This document shows positions 1 to 64,000 of a DNA stretch of 64,000 nt, piece by piece; positions within the stretch are counted from its first letter, which is position 1; every line of letters starts with the position of its first letter. Under the pieces are notes generated by a model, which saw nothing but the letters and a program-made list of their open reading frames with translations, ran no database searches and was not told where the DNA came from. This DNA comes from Candidatus Bathyarchaeia archaeon. GTDB lineage: Archaea; Thermoproteota; Bathyarchaeia; Bathyarchaeales; Bathycorpusculaceae. The position numbers and the translations under genes are program-made. The DNA is taken from assembly GCA_038727135.1 (NCBI GenBank), contig JAVYWL010000001.1:512001-576000 (forward strand), given 5' to 3'.

Positions 1-491
1 ATGTCGCTCCGCGCCTTTACCAGAGCGTCTACCTCGTCAAGTGCAACTATCAGTATTTTTTTAGCTACGTCTAAGCCTTGCTTAAATCGGTCAAAGACCT
101 CGCCAAGAGACAGCCCGGTGAACGGAACCACGAGGTTAATACTCTGACATAAGCTCGCAAGAACTCTATACTCGGTTCCAGCTAAGCGGCAATTCACATA
201 GCAAAAACTTACAGGCGCGCCGATTTCCTTAGCCTTAGCCTCCAAGCGATTTAAAACATACTTAGTCACCGCCGTCTTACCAGTCCCTGTCTTTCCATAA
301 ACAAAAATGTTAGAACATCGTGCGCCCTTCAAAACTGGTGCAATTGCCTCCCCGAGGCGTCGGATTTGTTCTTCACGATGCGGAAGTCTTTCGGGTAAAT
401 AATCATGCCGTAGAACCTCCCGGTCCTTAAACACGCCGACGGTATTGCAGAACCTTTCAAACACCTCGTCAAGTATACCTGCATCGTTCAT
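1..491 (-). CDS. cdc6: Orc1/Cdc6 replication initiator, 5' part (runs off window start)
   Basis: Not in ORF track. Manual translation from ATG at 491 gives MNDAGILDEVFERF...VLRHDYLPERLPHREEQI...IFVYGKTGTGKT (Walker A), typical of archaeal Orc1/Cdc6. Confidence 0.95.
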   Translation of the reverse strand, partial: MNDAGILDEVFERFCNTVGVFKDREVLRHDYLPERLPHREEQIRRLGEAIAPVLKGARCSNIFVYGKTGTGKTAVTKYVLNRLEAKAKEIGAPVSFCYVNCRLAGTEYRVLASLCQSINLVVPFTGLSLGEVFDRFKQGLDVAKKILIVALDEVDALVKARSD

Positions 492-640
492 TAGTCACAC
501 CTTCCTCCTAAATGAAACTCTTAACGCAAGCGTTCGCCCTTTTCTTCCGCCAATTTAAGATAAGGCATGCCATACAGAAAAGTGAACAAGCAACAGAAAA
601 ATCCTAAAATGACAAAGGTTTTATTGTTGGGAAAAGGGAG

Positions 641-664
641 ACACCCCATCACTTCAACTGGAAA
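641..664 (-). promoter_or_regulatory. ORB element 1
   Basis: Reverse complement TTTCCAGTTGAAGTGATGGGGTGT matches the ORB consensus (TCCA-TG-AA plus G-string). Confidence 0.85.
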
Positions 665-832
665 ACTCTAAAAGCTGTTACTTAATATCCTTGTTTCCTT
701 CGTAGAAAGGAAAATACTCTGAAAGGTTAGAACATTCAGAAAGGTAAAAAGGATTCTCCTAGAAGTTTTTATACCTAAACTAAAAATGTTTCACTTCAAT
801 GCTGAATTAGAAATCTACTGCTCACCAACCTC

Positions 833-852
833 TCCAGTGGAAAATATGGGGT
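833..852 (+). promoter_or_regulatory. ORB element 2
   Basis: TCCAGTGGAAAATATGGGGT; inverted relative to ORB1, with an AT-rich stretch (candidate DUE) between them. Confidence 0.85.
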
Positions 853-1050
853 AGCACTTCGCCATCTTTTAAGTAGAGTTCAAAAAGGGTGCGAGTTTCG
901 TTATGGTTTACGGGATGCATTTGCCATATTATGGTGCAGGTAAACGACTTCACTTTTGTGAAAACCTTGTGAAGTTTACTCATTTTTGGCGTTTTTATCC
1001 GAGCAATTCTCGTGACGTTGCTATTTCTGTGTCTTTTCTCTGTGAAAAAG

Positions 1051-1074
1051 ACACCCCATCATTTCTACTGGAAA
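1051..1074 (-). promoter_or_regulatory. ORB element 3
   Basis: Reverse complement TTTCCAGTAGAAATGATGGGGTGT, 22/24 identical to ORB1. Confidence 0.85.
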
Positions 1075-1227
1075 GCTGCAAGCATAATTTAACGATTTTT
1101 CATTTGCAAAATGGGTTTTGCTGTAAACTCTGTTAATAAAAATCTTTGGAAATAAGGCTCTTCACGCTGCTTTCAGTTCAAAATTTGCTCTTTATTTTTC
1201 TCCTTTTCACCGCAATAGCTATATCTT

Positions 1228-1707
1228 GTGAAGTGCAAACTTGTGAAAAGAATTTGCGGGTGCCCGACAACAGTGCCAGCGAGAAAGATGCGAATAGAAG
1301 TGTTCGACAGTGAAGGTAATAAGTACAGCATAGCCTTTGAAGGACAAATCACGCGAGATAAAGCCCTCCGCCTATTAGATCTGGTAGAATTGCTTGGAGG
1401 AGTTACATCGAGCGGCACTAATCCTAGCGTTAGCGCTGTCAACATTGAGAAGTCAAAATACGATAAGTTGCTAGCTGTCCTCCAAAAGAACTTTCCCATA
1501 GTTTGGTTCTCATCAAAGGAAGTTCAGGCTGCCTACGAACAAGAGTTTAAAGAACCCATCAGCTTAAGCACCGTGGCCACGTATCTTTCAAGAATGGCTA
1601 ATAAAGGATTGCTCATGAAGGCCGGCGCCTCTAACCGCCTTAAATATAGAATTGCGCCTGGCCCTCCACAAGTTATAGTGAAGCATCACCTACCAAGCGA
1701 GGGTTAA
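1228..1707 (+). CDS. Winged-helix DNA-binding protein (true start probably near 1270-1288)
   Basis: C-terminal FSSKEV...ISLSTVATYLSRMANKGLLMK...YRI wHTH pattern. Confidence 0.75.
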   Translation: MKCKLVKRICGCPTTVPARKMRIEVFDSEGNKYSIAFEGQITRDKALRLLDLVELLGGVTSSGTNPSVSAVNIEKSKYDKLLAVLQKNFPIVWFSSKEVQAAYEQEFKEPISLSTVATYLSRMANKGLLMKAGASNRLKYRIAPGPPQVIVKHHLPSEG

Positions 1708-1713
1708 TGCTTC

Positions 1714-2427
1714 TTAAGTGGCCTCCGTTTCAGCTCTTTTCAAAAATTTCTCCATTTCCTTCTTCACACTGTATTTGAAGGGGATTTTACTTGAGTCCCT
1801 TTCTAAATAACCTTCCTCGTAGAGCCTCTTCATAAGCCTAGCTGTGTGCTCCCTGCTAAGCCTAATCCTCTCCTTAATTTCCGGGGCTGTTTTTGGGCCC
1901 TCAGCGGCCAACATCTCCAACACAGCAAGCTCCGTTTCAGTTAATTTGGCTAATGCCTTCTCTCTCTTTATTGGTATGGCCGCCTCAACTCCGATTTCAG
2001 GAAGCGTTGACACTGTTTGGGTTCTCTCTTCAATCGTTGAAACTTTAGCGAGAACCTCTTTTTGTGCTTCGGTAACGTCACGGGTCTGTTTCTCTATATC
2101 GTTTAGTCGAGTTAGCATCTTCTCCTTGTCCTCAAAAAGCTCCTTCGCCTTGTCTTCCAAGAGTTTTAGCCGATTCTCCATGTCTTTAACGGCCTTTAGC
2201 GCATCGGTGCCCTTGGCAGAAGCGGCTTCAATCTTATAAGAAATGGTTTGTAAGACGTCTGTCGCATGCTTAAGCTCCCTACTGAAGCTCAAGATTATAT
2301 CGTTAAATGCTTCCTTGGCCTTCTCGTACTCTTTTCTAATTTTAACAAGGTTCCTATAATACTCTACAGCAGCACCAACAGCCACTGCCAGAAAGATGCT
2401 CGAGATAATAATTAAGAGATCAACCAT
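1714..2427 (-). CDS. Membrane-anchored coiled-coil protein with C-terminal winged-helix domain
   Basis: N-terminal hydrophobic helix, heptad-rich middle, LTETELAVLEMLAAEGPKTAPEI...SREHTARLMKRLYEEGYLER. Confidence 0.85.
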   Translation of the reverse strand: MVDLLIIISSIFLAVAVGAAVEYYRNLVKIRKEYEKAKEAFNDIILSFSRELKHATDVLQTISYKIEAASAKGTDALKAVKDMENRLKLLEDKAKELFEDKEKMLTRLNDIEKQTRDVTEAQKEVLAKVSTIEERTQTVSTLPEIGVEAAIPIKREKALAKLTETELAVLEMLAAEGPKTAPEIKERIRLSREHTARLMKRLYEEGYLERDSSKIPFKYSVKKEMEKFLKRAETEAT

Positions 2428-2692
2428 GTGATGCCTCCTGTGATTCTTCTGTAATATGTCGTGACTTTAACATGTTACATCACACATCACAGTTTTAGCC
2501 TAAAAATCATTTAAAGATTGTGGTCGCCGTGAAGACTTATGACGTCACAGGTCACGAATAGATGCGTCCAACGTTATCTTATCCTTTTAAAGAAAACCTC
2601 GTTTTTGCCTTCTTCTTCCATTTGGCCCTATTTTTCACTTCCTTTATCTGCAATAGGGACTTGTAATTTTCTCTGTGATTTGTGATGTCACA
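2427..2692. repeat. Cluster of short YGTGAY / RTCACR motifs
   Basis: TGTGAT at 2427, 2439, 2674, 2681; ATCACA at 2479, 2486; GTCACA at 2544, 2687; CGTGAC 2460; GTCACG 2551; further near-matches. Confidence 0.7.
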
Positions 2693-3239
2693 TAAAACCT
2701 TCCGATGGGTTTGAGAGTACATTTAAGCTGTTTTCAAGCTCTTCCCTTAACATTTTAAGGATTTTTATTTGTTCCTCTGGCTGCTCGATTTTGTTTGACA
2801 GACCTTTGTGGGCGTTAATGTATTCTTGCAGTTTGTTTGCGATTTCAATATATTGGTCAAGTGCTGTGCTTTCAAAAATTCCTAAATACCCTAAAAGCAG
2901 CACTGTGTAAACCGCTTTTATGACATTTTTTTGCGCTTGCTTTAAGGTTCTATTGAAGGCCCCGCGGCTTATTTTTGCCTTTGTTAGGCGTAATTTGGCT
3001 TTTTCATCGTATTTCATCGGTTTTTCCGAAAAATTTTCGGCTAAAATGTCTATGAGCAGCGTTTCTAGCTGCGTTTTTGTCAGGTGGCTATTCTTTGTGA
3101 GTATTTTGACTATGGGATCTTCTAAAGACTTTTTTAACCATAATTGAACGCTGTTTTTCAACATTTCAGTTTCGCCACTATTAGCTATGCTTGTTGAATA
3201 CACTTTTGTATACAGGCTTTTAAGAGTTCTGTTCAACAT
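2688..3239 (-). CDS. Hypothetical HTH protein (Tfx/sigma-region-4-like)
   Basis: LTKTQLETLL...ISRGAFNRTLKQAQKNV resembles the Tfx-type HTH; true start probably at the internal MLKNSV. Confidence 0.65.
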   Translation of the reverse strand: MLNRTLKSLYTKVYSTSIANSGETEMLKNSVQLWLKKSLEDPIVKILTKNSHLTKTQLETLLIDILAENFSEKPMKYDEKAKLRLTKAKISRGAFNRTLKQAQKNVIKAVYTVLLLGYLGIFESTALDQYIEIANKLQEYINAHKGLSNKIEQPEEQIKILKMLREELENSLNVLSNPSEGFM

Positions 3240-3314
3240 TTAAAAGTACGCTTTCAAGACGCAACCATTATATGCTAAAGCATATAACACGTAGTTCGAG
3301 GAGAGCGTTTAACA

Positions 3315-4488
3315 TTGCAATTTAAGGCTTCTGAACGCCTAAAAAACATAAAGCCCTCTGGAATTCGCCGATTTTTCGCTTTGGCCCAAGAATTTCCCGG
3401 CATTATCAATTTAAGTGTTGGAGAGCCGGATTTTACACCGCCGATGCATGTTTTGGAGGGAGGATGGAAGGCAGTATTAGAGGGCAAAACCCATTATGCT
3501 CCAACTAATGGCATTCCAGAACTTCGAGAGGCTCTAGCTGAAAAGGCCCGTAAAGAGTACGGTCTTAAGTATGACCCAAACTCTGAGGTTTTGGTCACTG
3601 TTGGCGGTACAGAAGCTATTTCCCTTGCTTTAATGGCTCTGGTCAATCCAGGCGACGAAGTATTAATCCCTAATCCTGGATTTGTTTGCTAGAGCCTAGT
3701 GTTAGATTGGCAGGTGGGATTCCTGTTTCAATTCCAATTTTGGAGGAAAAGGGGTTTAAGCCTCCGTTGATGATGTGACGTCACTTATCACGGAGAAATC
3801 ACGTGTGATGATTTTGAACTCTCCAAATAACCCAACAGGGGCTGTTCTTTCATATGATGAACTTAAAGCATTAGCCAAAATAGCTGTTGAGCGTGATTTG
3901 ATTGTGATTTCGGATGAGGTTTACGAGAAAATAATCTATGATGGAGAAAAACACTGTTGCCTAGCGACGTTTCCGGGGATGAAGAAGCGCACCTTAGTTG
4001 TAAACTCTTTTTCTAAAACTTATGCTATGACGGGCTTAAGAGTTGGTTATGTTTATGGCCCTAAAGAGCTTATTGCTCACCTATGGCTTTGCCACCAATA
4101 TTTTACTGCTTGTGTTGATACCTTTGCACAGTATGCGGCGTTAGCCGCTTTGAAAGGGCCACAAGACTTTGTTAAAGAGATGGTGGCTGAGTTTGATAAG
4201 CGAAGGCGCTTCGTCTTTAAGAGGCTGAATGAGATTGGAGGATTTAGATGTAACCTCCCGAAAGGCGCCTTCTACATGTTTCCAAGCATAAAAGCCTTTA
4301 ACATGTCTTCGGAGGATTTCGCCCAACTTCTGCTTAGAGAAGCACGTGTTGCCACTGTGCCGGGTTCTGCTTTTGGTTCTTATGGTGAGGGTTACATCCG
4401 GATTTCCTACGCCGCAGCCTATGAGCAACTGGAAGAGGCTTTTAACCGTATGGAGAAGGCTGTTAAAAAGCTTAAGGGCTCTTGTTAG
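3315..4488 (+). pseudogene. Class I/II PLP aminotransferase (AspC-like), interrupted by two 1-nt deletions
   Basis: ORFs 3315-3692 and 3775-4488 join via a third frame (EPSVRLAGGIPVSIPILEEKGFK); NSPNNPTG, DEVY and SFSKTYAMTGLRVG motifs intact. Confidence 0.8.
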
Positions 4489-5318
4489 AGCTTTTCTGCT
4501 TTCTCCTTTAGTTTGTCGAAAAGTTCCGGGCGCAAATCTTTCAATGTTGGGACAAAGGCTTCAATAGGCTTTATGTTGGCATAATTTACTTCGCCCACCA
4601 CGAGGTCTTCCTCGTCGTATTTCGCCTTTGCAATTATTTTCCCGTTTGGGGCTATTAGTCTGCTTCCACCCCAGAACTGCAGTCCATCTTCTATGCCTAC
4701 AAGGTTTACATAAGCAAGAAACACCGCATTTTCAATAGCCCTAGCAACCGTTAGAGTCTCGAAAAACGATTTGCGAACGGCTGGCGAAGCTGAAATACAG
4801 ACAATCATTTGAGCGCCTTCTAAACGTGTTAGCCGGCAAACTTCTGGGAAAAAGATGTCATAGCATATTATTAGCCCAATTTTTCCAATGGCTGTTTCGA
4901 AGGCACTTGCCTGGTAGCCTTGTCTAAAATATCTCTTCTCCTCAAAAACGCTGTGGGTTGGTAGGTGCATCTTCCTATATTTCCCAATGTAACCTTCCGG
5001 TCCTACGAGAACTGCAGTATTGTAAATGGTTGCTTGTGCCTTTTCGCTGAGTTCCGGCATCCCAAACACTATGTAGACTTTATACTTCTTCGCGATTCTT
5101 TCGATTGCATCGGTTGATGGCCCTGGGATTCTTTCTGCCAATTCATAAAGTTCATCCCTTACCGTATATCCTGTCAGTGAGAGTTCGGGGAAAATAACGA
5201 GCTCTGCACCTTTTCGCTTTGCTTTTACAGTGAATTCTTCAATTTTCTGTATGTTTGCCTTTTTATCTCCCCGTTGGCAGCTTATTTGGGCAAGGGCTGT
5301 CAAGAATTTTTCCTTCAA
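4485..5318 (-). CDS. Carbon-nitrogen hydrolase (nitrilase family)
   Basis: FPEL, YRKMHL, ICYD catalytic E-K-C triad. Confidence 0.9.
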   Translation of the reverse strand: MKEKFLTALAQISCQRGDKKANIQKIEEFTVKAKRKGAELVIFPELSLTGYTVRDELYELAERIPGPSTDAIERIAKKYKVYIVFGMPELSEKAQATIYNTAVLVGPEGYIGKYRKMHLPTHSVFEEKRYFRQGYQASAFETAIGKIGLIICYDIFFPEVCRLTRLEGAQMIVCISASPAVRKSFFETLTVARAIENAVFLAYVNLVGIEDGLQFWGGSRLIAPNGKIIAKAKYDEEDLVVGEVNYANIKPIEAFVPTLKDLRPELFDKLKEKAEKL

Positions 5319-5330
5319 ATTTTTCCTTCC

Positions 5331-6170
5331 TTATCTTGTGAATGGTATTCTAAAGTCAAATCCAGCGGTCCTATATTGAAGTTTTGTTGTTAGCGGCATC
5401 CTTCTCTTATGTTCCATTTTTAGCCACCGCTCTTTTACCCTTTCCACCAAGTCTTTTTGCAGGCCTAGCTGTTCAGCTATATCCTCTATTTTCATGAAAT
5501 GCTCAAGTCCGTATAGGATAAGGTCTAACGTTTCATATTTTATCCCTAATTCTTCCTCTGCCGTTTGCCCGGGCCACAATGTGGGGGATGGCGGTTTCTC
5601 CACAATTTCTTTTGGTATGCCCAAATGTCTTGCAAGCTTTTTCACTTGGGTTTTGTAAAGGTCCATTATTGGAGATATGTCTGCTGCTACATCTCCCCAT
5701 TTAGTGAAGTAGCCCATCATCGTCTCCGACTTGTCAGAGCTTCCACACACTATCAGGTTAAGCTTGTTGGCGTAATAATAAATGTAGAGCATACGCATCC
5801 GTGCTTTCAAGTTGCCCTTAGAAAGCTTATCTTCAGCATCAAAAATTGGTAGCGTTTTTTGGAGCGCCTCCAATGCCGGTGTGATATCTATGGCTTCTGT
5901 TTTTAGGCCGAACTTTTCTGCCACAAGCCTTGCGTGCTCCATGTCTTTTGGGTTATATGTTTCCTTCTCTGGAAGCATAAGTCCCAAAACCTTGTTTCCT
6001 CCCACGGCTTTAGAAGATAGTGCTGCCACTGTGCTACTGTCTATGCCGCCGGAAAGCCCTAAAACAATGCCGTTAGCCTTTGCCTTTTCCACATAATCCT
6101 TTATGAAACGTGTTATCTTCTCTTCTACTTCCGTCCAGTCCAGCTCCAATACTGATGGTATCAATTTCAA
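5331..6170 (-). CDS. nadE: NAD+ synthetase
   Basis: LGLSGGIDS, GNLKARMRM, GYFTKWGD, LYKTQV, PSPTLWPGQ. Confidence 0.95.
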   Translation of the reverse strand: MKLIPSVLELDWTEVEEKITRFIKDYVEKAKANGIVLGLSGGIDSSTVAALSSKAVGGNKVLGLMLPEKETYNPKDMEHARLVAEKFGLKTEAIDITPALEALQKTLPIFDAEDKLSKGNLKARMRMLYIYYYANKLNLIVCGSSDKSETMMGYFTKWGDVAADISPIMDLYKTQVKKLARHLGIPKEIVEKPPSPTLWPGQTAEEELGIKYETLDLILYGLEHFMKIEDIAEQLGLQKDLVERVKERWLKMEHKRRMPLTTKLQYRTAGFDFRIPFTR

Positions 6171-6272
6171 AGGGTTTCATCCTCACTGTTTATGGGATTA
6201 GGCAAGTATTTAAGGACGAAGATGGGATAATGAATAGGTGTAGCCTTAAACACGTACGTGAAGGATTGGTGT

Positions 6273-6542
6273 ATGGGGCGTAGAAGGCGGAAGGTTGTCC
6301 GAATTCCAAAGAAGCGTTTGCCAAAATTCTTCTCATGCCCTATTTGTGGAAAGGCCTCGGTTCGTGTTGAAATGTTCAGGGATGAGGGAAGAGCTGTTGT
6401 AAGCTGCGGTAATTGCGGTGCAAAAGAGGAGTTTCCAGTTAAAGGTGCCCTTGGCGAGATAGACGTGTACTGCATGTTCACCGACAAGATCTACGGCGGG
6501 GTTAGGCGACTGCCCGCCCCAGAGGTTAAGGAATCCGCATAA
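6273..6542 (+). CDS. elf1: Transcription elongation factor Elf1
   Basis: MGRRRRK...[11 protein letters not shown]...CGNCG...IDVYCMFTD. Confidence 0.9.
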
Positions 6543-6557
6543 AAGGATGGATAGCTC

Positions 6558-7310
6558 TTGATAGGAGCTGTTGAAAAATATCTGCTGGATAAAATCAGTT
6601 CAGAGGGGTCGATTCACATAACTCTGATCGACCCCGAGAAAGTTACGCCTTCTCAAGCCTCAGCAATAGCCAGAAAAGCGCGGGCTAGTGGGACGTCTGC
6701 AATAATGATAGGGGGCTCGACTTTTATCTCGGCTAAACACTTAGATGACGTTGTTAAGACGGTTAAGCGGGCTGTGGATATCCCTATAATCCTATTTCCA
6801 AATAATGTCACTAGTATTAGCCGTTATGCGGACGCCATATGGTTCATGTCTCTCCTAAACTCCCTTGATCCGTACTTTATTGTGGGAGCGCAGGTTTTAG
6901 GCGCGCCCTTGATTAAGAGGTACCGCCTCGAGCCGATTCCGCTGGGCTACATTATTGTTGGTGAAGGTGGGACAGCTGGCATTGTGGGGAAGGCTGTTCC
7001 CATACCTTATGATAAGCCGGAATTGGCTGTTGCTCATGCATTGGCGGGGCAGTATTTGGGCATGCGTTTCATTTACCTCGAAGCGGGTTCAGGTGCCAAA
7101 AAACCGGTTCCCAAGGAAATGATTCGTGCTGTGAGGAAAAGCATTGATGTTCCTTTAATTGTTGGTGGAGGAATAAGGACAAGGGCGCAGGCACTGGCGG
7201 CAGCATCGGCAGGCGCGGACATTATTGTTACAGGCAATGTTGTTGAGAATGGTCAGGTTAGGGACAAGGTTTCAGAGATTGTTGAGGGCTTGAAAAGCTG
7301 TAAAGCGTGA
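6558..7310 (+). CDS. Geranylgeranylglyceryl phosphate synthase
   Basis: LIDPEK, IMIGGST, IYLEAGSGA, VGGGIR, IVTGN. Confidence 0.95.
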   Translation: MIGAVEKYLLDKISSEGSIHITLIDPEKVTPSQASAIARKARASGTSAIMIGGSTFISAKHLDDVVKTVKRAVDIPIILFPNNVTSISRYADAIWFMSLLNSLDPYFIVGAQVLGAPLIKRYRLEPIPLGYIIVGEGGTAGIVGKAVPIPYDKPELAVAHALAGQYLGMRFIYLEAGSGAKKPVPKEMIRAVRKSIDVPLIVGGGIRTRAQALAAASAGADIIVTGNVVENGQVRDKVSEIVEGLKSCKA

Positions 7311-7446
7311 CACTGCTTATAAAGTTTGCATTTTCTTGTATAAAACTTGATAGCTTTGCCGCTCCAAGGCAATGGCGTCTTTGCCTCTTACTTGTTAGAA
7401 AACAGAAATATGCAACTACCAGCCAAATGAAGTACCGAGTGGTTGA

Positions 7447-10400
7447 TTGGACATTCTGATGAGCAAATCCTACGAAAAATACATCGAGGCTTTAGAAAAA
7501 CAACTCGGGCAATTATACAGCGTAGCCGCCAAAGCCCGAGAAAAAGGCCTCGACCCCGAATTTAAGCCTGAATGCACAATTGCAAGGGACATGGCTGACC
7601 TTGTTGAGGGGCTTGTCGGTCCCAAAGGCGTTGCTGAAAGAATACGGGAGTTAAGCTCAAAACTCTCGAGGGAGGAGCTTGCCTTTAAAATTGCTGAGGA
7701 AATTGTTTATGGAAAGTTTGGGCATTTGGAGCCTGAAGCTGCCGCTGAGCAAGCCATACGCACGGCCTTGGCTATTCTCACGGAGGGGGTTACCGCCGCC
7801 CCCATACAAGGCGTTGCACAAGTTAAGATTAAAACTAACCATGATAGGTCAAAGTATTTGGCTATCTACTTTGCTGGTCCTATACGTTCTGCTGGTGGCA
7901 CAGATCAAGCGCTCACATTAGTCATAGGTGACTTTATTCGTAGGATTCTTGGGCTTGACCGTTACAAGCCCACGGAAGAGGAAATCGCTCGCTTCGTTGA
8001 GGAGGTTAGGCTTTATGAACGCAGTGTCAGTCGCTTCCAATATCATGTTTCAGACGAAGAGTTACAGAGGGCGCTACGCTGGCTGCCAGTAGAAGTTACC
8101 GGCACAGAATCTGACCCTGTGGAGGTTTCAGCTTACCGTAATCTACCTCGCATTGAAACCAACAGGGTTCGAGGCGGAGCATTGCGTGTGGTTAATGATG
8201 GGATTGTTGGTCGGGCCTCGAAGGTTTGGGCTATTGTGGAGAAATTGGGCATCCAAGGCTGGGATTGGCTTAAGGAAATCCGGAAAATGTCTGAAAAGAA
8301 AGCGGCTGGTTTTATGGACGACATTGTTGCAGGACGCCCCATATTCTCCTTTCCGGGCAGCCGTGGAGGCTTCCGCCTACGATATGGAAGGGCAAGAAAC
8401 ACAGGATTAACAGCTGTGGGCGTTCATCCAGCCACGATGCTTGTTCTTCAAGGGTTTATTGCAGCGGGCACTCAGCTTCGCCTTGAGCTTCCAGGGAAAG
8501 GTGGAATCGCAGTGCCTGTTGATGCTTTAGAGCCGCCAATAGTGAAGTTAAGAGACGGGTCAGTTGTGCGCGTCACCTTGGAAAATTTCAGCGATGTTAA
8601 AGACAGAATTGAGAAAATCTTGTTTTTGGGTGACATCCTCATAAGTTTTGGCGATTTCCTTTACCAAGGGAAAAGCCTTGTTCCTGCCGGATATGTTGAA
8701 GAGTGGTGGGCTGGAGACTTAAAAAAAGCCATAGCCGAGAAGTTTGGAGGAGATTTTGAAAAGGCTGCGGCTGCCGCCGGGATACTTGTTGAGAGGCTTA
8801 AAAGTTTTCTTGGAAACCCGTTTGTGAATAAGCCGACATGCAAGGAGGCTATAGCACTTTCACTAAATGTTACAATTCCGCTTCATCCAGCCTATACCTT
8901 CTTCTGGTCCAGTTTAGGTTCCGTTGAGGAGCTTAAGCTTCTTAGGAACTGGGCGCTTACGGCTAGTGTGGAGTGTGATGAGGGCTTCGCTCACCGTATA
9001 GTTGGTAAGATGGATGAAAGTGTTAAGAAGGCTCTGGAAGCGATATGCTTGCCCCATAAAGTTGTTGGTGGCAATATAGTTGTTGAAGGGGATGATGCGT
9101 GTGCCTTCACCTTCTGCCTTGGCATTGGTAAGTCTGACGTTAATTTTCGACAAGTGGGAGATGTTTTGAAGGCTATTGAGGAACTTTGCGGTGTGGTTGT
9201 TAGGGATAAGGCTTCAACTTTTATTGGTGCAAGGATGGGGCGCCCTGAGAAGGCTAAGAGGCGGGAGATGAAACCTCTTGTGCATGTTTTGTTCCCCGTG
9301 GGTTTGGCTGGTGGTTCTCAAAGAGATGTTTTGGAGGCTGCCAAACGTGGAAACGTTTACGTGGAAGTTGTCAAGCGCAAGTGTCCTCCATGTAAGACAG
9401 TTGCCTTTGGGAGAAAGTGCCCCGCGTGTGGTTCTGAAACGATTTTGGAGCATGTTTGCCCAAGATGTGGAAGAACCCTCAATGGGGGCGGCGAATGTCC
9501 GGTTTGTAAAGTTTTTGCGGTTCCCTATCAGCGGCAATACGTTAACATAAGCGAGCTGCTGGACCAAGCGTGCAGCCATCTGGGTGTTTCGTCGCTGAAG
9601 ATTTTGAAGGGTGTTAAGGGCTTAACCAACGAAACTAAGACTCCAGAAATTCTAGAGAAGGGTGTTTTGCGGGCAAAGTATGACTTATCCGTATACAAGG
9701 ATGGCACTATTCGCTTTGATGCAACAAACGCTCCGTTAACACATTTCAAACCGTCGGAGATAGGGATTTCCGTTGAGAAACTTGTTAAGCTTGGTTACAC
9801 AACTGATGCTTATGGCAATCCCCTAACAAGTCCGGAGCAGATATGCGAGCTGAAAATACAAGATGTCATCATCCCAATTAAGTGTGCAGAATATTTTGTT
9901 CGTGTGGCAAACTTTGTTGACGAACTTCTCGTGAAAGTTTATGGACTGCCAGCATACTACAATGTTAGGAACATTGAAGACCTTATCGGTCACTTGGTTA
10001 TTGGTTTGGCTCCTCACACATCTGTTGGCATTCTTGGACGGATAATTGGTTTTACAAGCCTAAATGTTTGTTATGCCCATCCAGTTTGGCATTCTGCCAA
10101 ACGGAGGGACTGCGACGGCGACGAGGATGCGCTAATGCTTGCACTAGACACATTGCTAAACTTTTCAAGGGTTTTCTTGCCAGCGCAAATAGGCGGAATA
10201 ATGGATGCTCCGCTGCTGCTGATATCTGTTGTTAACCCAAAAGAGGTGCAAAGGCAAGCCCACGACTTTGATGTGGCTGAAGCCTATCCATTAGAGTTTT
10301 ACCAGAAAACTTTGGAAAAAGCTGAAGCCAAACATGTTAGCCCACTAGTAGACCTCATCGAATATCGCCTTGGCACAGAAGCACAGTTTGAAGGCTACCA

Positions 10401-10863
10401 CTTTACAGTTCCCGTTTCAAACATTAATATGGGAAATGAGGAAAGCTCCTACAAACGCTTCAAAACCATGGTGGAAAAGCTTAACGGCCAGCTGGCACTC
10501 GCGGAGAAAATTGAGGCTGTGGACGCCAAAAAAGTCGCCTTAAAAGTCTTGACAAAACATTTTATCCGCGACATTGCCGGAAACCTTCGGGCCTTTTCAA
10601 TGCAAGGGTTCCGATGCAAATCTTGCAATAAGCGTTTTCGACGTTTGCCACTACGGGGTAAATGTCCAACATGTGGTGGAGAGCTAACCTTGACAGTCTA
10701 TCGAGGTGGCATAGAAAAGTATCTTGAGGCTGCTGAGCATATAATTAAGAAGTATGATTTGCCACGCTACTATAGTCAACGGATTCTGCTTGTGAGGGAG
10801 GAGATTAACTCTTTATTTGAGGGTAAAAAGCCAAAACAAATTAGCCTAACAAGCTTCGCCTAA
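7447..10863 (+). CDS. polC: DNA polymerase D large subunit DP2
   Basis: AGPIRSAGGT, GGFRLRYGR, catalytic RRDCDGDED, C-terminal Zn finger and PIP box QISLTSF; no intein. Confidence 0.97.
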   Translation: MDILMSKSYEKYIEALEKQLGQLYSVAAKAREKGLDPEFKPECTIARDMADLVEGLVGPKGVAERIRELSSKLSREELAFKIAEEIVYGKFGHLEPEAAAEQAIRTALAILTEGVTAAPIQGVAQVKIKTNHDRSKYLAIYFAGPIRSAGGTDQALTLVIGDFIRRILGLDRYKPTEEEIARFVEEVRLYERSVSRFQYHVSDEELQRALRWLPVEVTGTESDPVEVSAYRNLPRIETNRVRGGALRVVNDGIVGRASKVWAIVEKLGIQGWDWLKEIRKMSEKKAAGFMDDIVAGRPIFSFPGSRGGFRLRYGRARNTGLTAVGVHPATMLVLQGFIAAGTQLRLELPGKGGIAVPVDALEPPIVKLRDGSVVRVTLENFSDVKDRIEKILFLGDILISFGDFLYQGKSLVPAGYVEEWWAGDLKKAIAEKFGGDFEKAAAAAGILVERLKSFLGNPFVNKPTCKEAIALSLNVTIPLHPAYTFFWSSLGSVEELKLLRNWALTASVECDEGFAHRIVGKMDESVKKALEAICLPHKVVGGNIVVEGDDACAFTFCLGIGKSDVNFRQVGDVLKAIEELCGVVVRDKASTFIGARMGRPEKAKRREMKPLVHVLFPVGLAGGSQRDVLEAAKRGNVYVEVVKRKCPPCKTVAFGRKCPACGSETILEHVCPRCGRTLNGGGECPVCKVFAVPYQRQYVNISELLDQACSHLGVSSLKILKGVKGLTNETKTPEILEKGVLRAKYDLSVYKDGTIRFDATNAPLTHFKPSEIGISVEKLVKLGYTTDAYGNPLTSPEQICELKIQDVIIPIKCAEYFVRVANFVDELLVKVYGLPAYYNVRNIEDLIGHLVIGLAPHTSVGILGRIIGFTSLNVCYAHPVWHSAKRRDCDGDEDALMLALDTLLNFSRVFLPAQIGGIMDAPLLLISVVNPKEVQRQAHDFDVAEAYPLEFYQKTLEKAEAKHVSPLVDLIEYRLGTEAQFEGYHFTVPVSNINMGNEESSYKRFKTMVEKLNGQLALAEKIEAVDAKKVALKVLTKHFIRDIAGNLRAFSMQGFRCKSCNKRFRRLPLRGKCPTCGGELTLTVYRGGIEKYLEAAEHIIKKYDLPRYYSQRILLVREEINSLFEGKKPKQISLTSFA

Positions 10864-10909
10864 AGTGAAACCTTTTCTACACCCTCATTACAAAAATGTT
10901 TTGATGGAC

Positions 10910-11173
10910 ATGCCACGGGAAGGGTATCACCCCAACGCTTACCTTAAGGACTTTAGAAACGTTAAGCTGGGCTTGAATGCGCGCACCCTAATACTGAATT
11001 TTCTTGAGAGGTCTTCTGCGGATGCAAAAACAATTGCTAAAGAGACAGGCTTGCCCTACAACGTGGTCTTGCATCACCTAAAACTTCTAGAATTAAAGGG
11101 AATTACAAAAAGGGAAAGCAAGCGTCCATCTGTTTGGGCTTTAACTGGACTTGGACAGAAACGTTTAGGTTAA
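10910..11173 (+). CDS. Small ArsR-like winged-helix protein
   Basis: AKTIAKETGLPYNVVLHHLKLLELKGI. Confidence 0.75.
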   Translation: MPREGYHPNAYLKDFRNVKLGLNARTLILNFLERSSADAKTIAKETGLPYNVVLHHLKLLELKGITKRESKRPSVWALTGLGQKRLG

Positions 11174-11183
11174 TGCTGATACC

Positions 11184-11471
11184 CTAAAAAGTGCATTGAC
11201 AAGGTGAGTGTCTACATTTCGGGCATTTTCCATCATACTTGCCCAGAGCAGCCTTTTCCAAATCTACGTTTGTTATGTTGGCTAATGATGCGAGCCATGC
11301 GATGACGTCTGCAAACTCGTTTTCCAAGGCTTTTCTATCATCCGTCCTTAGTGCTTCACCTAGTTCCGCCACTTCTTCCACAAGCCATTCAAAGGTCTTT
11401 TCTACACCCCGCTGTGAGTCTCTGTGAAAATACAGAGTTCGCATCATCTCCTGAAACTCGTGTATATGCAT
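11184..11471 (-). CDS. MazG-like nucleotide pyrophosphohydrolase
   Basis: WLVEEVAEL...ENEFADVIAWLASLAN; C-terminal CPKC. Confidence 0.9.
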   Translation of the reverse strand: MHIHEFQEMMRTLYFHRDSQRGVEKTFEWLVEEVAELGEALRTDDRKALENEFADVIAWLASLANITNVDLEKAALGKYDGKCPKCRHSPCQCTF

Positions 11472-11507
11472 TCTTTACTGCACCAGCTAATCGGGTTTGT
11501 ATTGCTT

Positions 11508-11948
11508 TTAGTTTTTAAAGTTAAGTAAGGCTTTCTGTCCTTTGGCTGTTATGTGGATAACCTTTACGCCTCTTTTCTCAAGATGGGTGGCAATAAAACG
11601 CCTGTGACAGTATTTTGGGTTTGGCTCCATACACATCATGCATGTTCTCTTTTGGCTGGCAATTTCAAGGAGCTTTTTTATGCCCTCTCTAAAAAGTTTG
11701 GTTCGCATGTGCCTTTTATATCCGCCCTTTCGATAGCCTCCCAACTCTCTGCCTAGCCAAACGTATTCTATTCCGTTTTCTGGCAGCCACTTTTCCATTT
11801 GTTCTCTTTTGAAATGTTCGATTTTTGATGTTGGGAAATGGCGAATGTCCGCCAATACTTGTATTTCATGCTCCTTTAGCATTTCTAGGAAGGTGCTAAT
11901 AGAGCGGTTACTGTGCCCAATAGTCCAGACGATCACTTGTTTTTCCAT
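11508..11948 (-). CDS. DUF488 family protein
   Basis: WTIGHSNR, LADIRHFP, ELGG, MCME...CHRR. Confidence 0.9.
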   Translation of the reverse strand: MEKQVIVWTIGHSNRSISTFLEMLKEHEIQVLADIRHFPTSKIEHFKREQMEKWLPENGIEYVWLGRELGGYRKGGYKRHMRTKLFREGIKKLLEIASQKRTCMMCMEPNPKYCHRRFIATHLEKRGVKVIHITAKGQKALLNFKN

Positions 11949-11956
11949 TGGTGAGC

Positions 11957-13291
11957 CTAGCGGATTCTTATGTACTGATAGGCCTCTGTTGCGTTCTCGA
12001 AGCAGTAGTGCACTTTCTGGTAGTCTTTTCTGAACTCCGCCACGTCAATGGCTACCTTTTCTGGTGGTTCCTTATCTATTACCACGCGTTTTATGAATTC
12101 GGCTATTTCCACCATCTCCGACTCTCTCATTCCAAGCCTTGTGACCTCCGAAACGCCCAGTCTTATGCCGCCTGGATGCTGGAAGTGGCGTCCCTCCTTA
12201 ATGTCCCATGGCAACAGATTCCTATTGATAATTATGTTTGCCTTTTCCAATGTTTCTTCTATGGTGCCTCCATCGCCGTACTTTGTTATGTCTATTAGAA
12301 TCACGTGGGATTCCGTGAAGCCCTTATGTTCAGCCAATACGTTGAAGCCTCTCTCATACAATGCTTGGGCTAAAGCCTTTGCATTTTTAACAACTTGGCG
12401 TGCATATTCTCTTCCAAACTCAAGCAGCTCTGCTGCGGCAATTGCCACACCAGCCACTGCATGCAAGTGGTGGTTGCTCACCATTCCAGGAAAGGTGGCA
12501 CGCTTTATCTTGTCGGCGTACTTCTCCCAAGACAAGACTGCACCGTGTTGAGGTCCAAAAAACGTTTTGTGAGTACTTAAACTTACAACGTCAGCACCCT
12601 CGCGGAGAGGATCTTGGAAACACTTTCCAGCGATTAAACCAGCGACATGGGCAGCATCATAACCGACGGTTCCCCCCACTGCGCGTATAGTGTCTGCTAA
12701 CTCTTTTACTGGGTGGGGGAATGGGAAGACGCTGGCTCCAAACATCACAAGTTTAGGAGGCTTTCCTTCCGCCGCAAGTTTTTCTATCCTTTGCTTCGCC
12801 TTATCCACGTCGATGTTTAACTCTTTGTAGTCCAAAGGTAAGTATTCAACCACTAAACCGTGAACCGCGCCCGCTGTACCCCCAAGTTCCTTCTTGCCCA
12901 TTGTTATATGCCCACCACAAGGTATGGACAAAGCCATCATCACATCGCCCGGCTCAGTAAAAGCCGTATAAACAACAAGGTTTGCCACAACACCAGAAAT
13001 GGGACGCACATCCACGAACTCCGCGTCAAAAAGCCTCTTCATAAGCTCAATACATTTGAACTCAACTTGGTCTATGAAGCGGCATCCAGCATAAACCCTT
13101 TCTCCAGGCCAACCTTCAGCGTATCTGTTTCCAAAATCTGTTGTTAATGCTTCACGCACCGCTGGGCTCGGTATATTTTCACTTGCTATTAGGGGGATGC
13201 ATTCTCGGAACCATGCATGGTGCTTCTGCAGAACATCCAACACAAACTGATATTCTTCGCGTGGGGTTGGCATTAACATACCTCGCTTCAT
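11957..13291 (-). CDS. glyA: Serine hydroxymethyltransferase
   Basis: LIASEN, YAEGWPGERVYAG, STHKTFFGPQ. Confidence 0.96.
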   Translation of the reverse strand: MKRGMLMPTPREEYQFVLDVLQKHHAWFRECIPLIASENIPSPAVREALTTDFGNRYAEGWPGERVYAGCRFIDQVEFKCIELMKRLFDAEFVDVRPISGVVANLVVYTAFTEPGDVMMALSIPCGGHITMGKKELGGTAGAVHGLVVEYLPLDYKELNIDVDKAKQRIEKLAAEGKPPKLVMFGASVFPFPHPVKELADTIRAVGGTVGYDAAHVAGLIAGKCFQDPLREGADVVSLSTHKTFFGPQHGAVLSWEKYADKIKRATFPGMVSNHHLHAVAGVAIAAAELLEFGREYARQVVKNAKALAQALYERGFNVLAEHKGFTESHVILIDITKYGDGGTIEETLEKANIIINRNLLPWDIKEGRHFQHPGGIRLGVSEVTRLGMRESEMVEIAEFIKRVVIDKEPPEKVAIDVAEFRKDYQKVHYCFENATEAYQYIRIR

Positions 13292-13397
13292 TATCGCCTT
13301 TACAGAAATAAAACTGTTTTGAACAACAACGCAAGGTTAATAATGGAGAAGTCTAAAGGTTTAAAGTGCCTAAGGACTGTTTGGAGACGATTTACTA

Positions 13398-13568
13398 ATG
13401 AGTAAGAAAAAGAAGAAAAGCGAATCAGCGCCAATGCCCGCCGCAAGCGCCGGATTGCTGCGGTTTTTTGAGGAGGAAACAGAAGGCGTTAAAGTAAGAC
13501 CAGAAATTCTAATAGCTGCAGCCATAGCCCTAATAGTGATATGTGTTTTGGCGCGCCTACTTTTCTAG
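13398..13568 (+). CDS. secG: Preprotein translocase Sec61-beta/SecG
   Basis: Not in ORF track (56 aa): MSKKKKKSESAPMPAASAGLLRFFEEETEGVKVRPEIL followed by a C-terminal TM helix. Confidence 0.9.
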   Translation: MSKKKKKSESAPMPAASAGLLRFFEEETEGVKVRPEILIAAAIALIVICVLARLLF

Positions 13569-13579
13569 GCTTTACTCTT

Positions 13580-13897
13580 TTAGCGGCGAGAAGTTGGATG
13601 TAAAATTTCAATTCTCTGAACGGAATTTAAGTGAATGAATATTTCGCTACGCTCCTCTCTGCTCGCAACCTGTGGGATGGGCTGGGCAATCGTCGCCCGT
13701 AGAACTATGGCTTCAGCGTTTGAAAGCCATATGCCGGCTGGTTCACGGGTTACTGCCGCCAAAACGCCCTCAAAACCATAGGAAGGGTCTAAGATAACGC
13801 GGACACTCTTTCCAAGGTTTTTCTCGAGCATATGAAATATTGTCGGGGGGAGGGATTGCTCGGGCATAGCACCAGCAAAACTATAGACGGCTTTCAA
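13580..13897 (-). CDS. Sm/LSm-like domain protein
   Basis: LEKNLGKSVRVIL...FEGVL...IWLSNAE...IFIHLNSVQRIE resembles the Sm1/Sm2 motifs. Confidence 0.6.
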   Translation of the reverse strand: MKAVYSFAGAMPEQSLPPTIFHMLEKNLGKSVRVILDPSYGFEGVLAAVTREPAGIWLSNAEAIVLRATIAQPIPQVASREERSEIFIHLNSVQRIEILHPTSRR

Positions 13898-13908
13898 AGA
13901 TAAAACAC

Positions 13909-15846
13909 TTGCTCTTCAAATTAACATTTAGTGCAACCGCAAGGGCGCCTTTCCTCAAAATTTTTGCTCTTTCAAAATTTATGCAACACTTTAATATGTC
14001 TATACACCTTCAGAAACTCTTTGAGCGGATAAGCGTGGCTAACGATGCCTCTTTAAGCCAGTATTTAGATAAGGCGGTTAAACACTATTCATCGCTTTTT
14101 AGGCTTCCATCATATAAAAGGACAGTCCAACTTCTGGCCGCGTTTTGTGTAGTATGCGGTTTTTTGTCGACTTTTACTCTCCAGGCTTCTGGACTGGTTT
14201 CTGGGATGCTTTTGGGTTTTACGCTGTTTTTCATGACGCTTCTTGCAGACTATCTTTTGGCGCTGTTTGTATTAAAAAAGGACCCAATTTATGACTTGAG
14301 AAGGACCGCTGCTCTTTCCTTGTTCTGCTGGGGATTGTGGCTTTTCTTCATCGCCACGGGCTGTGCTACAACCTATTTTACGGCTTTTCCGTTGTGGGCG
14401 GTCAGGCTTTGCCTTCTAGGTTTTTCAGCTGTTTTGATATCCCGCATTATCGTTTTATACTCAACATCATCCGTGAGTTATCCGCGCTTTTTGTTAGCCT
14501 CTATTCTCCCGCCTTTTCTATGCCTAATCCCTTTCATGTTTTTATGGTGGTTTAATAATGCCAATATTCCAGCCATTCTGAGTTTTTCAACTGTTGCGTC
14601 AGCCGTTGCTTTAGCCTCCGGCTTCGCTTTTATTTTCCTTTTGAATTTTATTGGAAAACGCTCTATTGGTGAACAGTCGATTCCCATTTTTAGAGCTTTC
14701 CTACTTAATTGGGTTGCAGACCTAAACGCGCCCTTCGAAGCTTTTCTCGAAAAATTGAGCGAGGAACACGATATTGAGGTTTCAATAATAAAATTTGACT
14801 GTTCAAAACCCGTGTTTATTGTTGTTCCGTCAGTGCACCCGGGGCCGTTCAAAAATGTTGGTAGTAGCTTTTTGCCTTTCATGCTTAAAACGGCTTTAGA
14901 GCAAAAGTTTGGTGGTGTTGCGTGTGTGCCATTGGGTTTGCTGGGCCACGAGCTTGATGTTGCTTCCCAAAGCCAAGTTCAGAAAATTATTACTGGCACC
15001 CTTGAATCAGCAGATTTTACGGCGAAGGGGGTTAAGACTACCCCTTTCATTAAAGTTAGTAACGGCTTAGCTACAGCTTGCTGCCAAGTTTTTGGCAAAA
15101 CTGCGTTAATTGTGTTTTCCCTAGCCCCGAAAACAACAGAGGATTTTCCACAAGAATTAGGCGACGCTATTCAAAAAGAGGCTGAAAATCTTGGCTTGGA
15201 ATCTTGCATTGCCATCAACGCGCATAACAGCATAAACGGAGTTGTGGACACGCAAGCAGCATTAGATGCATTGAAAGATGTTGCTTCTAACTGCTTAAAA
15301 GAAGCGATCTCCGCGAGGCCTACCTCATTTAAAGTGGGTGCTGCCACGGTCTTGCCAAAAGAGTTCAGCCTTAGGGACGGAATAGGTCTTGGTGGCATAA
15401 CAGTGATTGCCATCGAGGCTAGTTTGCAGAAAGTCGCCTATGTAATTGTTGACGGGAATAACATGGTTTCGGGCTTGAGGGAAAAAATTTTGGACGCACT
15501 CAAGTCGCTGGGCTTTGCCGATGGTGAGGTTTTCACTACGGACACGCATGCTGTTAATGCCGTGACGTTTAATGAGCGTGGATACCATCCAGTGGGCGAG
15601 GTAATAAGTCATGAGAAGCTGATAGGCTACATAGTTGAAGCTGCAAAGAGCGCGCTGGCAAGCCTAGAGCCAGCCAAGTTCGGATACAGAAGTGCACTTA
15701 TTTCGGGTGTGAAGGTTATTGGGCGGAAACCACTGGAGAAATTGTGTGTATTCACAGACAAAGTAATTCAAACTGCAAAGAGGATAGTTATCCCCTTGTT
15801 CGGTGCGACCTTTCTCGTTTTAACGTTGATTTCACTTTACGTTTAG
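13909..15846 (+). CDS. DUF2070 family membrane protein (true start probably downstream)
   Basis: Multi-TM N-terminus, VHPGPF, NAHN, DGNNM, TTDTH motifs. Confidence 0.85.
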   Translation: MLFKLTFSATARAPFLKIFALSKFMQHFNMSIHLQKLFERISVANDASLSQYLDKAVKHYSSLFRLPSYKRTVQLLAAFCVVCGFLSTFTLQASGLVSGMLLGFTLFFMTLLADYLLALFVLKKDPIYDLRRTAALSLFCWGLWLFFIATGCATTYFTAFPLWAVRLCLLGFSAVLISRIIVLYSTSSVSYPRFLLASILPPFLCLIPFMFLWWFNNANIPAILSFSTVASAVALASGFAFIFLLNFIGKRSIGEQSIPIFRAFLLNWVADLNAPFEAFLEKLSEEHDIEVSIIKFDCSKPVFIVVPSVHPGPFKNVGSSFLPFMLKTALEQKFGGVACVPLGLLGHELDVASQSQVQKIITGTLESADFTAKGVKTTPFIKVSNGLATACCQVFGKTALIVFSLAPKTTEDFPQELGDAIQKEAENLGLESCIAINAHNSINGVVDTQAALDALKDVASNCLKEAISARPTSFKVGAATVLPKEFSLRDGIGLGGITVIAIEASLQKVAYVIVDGNNMVSGLREKILDALKSLGFADGEVFTTDTHAVNAVTFNERGYHPVGEVISHEKLIGYIVEAAKSALASLEPAKFGYRSALISGVKVIGRKPLEKLCVFTDKVIQTAKRIVIPLFGATFLVLTLISLYV

Positions 15847-15895
15847 CTAAACACTAATAAGGGAAGCGGCTTAACCTTCCAATTCTCAAGAAGGG

Positions 15896-16462
15896 TTGAA
15901 AGGCTTGCTTAGAGAAATTAGGATACATGGTCGGGGCGGGCAAGGCGCTGTCACAGCGGCACAACTGTTAGCCCACGCGGCTCACATAGAGGGCAAATAC
16001 GTTCAAGCTTTCCCATATTTTGGGGCTGAACGCAGAGGCGCCCCAGTTAAAGCCTTCGCCAGAATAAGCGACGCGCCCATTCTCCTCCACAGCCAAGTCT
16101 ACAACCCAGACTATGTGGTGGTTTTAGACCCGCAGCTTTACAAAATAATAGATGTTGCCGAAGGTCTCAAAAAAGATGGCATAATAGTTATGAACACCAC
16201 CAAGAAGCCGGACGAGTTAGGTTTAAAGGGTTGGCGAGTTGCCACAGTCGATGCTACTGGAATAGCCCTTGAATTGAACCTTCGGGTGGCTGGCTTACCA
16301 GTAGTCAATACCTCAATTTTAGGCGCGTTTGCTGGAGCAACAGGCGAAGTTCGTTTAGAAAGTGTTTTGAAAGCTATAAAGGAGAACTGGCGGGGCAGCG
16401 CTGGAGAGAAGAACGCCCGCGCTGCGGAGCTTGCCTACGAACGCCTAATTAAAGGGTGGTGA
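15896..16462 (+). CDS. porG: 2-oxoacid:ferredoxin oxidoreductase gamma subunit
   Basis: [25 protein letters not shown]. Confidence 0.92.
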
Positions 16463-16466
16463 AAGG

Positions 16467-16748
16467 ATGACTGTTCCTAAATCGCGTAAAGATATGCCTC
16501 TTACTCCCATATCTTATCCAACATTCGGGAGCATGGGAAAAACTGGGTCATGGAGGACCTTCCGTCCCATAATAGACTATTCAAAGTGCACGAAATGCAC
16601 GCTCTGCTGGGTTTACTGCCCAGACGCAGCCATAACAAGACGTGAGGATGATTCTCCTGAAATTGATTATGAATATTGCAAGGGCTGTGGAATATGCGCT
16701 AACGAATGCCCAGTTAAAGCAATAACAATGCAGAGGGAGGAAGAATAA
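16467..16748 (+). CDS. porD: 2-oxoacid:ferredoxin oxidoreductase delta subunit
   Basis: TGSWRTFRP, two 4Fe-4S CxxCxxCxxxCP motifs. Confidence 0.92.
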   Translation: MTVPKSRKDMPLTPISYPTFGSMGKTGSWRTFRPIIDYSKCTKCTLCWVYCPDAAITRREDDSPEIDYEYCKGCGICANECPVKAITMQREEE

Positions 16749-17926
16749 TGGCACAAATCATAATTGATACGGCAAATCACATTGCTGGTTACGCCGCCAA
16801 AGCCGCGAGGGTCAAAGTGGTTGCTGCATACCCCATAACACCACAAACAACAGTCGTGGAAAAAATCGCCGAATTTGTTGAAAACGGAGAAATGGATGCC
16901 GAATATATCCGTGTAGAATCCGAACACAGCGCGATGGCGGCGTGCATAGGAGCCGCAGCAGCCGGTGTTAGAACTTTCACGGCAACCTCAGCTCATGGCT
17001 TGGCTTTGATGCATGAAGCTTTACACTGGGCTTCTGGTTCCCGCTTGCCAATTGTTATGGCTGTTGTTAACCGTGCAATGGGAGCGCCTTGGAGCATCTG
17101 GCCAGACCTTAGCGACTCGCTTTCGCAGCGGGACACCGGGTGGATTCAGTTTTACTGCGCTGATAATCAAGAGGTTTTCGACACGATTATTCAAGCCTAC
17201 AGAATATGCGAAGATGAACGGGTTTTTCTGCCAGCCATGGTATGCCTAGAAGGATTTATCCTATCCCATACATACATGCCCGTGAAAATTCATGATCAAG
17301 AAGAGATAGACGCCTTTCTGCCCCCATACAGGTCTGGGTGGATTTTAGACGTGAATAACCCCTTTTCCCATGCGAACCTTGTTTCACCTGAATGGTACAT
17401 GGAGTTCCGCTATATGATACAGGAGGCTATGGAAAACGCCAAGCGGCTAATACCGGAGATCGATAAGGAGTATGGGCGACGCTTCGGCTTTCAATATGGC
17501 GGACTCATTGATAAATACATGTGTGAAGATGCAGATTTAATCATCTGCACAATGGGGACCATGGGAAGCGAAGCCAAAATAGCCGTTGACAACCTTAGGA
17601 AAGAGGGCTTAAAAGTTGGAGCTGCAAGGATAAGGGTTTACCGCCCCTTCCCTGTTGAAGAGGTTAGGAAGCTTGCCGAACATGCCAGCATTATAGCCAC
17701 AATAGACCGCCACATATCCTTCGGGATGGAAGGCTTCCTTGCATCAGAAATTAAGGCTTCGCTCTATCATATGGAGGGCAAACCCCTGCTAGCTGGCTTC
17801 ATTGCAGGCTTGGGCGGACGGGATGTGACATTCAAAACTATTGAGGGGATTGCCAGAAAATCGCTGAAATGGATGAAAGCGGGAAGGGTTGAGAAAGAAA
17901 CAGTATGGGTTGATTTGAGGGAGTGA
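16748..17926 (+). CDS. porA: 2-oxoacid:ferredoxin oxidoreductase alpha subunit
   Basis: YPITPQT, VESEHSAM. Confidence 0.92.
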   Translation: MAQIIIDTANHIAGYAAKAARVKVVAAYPITPQTTVVEKIAEFVENGEMDAEYIRVESEHSAMAACIGAAAAGVRTFTATSAHGLALMHEALHWASGSRLPIVMAVVNRAMGAPWSIWPDLSDSLSQRDTGWIQFYCADNQEVFDTIIQAYRICEDERVFLPAMVCLEGFILSHTYMPVKIHDQEEIDAFLPPYRSGWILDVNNPFSHANLVSPEWYMEFRYMIQEAMENAKRLIPEIDKEYGRRFGFQYGGLIDKYMCEDADLIICTMGTMGSEAKIAVDNLRKEGLKVGAARIRVYRPFPVEEVRKLAEHASIIATIDRHISFGMEGFLASEIKASLYHMEGKPLLAGFIAGLGGRDVTFKTIEGIARKSLKWMKAGRVEKETVWVDLRE

Positions 17927-18834
17927 AAAACATGGTTACAATTAAAGAGTTTCCTAAAGAGGAGTACCTGCTAAAAGGGCACGCGGCTTGTGCTGGGTGC
18001 GGTCCGTCAATAGCTCTTCGCCTCCTCTTTAAAGCTCTTGGAAACAAGGTCATCATGGTTGTTCCGGCATGCTGCACCACAGTTATCCAAGGGCCATACC
18101 CATACACTTCTTTTGCAGTTCCTCTTCAGAACATGCTTTTTGAAGCCACTGGTGCCACATGCTCGGGGATAGTGGCAGCTTTGAAAATTCGAGGTTTAGA
18201 GGATATAACAGTGGTTGGATGGGCTGGCGATGGAGGAACAGTGGACATAGGAATACAAGCCCTATCCGGCGCTGCAGAACGGGAAACCAACTTCATCTAC
18301 ATATGCTACGACAATGAGGCTTATGGCAACACTGGGCTTCAGAGAAGTGGGGCTACTCCCTATGGCGCTTGGACAACTACAACGCCTACCGGCAAGAAGG
18401 AGCGAAAGAAGAACATGCCCTTAATAATGGCTGCCCACAAGATACCGTATGTCGCAACCGCATGCCCCTCTTATCCTGTTGACTTTGTAAATAAGTTGAG
18501 GAAAGCTAAGGAAATTAAGGGAACCAAATACATCCATATCTTGGCTCCGTGTCCAACTGGCTGGCGCTATGACACTAGCAAAACTGTGGAGATTGGGCGG
18601 CTTGCGGTTCAAACCGGCATATGGGCTCTTTACGAAATCGAATATGGAAGGTTTAGGCTGAACCCACCGAGCGACCGCTTGATTGACAAGTCGAAGCGTA
18701 AGCCTGTTAGGGAATATTTGGCTATGCAGGATAGGTTCCGCTACTTGACGGAGGCTGACATTGAAAAGATTCAGCGGTGGGTTGACGAGGACTGGGAATA
18801 CTACCGAAAATTAGCCTCCAACGAGTGTGCCTGA
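17923..18834 (+). CDS. porB: 2-oxoacid:ferredoxin oxidoreductase beta subunit
   Basis: ACAGCG, GDGG...DNEAYGNTG TPP motif. Confidence 0.92.
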   Translation: MKNMVTIKEFPKEEYLLKGHAACAGCGPSIALRLLFKALGNKVIMVVPACCTTVIQGPYPYTSFAVPLQNMLFEATGATCSGIVAALKIRGLEDITVVGWAGDGGTVDIGIQALSGAAERETNFIYICYDNEAYGNTGLQRSGATPYGAWTTTTPTGKKERKKNMPLIMAAHKIPYVATACPSYPVDFVNKLRKAKEIKGTKYIHILAPCPTGWRYDTSKTVEIGRLAVQTGIWALYEIEYGRFRLNPPSDRLIDKSKRKPVREYLAMQDRFRYLTEADIEKIQRWVDEDWEYYRKLASNECA

Positions 18835-18930
18835 TTTAACTCTGCACGGAAAAATATAAGAACTCCAACAACATTATGATACGATTACAACTGCCACCAT
18901 AGCGTTTAGATGCTGAAAAGGAGGTTAAGT

Positions 18931-19263
18931 ATGTCGGAGGAAAAGCCTAAGAAGACTGCCAAAGAGGAAAAAGCCGCCAAAACGGCACAAGCAAACGAAA
19001 ACACCGTGCTGATTGGCAAGAAACCAGTAATGAACTATGTGGTCGCCTGCTTAACCTTCTTCAACTCCGGTGCACAAAAAATTGTTGTGAAGGCTAGGGG
19101 GCGGGCGATCAGCAGAGCCGTCGACACTGTTGAGTTGTTGAGAAGGGCTTTCATGAAAGACCTACAACTGAAAGAAATCAAAATAGGCACTGAGGAGGTC
19201 ACCCGCGGCGAGGGACAGAAAACCAACGTTTCAACCATAGAAATAACCGTTGCAAAACCATAA
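18931..19263 (+). CDS. albA: DNA/RNA-binding protein Alba
   Basis: [24 protein letters not shown]. Confidence 0.95.
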
Positions 19264-19405
19264 AGGGTTGTAACAGATACATCAAGGCATAAGCCAACAA
19301 TGTGCTAATGGCTATTTTATACTATAAATGATGTTTCTTTCTCTCGGCGTGGTTACAGATAGCTATATATAACTTGTTTTGGCTAAAAGTGGTTAATCCA
19401 GTCTG

Positions 19406-20752
19406 GTGAGGCGTATGACTGATTATCCGAAAATTGTTGTAACTCCGCCGGGACCGAAAGCTAGAGAGCTTGTGAAAAAGGATGAGAGGTTCATTTCGCC
19501 TTCCTATGTGCGCTTCTACCCCCTCGTCGTCGAGTCTGGTAAGGGCTGCATAGTTAGGGATGTTGACGGAAACGAGTACATAGACTTTAACTCCGGGCTT
19601 GCGTGCTTAAATGTTGGTCATAACCATCCAAAAGTTATTGAAGCCATAAAAAGGCAGTGTGACCGCTTCCTTCACTATTCGAACACAGACTTCTACTATA
19701 ATGAGGTTGTCGCACTTGCCGAGAGACTTGCCGAAATTACTCCCGGAAATTTTGAGAAGAAGGTTTACTTCGGCAATAGTGGAACTGAGGCTGTTGAGGC
19801 GGCAATTAAGCTGGCTAGGTGGCACACGCGGAAACAGCTTTTCATAGGTTTCATTAACGCCTTTCATGGGCGGACAATAGGCTCCTTGTCCTTTACGGCT
19901 AGCAAGCCAACTCAAAGGCGCTATTTCTTCCCCCTAATGCCAGGGGTAAACCATGTTCCGTACCCGTACTGTTATCGTTGCCCCTTTAAGCAGACCTACC
20001 CCGACTGCCACTATTGGTGTGTTGACTTCATCGACGAGTTTGTTCTGCAAAAGTATGCGCCGCCAGAGGACGTTGCCGCAATTGTTTTCGAGCCTATTCA
20101 AGGGGAGGGCGGATACGTTGTTCCACCGCCAGAATACTTCCAACGCCTAAAGAAACTAGCCGACAAATACGGCATCCTGCTAATAGATGATGAAGTTCAA
20201 TCTGGAATAGGGAGAACTGGGAAATGGTTCGCCATTGAACACTGGAATGTAGAGCCAGACATAATATGCAGTGCTAAGGCTTTGGCTTCTGGACTGCCGT
20301 TGGGCGCAACTATTGCAAAGGCGAAAATAATGGATTGGGTTGGAGGCTCTCACGCCAGCACTTTCGGCGGAAACCCGCTTTCATGCGTTGCGGCAATAGC
20401 CGTCATAGACGCCATTAAAGAAGAGCGACTGCTGGAAAACGCCACCAAGCAAGGAACCTACATCATGAAGAGACTTGAAGAGCTGAAAGAGAAAAGCGAA
20501 ATAGTTGGAGACGTCAGAGGCAAGGGCTTAATGATTGGCGTTGAATTCGTAGAGGACAAGGATAGCAAAAAACCAGCACCCCAAAAAGCAAATGAGATTA
20601 TGCTGAGGTCATGGAAGCGCGGGGTAGCCGTCATCACATGTGGAATTTCAACCCTAAGAATTGTGCCGCCCCTCAACATTACAAGAGAGCTTGTGGATGC
20701 CGGACTAGAAATAATCGAAGATGTTGTAAGGGAAGTTGAAAAGGAGAAGTAG
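19406..20752 (+). CDS. Class III aminotransferase (acetylornithine/4-aminobutyrate type)
   Basis: NSGTEAVE, FHGRT, EPIQGEGG, DEVQSG, AKALASG. Confidence 0.92.
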   Translation: MRRMTDYPKIVVTPPGPKARELVKKDERFISPSYVRFYPLVVESGKGCIVRDVDGNEYIDFNSGLACLNVGHNHPKVIEAIKRQCDRFLHYSNTDFYYNEVVALAERLAEITPGNFEKKVYFGNSGTEAVEAAIKLARWHTRKQLFIGFINAFHGRTIGSLSFTASKPTQRRYFFPLMPGVNHVPYPYCYRCPFKQTYPDCHYWCVDFIDEFVLQKYAPPEDVAAIVFEPIQGEGGYVVPPPEYFQRLKKLADKYGILLIDDEVQSGIGRTGKWFAIEHWNVEPDIICSAKALASGLPLGATIAKAKIMDWVGGSHASTFGGNPLSCVAAIAVIDAIKEERLLENATKQGTYIMKRLEELKEKSEIVGDVRGKGLMIGVEFVEDKDSKKPAPQKANEIMLRSWKRGVAVITCGISTLRIVPPLNITRELVDAGLEIIEDVVREVEKEK

Positions 20753-20768
20753 AGGCTAAAGGCGTTTC

Positions 20769-21197
20769 ATGGAAATTCGAGAATTAACAATAGACCACTA
20801 TGAAGAGCTCATCAACCTTTGGCGTAGGGCAGGTTTACCCTTCAAACCGAAGGGGAGAGACAGCAAAGAAGCCATAGCAAGGCAGATAAGCGCGAACCCA
20901 GAATTTTTCTTGGGAGCTTTCGAAAATGGTAGGCTGATTGGCGCGGTTATTTTAAGTTCTGATGGGCGAAAAGGCTGGATAAACCGGCTGGCAGTAGACC
21001 CAAGTTTTAGGCGCCGCGGCATTGCAAGTGCCTTGGTTGCTGAAGCTGAAAGAGTCTTTTTAAAGCATGGTATCAAAATTTTCTGTGCGCTAGTTGAGGA
21101 TGAGAATGAGGTTTCTAAAAGGCTTTTCAGAAAATGCGGATACATGGAACACCGTGATATAATCTACTTTAGTAAGCGCGAATCCGATGATATCTAG
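20769..21197 (+). CDS. GNAT N-acetyltransferase
   Basis: LAVDPSFRRRGIA acetyl-CoA motif. Confidence 0.9.
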   Translation: MEIRELTIDHYEELINLWRRAGLPFKPKGRDSKEAIARQISANPEFFLGAFENGRLIGAVILSSDGRKGWINRLAVDPSFRRRGIASALVAEAERVFLKHGIKIFCALVEDENEVSKRLFRKCGYMEHRDIIYFSKRESDDI

Positions 21198-21769
21198 AAG
21201 CTGGAAGGCTTCGCTATAACCTCTTTTATTTTTAAATCGAAGAATCTTGCACTGTTTGCTGGTTGTATGCGCAACGCTGTGTCGGCGCCTCTGCCGGTCC
21301 CGGCTATAGCTATGACATCTCTATCAGCCGGTATTAGTCCAGCGTCAGCTGCCATGAGAACAATTTCTACGCATACTTTTGTTCCTTCCCCCATAAGCCT
21401 GAGAACATTGGCGATAAGCTCTAGGGGCTGAAGGGTTCCAAAATCCTTTCGTATGGCTCGCTCAACGCTGCTGAGGGCGTGGGTTCCCGTGAAAATTTTG
21501 CCACCGTTATTTAGAATTTCTTTCTTAAATTCCTCTTTTAGCTCGCTTTCTCCCGGCTTTTGGAAGCCAACATGATGAGTTACAACGACAACGTTGTAGC
21601 CTTTGAAAATTTTTGAGGCTTTTGCACCAGTCTCGCCTGTTGTGGACGCAACAACAATGTCTCTTATGCCTTCCTTTTCTGCGTATTCTTTAACAATTTC
21701 CAGCAGTGTGTCCGTGTTGGCTTTCCCAGCGCTTTTGAAATATGCAGTTTTCCTTTCAATGTAGCTCAT
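21194..21769 (-). CDS. Pyruvate-kinase C-terminal-like protein (MTH1675 type)
   Basis: IVVASTTGETG, VVVTHHVGF, KVCVEIVLMAADAG, GADTA. Confidence 0.85.
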   Translation of the reverse strand: MSYIERKTAYFKSAGKANTDTLLEIVKEYAEKEGIRDIVVASTTGETGAKASKIFKGYNVVVVTHHVGFQKPGESELKEEFKKEILNNGGKIFTGTHALSSVERAIRKDFGTLQPLELIANVLRLMGEGTKVCVEIVLMAADAGLIPADRDVIAIAGTGRGADTALRIQPANSARFFDLKIKEVIAKPSSF

Positions 21770-21787
21770 TTCATCCCAACCTCGTTC

Positions 21788-22320
21788 TTACTCTTTTTGA
21801 GAGGTTTTTCTTAATGGTTTCCTTTTAAGCTCTGTGCCACAAATTTGACATTTACTTAACTTGTAGTCTGAAGGATATTTTCTGTGGCATGCGGGACAAT
21901 ACCTCACCCACTTTAGCGGTTGGCGTATGCCAAAAGTTATAAGGGACGCGAACTCTATGCCCAGGTGTTTAGCCACGTTCTGGATGGAATAGTCGTCTGT
22001 TGCCACTAGCGGTGTGCATCCCTGCATTTTCAACTGCAAAGCTAAAGCCAAAACCTGCACATCTGTCTCAGAAAGCCAAAAGGCATCTCCAACAGCTTCA
22101 GCCGAAGCCTTAACCTCGTCGATGAAAGCTTTTCCAGGCGTCTGAATTTTTAGGCGTCCACTTTCGATGGCTGTTTTAAAGCGTATTCGGGCTATGCGGC
22201 TCCCCGCCACCTCCTCCCTAACCAAGGGAACTGTATACTGCTCCTCGCTTATCGAGAACGGATCGAAGCCAGCCACAAAAGCCGAAGTGTCTAGGACAAT
22301 AACCCTTTTGATGGCGGCCG
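21788..22320 (-). CDS. nob1: Ribosome maturation endonuclease Nob1 (start uncertain)
   Basis: PIN motif VIVLDTSAF upstream of GTG 22276, LSETD, TDDYSIQNVA, C-terminal CPAC...CQICG Zn ribbon. Confidence 0.88.
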
Positions 22321-23169
22321 TTAGATTTTTCCTCCAAACCCGCGGAAGATAAGCCTACCCCTCAAACGGTTGTAGAAGTTTTCCCGAAACCTAATGAAGG
22401 TTGTCGCGTTTTCTGAACGTGTAACTGTTATGCATGGATTTTTAGATTCTAAAACATGCCTATAGGCTCCATCAACAACAACCATAATTCGTTTAGGCCT
22501 TAACACGGTAACCATAATTTTTGAATCACTTGGGAAAACTATTGAGCGTAAAACGCTTAGGGAGCATATGGGCGTTAAAACAAAAGCATCAACATTTGGG
22601 TCTAGAACTGGTCCACCAGCTGAAAGCGAATAACCTGTTGATCCGGTTTGGGTGGCCACCATCAACCCGTCTGCTTGGCAATCTAAAACATGCTCACCAT
22701 TTTTTGAAACTTTAGCGTATAGCAGTTTTACTGGCTCATCTACGGCTATGAGAACCTCGTTTAATGCATCTGGAATTTTTGCGTTATCCGCTGTTATGGC
22801 GAGTTTTGCGCATTTCTCCGTTATATAATCGCCCTTGAGACACCTTTCAACAGCCGTGTAAGCCTCTTTCGGCGTGACTTCTGTCAAAAAACCCCGAACA
22901 CCCATATTTATCGCCAAGATTGGGGGTTCAGGCTTTGGGATTGCAACACATGTCCTTAAAATTGTTCCGTCTCCGCCAATCGTTATTATAAGGTCTGTTT
23001 TCATGTCTTCCAGCGGGCGGAAGTTTCCTCCCTTCTTGACTTTTCCCTTCAACGTTTCTTCGACGTAAACCTCTAAGCCCTTTTTTTCTATGTATGCCGC
23101 TAGGTCTTCTGCAAGTTTTATGGCGTTTCGCTTGTCATAGCGGGCCACTATACCGACGCTTTTGAACAT
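22321..23169 (-). CDS. ppnK: NAD kinase
   Basis: GGDGTIL, LNEV, ADG...TGSTGYSLSAGGP. Confidence 0.95.
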   Translation of the reverse strand: MFKSVGIVARYDKRNAIKLAEDLAAYIEKKGLEVYVEETLKGKVKKGGNFRPLEDMKTDLIITIGGDGTILRTCVAIPKPEPPILAINMGVRGFLTEVTPKEAYTAVERCLKGDYITEKCAKLAITADNAKIPDALNEVLIAVDEPVKLLYAKVSKNGEHVLDCQADGLMVATQTGSTGYSLSAGGPVLDPNVDAFVLTPICSLSVLRSIVFPSDSKIMVTVLRPKRIMVVVDGAYRHVLESKNPCITVTRSENATTFIRFRENFYNRLRGRLIFRGFGGKI

Positions 23170-23261
23170 TTCCCTCCCTTCGACAGCGAAATCTTTAAAC
23201 TCAACTTATATATGGGTGTTGTTTAAAATTGCTGTGGTGAAACGTTTAAGCTGGTGGTAAT

Positions 23262-23654
23262 GTGAGCAAACCCGTGGATGTTGGGAGTCTTCGCGAAGGC
23301 GGATACATTATTGTTGATGGGGAACCATGCCGAATAGTTGAGATAACAAAGTCTAAGCCGGGAAAACATGGCTCTGCGAAGGCGCGGATAGTTGCCATAG
23401 GCATCTTCGACAGCGTGAAAAGAAGCATTGTTAAACCGGTGGATGCAACAGCTGAAGTACCTATAATTGAAAAAAGAAGTGGACAAGTTTTCGCCGTCAC
23501 GCCTACAAGCGTCCAGATTATGGATTTAGAAACTTACGAATATTTGGATGCACCATATCCCGAAGAGGAGGAGCTTAAGGCTAAGCTGGCGCCAGGCGTT
23601 GAAATAGAATACTGGAAGATACTTGGCAAAGTTAAGATTGTAAGAACAAAATGA
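23262..23654 (+). CDS. eif5a: Translation factor aIF-5A
   Basis: SKPGKHGSAK hypusine motif. Confidence 0.96.
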   Translation: MSKPVDVGSLREGGYIIVDGEPCRIVEITKSKPGKHGSAKARIVAIGIFDSVKRSIVKPVDATAEVPIIEKRSGQVFAVTPTSVQIMDLETYEYLDAPYPEEEELKAKLAPGVEIEYWKILGKVKIVRTK

Positions 23655-23685
23655 TCTCGTTTGTTTTACTTTGGGGACTTGCTAG

Positions 23686-23895
23686 TTACCGCCACCACTC
23701 CCAGTCTAACCTTTTAAAGCCTATGTATAGGATTAAGAGGATGACACCCCAGCTTAGGGCTATTGCCGCGGCTTCTAGGATCACGTTTCCGCTTAGGTAG
23801 GTGTAGCTTGCCCAAGCGCTTAGTCCGCATAAGCCTACGAGAATAAGGATGAACATGGCGAATTGTATTGCCCTTTCCGCGGTCAAATGTGTCAC
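23686..23895 (-). CDS. Small two-TM membrane protein
   Basis: Two hydrophobic helices, fills an intergenic gap. Confidence 0.6.
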   Translation of the reverse strand: MTHLTAERAIQFAMFILILVGLCGLSAWASYTYLSGNVILEAAAIALSWGVILLILYIGFKRLDWEWWR

Positions 23896-23974
23896 CGGCT
23901 AAACCTAGTTTTAGGCAGTTTTTGTTTTAAGATTTTTCATTAAGCTTATTTGGCAGTTTTGTCCCTTTAACTTT

Positions 23975-24039
23975 TGAAGCCGATGATGCGAGAAGAGCCG
24001 TCTGAATTGTGACGACGTCTGAGGAGAGCTGAGGCTTCA
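23975..24039 (+). ncRNA. C/D-box guide sRNA
   Basis: 7-bp terminal stem TGAAGCC/GGCTTCA; C-like ATGATG, D' CTGA (24002), C' GTGACGA, D CTGA (24029); two ~13-nt guides. Confidence 0.8.
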
Positions 24040-24486
24040 TTCGATTGGAATTTCATACTCGTGTTTTCTTGGTAAGCGGATTTCTAGTATACCTCTTTTG
24101 AAGCGGATTTCCATTCGGTCCATGTAGACGGGCACCGGAATCCGTGTTTGGCAGTGGAATCTTTGGAACTCGCCTCTGTGGTGGGTTATGCCAAACTCGT
24201 CAAAGCTTATTTTGCGTCGCATTTTCGCCGAAATTTCGATGGTGTCTCTGCTTATGGGTTTAACCTCTATCGTGTTCTGCTCGGCATAGGGCAGATCAAC
24301 AGTCACTATTACTTCGTCGGCTGTTACCATAATATCCCGCAGCGGCTCCATGGTGCATGTCCTACAGTTCCAGCTGGGCCTTTCCATTAGGGTTTCTCTT
24401 ACTCTTTCAGCCCATAATTCAAGGCTTTCAAAATACTCGTCTATTATGTCGAAGATTGAGCGCCTTCTGCGGCTATAATCCGACAT
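24037..24486 (-). CDS. Hsp20/alpha-crystallin small heat-shock protein
   Basis: VTVDLP...IPVPV...FKRGILEIRLPR. Confidence 0.9.
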   Translation of the reverse strand: MSDYSRRRRSIFDIIDEYFESLELWAERVRETLMERPSWNCRTCTMEPLRDIMVTADEVIVTVDLPYAEQNTIEVKPISRDTIEISAKMRRKISFDEFGITHHRGEFQRFHCQTRIPVPVYMDRMEIRFKRGILEIRLPRKHEYEIPIE

Positions 24487-24500
24487 TCTCCATCAGCCTC

Positions 24501-25247
24501 CTAGGAAATGTATAATGGTATGTCGTATTCCTGTGTCTTCCGCATTTTCGCCAGTTCCTGCTGTGTTCTCTTCATCATGTCCCTTGCTTTTAGGCGTATC
24601 TCCTCGCCTTTTTCCAAAAGCTTTGAAACATCCACCTTCACTCCCGTTAAATTCGCAAGTTGTTCTAATGCTTTGGCTGCGGCCTCCGGATCTGGGTAGT
24701 TGAAGAAGCATTGTGCCAAAAGTGTCAAAGCTGGCACTCCGAGGGTGGCGCAGTACTGGAGCATAACCGCTTGGGGGCCGACCATGTAACCTTCCCTCAA
24801 AATTTCTAAACCCTTATCCTGAACCAATTTCAGCATTTCTGGACTTGAGGCTGCTGCGAAAACCTTCAATTCGTCAAGGTCTTGTCTATCTTGAACTGGT
24901 ATGCCGCTTAGTGAAATCATCATTTTAGCCCCTTTGGTTTTTCCCCAGTCGATTAGCGCGTGCATTACTGGGTAGATGAGGTCTTCCCGTAGGGCTGTTT
25001 CTGAAACTGCTAGGAGGATTTGGTGATTTCCAAAAATCCTTATGGGCGAGTGTGGAAGCCCCTCATGCAAGACTATCACTGGGGGCAGAAGCCTTGAATC
25101 CATGTAGGCAACCTCCTCCAACCCAAGCTCTGAAATTAGGTGGGAGGCTGCTATGACTCCGACTAGTCCCACGTCTGGGAAGCCGAAAACCATGACGGCC
25201 CCTTTTGGAATCTCCTTCCTCTCAATAATTTTGATTTCTTCGCTCAA
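24501..25247 (-). CDS. PAC2 family proteasome assembly chaperone
   Basis: GFPDVGLVGVIA, YPDPEAA. Confidence 0.9.
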   Translation of the reverse strand: MSEEIKIIERKEIPKGAVMVFGFPDVGLVGVIAASHLISELGLEEVAYMDSRLLPPVIVLHEGLPHSPIRIFGNHQILLAVSETALREDLIYPVMHALIDWGKTKGAKMMISLSGIPVQDRQDLDELKVFAAASSPEMLKLVQDKGLEILREGYMVGPQAVMLQYCATLGVPALTLLAQCFFNYPDPEAAAKALEQLANLTGVKVDVSKLLEKGEEIRLKARDMMKRTQQELAKMRKTQEYDIPLYIS

Positions 25248-25321
25248 AATTTAACCCTCTTGAAAATGTTCTGTTGGGAAACTGTAAAAAGCTTGCGGCA
25301 AAAGCCTTAACTTAACAAGCT

Positions 25322-27427
25322 TTAAGGGTCGTTAGCCATAAACTGCTCTATTCTGGTGAGTATTTTCTCTATTTGGAAATGAGCCTTCATCTCTTTTTGC
25401 CATTCTTCTGGCAGTTTGCGTTTAAATCTTCCAGCGGCACGCTTGTCCATGATGACTATTATGCCTCTATCTTCTGGGCTGCGTAAGAGTCTCCCGGCTG
25501 ACTGGGCTAGCGCATTTAGGCATGGCATGTTGTTGGCGTATTCTATGGCTTTAGCCCCGAACTTCTCTTTAAAGTACTTGTAGAGGGCTGCTTGAAGCTC
25601 TGTCTTTTTTGGAAACGGCAACCCAACAATAATGACTGCTGAAAGTAGGCTTTTCCCCTCCATTGTCATGTCAACACCCTCGCTTATTTTTCCCCTTGCC
25701 ACGCCGAAGACAACGCAGCTTCCATTTTCCTCTAAAAACTTGAGGACGTCCAGAATCTTTGTTCGCTTTTCTTCTACTAGCAGTGGCTGTTCCAGCTTGA
25801 CTATTTGGGCGATGTCTCTCATTACCTCGTATGATGGGAAGTACACGGCGACTCTTCCGCCAACTTTTTGGATTATTTGGCTGAGGTGGGCTGCTATGCG
25901 CTTCCATTGTATTTCGTTGCGTTTCTCAAACTTTGTCGTAACAGCCTCATCCACAAGTATAAGCCTATTCTCTGGTGGGAAGGGGTTTGGAAGCTCTAGG
26001 CTTTGGCAGCGGCTTCTGTCAAGACCTAAAACATCCATGTAATAGTCCATGTTCCACAAAGTGCCGGACATAAGTATGGTGGAGCGAAGCTCGTTGATTA
26101 TGCCAGCCGCCAATGAGGGGTCAAGGCATTTGATTCCAAGCCTCACACGTTTTTTCTGGTCTCTGTCCACTTCAACTTTAACATATCGCACATAGCTTGA
26201 ACCTGTTAAGCTTACCCAATTGGAGAGAAATTCTACGCAACGTGAGAGATATGATATTGGACTTTTTCCCATCTCGCTTCTTTTGACGCGGATTTGTTCA
26301 CCCTTGTCAGCCAGTTCTTGCAGTAGTGCATCCAGTTTTTCGTGGTTGATTTTGAGTTTCTCGCCTAAGGCATAGGTTAGCGCTTCTCCATCGATTATGT
26401 GTTCAATGTCCAATCCATAGTTTCTGTAAACCTTTTTTCCAAAATTCACCATGATTGTGTATAAGGCTTCTAAAAAGCCCGAGTCGTCGATCTCGAAGTT
26501 TTTAATCTCTTTATGTGCTCTTCTGACAGACCTTGATGAGAGTTCTTCTGAAAATATGCCGCTTGCATAGTATGGGAGGCTGTGAGCCTCATCAAAGACG
26601 CAGTTAATTGCCTTCGTGCGTATTCCGGCTTTTCCCAATATTGAGCCGCGTATAGCGTCCACCAGAATGTAGTTGTAATTGCCTATGACGATGTCTGCGT
26701 AGCGTGTCAGAATCTTTGTAACTTCGTAGGGGCATAATCCCTCGTCGCGGCATATTTCATAGGTTTCCTCTGGCAGTAGGGGTCCAATCTTCTTTATTTT
26801 GCCTACTAGATTGTAGGCTTGCCAGCTTGGCTTCCACCCGTCATATGTTCTTTCATAGTATTCACATGTTTTGCCGAACAAGCCTTCCTTCATGCCCTTG
26901 CAGTAGTAGAGGAAGTCCCGGTAGGCTATGTCCTTAAGCTTGGGGTCTTCGAAGGCATGGGGGCACATTTCCTTCTTGCTCTTAAAGATGGATGCGGCAA
27001 AACTTACGCCACTGTGGTCTTTTATGTTCTTTAGCTCTCTTGAGTAGATTTCAAGCTGATTTTTCGTTCTAGTTAAGGCAATGAGCCTTCCAATAGAAGG
27101 ATTTTGTTCTTTCGCCACGAAAAAGGCTGTTAAAACCGAGATGGATTTTCCAGTGCCGCATGGGGAGCATAGCAAACCAATTCTTCCTTCTTTGAAGGTT
27201 TGGTAGGCGAATTTTATGGCTTTAATCTGGAAGGGGCGGAAACTCTGGTAAGGAAAGAACTTCCTAACTAGATCATCAAAATGTTCTTCATCTTCCTCTT
27301 TTATTGCAGTTTGATGCACCGCTGTTCTTGTCAAAAAGGTTCCACAGCTTCCACAGAAATGGCTCTTCAAATATTCCTCGGCGGTGTAGGTCCTCCCGCA
27401 TCGGCGGCAGATGTAAACTGTTTCCAT
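25322..27427 (-). CDS. xpd: XPD/Rad3-type Fe-S DNA helicase with N-terminal Zn ribbon
   Basis: SPCGTGKS, four Fe-S Cys, DEAH, MSGTL, SEGVD, QSAGRLLR. Confidence 0.9.
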   Translation of the reverse strand: METVYICRRCGRTYTAEEYLKSHFCGSCGTFLTRTAVHQTAIKEEDEEHFDDLVRKFFPYQSFRPFQIKAIKFAYQTFKEGRIGLLCSPCGTGKSISVLTAFFVAKEQNPSIGRLIALTRTKNQLEIYSRELKNIKDHSGVSFAASIFKSKKEMCPHAFEDPKLKDIAYRDFLYYCKGMKEGLFGKTCEYYERTYDGWKPSWQAYNLVGKIKKIGPLLPEETYEICRDEGLCPYEVTKILTRYADIVIGNYNYILVDAIRGSILGKAGIRTKAINCVFDEAHSLPYYASGIFSEELSSRSVRRAHKEIKNFEIDDSGFLEALYTIMVNFGKKVYRNYGLDIEHIIDGEALTYALGEKLKINHEKLDALLQELADKGEQIRVKRSEMGKSPISYLSRCVEFLSNWVSLTGSSYVRYVKVEVDRDQKKRVRLGIKCLDPSLAAGIINELRSTILMSGTLWNMDYYMDVLGLDRSRCQSLELPNPFPPENRLILVDEAVTTKFEKRNEIQWKRIAAHLSQIIQKVGGRVAVYFPSYEVMRDIAQIVKLEQPLLVEEKRTKILDVLKFLEENGSCVVFGVARGKISEGVDMTMEGKSLLSAVIIVGLPFPKKTELQAALYKYFKEKFGAKAIEYANNMPCLNALAQSAGRLLRSPEDRGIIVIMDKRAAGRFKRKLPEEWQKEMKAHFQIEKILTRIEQFMANDP

Positions 27428-27535
27428 TTTTGGGTTTTCACTAACTTTACTAGTGGCTTTCGTAGTAAAAGAGGTTTGCCTAGTTAGGACTTGTGAAAAT
27501 GTTAGGTTTAAGTTCTCTGTAAAGCCATTTATTGA

Positions 27536-28216
27536 TTGAGGCGCATTGGCGTGTCAAGCGAGTTTAAGCCAACGGTTTTCGCCGATATCCGCGAAAGCAT
27601 GGACGTGAAAGACCATTTGAAAGAGCTTGGATGCGAAGTTGTGGAGAAGGCTTTGGCTCCAGCGGACTATGTAGTGGCTGAGGACTACGCCGTAGAAAGG
27701 AAAGAGCTTCACGACTTTTTCCGCTCGGTCTTTGACGGCAGACTTTTTGAGCAGGCTGAGAGGCTTGCAAAAACTTACGAGAACGCGTGCCTTATTGTTG
27801 AAGGAGACGTTGTCAACGCCGTAAAGTATATTCGCACTCCACGAGCCTTCTGGGGAGCACTTTCAAAGGTTATGGCTGACCATAATATCTCGGTGGTGTT
27901 CACCCCCAACGAGGCGCACACAGCCATGTTCTTGTATACATTAGCCAAGAAACTGCAAGAAGAGGAAAGACGAAAAATAGCTGTCAAGCACAAGCCGAAA
28001 ACCTACACGCTGAGACAGAGGCAACTCCTTGCAGTGCAAAGCCTGCCAAAAATAGGTCCGGAAAGGGCAGAAGAACTTTTAAGGCGTTTTGGAAGTGTGC
28101 GCCGCGTTTTCCAAGCCTCAAAGAGGGAGCTGCTGTCCGTTAAGGGACTTGGCGAAAAGACTGTCCAAGCTATAATTGAAGTTTTGGACACAAAATATCC
28201 CGGACTGGAGCAGTAA
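27536..28216 (+). CDS. xpf: Short XPF/ERCC4 nuclease with HhH2
   Basis: ADY...VERK...DGRLFEQ; C-terminal helix-hairpin-helix repeats. Confidence 0.9.
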   Translation: MRRIGVSSEFKPTVFADIRESMDVKDHLKELGCEVVEKALAPADYVVAEDYAVERKELHDFFRSVFDGRLFEQAERLAKTYENACLIVEGDVVNAVKYIRTPRAFWGALSKVMADHNISVVFTPNEAHTAMFLYTLAKKLQEEERRKIAVKHKPKTYTLRQRQLLAVQSLPKIGPERAEELLRRFGSVRRVFQASKRELLSVKGLGEKTVQAIIEVLDTKYPGLEQ

Positions 28217-28286
28217 CGGCTCATGTTATTATCGGCATGTTTAAATGTATTTAAGTGTGTAAGCAGTCTTAAATCTGGAGAACGTC

Positions 28287-29621
28287 ATGGCTTTAGAAAG
28301 GCTTGGCGCTTCGCTTCACGAAGCTTTGAGAAAGCTTTTCAGAGCCGCCGCTGTCGACGAGGCTGCTGTAAAAGAGCTTGTGAGGGACGTGCAACGAGCT
28401 TTACTGCAAGCTGATGTGAACGTTCAACTGGTCTTGGAAATTTCTAAACGCATAGAAGAAAGAGCCCTAAAAGAGAAGGTTCCGCCTGGAATTTCGCGCC
28501 GCGAACATGTCATTAAGGTTGTTTATGAGGAGTTAACACGGTTTCTAGGGGAAAAGCCAGTCCCATTAAAGGTTGAGCCTGGAAAAAGGAAGGTTTTGAT
28601 GCTCGTCGGCATCCAAGGTTCTGGTAAAACCACTGCTGCGGCTAAGCTTGCAAGATACTTCCAGAAAAGGGGCTTAAAACCCGCCTTAATATGTGCTGAC
28701 ACCTATCGTCCAGGCGCCTTTGACCAGCTTCAGCAACTTGCCAACAGAATTAATGTGCCAATTTACGGCGACCCAAAAGCCAAAGACCCTGTTAAAATTG
28801 CTCTCGAAGGTTTGAAGCATTTCAGCGACAAAGACATAGTCATAGTTGACACGGCTGGACGCCACAAGGAAGAACGCGAGCTCATAAAGGAGATGAAGGT
28901 GCTTGAGGAGAAAATCAAGCCAGACGAGGTTATGCTTGTCATTGACGGAACCATTGGTCAGCAAGCCCTTGTGCAAGCCAAAGCCTTCAACGAGGCAACA
29001 TCCATAGGCTCCATACTTGTGACGAAGCTTGACGGCTCAGCCAGAGGTGGAGGCGCCCTGTCCGCTGTTGTAGCCACTGGCGCGCCAATAAAGTTCATAA
29101 GCACTGGCGAAAAGGTTGAGGACATAGAGCCCTTTGTTCCATCTCGTTTTGTTGGCAGGCTCCTAGGCATGGGCGACTTGGAAACTCTCATCGAGAAGGT
29201 TCGGGAAGCCGAAATTAAGGTTCCGGAAAAGAAGGCTAAGGCTATTTTGAGCGGCAAATTCACTTTGACGGATATGTATGAACAGTTTGAAGCCATGAAG
29301 GGCATGGGGCCCTTCCGGAAACTCTTGAAGATGCTGCCTGGCATGTCTTACAATGTGCCTGAAGAAATGCTTGACATGGCTGAGGACAAGCTGGAAAAGT
29401 GGCGGGTCATAATTCAATCAATGACTCCGGCAGAGCGAGAAAACCCCAAAATCTTTAATGCCTCAAGGATTAGGCGTGTGGCGCGGGGCTCTGGAACTAG
29501 CGAGAAAGATGTGAAGGAGCTTTTGAAACAGTATGTTCTCATGCGGAAAATGTTGAAAACATTAAGGAGAAAGAAGAGGCTTCCTTTCTTTGGAAAGGGA
29601 CTGCCCGTTGGCGTAGGCTAA
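28287..29621 (+). CDS. srp54: Signal recognition particle protein SRP54
   Basis: GIQGSGKTT, DTAGRH, TKLDGSARGGG, M domain. Confidence 0.97.
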   Translation: MALERLGASLHEALRKLFRAAAVDEAAVKELVRDVQRALLQADVNVQLVLEISKRIEERALKEKVPPGISRREHVIKVVYEELTRFLGEKPVPLKVEPGKRKVLMLVGIQGSGKTTAAAKLARYFQKRGLKPALICADTYRPGAFDQLQQLANRINVPIYGDPKAKDPVKIALEGLKHFSDKDIVIVDTAGRHKEERELIKEMKVLEEKIKPDEVMLVIDGTIGQQALVQAKAFNEATSIGSILVTKLDGSARGGGALSAVVATGAPIKFISTGEKVEDIEPFVPSRFVGRLLGMGDLETLIEKVREAEIKVPEKKAKAILSGKFTLTDMYEQFEAMKGMGPFRKLLKMLPGMSYNVPEEMLDMAEDKLEKWRVIIQSMTPAERENPKIFNASRIRRVARGSGTSEKDVKELLKQYVLMRKMLKTLRRKKRLPFFGKGLPVGVG

Positions 29622-29660
29622 GGCTTTATCGCGGTAAAGCATACCTAAAAGGAGTCTTTT

Positions 29661-30998
29661 ATGGGGATATTAGAAAAAGCCCTACAAATGCTGGAAAGAT
29701 ATCCCCTATGTGACCACTGTTTGGGTAGGCAATTCGCTTTTCTGGGGCATGGAATGGAAAACGATGGGAGAGGAAAAGCCATAAAAAATGTCTTATTAAT
29801 GGAAGCCCAAGCCCTTGCCTGCACAAAAAAGGATGAAGGGGCAAGAATTCTCAAAGTCCTTGCAATAAACGGCTTCTGTAAAAAAGCATTAGAGGCTCTT
29901 CGCAGGATGGGAAGACGCATTTCCGAGAAAAAAGTGGCGAAGACCTGTTTTCTCTGCGAGAACAGTTTTGAAATAGTTGACGAGTTGGCAAAAAGGGCTG
30001 TTGAAAAGCTACAAGAATATGAGTATAGCAGCTTTTTGGTGGGCATCGAACTTCCAGTCGAGGTTGAGGAACGCGAGGACGAGTTTAAGGCTCGCTTTGA
30101 CGTGGAATACGGCGAAAATATGAGGCTGGAATTTGGGAGAATCTTAGGCAAGAAAATCGCCGCATACAGCCAAAAAACAGTGGAACACCGAAAACCAGAC
30201 ATTGTTGTGCTCATAAACCCCATGACCAGCGAAATAAGGGTTCAGGTTAACCCCCTCTACATTGCCGGACGCTACAAGAAACTTGTTAGGGGCATACCCC
30301 AATCAAAATGGTTCTGCACCAAGTGTTACGGAAAAGGATGCGGGAAATGTAACTGGACCGGGAAAAGATATCCAGAATCCGTTGAGGAGTTAATAAGCGA
30401 ACCCATTCTCGCAGTTACGGGCGGCACTAAAACAGCATTTCATGCCTCCGGAAGAGAGGATGTGGACGCCCGCATGCTTGGAAAGGGCAGACCCTTCGTC
30501 ATAGAAATAGCACAGCCAAGAAAACGCTTCCTAAACCTTAAGGAAATTGAGGAAGCCGTAAACGCCCACGCGAAAGGCAAGGTTGAGGTTTCAGAACTCC
30601 GCTTTGTTGACAAAGACTTCGTGCGGAAACTGAAAAAGGCGGAGTCTGCGCAAAAAGAGTACCGCGTCACTGTGGAATTTGAAAAAGAAGTTTCAGACGA
30701 GGATTTAAAGCTGTTGGAGGAAAAGCTTAGCGGCGCAGTTGTTAAGCAGAGGACGCCACTACGTGTTTTACACAGGCGGGCGGATTTAACGCGGGAAAAG
30801 TACATATATGAGGTTAAAGCTAAAAGATTGTCACCGAATAGGGCTGAACTGAAAGTTAGATGTCAAGGAGGACTATATGTAAAAGAACTGGTGACGGGTG
30901 ATGAGGGAAGAACAACCCCAAGCGTCTCAGAAATTCTCGGGAACAAAGCGAAGCCTATAAAACTTGATGTTTTAAAGGTAATTGTGAAGGAAGGGTGA
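29661..30998 (+). CDS. pus10: tRNA pseudouridine(54/55) synthase Pus10
   Basis: LCDHCLGRQF, SGREDVDARMLG, GGLYVKEL. Confidence 0.95.
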   Translation: MGILEKALQMLERYPLCDHCLGRQFAFLGHGMENDGRGKAIKNVLLMEAQALACTKKDEGARILKVLAINGFCKKALEALRRMGRRISEKKVAKTCFLCENSFEIVDELAKRAVEKLQEYEYSSFLVGIELPVEVEEREDEFKARFDVEYGENMRLEFGRILGKKIAAYSQKTVEHRKPDIVVLINPMTSEIRVQVNPLYIAGRYKKLVRGIPQSKWFCTKCYGKGCGKCNWTGKRYPESVEELISEPILAVTGGTKTAFHASGREDVDARMLGKGRPFVIEIAQPRKRFLNLKEIEEAVNAHAKGKVEVSELRFVDKDFVRKLKKAESAQKEYRVTVEFEKEVSDEDLKLLEEKLSGAVVKQRTPLRVLHRRADLTREKYIYEVKAKRLSPNRAELKVRCQGGLYVKELVTGDEGRTTPSVSEILGNKAKPIKLDVLKVIVKEG

Positions 30999-31002
30999 AA
31001 AT

Positions 31003-31299
31003 TTGAGAAAGTCAAAGGGATACAGGTCAAAAACGCGGCGCCTCCTTAGGAAAGACCCTAGGGAAAGAGGCAAAATGAGACTAAGCAAACTGCTCCACGA
31101 ATACCAGCCTGGAAACAGCGTGGTCATAAAAATTGACCCAAGTGTTCAGAAGGGCATGCCCCATAGACGCTATCATGGAAAAGTGGGAAAGATTGTCGGC
31201 GTGCGCGGTAAAAGCTACATTGTAAGCGTCACTCAAGGTGATGCTGTCAAGGAGATCATTGTTAGACCAGAGCATTTGGAGCCCTATAAGGGTGGTTAG
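31003..31299 (+). CDS. rpl21e: 50S ribosomal protein L21e
   Basis: SKGYRSKTR, GMPHRRYHGK, VRPEHL. Confidence 0.96.
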   Translation: MRKSKGYRSKTRRLLRKDPRERGKMRLSKLLHEYQPGNSVVIKIDPSVQKGMPHRRYHGKVGKIVGVRGKSYIVSVTQGDAVKEIIVRPEHLEPYKGG

Positions 31300-31300
31300 G

Positions 31301-31648
31301 ATGCTGGAAAAGGCTGAAACTGAAAAGGTTAAGGAGAAAATCCTAACGATTCCACAGGTCAAAAAGCTACTGGAGGAGCTGGGCGAGGAAAAGTTGGACC
31401 AGTTCCAGAGGCGCGTGCTTGACTATGCATCCAAGTTTTCAAAAGTTAACGCCGAAACTGCCGAGATGCTTGTGGAAAAACTTGTTAAAGATTTTGGTTT
31501 AGAAGAAGCCGAGGCTGTTCAAATAGTTAATTGTATGCCCAGCACCATTGAAGAGCTTAGAGTCTTTCTTGGGGGCGGGCGCAAAATTATTGAAGCCTCT
31601 AAACTGGAAGCAATGGTTAAACTTTTAAACGAACATAGATTGAAATAA
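31301..31648 (+). CDS. rpoF: RNA polymerase subunit Rpo4/F
   Basis: LDYASKFSK...AVQIVNCMP...EELR; conserved rpl21e-rpoF-DUF655-rsmA order. Confidence 0.92.
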   Translation: MLEKAETEKVKEKILTIPQVKKLLEELGEEKLDQFQRRVLDYASKFSKVNAETAEMLVEKLVKDFGLEEAEAVQIVNCMPSTIEELRVFLGGGRKIIEASKLEAMVKLLNEHRLK

Positions 31649-31694
31649 CTCTTCAAACCGTATTTTAAATGTAAGGGGTTTAAAAGGGAATACA

Positions 31695-32267
31695 ATGGAG
31701 AAGGAGAAACGCTACGAAGAGTACGCCTACGTCCTAGACTTTCTCCCCCACGGGCGCCCTGGAGTTCGAATAACAGGACGAGCTGGCTACAGAGCTGGAG
31801 CCCTAGTCCAGCTTGTCGGCGAGGAATTCTTCACCCTTTTAGAGGCTTTGGTTAAGGAAGGTGTCACTTTAAAGCCTCATGACCGTGTTTATGTTGGGAA
31901 GGATGCTCGTGAGGAGATAACCTACATTATTGGGCGGATAGGTTATGACGAATTGACATCAGCCGCTAAAATGGAGCTTCCAGCGGTTATAAGCCGCATA
32001 GTGCTTAACCGTGAAAAATGGTTTGTCAATTTCTTCAACACGGCACAAGCCATAACCCCGAGAATGCACGCCCTGGAGCTTATTCCCGGGATAGGCAAAA
32101 AGTACATGTGGCAGGTTATAAACGAGCGGGAGAAAAAACCTTTTGAAAGCTTTGAGGACCTACAAAAGCGAACCGAAATCCCCAACCCGGTTAAGCTCCT
32201 CACAAAAAGGATTTTGGAGGAGTTGGCTGGCGAAAGCAAGTATAGGCTTTTCACAAGAGCCCGCTGA
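31695..32267 (+). CDS. DUF655 family protein
   Basis: YVLDFLPHG, FTLLE, RMHALELIPGIGKK. Confidence 0.92.
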   Translation: MEKEKRYEEYAYVLDFLPHGRPGVRITGRAGYRAGALVQLVGEEFFTLLEALVKEGVTLKPHDRVYVGKDAREEITYIIGRIGYDELTSAAKMELPAVISRIVLNREKWFVNFFNTAQAITPRMHALELIPGIGKKYMWQVINEREKKPFESFEDLQKRTEIPNPVKLLTKRILEELAGESKYRLFTRAR

Positions 32268-32287
32268 AAGGGGCTGTAAACGCTTCC

Positions 32288-33106
32288 ATGAGTCTAATTG
32301 AAGAGGCGAAGCTTCTCCTTCGAAGGTATCGAATTTTCCCGAAGAAGCGTCTCGGGCAACATTTTATGGTTGAACCGTCAATTTTTCAACTTTTAGCCAG
32401 TTACGCCTCGCTTTGCAAAAATGATGTTGTTTTGGATATTGGCGCTGGGTTGGGTTTTTTAACCCGCTTTTTAGCCGAAAAGTGTGAACGGGTTTTGGCT
32501 GTTGAAGTGGATAATAGGCTTGTTAGAGTTTTGCGTGAGCAACTTGGAGCGTTGCCAAATGTCGAGGTTATTGAGGGAGACGTTCTTAAGCTTCCACTTC
32601 CAGTATTCAACAAGGTTGTTTCCGTACCGCCATACAGCATTTCTTCAGCTTTAATCCAATGGCTCTTCGACAAGAAACTCGAGTGTGCAGTTTTTATTTT
32701 TCAAAAAGAGTTTGCAAGCCGTCTTGTGGCACCCGTCGGAAGCGAAGACTATGGCTGGTTGACTGTTCTAACCTACTACCATTTCGATGTTGAGCCTTTA
32801 GACGATGTGCCAAAGACTTTTTTCTATCCACAGCCCGAAGTAGACTCCATAATTGTCCGTCTGAAACCTAAACTGCCACCGCCTTTTAAGCTGAGGGATG
32901 AAGCTCTTTTTGTTAGACTTGTGCAAGCTCTTTTCACACAACGCAACAGAAAAGTTAGAAACGCAATCCAACCCTTCATGAGGAAAGAGCATAAAGCTTT
33001 CAGAGAAGCTGTCAAAATAGCTGATGCTCTTCCCTTTCATGATAGGCGTGTGCGGGAACTGGCGCCAGAAGACTTTGGTGAGCTGGCAAATGCGCTTGCC
33101 AACTAA
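32288..33106 (+). CDS. rsmA: 16S rRNA dimethyltransferase KsgA/Dim1
   Basis: KKRLGQHF, DIGAGLG, PPYSISS, FYPQPEVDS. Confidence 0.95.
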   Translation: MSLIEEAKLLLRRYRIFPKKRLGQHFMVEPSIFQLLASYASLCKNDVVLDIGAGLGFLTRFLAEKCERVLAVEVDNRLVRVLREQLGALPNVEVIEGDVLKLPLPVFNKVVSVPPYSISSALIQWLFDKKLECAVFIFQKEFASRLVAPVGSEDYGWLTVLTYYHFDVEPLDDVPKTFFYPQPEVDSIIVRLKPKLPPPFKLRDEALFVRLVQALFTQRNRKVRNAIQPFMRKEHKAFREAVKIADALPFHDRRVRELAPEDFGELANALAN

Positions 33107-33713
33107 GCGGGTGTTCTTCAAAAACTATGTTTTCGATGTTTGGCAAGACGTTTACGAACCAGCAGAAGACTCCTTTCTGTTCGCGGAAAACCTAGCTGTG
33201 AAGGAAGGCGAAAAAGTCCTTGATGTGGGAACTGGATGCGGTATCCTCGGTATAATCGCCTCAAACAAAGCCTCCCAAGTAGTTGCAATAGATATAAACC
33301 CAGCAGCGGTGCGATGTGCCAAGGAAAATGCTAAGCTAAACGGTGTTGGCGATAAAATGTTCTTTATTCAAGGCGACCTTTTTGCGCCACTAAAGACTGG
33401 AGAAAAGTTCGATTTAATCCTTTTTAATGCACCCTATCTGCCAACAGAACCGTTTGAAGGCAAAACTTTTGTTGAGCGTGCATGGGCTGGCGGGACAAGC
33501 GGCAGAGCGGTCATAGACCGCTTTTTGAACGGAGTTCGTGGTTATGTTAATGTTGGTGGTCGTGTTTTGTTGATGCAGTCCACCCTCGCGGATATAGATG
33601 AAACTATGCAAATTTTGGAGGTTAAAGGTTTCAAAGCGGAGATCATTGTAAGTTTAGACCTTCCCTTCTTTGAAACGATAGTGCTCATTGAAGCGAAAGC
33701 TAGCCTTCCCTAG
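33090..33713 (+). CDS. HemK2/PrmC-like methyltransferase
   Basis: VYEPAEDSFL, DVGTGCG, FNAPY. Confidence 0.9.
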   Translation: MRLPTKRVFFKNYVFDVWQDVYEPAEDSFLFAENLAVKEGEKVLDVGTGCGILGIIASNKASQVVAIDINPAAVRCAKENAKLNGVGDKMFFIQGDLFAPLKTGEKFDLILFNAPYLPTEPFEGKTFVERAWAGGTSGRAVIDRFLNGVRGYVNVGGRVLLMQSTLADIDETMQILEVKGFKAEIIVSLDLPFFETIVLIEAKASLP

Positions 33714-34725
33714 CCCTAAAGGATTCTAACCTTGCGAGCATTTCTTGCTTCTTTTGCTCGCTTAAGAAGGAGGCTTGAAAAGAGTTTTTGGCGAGCTCAA
33801 AAATGTGGTGTGCGTCTAAGCGGAGCGCCCTCTGTACTGCAATGTAGTTTTCGTTTATGTAGCCTCCAAAATATGCTGGGTCATCAGAATTCACCGTTAC
33901 AAGGAGTCCCTTGTCGAACATTTTCCTCAATGGATGCTCCTTCATGCTTTTTACAACGCCCAACTTCAGATTTGAAAGCGGACAAAGCGTTAACGGGATT
34001 TTCTGCCTAGCCAACTCTTTAACAAGATTTTCATCGTCAAGGGCGTGGTTTCCATGGTCAATGCGGGAAACCTTGAGAAGCTTGATTGCCTCCCAAACAT
34101 ATTCTGCGGGGCCCTCCTCACCAGCATGAGCAACCGTCAAAAAGCCTTCATCAATAGCTTTTTCAAAGACCTTTTGAAACTTTGAGGGTGGATTACCAAC
34201 CTCAGCTGAGTCAAGCCCGACAGCCACAATCCAGTCCTTGTAAGGCAAAGCCTCTTCTAATGTTTTGAAAGCTGAATCCACGTCTAAATCCCTTAAGAAA
34301 CACATTATCAGTTTTGTTGAAATCCCAAGCTTCTTTTCTCCATCTTTAAGGGCTTTGTGTATGCCTGTCACTACGACATCGAATTTTATTCCTCTTCTCG
34401 TGTGGGCTTGGGGGTCAAAGAATACTTCAACATGTAAAACGTTTTGGGAGCGCGCCCTTTCCAGATAAGCCCATGTTAAATCATAAAAATCCTGCTTCTT
34501 TTGCAGAACTTTCACTCCCTCGTAGTAAACGTCCAAAAAGTCTTGGAGATTTCTGAAGTTGTAAGCCTTCCTACCTTCTTCAACACTTCCATATTTTGGT
34601 TGGATACTATTCCTTCGTGCGATTTCAATCATCATTTGTGGTTCAAGAGTGCCTTCAATGTGTAGGTGCAGCTCTGCTTTCGGAATTTCTCTAATAAGTG
34701 TCTCCAAGGAATTTTTGTCTCTCAT
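33700..34725 (-). CDS. Adenine/adenosine deaminase
   Basis: PKAELHLHIEG, AHAGEEG, RIDHG, NSDDPAYF. Confidence 0.93.
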   Translation of the reverse strand: MRDKNSLETLIREIPKAELHLHIEGTLEPQMMIEIARRNSIQPKYGSVEEGRKAYNFRNLQDFLDVYYEGVKVLQKKQDFYDLTWAYLERARSQNVLHVEVFFDPQAHTRRGIKFDVVVTGIHKALKDGEKKLGISTKLIMCFLRDLDVDSAFKTLEEALPYKDWIVAVGLDSAEVGNPPSKFQKVFEKAIDEGFLTVAHAGEEGPAEYVWEAIKLLKVSRIDHGNHALDDENLVKELARQKIPLTLCPLSNLKLGVVKSMKEHPLRKMFDKGLLVTVNSDDPAYFGGYINENYIAVQRALRLDAHHIFELAKNSFQASFLSEQKKQEMLARLESFRAREG

Positions 34726-34832
34726 TTCTATGTGAATAGCTGTTTCAACCGCTTTATAGGATTTTGTTGAAAAACTATATAATGTGAAGGCTTTACTATT
34801 GCTAGAAAACACCACTTGGAGCGTGAACATTC

Positions 34833-35354
34833 ATGTGTATAATTGGGAAGGACAAGTTGAAGGAGCTTATTGAAAATTACAAGTGTATATACCCATACGA
34901 CTATAACCTCCTTGATGGGGACAGCTATGTGCTAACGGTTAAAGATGAGACGACGCTAAATTATCTGGAACATAAAAACTTAATATCCTACGAGATAGTT
35001 TTCACCCCGCCGAATTATGTTGCCCATCTAACGGCCAAAAGCAAGTATGGGCGGATGGGCTTATCCTTCCTTAACGCGGCGAAGGTTCACAGCGGCTTTG
35101 TGGGTAGGCTTGCCCTTGAGATTGTGAATTTGAGCAATGACCGTTGCCCAATAACCATTAAGCGGGGAGACCCCTTCATGCATATAGAGTTCATAACAAG
35201 GGAAGGCGAACCATCACCCTACATAGGCGAGTACCAGTTCCAGTACTTGACAGACGAAGAAGTGAAAATGTATATTCCAATTTTAAAGCGGGTTTTTCCA
35301 AACTATGATGAGCTTGCAAAAATATGGTTTAAAAATAGACCCTTTCCTCCATAG
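34833..35354 (+). CDS. dCTP deaminase/dUTPase-fold protein (divergent)
   Basis: AKSKYGRMGL...VHSGFVGRLALEIVN...IKRGD...GEYQFQ. Confidence 0.75.
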   Translation: MCIIGKDKLKELIENYKCIYPYDYNLLDGDSYVLTVKDETTLNYLEHKNLISYEIVFTPPNYVAHLTAKSKYGRMGLSFLNAAKVHSGFVGRLALEIVNLSNDRCPITIKRGDPFMHIEFITREGEPSPYIGEYQFQYLTDEEVKMYIPILKRVFPNYDELAKIWFKNRPFPP

Positions 35355-35475
35355 TTCCCACCCCGCATTCCTAAACTGAATTCACAATTCATAATCTTAA
35401 TCAAGTATGGGATGCCTATGCATGCTTAACAAACTGCTTAAATACCACTATTGTGTATGCTGAAAGGGATGCACC

Positions 35476-35988
35476 ATGCGCGCGCGCAACTACAGAGAGG
35501 TTAAAGGGCAACCCTACACTAGACGGGAGTTTGTCAAGGGTTTCCCCCAGCCGAAAATAACCAAGTTCACTATGGGAGACCCTAACGCCAAATTCGAGTA
35601 TGAGGCTAGGCTCATAGCCCTAGAAAGAGCCCAGATTAGGCATAATGCGTTGGAAGCTGCCCGTGTGGCAACAAACCGCCTCCTAATGGATAAACTTTCA
35701 AACAATTACTTTTTGCAAGTTCACCCATATCCACATGTTATTCTTCGGGAAAACAAAATGATTTTTGGGGCTCACGCAGACCGCCTTCAGGATGGTATGA
35801 GGCGGGCTTTTGGAAAGCCTATTGGCACTGCAGCACGTGTGGAACCAAACCAGACGATTATGACTGTTAGAGTGAACGCCAACGGCGTTGAAGTTGCAAA
35901 GGAAGCCTTAAGGCGGGGAGCCGCAAAACTTCCAACACCATGCAGGATAGTTGTTGAAAAATTGCAAGTTGAGGAGGCGAAAATGTAA
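35476..35988 (+). CDS. rpl10e: 50S ribosomal protein L10e (uL16)
   Basis: QIRHNALEAAR, ADRLQDGMRRAFGKP. Confidence 0.96.
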   Translation: MRARNYREVKGQPYTRREFVKGFPQPKITKFTMGDPNAKFEYEARLIALERAQIRHNALEAARVATNRLLMDKLSNNYFLQVHPYPHVILRENKMIFGAHADRLQDGMRRAFGKPIGTAARVEPNQTIMTVRVNANGVEVAKEALRRGAAKLPTPCRIVVEKLQVEEAKM

Positions 35989-38465
35989 TGGCGGAGACGA
36001 AAACAGACCTCGTGATATGGTTTGAAAACCTTAGGAGGACAGACATACCCCTTGTTGGAGGAAAAAACGCGAACCTAGGCGAAATGCTAAGTGCCGGCAT
36101 TCCAATCCCCCACGGATTTGCAATAACAGCCTACTCCTACAAACGTTTCATTGAGGAGACCGGCATAGCCAGCGAAATCTACAAAATCATAAAGGAGACT
36201 GTTAAGGACCCAAACGATCCAAAACAGTATGAGGAGGCCTCTAAAAAGATTCGCGCCCTAATCGAGTCTACGCCCATGCCTAAGGACATAGAAGAGGCCA
36301 TAAGAGCCGCCTACAGAGAACTATGCAAACGGTTAAACGTGAGTGATGTTTTTGTGGCGGTCCGATCCAGCGCTACGGCTGAGGACTTGCCGGACGCTTC
36401 TTTTGCTGGACAACAAGAAACGTATCTGAATGTTAGGGGCGAAAACGAGGTTATCGAGAAAACTATTAAATGCTGGTCCAGTCTTTTCACGCCTCGCGCC
36501 ATTTTCTATCGCACCCAGAAAGGCTTCGCCCATGAAAGGGTCCTCATAAGCGTCGGCGTCCAAAAAATGGTTCATGCTAAAGCTGCCGGCGTTATGTTCA
36601 CAATAAACCCCGTTACCGGAGACCCGAACCAAATTGTTATTGAGGGCAATTATGGCTTAGGCGAAGCTGTTGTTTCTGGAGCAGTCACTCCAGACGAGTT
36701 CATCGTTGACAAGCGAACCATGAAAATCATTGAGAGACGCATCGCCACCAAAAAAGTGATGTATGCTCGTGACCCCGATACTGGCAAGACCGTACACTTG
36801 GACGTGCCGGCTGAAAAGCAGAATATGCCATGCCTAACAGATGAAGAGGTTCTAAAACTCGCCGAGTTAGCTATAAAAATTGAGCAGCACTATGGCAAGC
36901 CCCAAGACATTGAATGGGCCATTGACAGCGAATTAGGCTTCCCAGAAAATGTTTTCATTGTCCAGTCCAGACCGGAAACTGTTTGGAGCCTTAAGGCGGC
37001 TGAAGCGCCCGAAAAGAAGGTTGAGATTGGCTTAGCAAAGCCAGAAGAGGCGTTAAAGGTTGTTGTTAAGGGTATACCAGCGGGCAAGAGGGGAATAGGC
37101 TTCGGAGTGGCAAAGGTTGTTTTAAACCCGGAGGAAGCTGCAAAAGTCATGCGGAAGGGCGACATTCTCGTCACAGACATGACTAATCCGGACTATGTAC
37201 CCTTCATGAGGCTTGCCGGCGCCATAGTCACAGACAAGGGTGGCATAACATGCCATGCAGCTATTGTGAGCCGTGAGCTTGGCATACCGTGTGTAGTCGG
37301 CACTGAAAACGCTACAAAGCTGATGGTTAGCGGCAAGGAATATACCGTTGATGCAAGAAGCGGAGTTGTCTATGAAGGCATAGTTCCAGCCATGACTGAA
37401 CATCCAACGCCGACGCCATCCGGAGCAGCTTCCCAAGCGGCGTTTGCTGGCATTGTCCAATCGGTTCCAGTAACTGCAACGAAAATTTACATGAACCTTG
37501 GGGTTCCAGAGAAGATCGAAGATTATAAGGACTTGCCCTTTGAAGGCATCGGGCTTATGCGCATCGAATTCATTCTAGCCAGCTACATTGGAGAGCATCC
37601 ACTCTACCTCATAGAGATTGGGCAAGGACAAAAGTTTGTGGACAAGCTTGCAGAAGGCATAGCCACTGTCGCTAGGGCTATACAGCCCCGCCCAGTTGTT
37701 GTGCGCTTCAGCGACTTCAAAACAAACGAGTACCGCGAACTTAAAGGCGGAGAAAAATACGAGATTGTTGAGAACAATCCTATGTTGGGCTGGCGGGGAT
37801 GCAGCCGCTACATAAGCCCATGGTATGAGAAAGCCTTCCGCCTAGAATGTCAAGCTATAAGAAAGTGCCGTGAAGAGTGGGGACTAAAAAACGTCTGGGT
37901 TATGCTTCCAGTCGTGCGTACCCTCTGGGAAGCCAAAAAGTGTCTGGAAATAATGCGTGAGGAAGGCTTGGAAAGGTCAAAGGACTTTAAGGTTTGGTTT
38001 ATGGCTGAAACACCATCAATAGCCATATTAGCCGACGAGTTCTCGAAGCTTTGCGACGGCTTCTCCATAGGCTCAAACGACATGACGCAAGGCATACTGA
38101 TGATTGACAGAGACTCCGAACGCCTAGGGCAGATGGGATACTTTGATGAGAGAGACCCGGCTGTAAAAAGGATAATAGCCCACCTAATCAAGGTAGCCCA
38201 CGAAAACGGCTGCACTGTCTCCATCTGCGGCGAGGCGCCTTCAAACCTTCCAGACTTCACAGAGTTTCTGGTGCGGGCTGGAATAGACAGCATATCAGTA
38301 AACCCCGACGCTGTAATAGCCACAAAGAAGCTTGTAGCAAGCATAGAGCAAAAAATAATCCTAGAAAAGCTTGCAGAACAGCATGAGCGAGCCCTAGGGC
38401 GTCCGGTTAAAAGACCAAAAGAAGACTGGGAATGGACGCCCAGATGGGATGAAAGCATAAGGTAA
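35988..38465 (+). CDS. ppsA: Phosphoenolpyruvate synthase
   Basis: VGGKNANLGE, SFAGQQET, GGITCHAAIVSRE, FSIGSND. Confidence 0.96.
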   Translation: MAETKTDLVIWFENLRRTDIPLVGGKNANLGEMLSAGIPIPHGFAITAYSYKRFIEETGIASEIYKIIKETVKDPNDPKQYEEASKKIRALIESTPMPKDIEEAIRAAYRELCKRLNVSDVFVAVRSSATAEDLPDASFAGQQETYLNVRGENEVIEKTIKCWSSLFTPRAIFYRTQKGFAHERVLISVGVQKMVHAKAAGVMFTINPVTGDPNQIVIEGNYGLGEAVVSGAVTPDEFIVDKRTMKIIERRIATKKVMYARDPDTGKTVHLDVPAEKQNMPCLTDEEVLKLAELAIKIEQHYGKPQDIEWAIDSELGFPENVFIVQSRPETVWSLKAAEAPEKKVEIGLAKPEEALKVVVKGIPAGKRGIGFGVAKVVLNPEEAAKVMRKGDILVTDMTNPDYVPFMRLAGAIVTDKGGITCHAAIVSRELGIPCVVGTENATKLMVSGKEYTVDARSGVVYEGIVPAMTEHPTPTPSGAASQAAFAGIVQSVPVTATKIYMNLGVPEKIEDYKDLPFEGIGLMRIEFILASYIGEHPLYLIEIGQGQKFVDKLAEGIATVARAIQPRPVVVRFSDFKTNEYRELKGGEKYEIVENNPMLGWRGCSRYISPWYEKAFRLECQAIRKCREEWGLKNVWVMLPVVRTLWEAKKCLEIMREEGLERSKDFKVWFMAETPSIAILADEFSKLCDGFSIGSNDMTQGILMIDRDSERLGQMGYFDERDPAVKRIIAHLIKVAHENGCTVSICGEAPSNLPDFTEFLVRAGIDSISVNPDAVIATKKLVASIEQKIILEKLAEQHERALGRPVKRPKEDWEWTPRWDESIR

Positions 38466-38529
38466 CAACCGCTCAGACTATCCCCCTTTTCCTAGTCAAT
38501 GTTCTTTAAAGGTTGTTTGGTGTTCCACC

Positions 38530-39525
38530 TTGAAGATGTTTGATTTTGAAGAAGAAAGGTTAAGGCAGGAAATTGCTAAGCTTGGAGCCAAACGCGTTTT
38601 AATACAACTGCCAGAAGGACTGAAAGGTGAGGCTCCCCGTCTGGCAAAAGTTGTTGAAAAGGCTGGTGCTTTGCCAATCGTTTCCGCAGACCCATGCTAC
38701 GGTGCTTGTGACCTAGCAACTTCTGAAGCTGAAAGCCTCGGCGCAGATCTCATAGTGCATTATGGGCATACAAAGCTTTTGAAATATGAAAAAGTACCAA
38801 CCATTTACATTGAGGCGCGAGCCACCATAAGTGTCACAGAGACCGTTGAAAAGGCACTACCTTTAATGGAAAATTGGCATAAGGTGGGCTTAGCCACAAC
38901 GGTCCAGCATGTGCAAACCCTCGACGAAGCAAAAGAAGTGCTAATTCGCGCCGGAAAAACTGTCATGGTTGGCGATGCTGGACGCCTAAACTATCCCGGA
39001 CAGGTTGTTGGATGCGACTACAGCAACGCTAAATCCATTGCTGAAGACGTTGAAGGCTTCCTCTTTATAGGCGGCGGACGCTTTCATGCTCTAGGATTAG
39101 CTCTCGCAACATCAAAACCCACAATAGTCGCAGACCCCTACGAGAAGAGAGCCTACCCAATAGACGAGGAAGCCCAAAAGGCTCAAAAGCAAAGATGGGC
39201 GTGCATCCAAGAAGCCCAAAAAGCAAAAACCTTCGCAGTTCTTGTGGGACTTAAAACCGGACAAAAACGGCTGGATGAAGCCCTAACCATAAGAGAAAAG
39301 CTTGAAAAAGCTGGCAAGGACGCCTACCTATTCGCCATTAGAGAAATAACACCAGAAACAGTCATGAACTTTCCAACCGTGGACGCTTACGTTAATACGG
39401 CATGCCCACGAGTGTCCATTGATGCTCCATCCAAGTTCTCAAAGCCGATGCTAACCATAAACGAGGCACTTATGGTTCTCAGTGAAATTTCATGGAAAGA
39501 GCTTTGTAAAAGGGGATTTTTCTAG
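38530..39525 (+). CDS. dph2: Diphthamide biosynthesis enzyme Dph2
   Basis: QLPEGL, CYGACD, HYGH, GQVVGC, TACPR. Confidence 0.95.
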   Translation: MKMFDFEEERLRQEIAKLGAKRVLIQLPEGLKGEAPRLAKVVEKAGALPIVSADPCYGACDLATSEAESLGADLIVHYGHTKLLKYEKVPTIYIEARATISVTETVEKALPLMENWHKVGLATTVQHVQTLDEAKEVLIRAGKTVMVGDAGRLNYPGQVVGCDYSNAKSIAEDVEGFLFIGGGRFHALGLALATSKPTIVADPYEKRAYPIDEEAQKAQKQRWACIQEAQKAKTFAVLVGLKTGQKRLDEALTIREKLEKAGKDAYLFAIREITPETVMNFPTVDAYVNTACPRVSIDAPSKFSKPMLTINEALMVLSEISWKELCKRGFF

Positions 39526-39537
39526 AGACGAAGGCGT

Positions 39538-40266
39538 ATGGCAAGGAAGATTGCGGTTTGTCTTGAAGTCGGCTTAGAGGGAACAGGCGCCTTTGTTCCA
39601 GAATGCCCGGGATGCTGGGTTTTCGGACACTCTCCAGAAAGCGCTCTTACAAAAGTGAGAACCGCTGTCGCTGAATGGTTCGACTGGCTAGAAAAGCACG
39701 GTGAACATGTTCCAGCCGAGGCAAGAGGCTTTGAAATTGAGGTTGCAGAAGTTTTGAGGGTGAGCTACAATCCAGTTGAGGCTGGAAAGCCTGAACCCCT
39801 CTTCTGGTCTGAAGTGGCTCCCATCACTAGAAAAGATATTGCTTGGACTTTAAAGCTCATGGATTATTCTAGGGAAGACTTGTTGAAACTTGTTTCAAAC
39901 TTGAGCATCGGAATTCTGGACTGGCTGCCTCCGGGAAAGCCTCGCACCATTAAGAACTGCTTGCGACACATTGCCCATGTTGAATCTTGGTACATAACGC
40001 GTTTAAATGTTGAACTGCCCACATGTTATCCAAGAAATGTGTTTGAACTATTAAGCCACACTAGAAAAGTCGTTGTTGACTATTTGAAGAACATGCCGAA
40101 GGAAAAAATGCGAGGAGTTTTCCAACCCGAAACGGACAAAAGTCCGATGTGCAATCTCTGGACCGCCAGAAAGGTTTTGAGGAGACTTGTGGACCATGAA
40201 AGGTTGCATACGCGTTACATAGCCAAAGTACTTCAGACCTACAGCGAACTGGGAAAGGTTTATTGA
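39538..40266 (+). CDS. HicB-like N-terminal domain fused to a DinB-like domain
   Basis: AFVPECPGCWVFG...EWFDWL (HicB-like); RHIAHVESWY...RRLVDHERLH (DinB His motifs). Confidence 0.7.
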   Translation: MARKIAVCLEVGLEGTGAFVPECPGCWVFGHSPESALTKVRTAVAEWFDWLEKHGEHVPAEARGFEIEVAEVLRVSYNPVEAGKPEPLFWSEVAPITRKDIAWTLKLMDYSREDLLKLVSNLSIGILDWLPPGKPRTIKNCLRHIAHVESWYITRLNVELPTCYPRNVFELLSHTRKVVVDYLKNMPKEKMRGVFQPETDKSPMCNLWTARKVLRRLVDHERLHTRYIAKVLQTYSELGKVY

Positions 40267-40314
40267 GCTGTTCCGAAGTATTCTAATAAGCCTTATAGTT
40301 GGGATGCTGGCAAC

Positions 40315-40896
40315 ATGAGTTTGCAATCTTCAAAAAGGAACAGTGGACAACTGGTTCTGCCCGGCGAACCCTTAGGCGTTATTGAAGAGTTTGTTCCAAA
40401 CGCTGGCACATATGTTAAGGACGGGGTCATATACTCGAAGATTGTTGGGCGTTCCCTTCTGGATCTTCTCAACAAGCGGGTTTCAGTCTTCCCATTAGTT
40501 CATGGAGCCCGCGTTCCAAAGGTTGGAAGCATCGTTATAGGGCAAGTTTCCAATGTCCAGACGCAAATAGCCACAGTCCGCATTTTCAAAATTGGAAAGA
40601 AGCTTCTTTCAGGATTTTTCACTGGTCTACTTCATGTTTCTGACGTGCACTTAAGATTTGTTGAGTCCATGTTTGACATCTGCAAGCCCGGCGACATAAT
40701 CCGCGCAAAAGTAATCAGCGAAAAGAACAGGGCTTATCATCTAACAACCAAGGATAAAAGCTTAGGCGTTGTTTATGCGTTTTGTTCTCAATGCGGCGAA
40801 GTGCTGGAGCTTAAAGGCCGAGGTTTGCAGTGTCCAAGGTGCGGGAAAATTGAAAAGCGCAAAACAGCTTTAGACTATGGTAGAGGAATAATCTGA
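40315..40896 (+). CDS. csl4: Exosome subunit Csl4
   Basis: VLPGEPLG, S1 domain, GDIIRAKV, LGVVYAFCSQCG...CPRCG. Confidence 0.93.
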   Translation: MSLQSSKRNSGQLVLPGEPLGVIEEFVPNAGTYVKDGVIYSKIVGRSLLDLLNKRVSVFPLVHGARVPKVGSIVIGQVSNVQTQIATVRIFKIGKKLLSGFFTGLLHVSDVHLRFVESMFDICKPGDIIRAKVISEKNRAYHLTTKDKSLGVVYAFCSQCGEVLELKGRGLQCPRCGKIEKRKTALDYGRGII

Positions 40897-40897
40897 A

Positions 40898-41194
40898 ATG
40901 GTTGGTGGAAAAGTGAAAGTTAACGTTTTAAAGAGAACGGAAAACGAGCTTAAAATTGAGGTTGAAGGGGCTGGTCACACCATCTGTAACCTCCTCCAAA
41001 AAAGGCTTTTAGAAGATGAAAATGTGGAGTTGGCTGGCTACGATATTCCACATCCCCTTACACCAGTTCCAGTCATTTATGTTCGGACAAAGGGCAAAGT
41101 TAAACCCGAGGAGGCTCTACTAAAAGCGTTAGAAAAAGCCCGTGAAATGAACGAGGAGTTTAGCAAAGCCCTCCAAAAAGCCCTTAAAAAGTGA
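40898..41194 (+). CDS. rpoL: RNA polymerase subunit Rpo11/L
   Basis: GHTICNLL, AGYDIPHP. Confidence 0.93.
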   Translation: MVGGKVKVNVLKRTENELKIEVEGAGHTICNLLQKRLLEDENVELAGYDIPHPLTPVPVIYVRTKGKVKPEEALLKALEKAREMNEEFSKALQKALKK

Positions 41195-41573
41195 CTCTAT
41201 CCCTTATCGTCGATAATAGTCGGGTGAAGCCGTCCACAGAATTTTCTGACTTATGTAGTATTGATACACACTCGTCCAGTGGCATGAGTCCATAAAGCCA
41301 GGCATAAACTATGAGGGCTTCGGCGGCATCAGCCAACATGTGGCTTGAAACCCTTGAGGGCATGTGTGTTCTTAACCCGGCCTCTTTGAAGGCTTCCACC
41401 AGCACCGTTCCCTTTACCTTAGCACCGGAAGGTTTGCCTCTTTTCATGGACAATGCTAATGAATAAGCGAAATTTATGTATGCATCGCCCAAAGCTGCCA
41501 ACTTATGGTCGGTGAGCACCTCTGTTAAGCTTCTATAGGACTTTGTGAAAGGAAACCGCTTATGTTTCTTCAA
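41184..41573 (-). CDS. Archaeal RNase III-like domain protein
   Basis: LAALGDAYINF...LADAAEALI. Confidence 0.8.
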   Translation of the reverse strand: MKKHKRFPFTKSYRSLTEVLTDHKLAALGDAYINFAYSLALSMKRGKPSGAKVKGTVLVEAFKEAGLRTHMPSRVSSHMLADAAEALIVYAWLYGLMPLDECVSILHKSENSVDGFTRLLSTIRDRVTF

Positions 41574-41657
41574 TTCTCAACCCTTAAAGGCTCTTGTGCT
41601 CCTCCGACTTATATTTAAGTACAACTCCTTGTGTATGTTGTTTTGGGTGCAAAAAGT

Positions 41658-42785
41658 ATGGCTGCAGAGGAGGTCCGCAGAACCGAGAACATCGAACTTT
41701 CTGAAGAAGCCTTAAGAGAATATCTTTCCAGCTTATATGGCTGCGAAGTGGAGATTCTTGGCTTTTGGAAACTTGGCGAGGAAAAAGTCGAAGGCGTCGG
41801 GGACTTGAAAGGTTTTGGTTATGGTGTACCCTACGTTATTGAGTTCCGGACCAAGGGCGATGTTAAACGGGTTGTGTTGGAAACATTGCGTCCAAACGGT
41901 TTCGGCCACGATTTTCCTTCAGACCGTGCACAAGTTCTTCTTTGGCAGCACAGCGCCTTCAACAAGTTGAATAGGCACGTACGTTCTATCGATGTCGGTG
42001 CTTTCACAGTTGATGGTAAAAAGCTGAAGTCTCTCGGAGACACGGGCGAATTCTTCATTCTAACAGAATTTGTAGAGGGCGTGCCCTACCATTGCGATTT
42101 GGATAGAATTAAGAAAACTGGCAGCCTAACAGATTTGGATGAAGAGAGATGCCTAGCCTTATCCGATTATTTGGTTGAAATCCACTCGGTTAAGAGAAAG
42201 GATGCCCCTCAACTTTACGTCAGGAGGCTTAGAGACCTCCTTGGGCATGGAGAGGGAATCTTCGGATTGGCGGATAGCTATCCCAGCGGCTTAGACTACG
42301 TTAATGAGAAGTTTTTGGTTGAGTTAGAGAAGATGTGTGTTGAGTGGCGGTGGCGTCTTAAAAAGAAAGCCCATAGGCTTTCGCAAGTGCATGGGGACTT
42401 CCACCCATGGAATATCCTATTCAGAGAAGGCTTAGACTTCATAGTTCTTGATCGCAGCAGGGGCGAATGGGGCGAACCAGCAGATGATGTGAGCGCCATG
42501 ACAATAAACTATATCTTTTATTCGCTGCAGGTCTATGGGCGAATGGATGGGCCATTTGATAGACTTTTTCTGCTTTTCTGGCGGAATTATGTGGATAAAA
42601 CAGGTGATGAAGAAATTTTAAGCGTAATCCAACCCTTCTATGCTTGGAGAAGCCTTGTTTTAGCCTCGCCTATATGGTATCCAAATCTTCAGACCGATGT
42701 AAGAAGGAAGATTTTGCAGTTTTCACAGAAAATGCTAAAAACTAAAACCTTCGACTATGAGAACGTCGACGTGTACTTCAGATAA
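41658..42785 (+). CDS. Aminoglycoside/choline phosphotransferase family kinase
   Basis: VHGDFHPWNILF, VLDRSRG. Confidence 0.85.
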   Translation: MAAEEVRRTENIELSEEALREYLSSLYGCEVEILGFWKLGEEKVEGVGDLKGFGYGVPYVIEFRTKGDVKRVVLETLRPNGFGHDFPSDRAQVLLWQHSAFNKLNRHVRSIDVGAFTVDGKKLKSLGDTGEFFILTEFVEGVPYHCDLDRIKKTGSLTDLDEERCLALSDYLVEIHSVKRKDAPQLYVRRLRDLLGHGEGIFGLADSYPSGLDYVNEKFLVELEKMCVEWRWRLKKKAHRLSQVHGDFHPWNILFREGLDFIVLDRSRGEWGEPADDVSAMTINYIFYSLQVYGRMDGPFDRLFLLFWRNYVDKTGDEEILSVIQPFYAWRSLVLASPIWYPNLQTDVRRKILQFSQKMLKTKTFDYENVDVYFR

Positions 42786-42978
42786 GGATTTGGAGATTGA
42801 GACTTTGAGTGGGGATTTAAGGTCGGATGTAAAGGCTATGTTGAGGCAGATAGGCTACTCCGAAAAAGCGGTTGAGGAAATATTGAAATGGTATGAAAGT
42901 GGTGGTTTGCAGGCGGAAGGGGTTGGTGAAAGGAGTTTACGTTCTGGCAATATCAGTCAGCAAAAACATAAACGTTAA
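42757..42978 (+). CDS. Small hypothetical protein (start uncertain; overlaps neighbours)
   Basis: Amphipathic MLRQIGYSEKAVEEILKWY segment filling the gap between two genes. Confidence 0.35.
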   Translation: MRTSTCTSDKDLEIETLSGDLRSDVKAMLRQIGYSEKAVEEILKWYESGGLQAEGVGERSLRSGNISQQKHKR

Positions 42979-43345
42979 GGTCTGTTCGCGAAAGAATTTT
43001 TTCTTAGAAAAGGGCTTTTACGCTTATGTGGGTTCTGGTCAAAAAAGCCTCGAAAAACGTCTTATAAGGCACTTTAGCAAGACAGGTAAAAAGCGCTTTT
43101 GGCATATAGACCACCTCCTCGCCATAAACGGCGTAAGTGTTGTAAAGGCTTTTTACAAGGAGGCTGCAAAACAAGAAGAGTGCAGAACTGCGCTAAGCCT
43201 TAGCGGTGTTGCTTTTTCAATTGATGGATTTGGTTGTTCTGATTGTAAGTGTGAAAGTCACCTCTTCCGTTTTGAAAGCTTAAGCCTCTTAGAGAATGCT
43301 TGTCTAAAGTTGGGTTTTAAGCTTTTCACCCTATCTTGCCAGTGA
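42893..43345 (+). CDS. GIY-YIG/DUF123 family endonuclease
   Basis: GVYVL, YAYVGS, WHIDHL, FGCSDCKCESHL. Confidence 0.88.
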   Translation: MKVVVCRRKGLVKGVYVLAISVSKNINVKVCSRKNFFLEKGFYAYVGSGQKSLEKRLIRHFSKTGKKRFWHIDHLLAINGVSVVKAFYKEAAKQEECRTALSLSGVAFSIDGFGCSDCKCESHLFRFESLSLLENACLKLGFKLFTLSCQ

Positions 43346-44107
43346 ATCGCCATATTGGGAGACGTCTGTTTTTTGGAGGATTTCCCTTCTCTTAACAACT
43401 TCTTCAAAGCTCATGTAGTCTCCGCCGACGATTTTCAGTTTAGCTTCAACCTTCTTATTTTTGACTTCTATAACGTTGTAGGAGTTGAGGAAGAAGCCCC
43501 TCAGCCTTTCACATGAGACGCTTCCAGCGTGAACCACCTGCATGTCTTCTATTCGCCACCTCCACGGTCTGTGGCGGTGCCCGCACAAGACTAAATCCGC
43601 CCTAGCCTTCACAAGACTTCTAAGGACGTCGCCAGCATCCACTATTGTGATTTGGTCTGCACCTGTGTCTGGAACTGGGATTATGTGGTGGTGTATTGCC
43701 ACAATTTTCACTCGGTCCTTATAATTTTCTAGGGTGTTCTCTAACCAAAGGTTTTGCCTATGACCCACTTCGCCGTCATCCCTGTCGGGGCGGGCGCTGC
43801 TCAGCACAATTATTACGGCGTCGTCGACCTCTGTTATTTGGTTGAAGGGGAAGAACTGTTTGAAAAGCAAATAACCCGTGGAACGGTAATCGTGATTGCC
43901 ACTTATGTAAATGACATTTTTGGCTTTCAAACGCTTAAACTCGTCTGCAGCCATCTTGAACTCGGATAATATGCCGTTTTCCGTTATGTCGCCAGTTATC
44001 ACCACGGCATCAGGCGACAAAGCGTTAATCTCGTCCATGGCGGTGCGGAAAATCACATAATTAAACATCGGTCCACAGTGAACATCCGAAATCTGAACAA
44101 TTAACAT
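43331..44107 (-). CDS. Calcineurin-like metallophosphoesterase
   Basis: SDVH, TGD, GNHD, HHH, GHRH. Confidence 0.92.
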   Translation of the reverse strand: MLIVQISDVHCGPMFNYVIFRTAMDEINALSPDAVVITGDITENGILSEFKMAADEFKRLKAKNVIYISGNHDYRSTGYLLFKQFFPFNQITEVDDAVIIVLSSARPDRDDGEVGHRQNLWLENTLENYKDRVKIVAIHHHIIPVPDTGADQITIVDAGDVLRSLVKARADLVLCGHRHRPWRWRIEDMQVVHAGSVSCERLRGFFLNSYNVIEVKNKKVEAKLKIVGGDYMSFEEVVKRREILQKTDVSQYGDSLAR

Positions 44108-44217
44108 GGCGTTTCGCCTTTCAAACCATGCAGAACAGCAACCAAAATAAATGTTGTGGAAATTAGAATATTCGGGCATTAAACGAAAACATGCTTGAAG
44201 AGCGTACCAAAATGAGC

Positions 44218-44239
44218 GAGGGTTGGTGTGTCTGGGTTA
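44218..44239 (+). repeat. attL core
   Basis: GAGGGTTGGTGTGTCTGGGTTA, identical to 48992-49013; preceded by the original host start ATG AGC at 44212. Confidence 0.95.
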
Positions 44240-44399
44240 GGATACCACTATTATTATTGTCATTAGTAGTGTTATTACTTATATTTTCCATCTTATTCCC
44301 TCAAATCTTATGTAGAGTAGAATAATTATTAAATTTTGTTAAAACTTATTTTTTAAGGGTATTTAAATAGGAGTAGAGATAAGAATAATATTGACCTCT

Positions 44400-44645
44400 A
44401 TGAGTAGAAAAGTAAAATTGTATGAGAGAGTGGAGCCTCCCCAAATTGTAAGACCCAGAAGAGTGGCAGAGTATGATGAACTTATTAAATCCATTGAAAG
44501 TGAACCAAAGGGATGGTATAAGGTGACAATTCCTAACAGAAAGCCTTCCACAATCTTTGTGGCTCTAGCTAAAAAACTCAGAGGTAGAAGAGACCTTAAA
44601 CTCCATTTCATAAACAAAACAGTATACATTGAAAAAATAGAATAG
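44400..44645 (+). CDS. Element small basic protein, possibly DNA-binding
   Basis: 81-aa K/R-rich ORF downstream of a TTTAAATA box. Confidence 0.65.
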   Translation: MSRKVKLYERVEPPQIVRPRRVAEYDELIKSIESEPKGWYKVTIPNRKPSTIFVALAKKLRGRRDLKLHFINKTVYIEKIE

Positions 44646-44773
44646 ATTCCTCTAATCTATATATATTAAGAGTTAAATCTAAGACAATTCCAAGTTCTAA
44701 ATAGTTACAGTACAATATAACAGTAAGGTTTAAAAGCCACTATACTACTTCTTGTACTACTTGGTGATAGGGT

Positions 44774-45418
44774 ATGTCTGATTCAAATATATTGTACCAT
44801 AAATCAAGAGATTGCATTATTGCCTCTAACTTTATTGAAGACCTTCCAATGAATTTGTCTGACTTAGAACAAAGAGCTATAGTAATATCAGCATTGGAAA
44901 AGCTAAAACAAAGTTTGAAAAATACTGATGTAATAACAGACATAGATATTCAGACTATTAGGCTTTATTGTTCTAAAATATTGGATTTAATAGATTATTT
45001 AGAAAAACAAAATAGTGAAAGCTATACGAAACTTATCAAATATCTAAAGGATACATTGAACATTTTAGAAGAATATATAAGAAGCTATTACCATAAGGTG
45101 GAAGCACTCCCAGAATATTCTAGATATGAAAAAGAGTACTGGGGAAGATATTTTACTGACAAGGATTATTATCCACCTTCTTATTATTACTGGAACAAAT
45201 ACACATCTAAAAGTAAACCCATCTTTAAATATATTGATAGAATTACTGGTAAATTAGAATTGACTGAAGAGGCTAAAGATGCAATATTCAGGGAAATAAC
45301 TGTACCTGACAGTAGAAAATACATTTGGGACAGACCTGAAATGACATTTGAGGAATTGATGCAGTATACTTTGGAAAAGTTACAAGAAAGACCAATGAGC
45401 TTAGGTCTAAAAGATTAG
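44774..45418 (+). CDS. Element hypothetical protein (may extend to 45531 through a frameshift)
   Basis: 214-aa ORF with upstream GGTGA RBS; no recognisable motif. Confidence 0.7.
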   Translation: MSDSNILYHKSRDCIIASNFIEDLPMNLSDLEQRAIVISALEKLKQSLKNTDVITDIDIQTIRLYCSKILDLIDYLEKQNSESYTKLIKYLKDTLNILEEYIRSYYHKVEALPEYSRYEKEYWGRYFTDKDYYPPSYYYWNKYTSKSKPIFKYIDRITGKLELTEEAKDAIFREITVPDSRKYIWDRPEMTFEELMQYTLEKLQERPMSLGLKD

Positions 45419-45532
45419 AACTTGAGGCTAAAGAACAACAAGAATTATCCCAAGACCCTTTACATGAAAAGATGGAATTTCTACTAAATGTTTGGTTACC
45501 TTGGGAGAAAAAGAGAATGGAGGAACAGTAAA

Positions 45533-45817
45533 ATGTCTAGGGAAATAGAACACATTAGTCTCCTACAGTTATTAAGTCACAATCCCTTAACACTAGGAGA
45601 GTTAGCTAAGCTAACTTGTGTTAATTCTGAAGCTAAACTCAATGTAATCCTAAACAAACTTGTCAAAAGAGGCTTTCTTGTAAAGTCTAAGACTATAGAT
45701 AATAGGAATCAATATATTATTACTTCTAGAGGATTGCTCTATTTATTCTACAAAATTATGGATAGGAAATTAAAAGAAGGTGATACCTATGTCACAGAAT
45801 CTAGAACAAACCCTTAA
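45533..45817 (+). CDS. Element winged-helix protein
   Basis: LSHNPLTLGELAKLT...LNVILNKLVKRGFLVK...YIITSRG; GGAGG RBS. Confidence 0.75.
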   Translation: MSREIEHISLLQLLSHNPLTLGELAKLTCVNSEAKLNVILNKLVKRGFLVKSKTIDNRNQYIITSRGLLYLFYKIMDRKLKEGDTYVTESRTNP

Positions 45818-46169
45818 ATCTCTAGAGGAAAGGATTAAAGAATTGGAGACTAAGTTTAAGGCTTTATCCTCTATCTTAGGTGAATATGTTGCACAACTAC
45901 AAGTTCTAGAGGAATCTCTAGTTAATACTAGAAATATTAAGAACACTATGACATTAGAAAAGAACAGTCTAGATTCCTATGCATATGATACTCAAGGAAC
46001 AACACCTAGAGAAAGACACATTGAACCTTCTATTCCACTATCTTCTCTAGCATTTGCTACTATTGAAGACTATGAAACTCCTACAGATGAATTGAAAAGA
46101 AAAATAGCTAATGTAGCAGAGCTTATAATAAAGACTGGTAACAAACTAGACTACATAAGTGCAAGATGA
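45789..46169 (+). CDS. Element coiled-coil protein
   Basis: LEQTLKSLEERIKELETKFKAL heptads; GGTGA RBS. Confidence 0.7.
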   Translation: MSQNLEQTLKSLEERIKELETKFKALSSILGEYVAQLQVLEESLVNTRNIKNTMTLEKNSLDSYAYDTQGTTPRERHIEPSIPLSSLAFATIEDYETPTDELKRKIANVAELIIKTGNKLDYISAR

Positions 46170-46215
46170 CAAAAATAGGGGGACTTCATCTTGTCCCCAT
46201 ATCAAGGTGGTGCCT

Positions 46216-46881
46216 ATGTCCCAACAAGTTAAATATGATGGAATGACTTTATTAAGATTTCCAGAACCTAAAAGAGATTATTGCTACAATGTTGGTAGAC
46301 TTAAAGAAGTGTTGGTTTCAGATTTGTCTGATGATATTCTCAATGATTTAGCAGAATTGCACTTTACATTGAAAGATAAGAATGCTGATGTTGTCTATAC
46401 AAAGACTAATTTAGCTCTTGAAGTTATGAATGTCTATAAACCTATACTGGATTATACTAGAATTAGAAGAATAAAGTCTAATCTTAAAGGATATAAATAC
46501 AAAGGCATCATAGTCTCAAGAATGTCTAAAGCCATGAAAAGAAGACTAAAAGGCATTCCTATCTTAGAACTTGGTTTCCAATTGCTTCCTTCTCATTATA
46601 TTTCCTTCTATAGTAGTAGACATTCCACTAAATATAGAAAATTTGTTAATAAGAGGACTATTAAGTATCTAGTTAACTGCCTATATTCTTTCTTTTTGAA
46701 GATTGGAGCTATTAAAAAGACTGTTTCCTCTAATAAGCCTAAATCTAGTTATGTAAATTCTATAGTAAATTCAAGGTTTAGTTTTAGGATAGACAATGTT
46801 AGGGATATTGTTGAAGACTTTTTGGAATATGTTTATCCATGGTTTTTAGAGGAGAGGGTAGGGTGGTTGTATGAAGGTTAG
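46216..46881 (+). CDS. Element hypothetical protein, possible PD-(D/E)XK fold
   Basis: NADVVY...LALEVMN pattern, weak match. Confidence 0.55.
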   Translation: MSQQVKYDGMTLLRFPEPKRDYCYNVGRLKEVLVSDLSDDILNDLAELHFTLKDKNADVVYTKTNLALEVMNVYKPILDYTRIRRIKSNLKGYKYKGIIVSRMSKAMKRRLKGIPILELGFQLLPSHYISFYSSRHSTKYRKFVNKRTIKYLVNCLYSFFLKIGAIKKTVSSNKPKSSYVNSIVNSRFSFRIDNVRDIVEDFLEYVYPWFLEERVGWLYEG

Positions 46882-46914
46882 CAGAGTAGCCTAGTTGAAT
46901 TCTTCAATGTACCA

Positions 46915-47223
46915 GTGGTAACTCTAAAAGATATCAAACAAGACCCTAAAATAGAATTTAATTGTTACTGCTGCACTAAGTCTAGATACTGTAGCAAATT
47001 CCAAGACTTTCTTGTTCTAAGAGAGAAGCTAAAAGGAATGAAACAATTAGCTTTGGATAGCAATATAATCAAAGCAAAAGAGGACTATAAACACTTGTTA
47101 AGGGAACTAAAGAAGGTAAGAAGTCTAATATGGAAATGTACAAGAAGAAGAACCTTTCTATTTGGACTAGGCTACAAGACATTTAGAATAGGTGGTATAG
47201 ATGAAAGAAGATGTAGAAGTTAA
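46915..47223 (+). CDS. Element Cys-containing basic protein
   Basis: CYCCTKSRYC...WKC. Confidence 0.6.
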   Translation: MVTLKDIKQDPKIEFNCYCCTKSRYCSKFQDFLVLREKLKGMKQLALDSNIIKAKEDYKHLLRELKKVRSLIWKCTRRRTFLFGLGYKTFRIGGIDERRCRS

Positions 47224-47533
47224 AACTGTTACTAAAGGAGTGATAGCAGGATTTACTAAATCCATAAATAGGATTAACAGATTAATAACTAAGAATCCTA
47301 AAAAGAGGAGTTTGATAAGAAGGTTAGAGAGAATTGGTAAATGCAATAATTGTAGTAGACCCTTTCAATTGGGTGAACAGTTCATACAAGTAGGACACAA
47401 TAAGTATCACTTAGAATGCTACAATAAAGCATTTCTAGAAGTACCTGATGACTTTACTCCAGAAGAGACATATTTTATAGAATATGGTACTATTCCATCT
47501 TATATAGTAAATACAGACAGTAAACACACATAA
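47201..47533 (+). CDS. Element zinc-finger protein (C-x2-C-x18-H-x2-C)
   Basis: CNNCSRPFQLGEQFIQVGHNKYHLECY. Confidence 0.7.
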   Translation: MKEDVEVKTVTKGVIAGFTKSINRINRLITKNPKKRSLIRRLERIGKCNNCSRPFQLGEQFIQVGHNKYHLECYNKAFLEVPDDFTPEETYFIEYGTIPSYIVNTDSKHT

Positions 47534-48084
47534 TGTAATAGAGTCAAACCCTCTCCTCTTTTTCTCTTCTCTTTTTACTTTTGTTTCCTTTTGACCATAA
47601 CCAAACCATAGGTTAGAACATAGACAGAGCCTATCTATGGAGATTTTTGTCAGTTCTTTTATAGGGTCTTGAAAAACTCCATTACTTATTTAGGATATAT
47701 CTAGACTAATCTAGAAACATAAAGAATAAAGAAAGACAAAAGGAAAAGCCAAAAGAAAACATAGACAAGACTCAAATTCTTTGTTTTTAAAGCACATTTT
47801 TATCTCTTATAGATTAGTGTAAGTGTATAGATAACACACATTTAACATTCAAAATAGAACATAGTGGAAGTGTGTTAAGGACATAGCCATTTAAGCCTAA
47901 CCTATGGTTTATATCACACATTAAAAGGTCTATTTTGTATTGACTTGGATTCTAGACAAATTGAATTAGACAAATTAGACCTTAAACATGCCTTAATCTG
48001 GATTCTAAATAGGTGATTGGACCTAAACAAGGTGAAATATATTCGAATTGTATAGAATGTAGAAAAATAGAGGATATGGAAAAG

Positions 48085-48984
48085 CTATTTCCTTTTCCTA
48101 AAGAGCATTATGTTATCAAAGGTTGTAACATAGTCATAGCCTTGTTCTATCAGACTTTTAGCTTCCTCTATTGTTTTAGCTACTGAACATACCCATTCAT
48201 TCTCATTGAAATTGACAAGGTGTGTGTAGATGAGAGTGTTTTGAATGGAGACATGACCTAGAATTTCTTTAACATACAAGATGTCTCTGGTTTTGTAGTA
48301 GGTCATAGTAGCTTTAAAATGTCTAAGACTTCTTAGAGTAATCATGTTTATTCTTGGATTTCCAAGTTTCTCAGCTATTTGTTTCCTTTTCAGTCTTAAT
48401 CTATCAGCAAAGTCTTCTAGTTTACTCTTATCATTATGTTTGAAGATGTAGATACTTACTCTAGGCAATTGATTCAACATAGCAATTGTCTGATTGGAAA
48501 CTTTAACTATCCTAGCCCTACTACCCTTAGCTGGATTATTAATTATTATAGTGTTGTTCTCAGTATTAACATCAGACCATTTAAGATTCCAAGCTTCTAT
48601 TGGTCTAGCTCCAGTATCCTTGATTACCTGACAGAAGGCAGCATACTTTAGACTTAAGCCTCCAATTAGAGCATTGATTTCACTTTCTAATGGTACAAAT
48701 GGAAGTCTATTGGTTCTCTTGTACTTTGGCTTTTCAAAGTTTATCCCTAGATATTGACAGTACAGAGCATAAGCATCTACAAGCTTCTTCTTGTAACTGT
48801 CAAGGTTCTTATTGGATATGAAAGCCTTAACCTCTTCAACATTGTTCAAGTCTACATGTTTACCTAAGTGTTTCAGAGCATAACCAATGGTTCTTAAAGT
48901 TGATTCCTTGTAGCCCTTGTTCTTAAGGTCAATGAGTAGGTTTATGATATTCTGGTTTTGTTGTTTAGAGAGTGGGTAACTCAT
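48085..48984 (-). CDS. Tyrosine recombinase/integrase
   Basis: TGARPIE (R), PAKG (K), RSLRH, LGH, TLIY (catalytic Y); abuts attR. Confidence 0.95.
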   Translation of the reverse strand: MSYPLSKQQNQNIINLLIDLKNKGYKESTLRTIGYALKHLGKHVDLNNVEEVKAFISNKNLDSYKKKLVDAYALYCQYLGINFEKPKYKRTNRLPFVPLESEINALIGGLSLKYAAFCQVIKDTGARPIEAWNLKWSDVNTENNTIIINNPAKGSRARIVKVSNQTIAMLNQLPRVSIYIFKHNDKSKLEDFADRLRLKRKQIAEKLGNPRINMITLRSLRHFKATMTYYKTRDILYVKEILGHVSIQNTLIYTHLVNFNENEWVCSVAKTIEEAKSLIEQGYDYVTTFDNIMLFRKRK

Positions 48985-48985
48985 T

Positions 48986-49537
48986 ATGGTTGAGGGTTGG
49001 TGTGTCTGGGTTACAGGGTTGCCGGGGAGCGGCAAGTCTGTTGTAGCGGAGACGCTTATCAAGTTTTTGCTTCAAAGGGGCATCCGCGCTCAACTTTTGT
49101 CTTCTGACGCTTTGCGTAAGGTTTTGACTCCTAAGCCAACATACTCGCTTGAGGAACGCGACATAGTTTACGCAACTCTTGTCTACATCGCTAAATTGCT
49201 AACGCAGAACGGTGTAAATGTTGTTATTGATGCCACTGGCAATTTGAGGCGTTATAGGGATAATGCCCGAAACCAAATCCAAAAGTTCATGGAAGCCTAC
49301 CTAGAATGCCCGCTTGAAATCTGCATTGAACGCGAATCCCGGAGGGCTGATACCCGCCAAGCGCCAAAACAAATCTATAAAAGAGCCTTGAAAGGCGAGG
49401 CGCCCACAGTACCCGGTGTTGGACAACCCTACGAGCCCCCACTGAACCCGGAAATAACAGTGAATACCGCCGAGTGCACGCCGGAGCAAGCAGCCCATAA
49501 AATACTTGAGGTTATTATTGGCAAGTGGTACGCCTAA
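48986..49537 (+). CDS. Adenylyl-sulfate kinase family P-loop kinase (integration target, restored)
   Basis: WVTGLPGSGKS, DALRK, YLECPLE, YEPPLNPE. Confidence 0.88.
   Translation: MVEGWCVWVTGLPGSGKSVVAETLIKFLLQRGIRAQLLSSDALRKVLTPKPTYSLEERDIVYATLVYIAKLLTQNGVNVVIDATGNLRRYRDNARNQIQKFMEAYLECPLEICIERESRRADTRQAPKQIYKRALKGEAPTVPGVGQPYEPPLNPEITVNTAECTPEQAAHKILEVIIGKWYA
48992..49013 (+). repeat. attR core
   Basis: GAGGGTTGGTGTGTCTGGGTTA, identical to 44218-44239. Confidence 0.95.
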
Positions 49538-49682
49538 AAGTATAGAGGGGGGGGCTATCAATTTTGCAGTAGCTGGCGCTGAGCAAAATTGACATGGCGT
49601 ATCCACGTTTATAGTGTGAGTAGAAATGGTAATGTTTATAACCTAAATGTCTCATTCCTAGAAGACGCGAAGCGGGGAAACA

Positions 49683-50696
49683 ATGGGTCACCGGAAACAG
49701 CACGGTCCAAAACGCGGTTCGCTTGCCTATTTGCCTAGGAAACGGGCTAAAAGCCTTTTGGCTAGAATACGCTATTGGCCAAAAATTGAGGCCGAAACGC
49801 CTAGGCTTCTTGGTTTTGTTGGTTATAAGGCTGGCATGACCTACGCCATGGTGATTGAAGATCGGAAGCGTTCCCCAAACGTTGGGAAGGAGGTAATCCG
49901 CCCAGTCACTGTTTTGGAAACTCCGCCCCTTCTTATTTGTGCCATAAGAGCCTATAAGAAAACGCCTTATGGACTGCAAACTTTTTGTGAAGCTTGGATG
50001 GAAAAACCGCCCGAAGGGCTTGATAGAGTTTTAACCCTTCCTGAAAAATTTAACACCGAAGAGAATTTGAAAAAAATTGAGGCTAATTTAGACAAAATCT
50101 CAAACATTCGCGTAATAGCCATAACCCAACCCAAGCAAACAAGCGTGCCGAAGAAAAAGCCAGACGTAGCCGAAATAGAGATAGGTGGAGGAACAATTCA
50201 GCAACAATTTGAATACGCAAAAAGTCTGTTAGGAAAAACCGTGAACCCCTCTGACGTTTTCAAGGAAGGGCAACACGTAGACGTAATAGCCGTCACAACC
50301 GGAAAAGGTTTTCAAGGACCGGTAAAACGTTGGGGAGTAGCCATCCTCCAACACAAGGGTAGGAAAACAAAGCGGGGAGTCGCCACCCTTGGTCCATGGA
50401 ACCCCCACCGTGTGCTGTACACTGTCCCACGCGCCGGGCAAATGGGCTTCCATCAAAGAACAGAATATAACAAGCGGATTTTGAAGATAGGCAAAGATGG
50501 CAAAGAAGTAACACCGAAAGGCGGCTTCATACGTTACGGCATCGTCCGCGGACCCTACATGCTCATAGAGGGAAGCATACCGGGACCGGAAAAGCGTCCA
50601 ATTAAACTGCGTTATCCGGCTCGTCCGCCAAAGGAAGCCCCAGAAGAGCCCCCACAGATAACGTATCTATCCTTAGAGTCTCCGCAGGGCAAGTAG
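49683..50696 (+). CDS. rpl3: 50S ribosomal protein L3
   Basis: GYKAGMT, GKGFQGPVKRWG, GQMGFHQRTEYNK. Confidence 0.97.
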   Translation: MGHRKQHGPKRGSLAYLPRKRAKSLLARIRYWPKIEAETPRLLGFVGYKAGMTYAMVIEDRKRSPNVGKEVIRPVTVLETPPLLICAIRAYKKTPYGLQTFCEAWMEKPPEGLDRVLTLPEKFNTEENLKKIEANLDKISNIRVIAITQPKQTSVPKKKPDVAEIEIGGGTIQQQFEYAKSLLGKTVNPSDVFKEGQHVDVIAVTTGKGFQGPVKRWGVAILQHKGRKTKRGVATLGPWNPHRVLYTVPRAGQMGFHQRTEYNKRILKIGKDGKEVTPKGGFIRYGIVRGPYMLIEGSIPGPEKRPIKLRYPARPPKEAPEEPPQITYLSLESPQGK

Positions 50697-50711
50697 GAAC
50701 GGTGAAAGTTT

Positions 50712-51500
50712 ATGGCTAAAACGGTGAAAGTCTTCGACCTCAACGGAAAACCCGTTGGAAAAATCAAACTTCCGCCAATCTTTGAAACACCCATAAGGCC
50801 AGATGTCATAAAACGGGCAGTCTTAGCCATACAGTCAACAAGATTTCAGCCGCAAGGCAGAGACCCGATGGCTGGAAAAAGAACATCAGCAGAATCAAGG
50901 GGCGTAGGCTTAGGCATAGCGAGAATACCAAGAATTAAAGGACCTGTTGGAAGAGGTGCCTTCGCACCCGGAACCGTCGGTGGTAGGCTGGCGCATCCGC
51001 CAACTCCAGAGAAAAAGATTGTTAAACGTATTCCAAAAAAGGAGAAGCGGTTAGCTCTTTTCTCCGCCATAGCCGCCACTGCCTCTAAAGAAATGGTGGT
51101 TTCTCGGGGACACGCCATTGAAGGAGTACCACAAATCCCTCTCGTCGTCACAGACGAGCTTGAAAGCCTGAAAAGGACTAAGGATGTTGAAGAAGCCCTC
51201 ATAAAGCTCGGCGTTTTAGCCGACTTGTATAGGGTTAAGGAAAGCGTGAAAGTCAGGGCTGGAAAGGGGAAAATGAGGGGGCGAAGAATAAAACAGGCTG
51301 TTGGACCATTAATAGTTGTGGCTGAAGACAAAGGCGTGGGCGAAGCTGCAAGGAACATACCCGGCGTTGACGTTGTTCCAGTTAGGAGTTTGAATGCTGA
51401 GGTTCTCGCGCCCGGAACACATCCTGGAAGATTGACAATTTGGACAGCCAGCGCCATAGAAACCCTCGACAAGCTTTATTGCAGAGGTGAGGAAGCCTAA
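50712..51500 (+). CDS. rpl4: 50S ribosomal protein L4
   Basis: [31 protein letters not shown]. Confidence 0.97.
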
Positions 51501-51760
51501 TGGACCCTTATGAGGTTATACTTTACCCGTTGATGACGGAATCCGCCAGCCTAATGGTTGAGAGGGAAAACAAACTGGTCTTCATAGTCAACCTAAAAGC
51601 CACAAAGGAGGACGTGAAAAGGGCTGTTGAAGAGCTTTACGAAGTTAAGGTTGAAAAAGTAAACATTGTTATAACGCCTAAAGGGCAAAAGAAAGCCTTT
51701 GTTAAGCTCCATCCAGATTATAAGGCTACGGATGTCGCCATAAAGCTTGGAATACTATAA
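51500..51760 (+). CDS. rpl23: 50S ribosomal protein L23
   Basis: [15 protein letters not shown]. Confidence 0.96.
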
Positions 51761-51777
51761 TTTGTGTGGTGAAAGTT

Positions 51778-52521
51778 ATGGGAAAGAGGATTCGTGTCCA
51801 AAGGCGTGGGCGCGGCGGACCAACCTTTAGAGCGGCAACCCACAAGAGAGTAGCTCCGGCATGTTACCCGCCAGCAACAAAAGAAATCTTCGACACTGTA
51901 ACGAGGGGGGTTGTTGAGGAACTCCTTCACGACCCGGGAAGAGGCGCCCCCCTAGCTCTAATAAGATTTGAAAATGGGGAAGAATGCTACACGGTGGCTC
52001 CTGAAGGCGTATACACTGGACAGCAGATACAGATGGGCGGGAAAGCAAGCATCGAGGTTGGCAACATTCTGCCAATTGGTAGAATTCCAGAAGGCACAAT
52101 GGTCTGCAACATAGAGCTTAAACCCGGAGACGGCGGAAAAATCGCAAAATCTTCAGGCGCATACGCCACCATTGTGGCGCACACGGCACAGGGAACCCTA
52201 ATAAAGCTGCCCTCTGGCAAAACCAAGTATATTAGCGATCATTGCAGAGCCACAATAGGCGTTGTTGCTGGTGCCGGCAGGACAGAAAAGCCGTTCTTAA
52301 AGGCTGGTGCAAAATTCCACCTAATGAGGGCAAGAGGAAGAAAATATCCGAGAACCCGTGGAAAAGCGATGGTTGCGGCAGTCCACCCATATGGAAGCAG
52401 CAAAAGAAGTGCGCGGAAAGTTACAACTGTTTCGCGGAACGCCCCGCCTGGAAAGAAGGTTGGGCTTATAGCGGCTAGAGGCACTGGGCGGAGAAAGAAG
52501 AAGGTGAAGGAAGGCGAGTAA
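51778..52521 (+). CDS. rpl2: 50S ribosomal protein L2
   Basis: MGKRIRVQRRGRG, HDPGRGAP, GLIAARGTG. Confidence 0.97.
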   Translation: MGKRIRVQRRGRGGPTFRAATHKRVAPACYPPATKEIFDTVTRGVVEELLHDPGRGAPLALIRFENGEECYTVAPEGVYTGQQIQMGGKASIEVGNILPIGRIPEGTMVCNIELKPGDGGKIAKSSGAYATIVAHTAQGTLIKLPSGKTKYISDHCRATIGVVAGAGRTEKPFLKAGAKFHLMRARGRKYPRTRGKAMVAAVHPYGSSKRSARKVTTVSRNAPPGKKVGLIAARGTGRRKKKVKEGE

Positions 52522-52567
52522 TCAGAAGGTTTATAGCGTCACAATCAAAATTTATGAGGGATAAGTC

Positions 52568-52972
52568 ATGCCGAGGGAATTCACATACCGCGGATACACA
52601 CTTGAACAATTGCAAAGTATGTCAATGGACGAGTTCATAATGCTGCTTCCAGCGAGACAAAGAAGAAGCCTCCATAGAGGCTTGTCTCCAGAGCAGCGAA
52701 CCCTGCTGGAAAACATAAGGAAGGCGAAGGAAGCCATGAGGAAAGGCGGAAACGTGACCATCAAGACCCACTGCCGCGACATGATAATACTGCCAGAAAT
52801 GGTTGGATTAACAATTCACGTTCACAACGGCAAAGAATTCGTTCCTGTTGAGATAAAGCCAGACATGATTGGGCATTACCTAGGCGAGTTTGCAATAACC
52901 AACAAGCCTGTCAAGCATGGAACACCCGGCATAGGTGCATCTCGCTCTTCAATGTATGTCCCGCTAAAATAG
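52568..52972 (+). CDS. rps19: 30S ribosomal protein S19
   Basis: [24 protein letters not shown]. Confidence 0.97.
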
Positions 52973-53003
52973 GAATAGCCTTCCGCCAGTTTTAGCAGCG
53001 CTT

Positions 53004-53441
53004 TTAGGCTGTATAATCCACACCAGAAGGCTTTTTCTCCGCCTCTTTCGCCGGCGGAATCTGTGGTAACGGTATCGGCGGCGGGATATTCAAAGTTCTT
53101 GAAATGATTACGCTCTCCACAAAAACCACATTTGAGATGGACTGCACAAGAACTGGTGGCGGCGGCTTCTTATCCTTATAATCCTCGTAAATCTTTGCTA
53201 TCTCATCTTTGCTACCAGCCACGTAGGCTCTTCCTTTGAGACTTATTTGTGCTATCGAAGGGTTGTAGTTAACCGTTAAGACAAAGGGTACTTCCAGCGT
53301 GTCATCCGACTTTTTCTCCACCTCAACAAGGTTGAGGTTTGTGTTTATCTGGATTGGCGGAATGGGTTTCCTAATATCCCAGAACCGCTCCCCAGAAACA
53401 TTTGTAATTAGGATATTTACCCTAATCATTCTGACCATCAT
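53004..53441 (-). CDS. Hypothetical protein
   Basis: Last gene of the rpoE-rps24e-rps27ae run; beta-rich N-terminus, Pro-rich tail. Confidence 0.75.
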   Translation of the reverse strand: MMVRMIRVNILITNVSGERFWDIRKPIPPIQINTNLNLVEVEKKSDDTLEVPFVLTVNYNPSIAQISLKGRAYVAGSKDEIAKIYEDYKDKKPPPPVLVQSISNVVFVESVIISRTLNIPPPIPLPQIPPAKEAEKKPSGVDYTA

Positions 53442-53462
53442 ACACTATGGTGGTCGTGCAAT

Positions 53463-53708
53463 TTAAGTGTGTTTATATCTCGTGAAGCCGCAGTGCCCGC
53501 ATGCGTATCGGTCCCCGTGGTCAGCCATGAAATATCCAAGTCCACAGCGTTCGCACGTTGGGCGAAGTCTGACAATTTTTTCTCCTTCAATTTTATAGAT
53601 GGAGTGGATCCCTTTCTCTTCCCTTTTTCTTTTTTCTCTCTTTCCCTTTTTCGGTGCCGCCTTTGGTGCTGCTTCTTCTGCTGGGGCTTTCTCGTTTTTT
53701 TCAGCCAT
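53463..53708 (-). CDS. rps27ae: 30S ribosomal protein S27ae
   Basis: CERCG...FMADHGDRYACGHCG. Confidence 0.95.
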   Translation of the reverse strand: MAEKNEKAPAEEAAPKAAPKKGKREKRKREEKGIHSIYKIEGEKIVRLRPTCERCGLGYFMADHGDRYACGHCGFTRYKHT

Positions 53709-53709
53709 T

Positions 53710-54021
53710 TTACTCTTTCCCTTCTTCTTTTGGTTTTTCTGGCGGTATGTTTCTCTTTACAATGTATTTGGGCTCAATAAGCTTTGCGTGTTCAATAGAG
53801 TCATAAACGTTAGCCAGCCCGATGGCTTTACGTGTGCCAGTCTTTGTCTCTAACTTTTTGATGAAAACAAGGTTTGCGTCAATTTTCAGCAGCTTTGCAA
53901 TGGCATTTTTTACCTCTAACCTCGGAGGAGTGCTGCCGGTCTGGTTGTGGTCCACTTGGAAGACAACTTCTTTACGTTTTAAAAGCGGGTTCACATTTTC
54001 AGACAGGATTTTGACTTCCAT
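53710..54021 (-). CDS. rps24e: 30S ribosomal protein S24e
   Basis: NPLLKRKE, TPPRLEV, ANVYDS. Confidence 0.95.
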   Translation of the reverse strand: MEVKILSENVNPLLKRKEVVFQVDHNQTGSTPPRLEVKNAIAKLLKIDANLVFIKKLETKTGTRKAIGLANVYDSIEHAKLIEPKYIVKRNIPPEKPKEEGKE

Positions 54022-54066
54022 AGCTTTTCCCTTGTGGTGTCTGACTTGATACCATTTTCCCTTTAT

Positions 54067-54594
54067 TTAGCCTTTCGCAACCTCCATAGCCTTTAATATT
54101 CTGGCAACCTCTTCCTTCTTCTGCCTTGTAGCTTTAACAACCACTATGCCCTCACGGGGCTGACCATAAACCACAAAGGAGTCTTCAGGCGCATACGAGA
54201 TAGCACACAAAGCTAAAAGATCTTCTTCCCCGTCAACAACAATTTTCGTCCTCCGATTAGCCTCCAAGGCTTCTTTGATGGCATTTAAAGCTTCAAAAGT
54301 TATAGTTCCAGGAGGATTTTTAACACGCCTTTCCACATCCGCCTTTAGCGGCGTTGGAGCTATATCCCTGCGCATAACTCGGTTATCAATAATCATAAGG
54401 TTTGGAAAAATGCCGTTTTCTGCTAGATTTTTTGAAACAGTATCTCCAACCGAAATTATGCTTGGCGGCTTTTCTCCATCCACGATCTGCTTAAACCTTT
54501 TGACGGTTTCTTCAAAAGAGCCTCTGATTAACATGCCGAGTGGCTTTTTAAGTTTTCTCCGAAGCGCTAACGGCAATACATAGGCTATGCTCAT
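54067..54594 (-). CDS. GTP-dependent dephospho-CoA kinase (DUF359)
   Basis: SVGD, NPPGTI, VDGEEDL, YGQP. Confidence 0.92.
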   Translation of the reverse strand: MSIAYVLPLALRRKLKKPLGMLIRGSFEETVKRFKQIVDGEKPPSIISVGDTVSKNLAENGIFPNLMIIDNRVMRRDIAPTPLKADVERRVKNPPGTITFEALNAIKEALEANRRTKIVVDGEEDLLALCAISYAPEDSFVVYGQPREGIVVVKATRQKKEEVARILKAMEVAKG

Positions 54595-54780
54595 TTATCT
54601 AACCTTTAAGGCGTAGCGCCCCTTTTCCTTAATATTCATCGCCTTTGCAATAGCTGAGCCCTCTGGGTCAAATATTATCACAAGCCCACTATAATCGTCG
54701 CTGAGAGTTGAGGTCTTACATTTTGGGCAGATGTTGCTGGTTGTTATTGTGTGGCATGTTGTACAGGCTTTTTCGCTCAT
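54595..54780 (-). CDS. spt4: Transcription elongation factor Spt4 (RpoE'')
   Basis: ACTTC...CPKC...GLVIIFDPEGSAIAK...YALKVR. Confidence 0.95.
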   Translation of the reverse strand: MSEKACTTCHTITTSNICPKCKTSTLSDDYSGLVIIFDPEGSAIAKAMNIKEKGRYALKVR

Positions 54781-55376
54781 TCTTTAGCCTTCTCCTTCTC
54801 TTTTTCCTTCTTCTTTTCAGAAGCTTCTTTCAACTTTTGCAAGTCCTGCTCTATCCACTCCAGCTTTCCGAGGAATGGCTGTCTTGCTGTTACACCTATT
54901 TTCGCCGAGCCGCCTACCCTGCCGAGAGAGACGGCTGTTATGCGGACGCGAACCCTGTCACCCGTCGCCAGTCTCCGGTTAGTCTGTTTTCCAATTAGAA
55001 CGCCTTGTTTCTCGTCGTAGGAGATAAAATCATCCATCAACTGTGAAACATGAAGCAGAGCGTCAACCGGTCCTATACGGACAAAAGCTCCAAAATCCGC
55101 GATTTCAACAACCTCTCCCTCAACAACCTCTTGGAGAACCGGATAAAATGTTAACAATGAAAAGGTTACCTTATGGTAGGTTGCCCCGTCACCCGGAATT
55201 ATTTTCCCTATAGGGCTTACTTTAACATCTGTTGCAGCGATAACATAGCCTAGAGCTTCGTCCACAACCCCCTCATATTTTGCTTTAACTTGCTGGTAGC
55301 CCACCTCATCCAGCGGATTACCAAAGGTTTCTGGGGGTATGCGAATTGTATCCTCCATGGTTATGAGTTTAAACAA
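54777..55376 (-). CDS. rpoE1: RNA polymerase subunit Rpo7/E'
   Basis: IRIPP, GDGATY, FGAFVRIGPVDALLHVSQ. Confidence 0.95.
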   Translation of the reverse strand: MFKLITMEDTIRIPPETFGNPLDEVGYQQVKAKYEGVVDEALGYVIAATDVKVSPIGKIIPGDGATYHKVTFSLLTFYPVLQEVVEGEVVEIADFGAFVRIGPVDALLHVSQLMDDFISYDEKQGVLIGKQTNRRLATGDRVRVRITAVSLGRVGGSAKIGVTARQPFLGKLEWIEQDLQKLKEASEKKKEKEKEKAKE

Positions 55377-55809
55377 GGTTGCATCCTCCCTCAATTTCAA
55401 GCCGGGACTTTTGCCTCACATAAATAACTGGCACATTTATATCTCTTAACCTCTTTCGAAGCGCTCTATCATTGGTGAAAACGGGACTTTTCCATTCACC
55501 CGCCACTTTCACAATGGCGTCGTCCGGAGAACCCGCATAATTTTCACCTAAATCCATAAGTTTGCACTTTTCAGTAAGCCTCAAAGCATAGGCAGCCTCT
55601 TTTCGTGTTTTAGGCGAGCCTCTGGCAGCGAGAGTTTCCAACTCCCTCTTAACCGGCGAAAGCAACACAAATTCAACGTTCCTCTCCAAAAGATTCTTCA
55701 ACTCCTCGAATATGTCAATTTTAAACTTTAAAGGGACAAAAAACGCATTTGAGTCAAGAATAACCTTCAATTTTTCCTTTTTAGCTTTGGGGTTTTGACG
55801 GCTTGTCAC
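55369..55809 (-). CDS. PIN-domain protein (Utp24/Fcf1-like)
   Basis: VILDSNAF, DDAI, TNDRALRKR. Confidence 0.9.
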   Translation of the reverse strand: MTSRQNPKAKKEKLKVILDSNAFFVPLKFKIDIFEELKNLLERNVEFVLLSPVKRELETLAARGSPKTRKEAAYALRLTEKCKLMDLGENYAGSPDDAIVKVAGEWKSPVFTNDRALRKRLRDINVPVIYVRQKSRLEIEGGCNLV

Positions 55810-57056
55810 TTTATCATTCCGTATCCTATTAATCGCCATCTTCCGGCAATCTTCCTACTTATGGCAACCCTCGAACCGGTAAGTGCGCACACCGGCCTTG
55901 TGAGCTTAAGCGTGGTCATTTCACCCTTAACCGCCACAACTTTTCCAACAGTTATTGCAGCGCCCACATGAAGCAGTAGCGTTTCATCCTTGCTTATGCT
56001 TTCCACTTTTGCCAACTCCTTAGTTCCCACGGCCCTCTCAAGAATGTACGTTTCCAAATTGAGCTCTGTGAGAACTTGCGGGAGCATTCCGGCTTTTCCA
56101 ACAATGTTTCCAGTTAAACCATCAGCCTTAGAAAGCGAGGGATCCAGAAGGGTTCCGACGCCGACAAGACCGCCGCAGTGGGCTTCTTTGACGTTCCTTC
56201 CGCCAGCGTGCAAACTTGTGATTTCGCTGAAGAGAGGCTTGTAGACTGTTTTGCCCTCCTCCTCAACGCTTATTCCTGGTCGAAGCTCTATCTCATCCTC
56301 AACAGCAAACTTTCCCTGCAAAATTGTTCCGCCTATAACCCCGCCCCTAAGCTTTTCTATCGGAGTGCCCGGCTTATTCACATCAAAGGAGCGTACAACA
56401 TACATTAAAGGCTGTTTTGTCTCATCCCTTTTAGGCGTTGGTATAAACTCTTCCATGGCTTGGATTAAAGCGTCTATGTTCACGCCCCGTTGGGCTGAAA
56501 CTGGAATTATCGGGGCGTTTTCGGCAATTGTTCCCTTAACAAAATTTTTAATCTCCTCATAACTTTTCCGAGCCCTTTCCTCGGTTACAATGTCGATTTT
56601 GTTTTGTGCTATAATGATGTTCTTAATGCCGATAATTTCAGCCGCAGCCAAGTGCTCTCTAGTTTGTGGCTGAGGGCAAGGTTCATCAGCAGCAATAACA
56701 AGTATTGCCCCATCCATTATTGCTGCTCCAGATAGCATCGTAGCCATCAAAGCCTCATGTCCAGGAGCATCAACAAAGCTCACAGCTCTTATAAAAGTTG
56801 TTTCAGAACCGCAGTGAGGGCAAACGGCCTCTTTTGAATAGTTTTTAGGTGGTTCACATTTGGGACATTTGTATATAGGCATGTCCGCATAGCCTAACTT
56901 TATTGTTATGCCCCGCTTGAGTTCCTCGCTGTGTCTAGCAGCCCAGATCCCAGTTAAAGCCTGCACTAAGGTTGTTTTGCCATGGTCAACATGCCCTATT
57001 GTGCCAATGTTTATTTCCGGCTGCCGCGGTAAAGCAATAGTCTTTTCTTCACTCAT
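55806..57056 (-). CDS. eif2g: Translation initiation factor aIF-2 gamma
   Basis: GHVDHGKT, RGITIKLGY, DAPGHE, QNKID. Confidence 0.97.
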   Translation of the reverse strand: MSEEKTIALPRQPEINIGTIGHVDHGKTTLVQALTGIWAARHSEELKRGITIKLGYADMPIYKCPKCEPPKNYSKEAVCPHCGSETTFIRAVSFVDAPGHEALMATMLSGAAIMDGAILVIAADEPCPQPQTREHLAAAEIIGIKNIIIAQNKIDIVTEERARKSYEEIKNFVKGTIAENAPIIPVSAQRGVNIDALIQAMEEFIPTPKRDETKQPLMYVVRSFDVNKPGTPIEKLRGGVIGGTILQGKFAVEDEIELRPGISVEEEGKTVYKPLFSEITSLHAGGRNVKEAHCGGLVGVGTLLDPSLSKADGLTGNIVGKAGMLPQVLTELNLETYILERAVGTKELAKVESISKDETLLLHVGAAITVGKVVAVKGEMTTLKLTRPVCALTGSRVAISRKIAGRWRLIGYGMIK

Positions 57057-57134
57057 TTCCTTTTTCCTTCACAACACAATTATTGAAGGATTTTACCTTG
57101 CAAGCTAATAAACATTAAGCACGTAATCCGCGTT

Positions 57135-57560
57135 TTAAGCTTCATTTCCTGCTTTCTGCTCTTCTTTAGGTGGCTGGGGCTTTTCCCTCACCTCTCCAGC
57201 CTTCTTACCCTTAGGCTTTTCAACAATCTTCATATTCACCTGAACAATCTCGTCGGTGATAATGTTTCCACGAACCCTCTTTCGTCTCCGTTCCCCCTCA
57301 TCCTGCGGGTTAAAGCCAACCCCGCCGCTTAACACGACGTTTCTTCGCACTCCACCATGAACGTTAGGTCTCATTGGGAAGCCATCCTTATCGGAGCCGC
57401 CGGTAATCTGAACCTTAAAACCTGGTAAGCCGACAACTGAACCGTCTATTATGTCGCCTATTTTCTTCCCGATTAACGGAACCGCTCGCGCATCTTCCAA
57501 CTCTACAGTCTTCGAAGTACCATCCTCAGGATCCGACACTATAACCTTAAATTTAGCCAT
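57135..57560 (-). CDS. rps6e: 30S ribosomal protein S6e
   Basis: ITGGSDKDGFPM, GERRRKRVRG. Confidence 0.96.
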   Translation of the reverse strand: MAKFKVIVSDPEDGTSKTVELEDARAVPLIGKKIGDIIDGSVVGLPGFKVQITGGSDKDGFPMRPNVHGGVRRNVVLSGGVGFNPQDEGERRRKRVRGNIITDEIVQVNMKIVEKPKGKKAGEVREKPQPPKEEQKAGNEA

Positions 57561-57612
57561 TGGCGTTTCTCTCCAGCGGAGATTATGAAGTTAAATCTCT
57601 AATTATTAAGGG

Positions 57613-58890
57613 TTGTGTGAAAACATTGACTGTGTATATAGCTTTCAGTTTTACCTAAAGGCAAAAGTTTTAATTTTGCCATTATGTTGTTCACTGTTTA
57701 TGTGGCGTCTGGGATTCCTGTTCCATGAAATGGCTTTTGGTCTGCTTTCAGTTTTCCTCCCCCTTTACATCATAAGCATTGGCGGGTCGTTGCTCGACAT
57801 AGGAGTGATGACTTTCACCGCTTCACTCGCGTCCATTCCAGCCTTCTTCTTCTGGGGTTACATATGCGACAAAACACAACGTTACAAACGCTACATCCTG
57901 CTTTCGTTTTTATCCACCTCTATTCTGCTATACCTTTTCACTCTCTCAGCCAATGTGAATGTGCTCATAGCTTTGTACGTAGTTATTTCGATTTTCCACG
58001 CTGCGCATGAACCGCCCAAAAATGTGCTCATAGCCGAATTCTATACAAGAGATGAATGGGAGAAAGCCTACGCCCTTTATGAAGGGTTAACCGAAATAGG
58101 CTGGCTAACCGGACTATGCACGGGAATTTTCATATTCTCCTCAGCGAGTTTTGATGCAAAGACAACATTGCTGATTTGTAGCGGCTCAAACTTTTTGGCC
58201 TTCCTGCTCTCCTTGTTTTTGGTTGCTGATCCAATCATAGTTGTTGAAAGAGGTTTGGTAAACATAGAAAAAAGCGTTAGTTTCGTACATAAAGGTGCGA
58301 CTTTGGCCTCGAAAATTTTGGAAGGTTTACCCGTTCATATACGCCTTAAAATGGAGAATGTTTACGCTTTTTGCTGGGGATTGATGCTTTTCTCTTTTGC
58401 CACAAACATTCTATTCACACCTCTACCAGTCTTCTTCTCCAAAGATTTGAACTTGCCAACCTACATGGTTTACGCCATATACGTTTCAAACTCCGCGGCA
58501 TGCACCGTTGGCTATTTCTTAGCAGGAAAAAGGCTCGAACAATATGAGGAGAGGACACGTTTGCAAAAGATAGTTTGGATGAGGAGCCTCCTTGCCCTTC
58601 TCTTGGCGGGTTTTACTGTTTTAAGCTTTTGCACAGCAATTTTTGCCACATTAATCCTAACGTTAATGGGTTTCGCTTATGCTTTATACCATGTTTCAGT
58701 GCTCTCTCTGTCAATGGAGCTTATACCCGCTGGAAAGGCGGGCGTCTTTGATGTCCTTGTAAGTGTAGGTGGCGCCATAGGCGCTTTCACTGGTCCGTTT
58801 GTTGCCCAAACTTTGGGTTTCACTTACGCGTTCTTATTCGCTGGAGCAGCTTTTCTCCTTGCTTATGCATCTTTTAAGCTGTACTTCTGA
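57613..58890 (+). CDS. MFS transporter (start uncertain)
   Basis: About 12 hydrophobic segments, WGYICDKTQR motif-A-like loop. Confidence 0.85.
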   Translation: MCENIDCVYSFQFYLKAKVLILPLCCSLFMWRLGFLFHEMAFGLLSVFLPLYIISIGGSLLDIGVMTFTASLASIPAFFFWGYICDKTQRYKRYILLSFLSTSILLYLFTLSANVNVLIALYVVISIFHAAHEPPKNVLIAEFYTRDEWEKAYALYEGLTEIGWLTGLCTGIFIFSSASFDAKTTLLICSGSNFLAFLLSLFLVADPIIVVERGLVNIEKSVSFVHKGATLASKILEGLPVHIRLKMENVYAFCWGLMLFSFATNILFTPLPVFFSKDLNLPTYMVYAIYVSNSAACTVGYFLAGKRLEQYEERTRLQKIVWMRSLLALLLAGFTVLSFCTAIFATLILTLMGFAYALYHVSVLSLSMELIPAGKAGVFDVLVSVGGAIGAFTGPFVAQTLGFTYAFLFAGAAFLLAYASFKLYF

Positions 58891-58905
58891 AGCAAAAGGT
58901 ATCGC

Positions 58906-60363
58906 TTATTCTACATGTACTCTGTAGACGTCTATGTCTTCCCTCATTTCTGGTGTTAACTCTAGGAACTCCCTAACGGATCTTTCAATATCTTTTGACT
59001 GCGTTACATAGCGTCCAACAACAACTATGTCGGCGCCCTTCTCTAACGCCTCTTTCGCGGTTTCTGGAATTATCCCACCAGCCACGGCTATAAGGAACTT
59101 CTTATCCTTGAATGCTTGCCTAAGTTCTTGAATAAGCTCTAGTCCAATGGTTCTGCCGGTCTCCTCGTCTATGCCCCTATGAATAATGATAATGTCTGGA
59201 AAGTCTCTGAGAGTTTTGAGTTTTTTTATCGGGTCTTCAACATTAAGCATGTCAATAGCCGCATAAATCCCAAGCCTTTTCGCCTCATAAATGAAGGCGT
59301 CTAAGGTTTCGGTGGGCGCTAAACCAGCCGCTATGACACCGTCAGCCGTCTCTTCATAGGCTATGTCCACTTCCACCTTCCCAACGTCGAGAGTCTTCAA
59401 ATCCGCCATGAAGAATATGTCTTTGGCGACCTCTCTAAGCTCGCTTATCACTTTGGTGCCGTAACGCTTTATGAGCGGTGTGCCAGCCTCCAGAATTATT
59501 CTGTCGCTTCTTGGAATTTGCATGATAATCTTCTTAGTTCGCTCTAAGTCAGGTATGTCGAGGGAAATCTGCAGGTAAGGTGGCCTCCAAAGGCGTGGCA
59601 CTCTGTAACCCAGCATTGGATGCTTAGCCCTATCCTTGTCGTAGAAGACCTTCTCCAGTGAGGGATACCTCGCCATAGCCCTCTTCAAAGCCAACTTCGT
59701 TGCGCTATAATTGTAATGGTATATTTTTCGGTAGTCACTAGCCTTCGGATGGACAAAGACGCTGCACACGACAACCCAGTCGTCAACCTTATCTTTCGGG
59801 ATTATGCCCTCTTCAACAGCATCTGCAATGGCCTTAGCAACAGCCGCTTGAGCCGGGCCAAAAACTTTGTTGGCATCCTCAAGATTCTTTATTGTCACTT
59901 TGGGCACAAGCAAAGTATGCGGTTTAGGCGGAAGATTAGGCCTAATAACAGCCAAAAGTGGCGTGTGCCCCATAGAAAGGTGCGCCAGACCATTTGCAAA
60001 GGCCTCGCCAACAGGCCCATCCTTGTCGCCTATTAAGAGGTCTATATGAGCAACTTCGTTCCCTTCTCCGACAAGAGCCTCTCCGATAAGATAAGTGTAA
60101 CCTTTAGAAGGCTGCGGAACACCCGACACTTCAGCAGCAGAAACGCCAGCAGCAACCTCATCAAAATCGACATTAAACTCCCTAAGCCAGGAATAAAGCG
60201 TATCCCTATGAATCCCTAAAATTTTTGCTGTCCCGGAAACTGTTGCCTTTGCAGGTTTACCCGACAGAAGAGTGCGTGCTTCCACCTCTTTCCTAGCGGC
60301 ATCCGTCAAAATTCTGACGAATTCTTCACGAGTTTCAGGCTTCTTAAAGTACCTTTCCGACAT
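58906..60363 (-). CDS. fae-hps: Formaldehyde-activating enzyme/3-hexulose-6-phosphate synthase with an extra N-terminal HTH
   Basis: IGEALVGEGNEVAHIDL and FGPAQAAVAKA (Fae); LQISLD, EAGTPLIK, DLKTLDVG (Hps); TAKILGIHRDTLYSWL (HTH). Confidence 0.92.
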   Translation of the reverse strand: MSERYFKKPETREEFVRILTDAARKEVEARTLLSGKPAKATVSGTAKILGIHRDTLYSWLREFNVDFDEVAAGVSAAEVSGVPQPSKGYTYLIGEALVGEGNEVAHIDLLIGDKDGPVGEAFANGLAHLSMGHTPLLAVIRPNLPPKPHTLLVPKVTIKNLEDANKVFGPAQAAVAKAIADAVEEGIIPKDKVDDWVVVCSVFVHPKASDYRKIYHYNYSATKLALKRAMARYPSLEKVFYDKDRAKHPMLGYRVPRLWRPPYLQISLDIPDLERTKKIIMQIPRSDRIILEAGTPLIKRYGTKVISELREVAKDIFFMADLKTLDVGKVEVDIAYEETADGVIAAGLAPTETLDAFIYEAKRLGIYAAIDMLNVEDPIKKLKTLRDFPDIIIIHRGIDEETGRTIGLELIQELRQAFKDKKFLIAVAGGIIPETAKEALEKGADIVVVGRYVTQSKDIERSVREFLELTPEMREDIDVYRVHVE

Positions 60364-60497
60364 TTACCGCTTCCTCCAGAGATGTAATTCTTTGAAGAGT
60401 TATTTAAATTTGTCGGATCATATGTCGACTTAGGTTGGTTCTTGTAAATTATGTTTTCAAATATGTCGGATATTATCATTGTATACAGAAATGTTTT

Positions 60498-60575
60498 TGG
60501 TGCTCCGGCCGGGATTTGAACCCGGGTCCGCGGCTCGAGAGGCCGCTATACTTGACCGGACTATACTACCGGAGC
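60498..60575 (-). tRNA. tRNA-Glu(CTC)
   Basis: Cloverleaf with GCGGC-CTCTCGA-GCCGC anticodon arm, GGTTCAAATCC T-arm, encoded CCA. Confidence 0.96.
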
Positions 60576-60607
60576 CTTTAGCCAAGTAATATTTCATGAT
60601 GGCTGTA

Positions 60608-60991
60608 TTAATTTGCTTTCCTCTTATCCTTTCCTTTATCTTTTTCTTCTTTTTCTTTTAGTTTTAGTTCTTCGACCGTGTGTGCTTTTTGGAGTTGTTT
60701 CATGTACCACGCTCTTTCCTTGGCGTAGTGAATGCTTAGGGCTATGCCTAAAATGAGGAGGACTAAGCCCGCTAGTGTTAGGGATAAGCCTAAAAAGCTG
60801 TAGGGATGTGATGTTAGATGGTATGGTATTATTAGGAACCATTCTGGGTTTTCTACTGTTATGACGGTTTCTAGGAGGCCTCCGACGAAGAATATCGCGC
60901 CTATTATGGTTATTAGGTATCCTATTGTTTCGTTGTGTCTTGATTCTTCGGCCTTTTCATGAAGGTATTCGCTAAGAAGCATTAAATCCAC
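60608..60991 (-). CDS. Two-TM membrane protein
   Basis: Two hydrophobic helices and a charged tail. Confidence 0.7.
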   Translation of the reverse strand: MDLMLLSEYLHEKAEESRHNETIGYLITIIGAIFFVGGLLETVITVENPEWFLIIPYHLTSHPYSFLGLSLTLAGLVLLILGIALSIHYAKERAWYMKQLQKAHTVEELKLKEKEEKDKGKDKRKAN

Positions 60992-61139
60992 GATTTGTGG
61001 CGTGGGGTGGATGGCTATAAATGTTATTTTGAATTCCGAATTCCAGAATGCTTTCCGACATGGTGAGTGGCTAATTCAGGTTTAGAAAAGCCTATATGCA
61101 TAGCTACTGTTAGTCGTTTGTTGCAACGGCTAAAGTGGT

Positions 61140-61760
61140 TTGATGCCTTTCAAAGACGAGTGTCAACTTTGTGGAAGGGTTCTTCCCTACAATTATCTTA
61201 GGCGGTGTTGGAGATGCGGGAAGCTCTTCTGCATAGACTGTATGGTTCCAGAAGTATCAACCGGAGACGCTTCAAGACTGCTTTGCCTTAACTGTGCAAG
61301 GAAGATTGTTTCTCCAAAGTCTAAAGCCAAATACGAGCCTCTTAAGGGATATTTGAAGTTTAGGGCAGCATTCACAGATTCCGTTAAGCTGTCTTTTGCC
61401 CAAATAGACGGGATTATCGGGGATAATCTTCCAATGGAGGCTTACCGCTCTGAAAGCTGGTGGGCAAATTCTCCTGACACTGTGCATGCGCGGTCTTGGC
61501 TTGATGCCGGATGGGAAACCAGCGAAGTGAACTTGAAAGAAGGTTATGTAATCTTCCGAAAAGTGAAGAAAATTCCATGTGTGGATCTTCCAAAGAAAAG
61601 GGAGGCTGAGGAGCCGAAAAAGCCGTTTACACCGCCGCCCTCAAGGATTATGCGACGCAAGAGGCCTTCAAAAACAAAGATTGCAAAGCTTTACGCTAGG
61701 CTTAAAAACTTGGAGAGGCAGAAGACTGCTCCCAAAAAGCTTAGAGGCAGCTTCAAATAG
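61140..61760 (+). CDS. Cys-rich Zn-finger domain fused to a 'WWAN'-motif domain
   Basis: Four CxxC pairs, then KYEPL..YL...LSFAQIDGIIG..LP..A....WWAN...SWLDAGW. Confidence 0.75.
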   Translation: MMPFKDECQLCGRVLPYNYLRRCWRCGKLFCIDCMVPEVSTGDASRLLCLNCARKIVSPKSKAKYEPLKGYLKFRAAFTDSVKLSFAQIDGIIGDNLPMEAYRSESWWANSPDTVHARSWLDAGWETSEVNLKEGYVIFRKVKKIPCVDLPKKREAEEPKKPFTPPPSRIMRRKRPSKTKIAKLYARLKNLERQKTAPKKLRGSFK

Positions 61761-61812
61761 AAAACTGGTAAGAATTTTTATTTATCCGTTTTGAATTTAG
61801 GAAAAGTGTTGT

Positions 61813-61921
61813 GCGGCCGTCGTCTAGTCTGGTTAGGACACAGACGCTGTAAAGGCGGTTAACGGCGTGTGGAGGCCTTCCAAGCCTGCGATCCCGGGTT
61901 CGAATCCCGGCGGCCGCACCA
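61813..61921 (+). tRNA. tRNA-Gly(TCC) with 31-nt non-canonical intron (~61844-61874)
   Basis: Removing the intron gives CAGGC-CTTCCAA-GCCTG; encoded CCA. Confidence 0.92.
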
Positions 61922-61937
61922 TAAAAGATGACCAGCC

Positions 61938-62183
61938 ATGAGCGAACACCGCGTACGGAAATGTCCTCTCTGCAATGTTGAGCTGCAGTTTGCGCAGAAG
62001 GTGCCTTTCCGGATTAAGGGCACCTCTGGCGTGTGGAAACTTTTCTTTGGAGAACTAGCCGAGCTTGGCGAAGAGTTATTGTCCTTTGAGCTCTATGTGT
62101 GCCCAAAATGCGGAGAAGTTAGGTTCTTTGCCGATGAAAAATCAAAGCAGTCCTTGTTAAGGCTAACGCCTAAACAATCCTGA
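61938..62183 (+). CDS. Small Zn-ribbon protein
   Basis: CPLC...YVCPKCGEVRFF. Confidence 0.7.
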   Translation: MSEHRVRKCPLCNVELQFAQKVPFRIKGTSGVWKLFFGELAELGEELLSFELYVCPKCGEVRFFADEKSKQSLLRLTPKQS

Positions 62184-62238
62184 AAATTGTCTATATGTGG
62201 AGTTAAGCAATCATGGGAAAGGCTAGTTTGCAGAATTT

Positions 62239-62348
62239 TGGCGGGCCCGCGGGGATTTGAACCCCGGTTCTCCGGCTCCGGAGGCTTGCGCACATACATG
62301 CTTGTGCATGCACATTCGGCGCCTTAATCCATACTGGGCTACGGGCCC
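62239..62348 (-). tRNA. tRNA-Arg(CCG) with 31-nt intron at position 29/30 (62286-62316)
   Basis: BHB motif (GCGC/GCGC helix, CGA and AAG bulges); spliced arm CCGGC-CTCCGGA-GCCGG; encoded CCA. Confidence 0.95.
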
Positions 62349-62393
62349 TCAAGGATAAGTTGCACTTACTTGGAATTATTTGTTGTTGTGCTG

Positions 62394-62894
62394 CTAGATT
62401 TCTATTAGTTCTTCGTTTATCCACCATGCCTTTTTCTTTCCGCCCTTTTCTCCCGGATAATATTCGATTATGGGTTTGCCCAGCTGCTTTTTTGAGGCTT
62501 TTTCTATTCTTCTTAGGCGGTTTAGGATTAGCCACCTGTTTGTTTTTGTGTATTCGGCTAGTTCTGGTGTTGTTGCGCCCTTATAGTGTATGAGGTAGTC
62601 GACTATTTTGTGGTCCAGTTCGTCGATGCAAAAGGTATGCGGGTTTGTTTTTCCCCTTTCATAGGTGAGCAGTTCCAAGTCTGCAAGATACTTTCTTATT
62701 TGGGAGAATTCAGCCTCAAGCTTTTCCAGTCGCTTCTCTAATTCGAGGATTTTGTCGGGTTTGGGTGTTTTTTGAAGCTTTTCTATTATGGCGTCTCTTA
62801 TGAAGTTGCTTCTTTCGCCTTCTGGGACTCGTAAAAGAAGCTCCTTGTAAACTTCGTCGGGTATCTTTACTGAAATTACTCTTAACTCGCTCAT
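62394..62894 (-). CDS. Ribbon-helix-helix + coiled-coil + winged-helix protein
   Basis: VISVKIPDEVY...RSNFIRDAIIEKL (RHH); LDHKIVDYL...ATTPELAE...ILNRLRRI (wHTH). Confidence 0.75.
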   Translation of the reverse strand: MSELRVISVKIPDEVYKELLLRVPEGERSNFIRDAIIEKLQKTPKPDKILELEKRLEKLEAEFSQIRKYLADLELLTYERGKTNPHTFCIDELDHKIVDYLIHYKGATTPELAEYTKTNRWLILNRLRRIEKASKKQLGKPIIEYYPGEKGGKKKAWWINEELIEI

Positions 62895-62999
62895 ATGCTT
62901 ATACGCCCTTTCATGTTGGCTGTTCTCTATTTCTTTCGGAAATCTTTTAAAAGCTAGAGGGTAAACTCTAGACCGAGTTCCGATTCAAAGTGGTATATC

Positions 63000-64000
63000 A
63001 TGTCTAGAAAAACCACAATTTCCCTTATAAAATGTGATGTTGGCTCCCTGGCGGGACATCATGTTGTCCCAAAACCCCTACTAAACATTGGAGAGAGAAA
63101 CCTAAAAAAAGCCAAGGAAGAGGGCCTAATCAACAGTTATTACGTTTTCAATGTTGGCGACGACTTAGAGCTATTAATAGTGCATGAGCGAGGCGAATCC
63201 AGTCCTGAAATTCATAGGCTTGCATGGAACACTTTTCAGGAAGCTGCCAACAAAGCCTTGGAACTGAAGCTTTATGGTGCTGGACAAGACTTGCTAAAGA
63301 ACGCTTTCAGCGGGACGGTCCGTGGACTTGGCCCCGGAGTGGCTGAAATGGAGATTGAGGAGCGAAAATCCGAACCAATAGTTGTTTTTGCAGCTGATAA
63401 GACTTCGGCTGGAAGCTTTAATCTGCCTCTTTTCAGGATTTTTGCCGATCCTATGAATACCGCTGGACTTGTGATAGATCCAAACATGGCTGGCGGTTTC
63501 AAGTTTGAGGTTGTTGATGCCCAAGAGGGTAAGAAAGTTGTGCTTGAATGTCCAGAGGAAATGTATGAGCTTGTCGCCCTAATTGGGACTGTTGAGCGTT
63601 ACATAGTTTCTCGGGTTTGGCGCCGCAGAGACGATTTAATATGCGCTTCTGGCAGTGTGACGAAGCTTTCGCTGATCGCTGGAAAATATGTTGGAAAAGA
63701 TGACCCGGTGATGATTGTTCGAACACAGCACGGTTTGCCAGCCGTTGGAGAGGTTCTAGCACCCTTCATGCACAGTTATTTGGTGGCTGGTTGGATGAGG
63801 GGAAGCCACTGGGGACCGCTGATGCCTGTTGGTTTGAAGGATGCTCGGTGCACGCTTTTTGATGGACCGCCGCGAATGGTGGCTTTAGGCTTTCAAGTTG
63901 CAGATGGTGCAATAGCAAGCGATGATGATGGCAAGCCCATGATAACAGACTTTTTCGCTGACCCAGCATTTGCCCTTGCGAGAAAGGAGGCATTGAAATA
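63000..64000 (+). CDS. fbp: Fructose-1,6-bisphosphate aldolase/phosphatase (runs off window end)
   Basis: Not in ORF track: MSRKTTISLIKCDVGSLAGHH...VGDD...LYGAGQDLL...GPGVAEM...ADKT...YVGKDDP...GWMRGSH. Confidence 0.95.
   Translation, partial: MSRKTTISLIKCDVGSLAGHHVVPKPLLNIGERNLKKAKEEGLINSYYVFNVGDDLELLIVHERGESSPEIHRLAWNTFQEAANKALELKLYGAGQDLLKNAFSGTVRGLGPGVAEMEIEERKSEPIVVFAADKTSAGSFNLPLFRIFADPMNTAGLVIDPNMAGGFKFEVVDAQEGKKVVLECPEEMYELVALIGTVERYIVSRVWRRRDDLICASGSVTKLSLIAGKYVGKDDPVMIVRTQHGLPAVGEVLAPFMHSYLVAGWMRGSHWGPLMPVGLKDARCTLFDGPPRMVALGFQVADGAIASDDDGKPMITDFFADPAFALARKEALK

Follow-up and report, generated by a model that had tools for sequence, protein, structure and literature searches.

A helix-turn-helix domain fused to a Bathyarchaeia Fae-Hps enzyme, and a candidate DNA word arrayed over its own gene

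Can an enzyme of central C1 and pentose metabolism also regulate its own gene? The question is raised by a locus in a stretch of 64,000 nucleotides (the window) from a hot-spring Bathyarchaeia archaeon. In the reverse ribulose-monophosphate route Hps frees ribulose-5-phosphate and formaldehyde from hexulose-6-phosphate, and Fae joins the formaldehyde to H4MPT. Here the fused Fae-Hps enzyme was noticed to carry an N-terminal helix-turn-helix (HTH), and the original prediction, made from the DNA letters, was that enzyme and transcription factor are combined in one protein. Bathyarchaeia belong to the most abundant groups of uncultured archaea; to our knowledge, nothing is known about gene regulation in them.

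Positions 58906–60363 hold a single intact open reading frame of 485 amino acids on the minus strand, which starts with ATG and has a Shine-Dalgarno sequence 9 nt 5′ of it (Table 1). Both halves of a bifunctional Fae/Hps are present: Pfam Fae (PF08714) matches residues 93–250 (E = 8.3e-73, 244.1 bits, cut-off 27) and the OMPdecase/HUMPS-fold Hps domain (PF00215) matches residues 262–465 (E = 2.6e-30, 106.4 bits, cut-off 27). The protein belongs to NCBIfam NF009833 (bifunctional Fae/Hps; 577.7 bits, cut-off 274), whose positions 2–390 of 392 correspond end to end with residues 91–484. Since this alignment starts at residue 91, the first ∼ 90 residues lie outside what the family model covers. 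Among solved structures the Fae domain matches PDB 1y5y (E = 6.6e-46) and the Hps domain 9lj9 (5.9e-30). A dN/dS of 0.023 for Fae-Hps within the genus, together with many invariant columns, suggests that both halves are catalytic. The Fae-Hps with an N-terminal HTH is real, as first noted. About 85 additional residues including ATVSGTAKILGIHRDTLYSWLREF had been placed ahead of Fae, and we find an HTH domain in residues 1–68, with this peptide at residues 40–63, and a linker in residues 69–90, all beyond NF009833. As noted at the outset for characterised methanogen proteins, the family model and 16 orthologues from other Thermoproteota lineages begin at the Fae domain. No stop or frameshift, which the original prediction had named as fatal to it, separates HTH from Fae: hot-spring contigs from two independent studies contain no indel inside 58906–60363, and one DNA contig spans Fae, linker and recognition helix (59267–60189). 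An RNA-library run gave low-depth contigs of relatives over 58929–60184, which is not proof of transcription.

Table 1. Features of the fae-hps locus, in coordinates of the window.
Feature	Position	Strand	Basis
HTH-linker-Fae-Hps gene	58906..60363	-	ORF translation, Pfam, NCBIfam
N-terminal domain, residues 1-68	60160..60363	-	helix 12-34, HTH helices 42-49 and 53-62
Predicted recognition helix, residues 52-62 (HRDTLYSWLRE)	60178..60210	-	AF2 and alignment
Variable linker, residues 69-90	60094..60159	-	low model confidence
Fae (formaldehyde-activating enzyme) domain, residues 91-250	59614..60093	-	Pfam, NCBIfam, PDB match
Hps (3-hexulose-6-phosphate synthase) domain, residues 262-485	58909..59580	-	Pfam, NCBIfam, PDB match
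Distal site TCCGACA	60464..60470	-	direct orientation, 53 bp upstream of proximal site
Near-site GTCGACA, one mismatch, at -12	60423..60429	-	sequence match
Proximal site TCCGACA	60411..60417	-	3 nt upstream of TATA box, BRE position
TATA box TTTAAATA, inferred archaeal promoter	60401..60408	-	conserved TTAWATA; function inferred
Shine-Dalgarno GGAGG	60373..60377	-	sequence
Inverted site TGTCGGA in ATG-TCG-GAA (Met-Ser-Glu)	60356..60362	-	54 bp downstream of proximal site
Intragenic TGTCGG, codons 33-35 (Leu-Ser-Gly), +150	60261..60266	-	position class +148..+152
Intragenic near-site TGTCGA, codons Asn-Val-Asp	60167..60172	-	codon bias at Val
Intragenic TGTCGG, variable linker, codons 79-81 (Val-Ser-Gly), +288	60123..60128	-	position class +255..+300
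Intragenic TGTCGGA, codons 97-99 (Leu-Val-Gly) of Fae, +343	60067..60073	-	sequence match

The fusion was found in 30 of 41 related genomes. A search of species genomes located it at 335 places, from which 80 loci were kept, 79 of them titled Bathyarchaeia or Bathyarchaeota. The extension is conserved in 313 proteins (E ≤ 0.01); among the 120 listed, 114 are 470–495 amino acids long and all contain PF08714. Within the genus dN/dS is 0.085 over residues 1–68 and 0.22 over the linker, the variable stretch that had been predicted to follow the HTH. Residues 1–68 are thus, by sequence comparison, conserved under purifying selection. An in-frame GTG at codon 79 could be taken to mean that translation truly starts near Fae and that the upstream frame is open by chance. 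This reading is already contradicted, and we give it practically no weight. It does not account for the dN/dS of residues 1–68, for invariant residues of the extension whose synonymous codons vary freely, for a start codon and promoter distance that are kept in 97 genes, or for the Shine-Dalgarno sequence, which stands before the ATG and not before the codon-79 GTG. The model confidence of 85 for the N-terminal domain also speaks against it. The extension is real and no start-codon artefact, and annotators have grounds for keeping the additional 90 residues in such gene models.

Modelled alone with AF2, the domain is a tri-helical HTH (pLDDT 85.2; helices 10–32, 40–47 and 51–60 in domain-model numbering), and the predicted structure has the three-helix bundle and geometry of an HTH. 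In the full-length model (pTM 0.51) the N-terminal domain reaches pLDDT 82–91, the linker stays below 50 and the HTH is not confidently docked onto the enzyme. Throughout the order the predicted recognition helix keeps H, R, D, T, L, Y and W unchanged. The top 50 matches of a VIA structural search were all DNA-binding HTH domains, at Z-scores of 4.4–6.2, values that, by the tool's own warning, small helical domains often reach. They include sigma region 4, TetR, AraC, the DNA-binding domains of NtrC1 (Z 5.3) and NtrC4, and the small terminase of P22 (Z 4.6). Foldseek against the PDB returned nothing for the domain at E ≤ 0.001, and a profile search of PDB sequences gave three matches only (E 0.34–0.6). 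Every Pfam HTH match lies below its gathering score. HTH_8 (PF02954) scores 13.9 bits with the full protein and 16.6 bits with the domain alone (gathering 22), and is matched by 16 of 21 family members at E ≤ 0.1; GP3_package (PF16677) scores 14.9 bits over its HTH part, against a gathering score of 29.4 that applies to the whole model. All 21 members match HTH_28, HTH_23 and GP3_package below threshold. With hhalign, the HTH of a PF16677 terminase small-subunit protein was aligned at 98.3% probability (E = 1.6e-14), with 42% identity over 36 columns confined to the HTH. Profile comparison therefore makes the domain homologous to the HTHs of terminase small subunits, its clearest relatives. 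The earlier description of the HTH as 'Fis-like' is loosely right with regard to the HTH_8 similarity; it fails as a family assignment, since HTH_8 stays below 22 bits and the terminase HTHs are clearer relatives. No paralogue of the domain was found in the same genome.

What is new here is a candidate cognate DNA word for this HTH, TCCGACA. The stretch 60350–60480, proposed earlier as a gel-shift target, contains three exact sites (distal, proximal and inverted). We compared 97 unique promoters of HTH-bearing genes. TTAWATA stands at a fixed distance in 97/97, and CCGACA precedes it by 3 nt, exactly in 94 and with one mismatch in the remaining three. Among intact genes, G029, L105 and L130 have a proximal site that differs by one letter. 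In the genome the composite CCGACA-N3-TTWWATA is found a single time. TGTCGG lies over the start codon as NTG-TCG-G in 90/97 promoters and is absent in seven. There Ser2 is encoded by TCG, a codon used at the invariant Ser43 in 2/90 cases (TCT 40, TCA 26, TCC 22, TCG 2). A further exact hexamer is found at -140..-1 in 83/97 promoters and is missing from 14 intact genes; the direct copy at -52..-54 is present in 37/97. Hexamer density is 7.64 per kb at -140..-1 vs 0.51 per kb at -1400..-400. The extra upstream copies occur in both orientations and, when periods of 7–15 bp are scanned, peak at 10.4–10.5 bp, i.e. in helical phase. Over the full set of 116 extra upstream sites the phasing statistic R reaches 0.65; it is 0.55 when the -53 class is left out and 0.48 for unique distances; in the latter two sets, the two that were compared with random sets, 0/1000 random sets reached R. 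The sequencing runs were covered as assembled contigs, and the transcription start is placed by inference, at about 60374–60380.

The array extends into the gene. DNA coding for HTH and linker contains 7.04 hexamers per kb vs 0.33 per kb in HTH-less genes. In the linker the exact hexamer is present at +255..+300 in 73/97 genes, in either orientation and encoding differing peptides. At the intragenic near-site the Val codon is GTC in 85/97 genes, compared with 17% GTC for Val overall, and the TGTCGGA at +343 is found in 34/95 HTH-bearing genes vs 1/16 HTH-less genes.

In the genome the array is unique. The 7-mer TCCGACA has 105 copies in 1.55 Mb and the sole cluster of three within 110 bp is at the fae-hps gene; such a triple is expected 0.005 times by chance. 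The pattern CCGACANNNTTWWATA occurs once per genome, at fae-hps, in 29 of 31 gene-bearing relatives; the other two are G019, which has it at fae-hps and once elsewhere, and G029, which has a CCGGCA variant. It is absent from 9/10 genomes without a detected gene, the tenth (G035) having two unrelated matches. The extra matches in G035 and G019 lie in front of unrelated genes (membrane protein, KaiC-like ATPase), with no further copies, and we take them as chance because a reversed-pattern control gave 15 matches in 41 genomes. Single 7-mers in G000 lie near Lrp/AsnC, CBS, GAPDH, arginase-family, PIN, Hsp20, dsDNA_bind and permease genes. GAPDH was rejected as a regulon member: its site is present in only 6/29 relatives and is part of an ordinary BRE/TATA element, cGGAAAATTAATTAAG. 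No site was found upstream of the stand-alone Fae paralogue.

The word also follows the domain. The 200-nt regions upstream of the 16 HTH-less Fae-Hps genes contain no hexamer. In one genus all five intact genes have both sites; an HTH-deleted gene of this genus (G267) reads CCGGCA and ATGTCAGG in their place, and a paralogue in which HRD is changed to QLD (G225) has neither. A variant lineage of two genomes, with the helix SRDT[IV]ERRLK, carries TGCGGCA/TGCCGCA around the TATA box instead, a word that is absent from its HTH-less relative. In one of its genomes (G068) this word has 149 copies in 1.2 Mb and is not significantly clustered by itself, and the pattern TGCGGCAN{10,40}TGCGGCA, the spacing of which is wrong for this lineage, gave only an unrelated match. 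As HTH-bearing genes belong essentially to a single clade, few independent events stand behind the large counts; what supports the link independently is the two loss cases and the one two-genome variant lineage.

Since the word clusters nowhere else in the genome and is arrayed over the promoter, start codon and first codons of fae-hps itself, this gene is most likely under the control of its own product. We propose, with a probability of about 0.6, that Fae-Hps is a trigger enzyme that regulates its own gene, probably by repression. The prediction of enzyme and transcription factor in one protein thereby gains strong comparative support, from the HTH fold and from the domain-linked array, which in gene-unique and phased form is a candidate for the specific operator of a trigger enzyme. 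The body of the protein would be a normal Fae-Hps enzyme, and the HTH, on a flexible tether of ∼ 20 residues, would recognize the asymmetric word at the TATA/BRE position, at the start codon, at one to several helical turns upstream and in the HTH/linker coding DNA. Fae domains oligomerize, and the solved Fae entries have five chains each, so a single particle could hold several sites along one side of the DNA with several of its tethered HTHs and thereby wrap the promoter. With one site in place of the BRE and another downstream of where transcription is inferred to begin, the likely outcome is negative autoregulation that keeps the enzyme level constant; more speculatively, substrate occupancy may tune it.

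The same HTH and sites could instead serve positive autoregulation, the HTH at the BRE recruiting TFB/TBP. CCGACA stands beside the TATA box where typical promoters of the lineage, such as those of GAPDH, have cGGAAAA, so that the proximal site takes the place of the canonical A-rich BRE, and helically phased upstream sites look like activator arrays. We consider activation unlikely, however, as the conserved start-codon site and the coding-region sites lie downstream of the inferred start, a placement usual for repression. The nearest analogue, TerS of phage SPP1, points the same way: the available part of PMC6316719 cites for it a paper titled '...represses its own synthesis'.

A separate transcription factor might bind TCCGACA, leaving the fused HTH to partner binding, nucleoid tethering or non-specific DNA contact. 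Binding by the fused HTH rests on sequence comparison, its family assignment is sub-threshold, and in G218 the word has become ACGACA while HRDTLY is kept. Against this, the word clusters only at this gene, the neighbourhood of which contains no transcription-factor gene, loss or mutation of the HTH accompanies decay of both sites within one genus, a different helix goes with a different word, and sites occur inside the HTH-coding DNA itself. We regard a separate factor as quite improbable. An RNA element, in which upstream UCCGACA pairs with AUGUCGGA and a leader hairpin hides the start codon, would explain why TGTCGGA, 54 nt from TCCGACA, is its exact reverse complement. The two arms are separated by an invariant TATA box, though, so transcription should leave out the upstream one; copies in both orientations at a 10.5-bp phase are a property of double-stranded DNA, and additional copies exist further upstream and inside the gene. 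There is very little chance that this explanation holds.

The proposed autoregulation has a parallel in phages. Like TerS of pac phages, the protein has an HTH core homologous to PF16677 small terminases, and the fae-hps site layout mirrors that of SPP1 TerS (gp1/G1P) and pac in the available part of PMC6316719, SPP1 gp1 having been compared by description. Small terminases carry their HTHs on a ring and not as a dimer, according to the available part of PMC4737164. Unlike in TerS, the HTH is here fused to an archaeal cellular metabolic enzyme and the terminase oligomerization domain is absent; unlike those of SPP1 pac, the sites consist of short, helically phased words of 7 bp. The parallel suggests that control of metabolic genes can make use of a domesticated viral module for DNA recognition. 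We offer one scenario tentatively, as a possibility that is probably wrong in at least part: in an ancestor of this Bathyarchaeia order the first part of a small-terminase gene from a virus (the HTH DNA with a pac-like promoter/RBS/coding array) was taken up and fused to fae-hps, the ring-shaped enzyme wraps its own promoter via peripheral HTHs, and occupancy by formaldehyde, H4MPT or sugar phosphate alters its grip. Near fae-hps we found no viral genes and no large terminase or packaging context.

PutA and BirA, to which the protein had been likened, are bacterial enzymes with a DNA-binding domain that repress their own operon, using ribbon-helix-helix or winged-HTH domains, classical dimeric operators and known ligand-dependent switching. 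The present protein differs in having an archaeal tri-helical HTH and candidate asymmetric, monomer-type sites. With Fis/NtrC HTH_8 domains it shares a helix followed by the HTH and an ...R(D/R)TLY... recognition helix, but the domain is N-terminal and not joined to a sigma-54 activator, and the sites look monomeric and asymmetric. Canonical Fae-Hps (NF009833) has the same body, residues 91–484; unlike the Bathyarchaeia fusion, the canonical model and the 16 orthologues from other Thermoproteota are without the HTH, and the orthologues are without the DNA word. RbkR, in the available part of PMC5397151, is an archaeal riboflavin kinase that carries a DNA-binding domain and regulates genes in the pathway it belongs to, and as an enzyme/DNA-binding fusion it is likewise a trigger enzyme in Archaea; in contrast, the only supported target of Fae-Hps is its own gene, and its sites reach into the coding region.

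The locus provides a testable candidate regulator/operator pair in which every sequence for a gel-shift or footprint is defined, with HTH-less, deleted and mutated versions as natural negative controls. If the proposal is true, a central C1/pentose enzyme would join the short list of archaeal enzymes that double as transcription factors. DNA recognition by the protein would be unusual, an enzyme oligomer using numerous tethered, monomeric HTHs to grip short phased words that extend into its own coding sequence. In the tentative capture scenario above, it would moreover sense and regulate C1/pentose status as a single protein, and Bathyarchaeia would have a first defined transcription factor–operator pair.

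A literature search found no paper that joins Fae-Hps to an HTH fusion, and 'helix-turn-helix' occurs 0 times in the text passages of the Bathyarchaeia survey PMC10321748. Neither a profile search nor the query P0139 found a free form of the HTH. A seemingly stand-alone HTH in G025 is a truncated fusion whose match stops at the contig end, and the short top matches in a profile search of 1.84 billion proteins are fragments of the fusion. Of the 80 metagenome loci that P0139 retrieved, all 80 show the HTH frame either running into Fae-Hps or broken off at a contig end.

By its profile matches, the product of the single open frame of 485 codons with an ATG start at 58906-60363 (minus strand) is a Fae/Hps family member. 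NF009833, NCBIfam's 392-position model of bifunctional Fae/Hps, covers residues 91-484 end to end at 577.7 bits (cut-off 274), so that the first ~90 residues are extra; the peptide quoted in the original prediction corresponds to residues 40-63. Pfam assigns residues 93-250 to Fae (E = 8.3e-73) and residues 262-465 to the OMPdecase/HUMPS fold of the Hps part (E = 2.6e-30). No stop or frameshift separates HTH and Fae, and DNA contigs from two independent hot-spring studies carry no indel in the gene; one hot-spring DNA contig spans Fae, the linker and the recognition helix.

Comparative data indicate that the extension is a real, translated and conserved domain. A search by word index, with residues 1-92 as the query, returned 313 proteins at E ≤ 0.01; among the 120 matches listed, 114 are 470-495 aa long, all with the Fae family. 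The survey of domain architecture proposed with the prediction bore it out, with full-length matches (from residue 1-7 to the end) in 30 of 41 related genomes and, in species-representative genomes, 335 places, located by [IV]HRDTLYxW, that encode a relative. Of 80 loci kept from that scan, 79 bear a Bathyarchaeia/Bathyarchaeota title and the other is entered as 'uncultured archaeon'. An apparent stand-alone HTH copy in one of the 41 genomes was rejected, since a contig end cuts it. In a 21-sequence alignment spanning the order, conservation is strong across residues ~6-68, with P, T, H-R-D-T-L-Y, W, V and F invariant; residues 69-90 are variable. At invariant residues, synonymous codons vary freely. 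Within the genus (45 pairs), residues 1-68 have a dN/dS of 0.085, compared with 0.22 in the linker and 0.023 in Fae-Hps.

AlphaFold2, run on the domain alignment, predicted helices at 10-32, 40-47 and 51-60 (mean pLDDT 85.2); the full-length model (pTM 0.51) has the same helices with confidence but not the linker. The three-helix fold supports the HTH assignment; the Fis-like label fits loosely at best, HTH_8 scoring 13.9 bits against a threshold of 22. All Pfam matches in the first ~90 residues are sub-threshold (HTH_23, 20.5 bits versus 24.6; HTH_28, 20.0 versus 25), and no match of the window domain reaches a gathering score. All 21 family members match HTH_28, HTH_23 and GP3_package at E ≤ 0.1, and 16 of 21 match HTH_8; by their thresholds the domain lies outside HTH_8 and GP3_package. 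Foldseek gave no match to the domain at E ≤ 0.001. In VIA-align against 48,161 representative chains, the top 50 matches are without exception DNA-binding HTH domains, including sigma region 4, TetR, AraC, the NtrC1/NtrC4 DBD and the P22 small terminase, at Z 4.4-6.2, a range that the tool warns is common among small helical domains. Among the 106 matches from a profile search over 1.84 billion representatives, the best are fragments of the fusion; the telling matches at greater distance are to phage small-terminase proteins (PF16677, E = 1e-17 to 1e-22), which carry the motif PT..G.A..L.VHRDTLY.W.KE[FY]. Aligned with one PF16677 protein by hhalign, the domain profile gave a probability of 98.3% (E = 1.6e-14), with 36 columns aligned at 42% identity. 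The domain has no paralogue in its own genome. Four proteins of 409-679 aa (P0136, P0138, P0144 and P0150) carry 6-8 tandem HTH repeats (...AEIAKKLGIT..TLY.YLR..NVP...); their E-values against the domain profile range from 6e-22 to 1e-10.

When the orthologues' upstream regions are aligned, TCCGACA precedes a TTAWATA box by 3 bases and keeps a set distance of 50-55 nt to the start codon. We fetched 110 fusion loci, 109 of them with HRDT[LM]Y, and removal of duplicates left 97 unique promoters; the one locus lacking this motif (G014) has HRDTLH and both sites. A contig-end fragment with the motif (L013) and a stand-alone Fae (L014) fall outside the 97. The core hexamer CCGACA is exact in 94 of the 97 and one letter off in three. 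Its reverse complement lies in frame over the start codon, as NTG-TCG-G, in 90 of 97; the Ser2 codon is TCG, whereas another invariant Ser of the domain is coded TCT 40, TCA 26, TCC 22 and TCG 2 times, and 17% of the remaining Ser codons in these genes are TCG. At least one further exact hexamer, in either orientation, lies at -140 to -1 in 83 of 97 promoters, a density of 7.64 per kb versus 0.51 per kb at -1400 to -400; the most frequent extra position is -52 to -54 (37 promoters). The 116 extra upstream sites are spaced periodically relative to the proximal site, with a peak at 10.4-10.5 bp in a scan of 7-15 bp. With all sites included R reaches 0.65; it is 0.55 once the -53 class is dropped and 0.48 when each distance counts once. 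The latter two values, the only ones so tested, were reached by none of 1000 random sets. Being helically phased and indifferent to orientation, the sites suggest a protein bound to double-stranded DNA rather than an RNA element.

Copies of TCCGACA or its core and the Shine-Dalgarno sequence at fae-hps; offsets are counted from the proximal site
Feature	Position	Strand	Offset	Remark
Distal site	60464-60470	-	-53	exact
Near-site	60423-60429	-	-12	one mismatch
Proximal site	60411-60417	-	0	exact; adjoins TATA 60401-60408
Shine-Dalgarno	60373-60377	-		GGAGG, upstream of ATG start
Start-codon site	60356-60362	-	+54	Met-Ser-Glu
Intragenic site	60261-60266	-	+150	exact
Intragenic near-site	60167-60172	-	+244	one mismatch
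Linker site	60123-60128	-	+288	
Intragenic site	60067-60073	-	+343	exact

The word continues into the coding DNA. A conserved Lys-Pro-Thr uses CCG-ACA in 59 of 97 genes, and in 85 of 97 GTC encodes the Val of Asn-Val-Asp (17% GTC for Val overall), giving TGTCGA. Even in the variable linker an exact hexamer is kept at +255 to +300 in 73 of 97 genes, as TGTCGG under EVSG, xLSE or xTVG or as CCGACA under xPTx. Per kb, the DNA coding for HTH and linker holds 7.04 hexamers, that coding for Fae-Hps 1.03, and 16 HTH-less genes 0.33.

In the 1.55-Mb genome the 7-mer occurs 105 times (162 expected from composition), and the only triple within 150 bp is that at fae-hps (0.005 expected at random). CCGACA-N2-4-TTWWATA occurs once in this genome. 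Across 41 related genomes the 16-nt pattern has 33 matches, spread over 31 genomes, and a reversed control pattern has 15. Among 31 gene-bearing genomes, 29 (including a contig-end copy in G025) have the pattern once, at the fae-hps promoter; G019 has one more elsewhere, and G029 has the variant CCGGCA. Where the gene was not found, nine of ten genomes lack the pattern and G035 has two matches before unrelated genes. Isolated 7-mers lie near eight unrelated genes elsewhere in the genome. The window holds eight copies against 3.8 expected, a number reached by 5 of 100 shuffles; of two further exact copies near the locus, one separates the divergently oriented 60608-60991(-) and 61140-61760(+) (61054-61060, plus strand), and the other sits ~25 nt into the S6e gene from its 5' end, on Val-Ser-Asp codons (57532-57538, plus strand).

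Domain and word tend to occur together. The hexamer is absent from the 200-nt upstream regions of 16 HTH-less Fae-Hps genes, which start at the Fae domain and come from other families, classes and phylum-level relatives. Within a single genus, each of five intact genes carries the proximal as well as the start-codon site. A member of that genus in which the HTH is cleanly deleted (G267; L051, G267:C5) keeps the first 12 codons, with MSGTEVKKPENR fused to ASGPTYLIGE, and both sites are altered, to CCGGCA and ATGTCAGG; a second copy in G225 (L050, G225:C94), again of this genus, has QLDTLY for HRDTLY and neither site. Two genomes of a class-level lineage, G068 and G343 (74% identical), pair a divergent helix, SRDT[IV]ERRLK, with a word of their own: TTGCGGCA follows the TATA box by 3-4 nt, and an inverted TGCCGCA lies upstream. 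With 149 copies in G068, the word is too frequent there for the pair to be significant alone. Their HTH-less relative G342 lacks the variant word. Another class-level relative (L049, G218:C90) retains HRDTLY yet has ACGACA beside the TATA box and TGTCGT upstream; both copies have thus changed together, which does not fit a simple one-helix-one-word rule. Because the HTH-bearing genes are essentially one clade, the large counts represent constraint rather than many independent origins; on this comparison, the variant lineage and two losses are the independent events.

Most economically read, the fused HTH would bind TCCGACA as a monomer, the word being asymmetric with no partner beside it, and avidity would be supplied by the enzyme oligomer. 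From chain counts of solved Fae (10 chains in two PDB entries) and of a fusion that contains Fae (45 chains in nine), five per entry in each case, we infer a pentamer. PDB 8ub7_B, a 290-aa chain deposited as 'Avd' (45 chains in nine entries), matches the Fae domain over residues 122-286 (E = 5.4e-46) and looks like Avd joined to a Fae-type domain. Several tethered HTHs could grip phased sites on one DNA face, wrapping the promoter. We favour negative autoregulation, because the sites occupy the BRE position, the start codon past the inferred transcription start and the first ~350 bp of the gene. Activation by the bound HTH is less likely but would fit the fae-hps promoter, which lacks an A-rich BRE such as that at GAPDH; GAPDH promoters of the order (L235-L264) share cGGAAAATTAATTAAG, a canonical BRE plus TATA, and show what an ordinary strong promoter looks like in this lineage. 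GAPDH as a conserved target of the word was rejected, the site occurring in 6 of 29 as part of the ordinary BRE/TATA. Any effect of formaldehyde, H4MPT or sugar phosphates on this control is conjectural. The proposal of enzyme and transcription factor in one self-regulating protein is supported in silico by a site array that tracks the domain, and is directly testable with the sequences defined here.

Functionally the fusion groups with trigger enzymes, in which an enzyme is also a transcription regulator; PutA and BirA are bacterial examples. RbkR is the archaeal precedent (PMC5397151). The closest parallel in layout is the small terminase of pac phages such as SPP1, whose gp1 binds pacL and pacR according to PMC6316719, which cites a paper titled '...represses its own synthesis'; small terminases show their HTHs on a ring, not as dimers (PMC4737164). 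Layout, ring display and HTH homology together suggest that a terminase-type recognition module was exapted, the homology being to a PF16677 protein and the SPP1 likeness one of layout. The literature searched contained no paper that connects Fae-Hps with an HTH fusion; in the available text of a large Bathyarchaeia survey (PMC10321748), fae figures only as a widespread gene and 'helix-turn-helix' is not used.

A stand-alone Fae paralogue outside the window (G000:C2:165984-166490), 49% identical to residues 82-250, has no TCCGACA upstream and appears to come after another gene. Neighbours of fae-hps are housekeeping genes (S6e, aIF2-gamma, Rpb7-like, PIN, DUF359, MFS transporter), with no regulator gene among them. 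Directly upstream, on the same strand and 28 nt from the distal site, lies tRNA-Glu(CTC) (60498-60575, minus strand); its 3' end, ggccggagcacca, recurs upstream of fae-hps in several same-genus relatives, so the order is syntenic.
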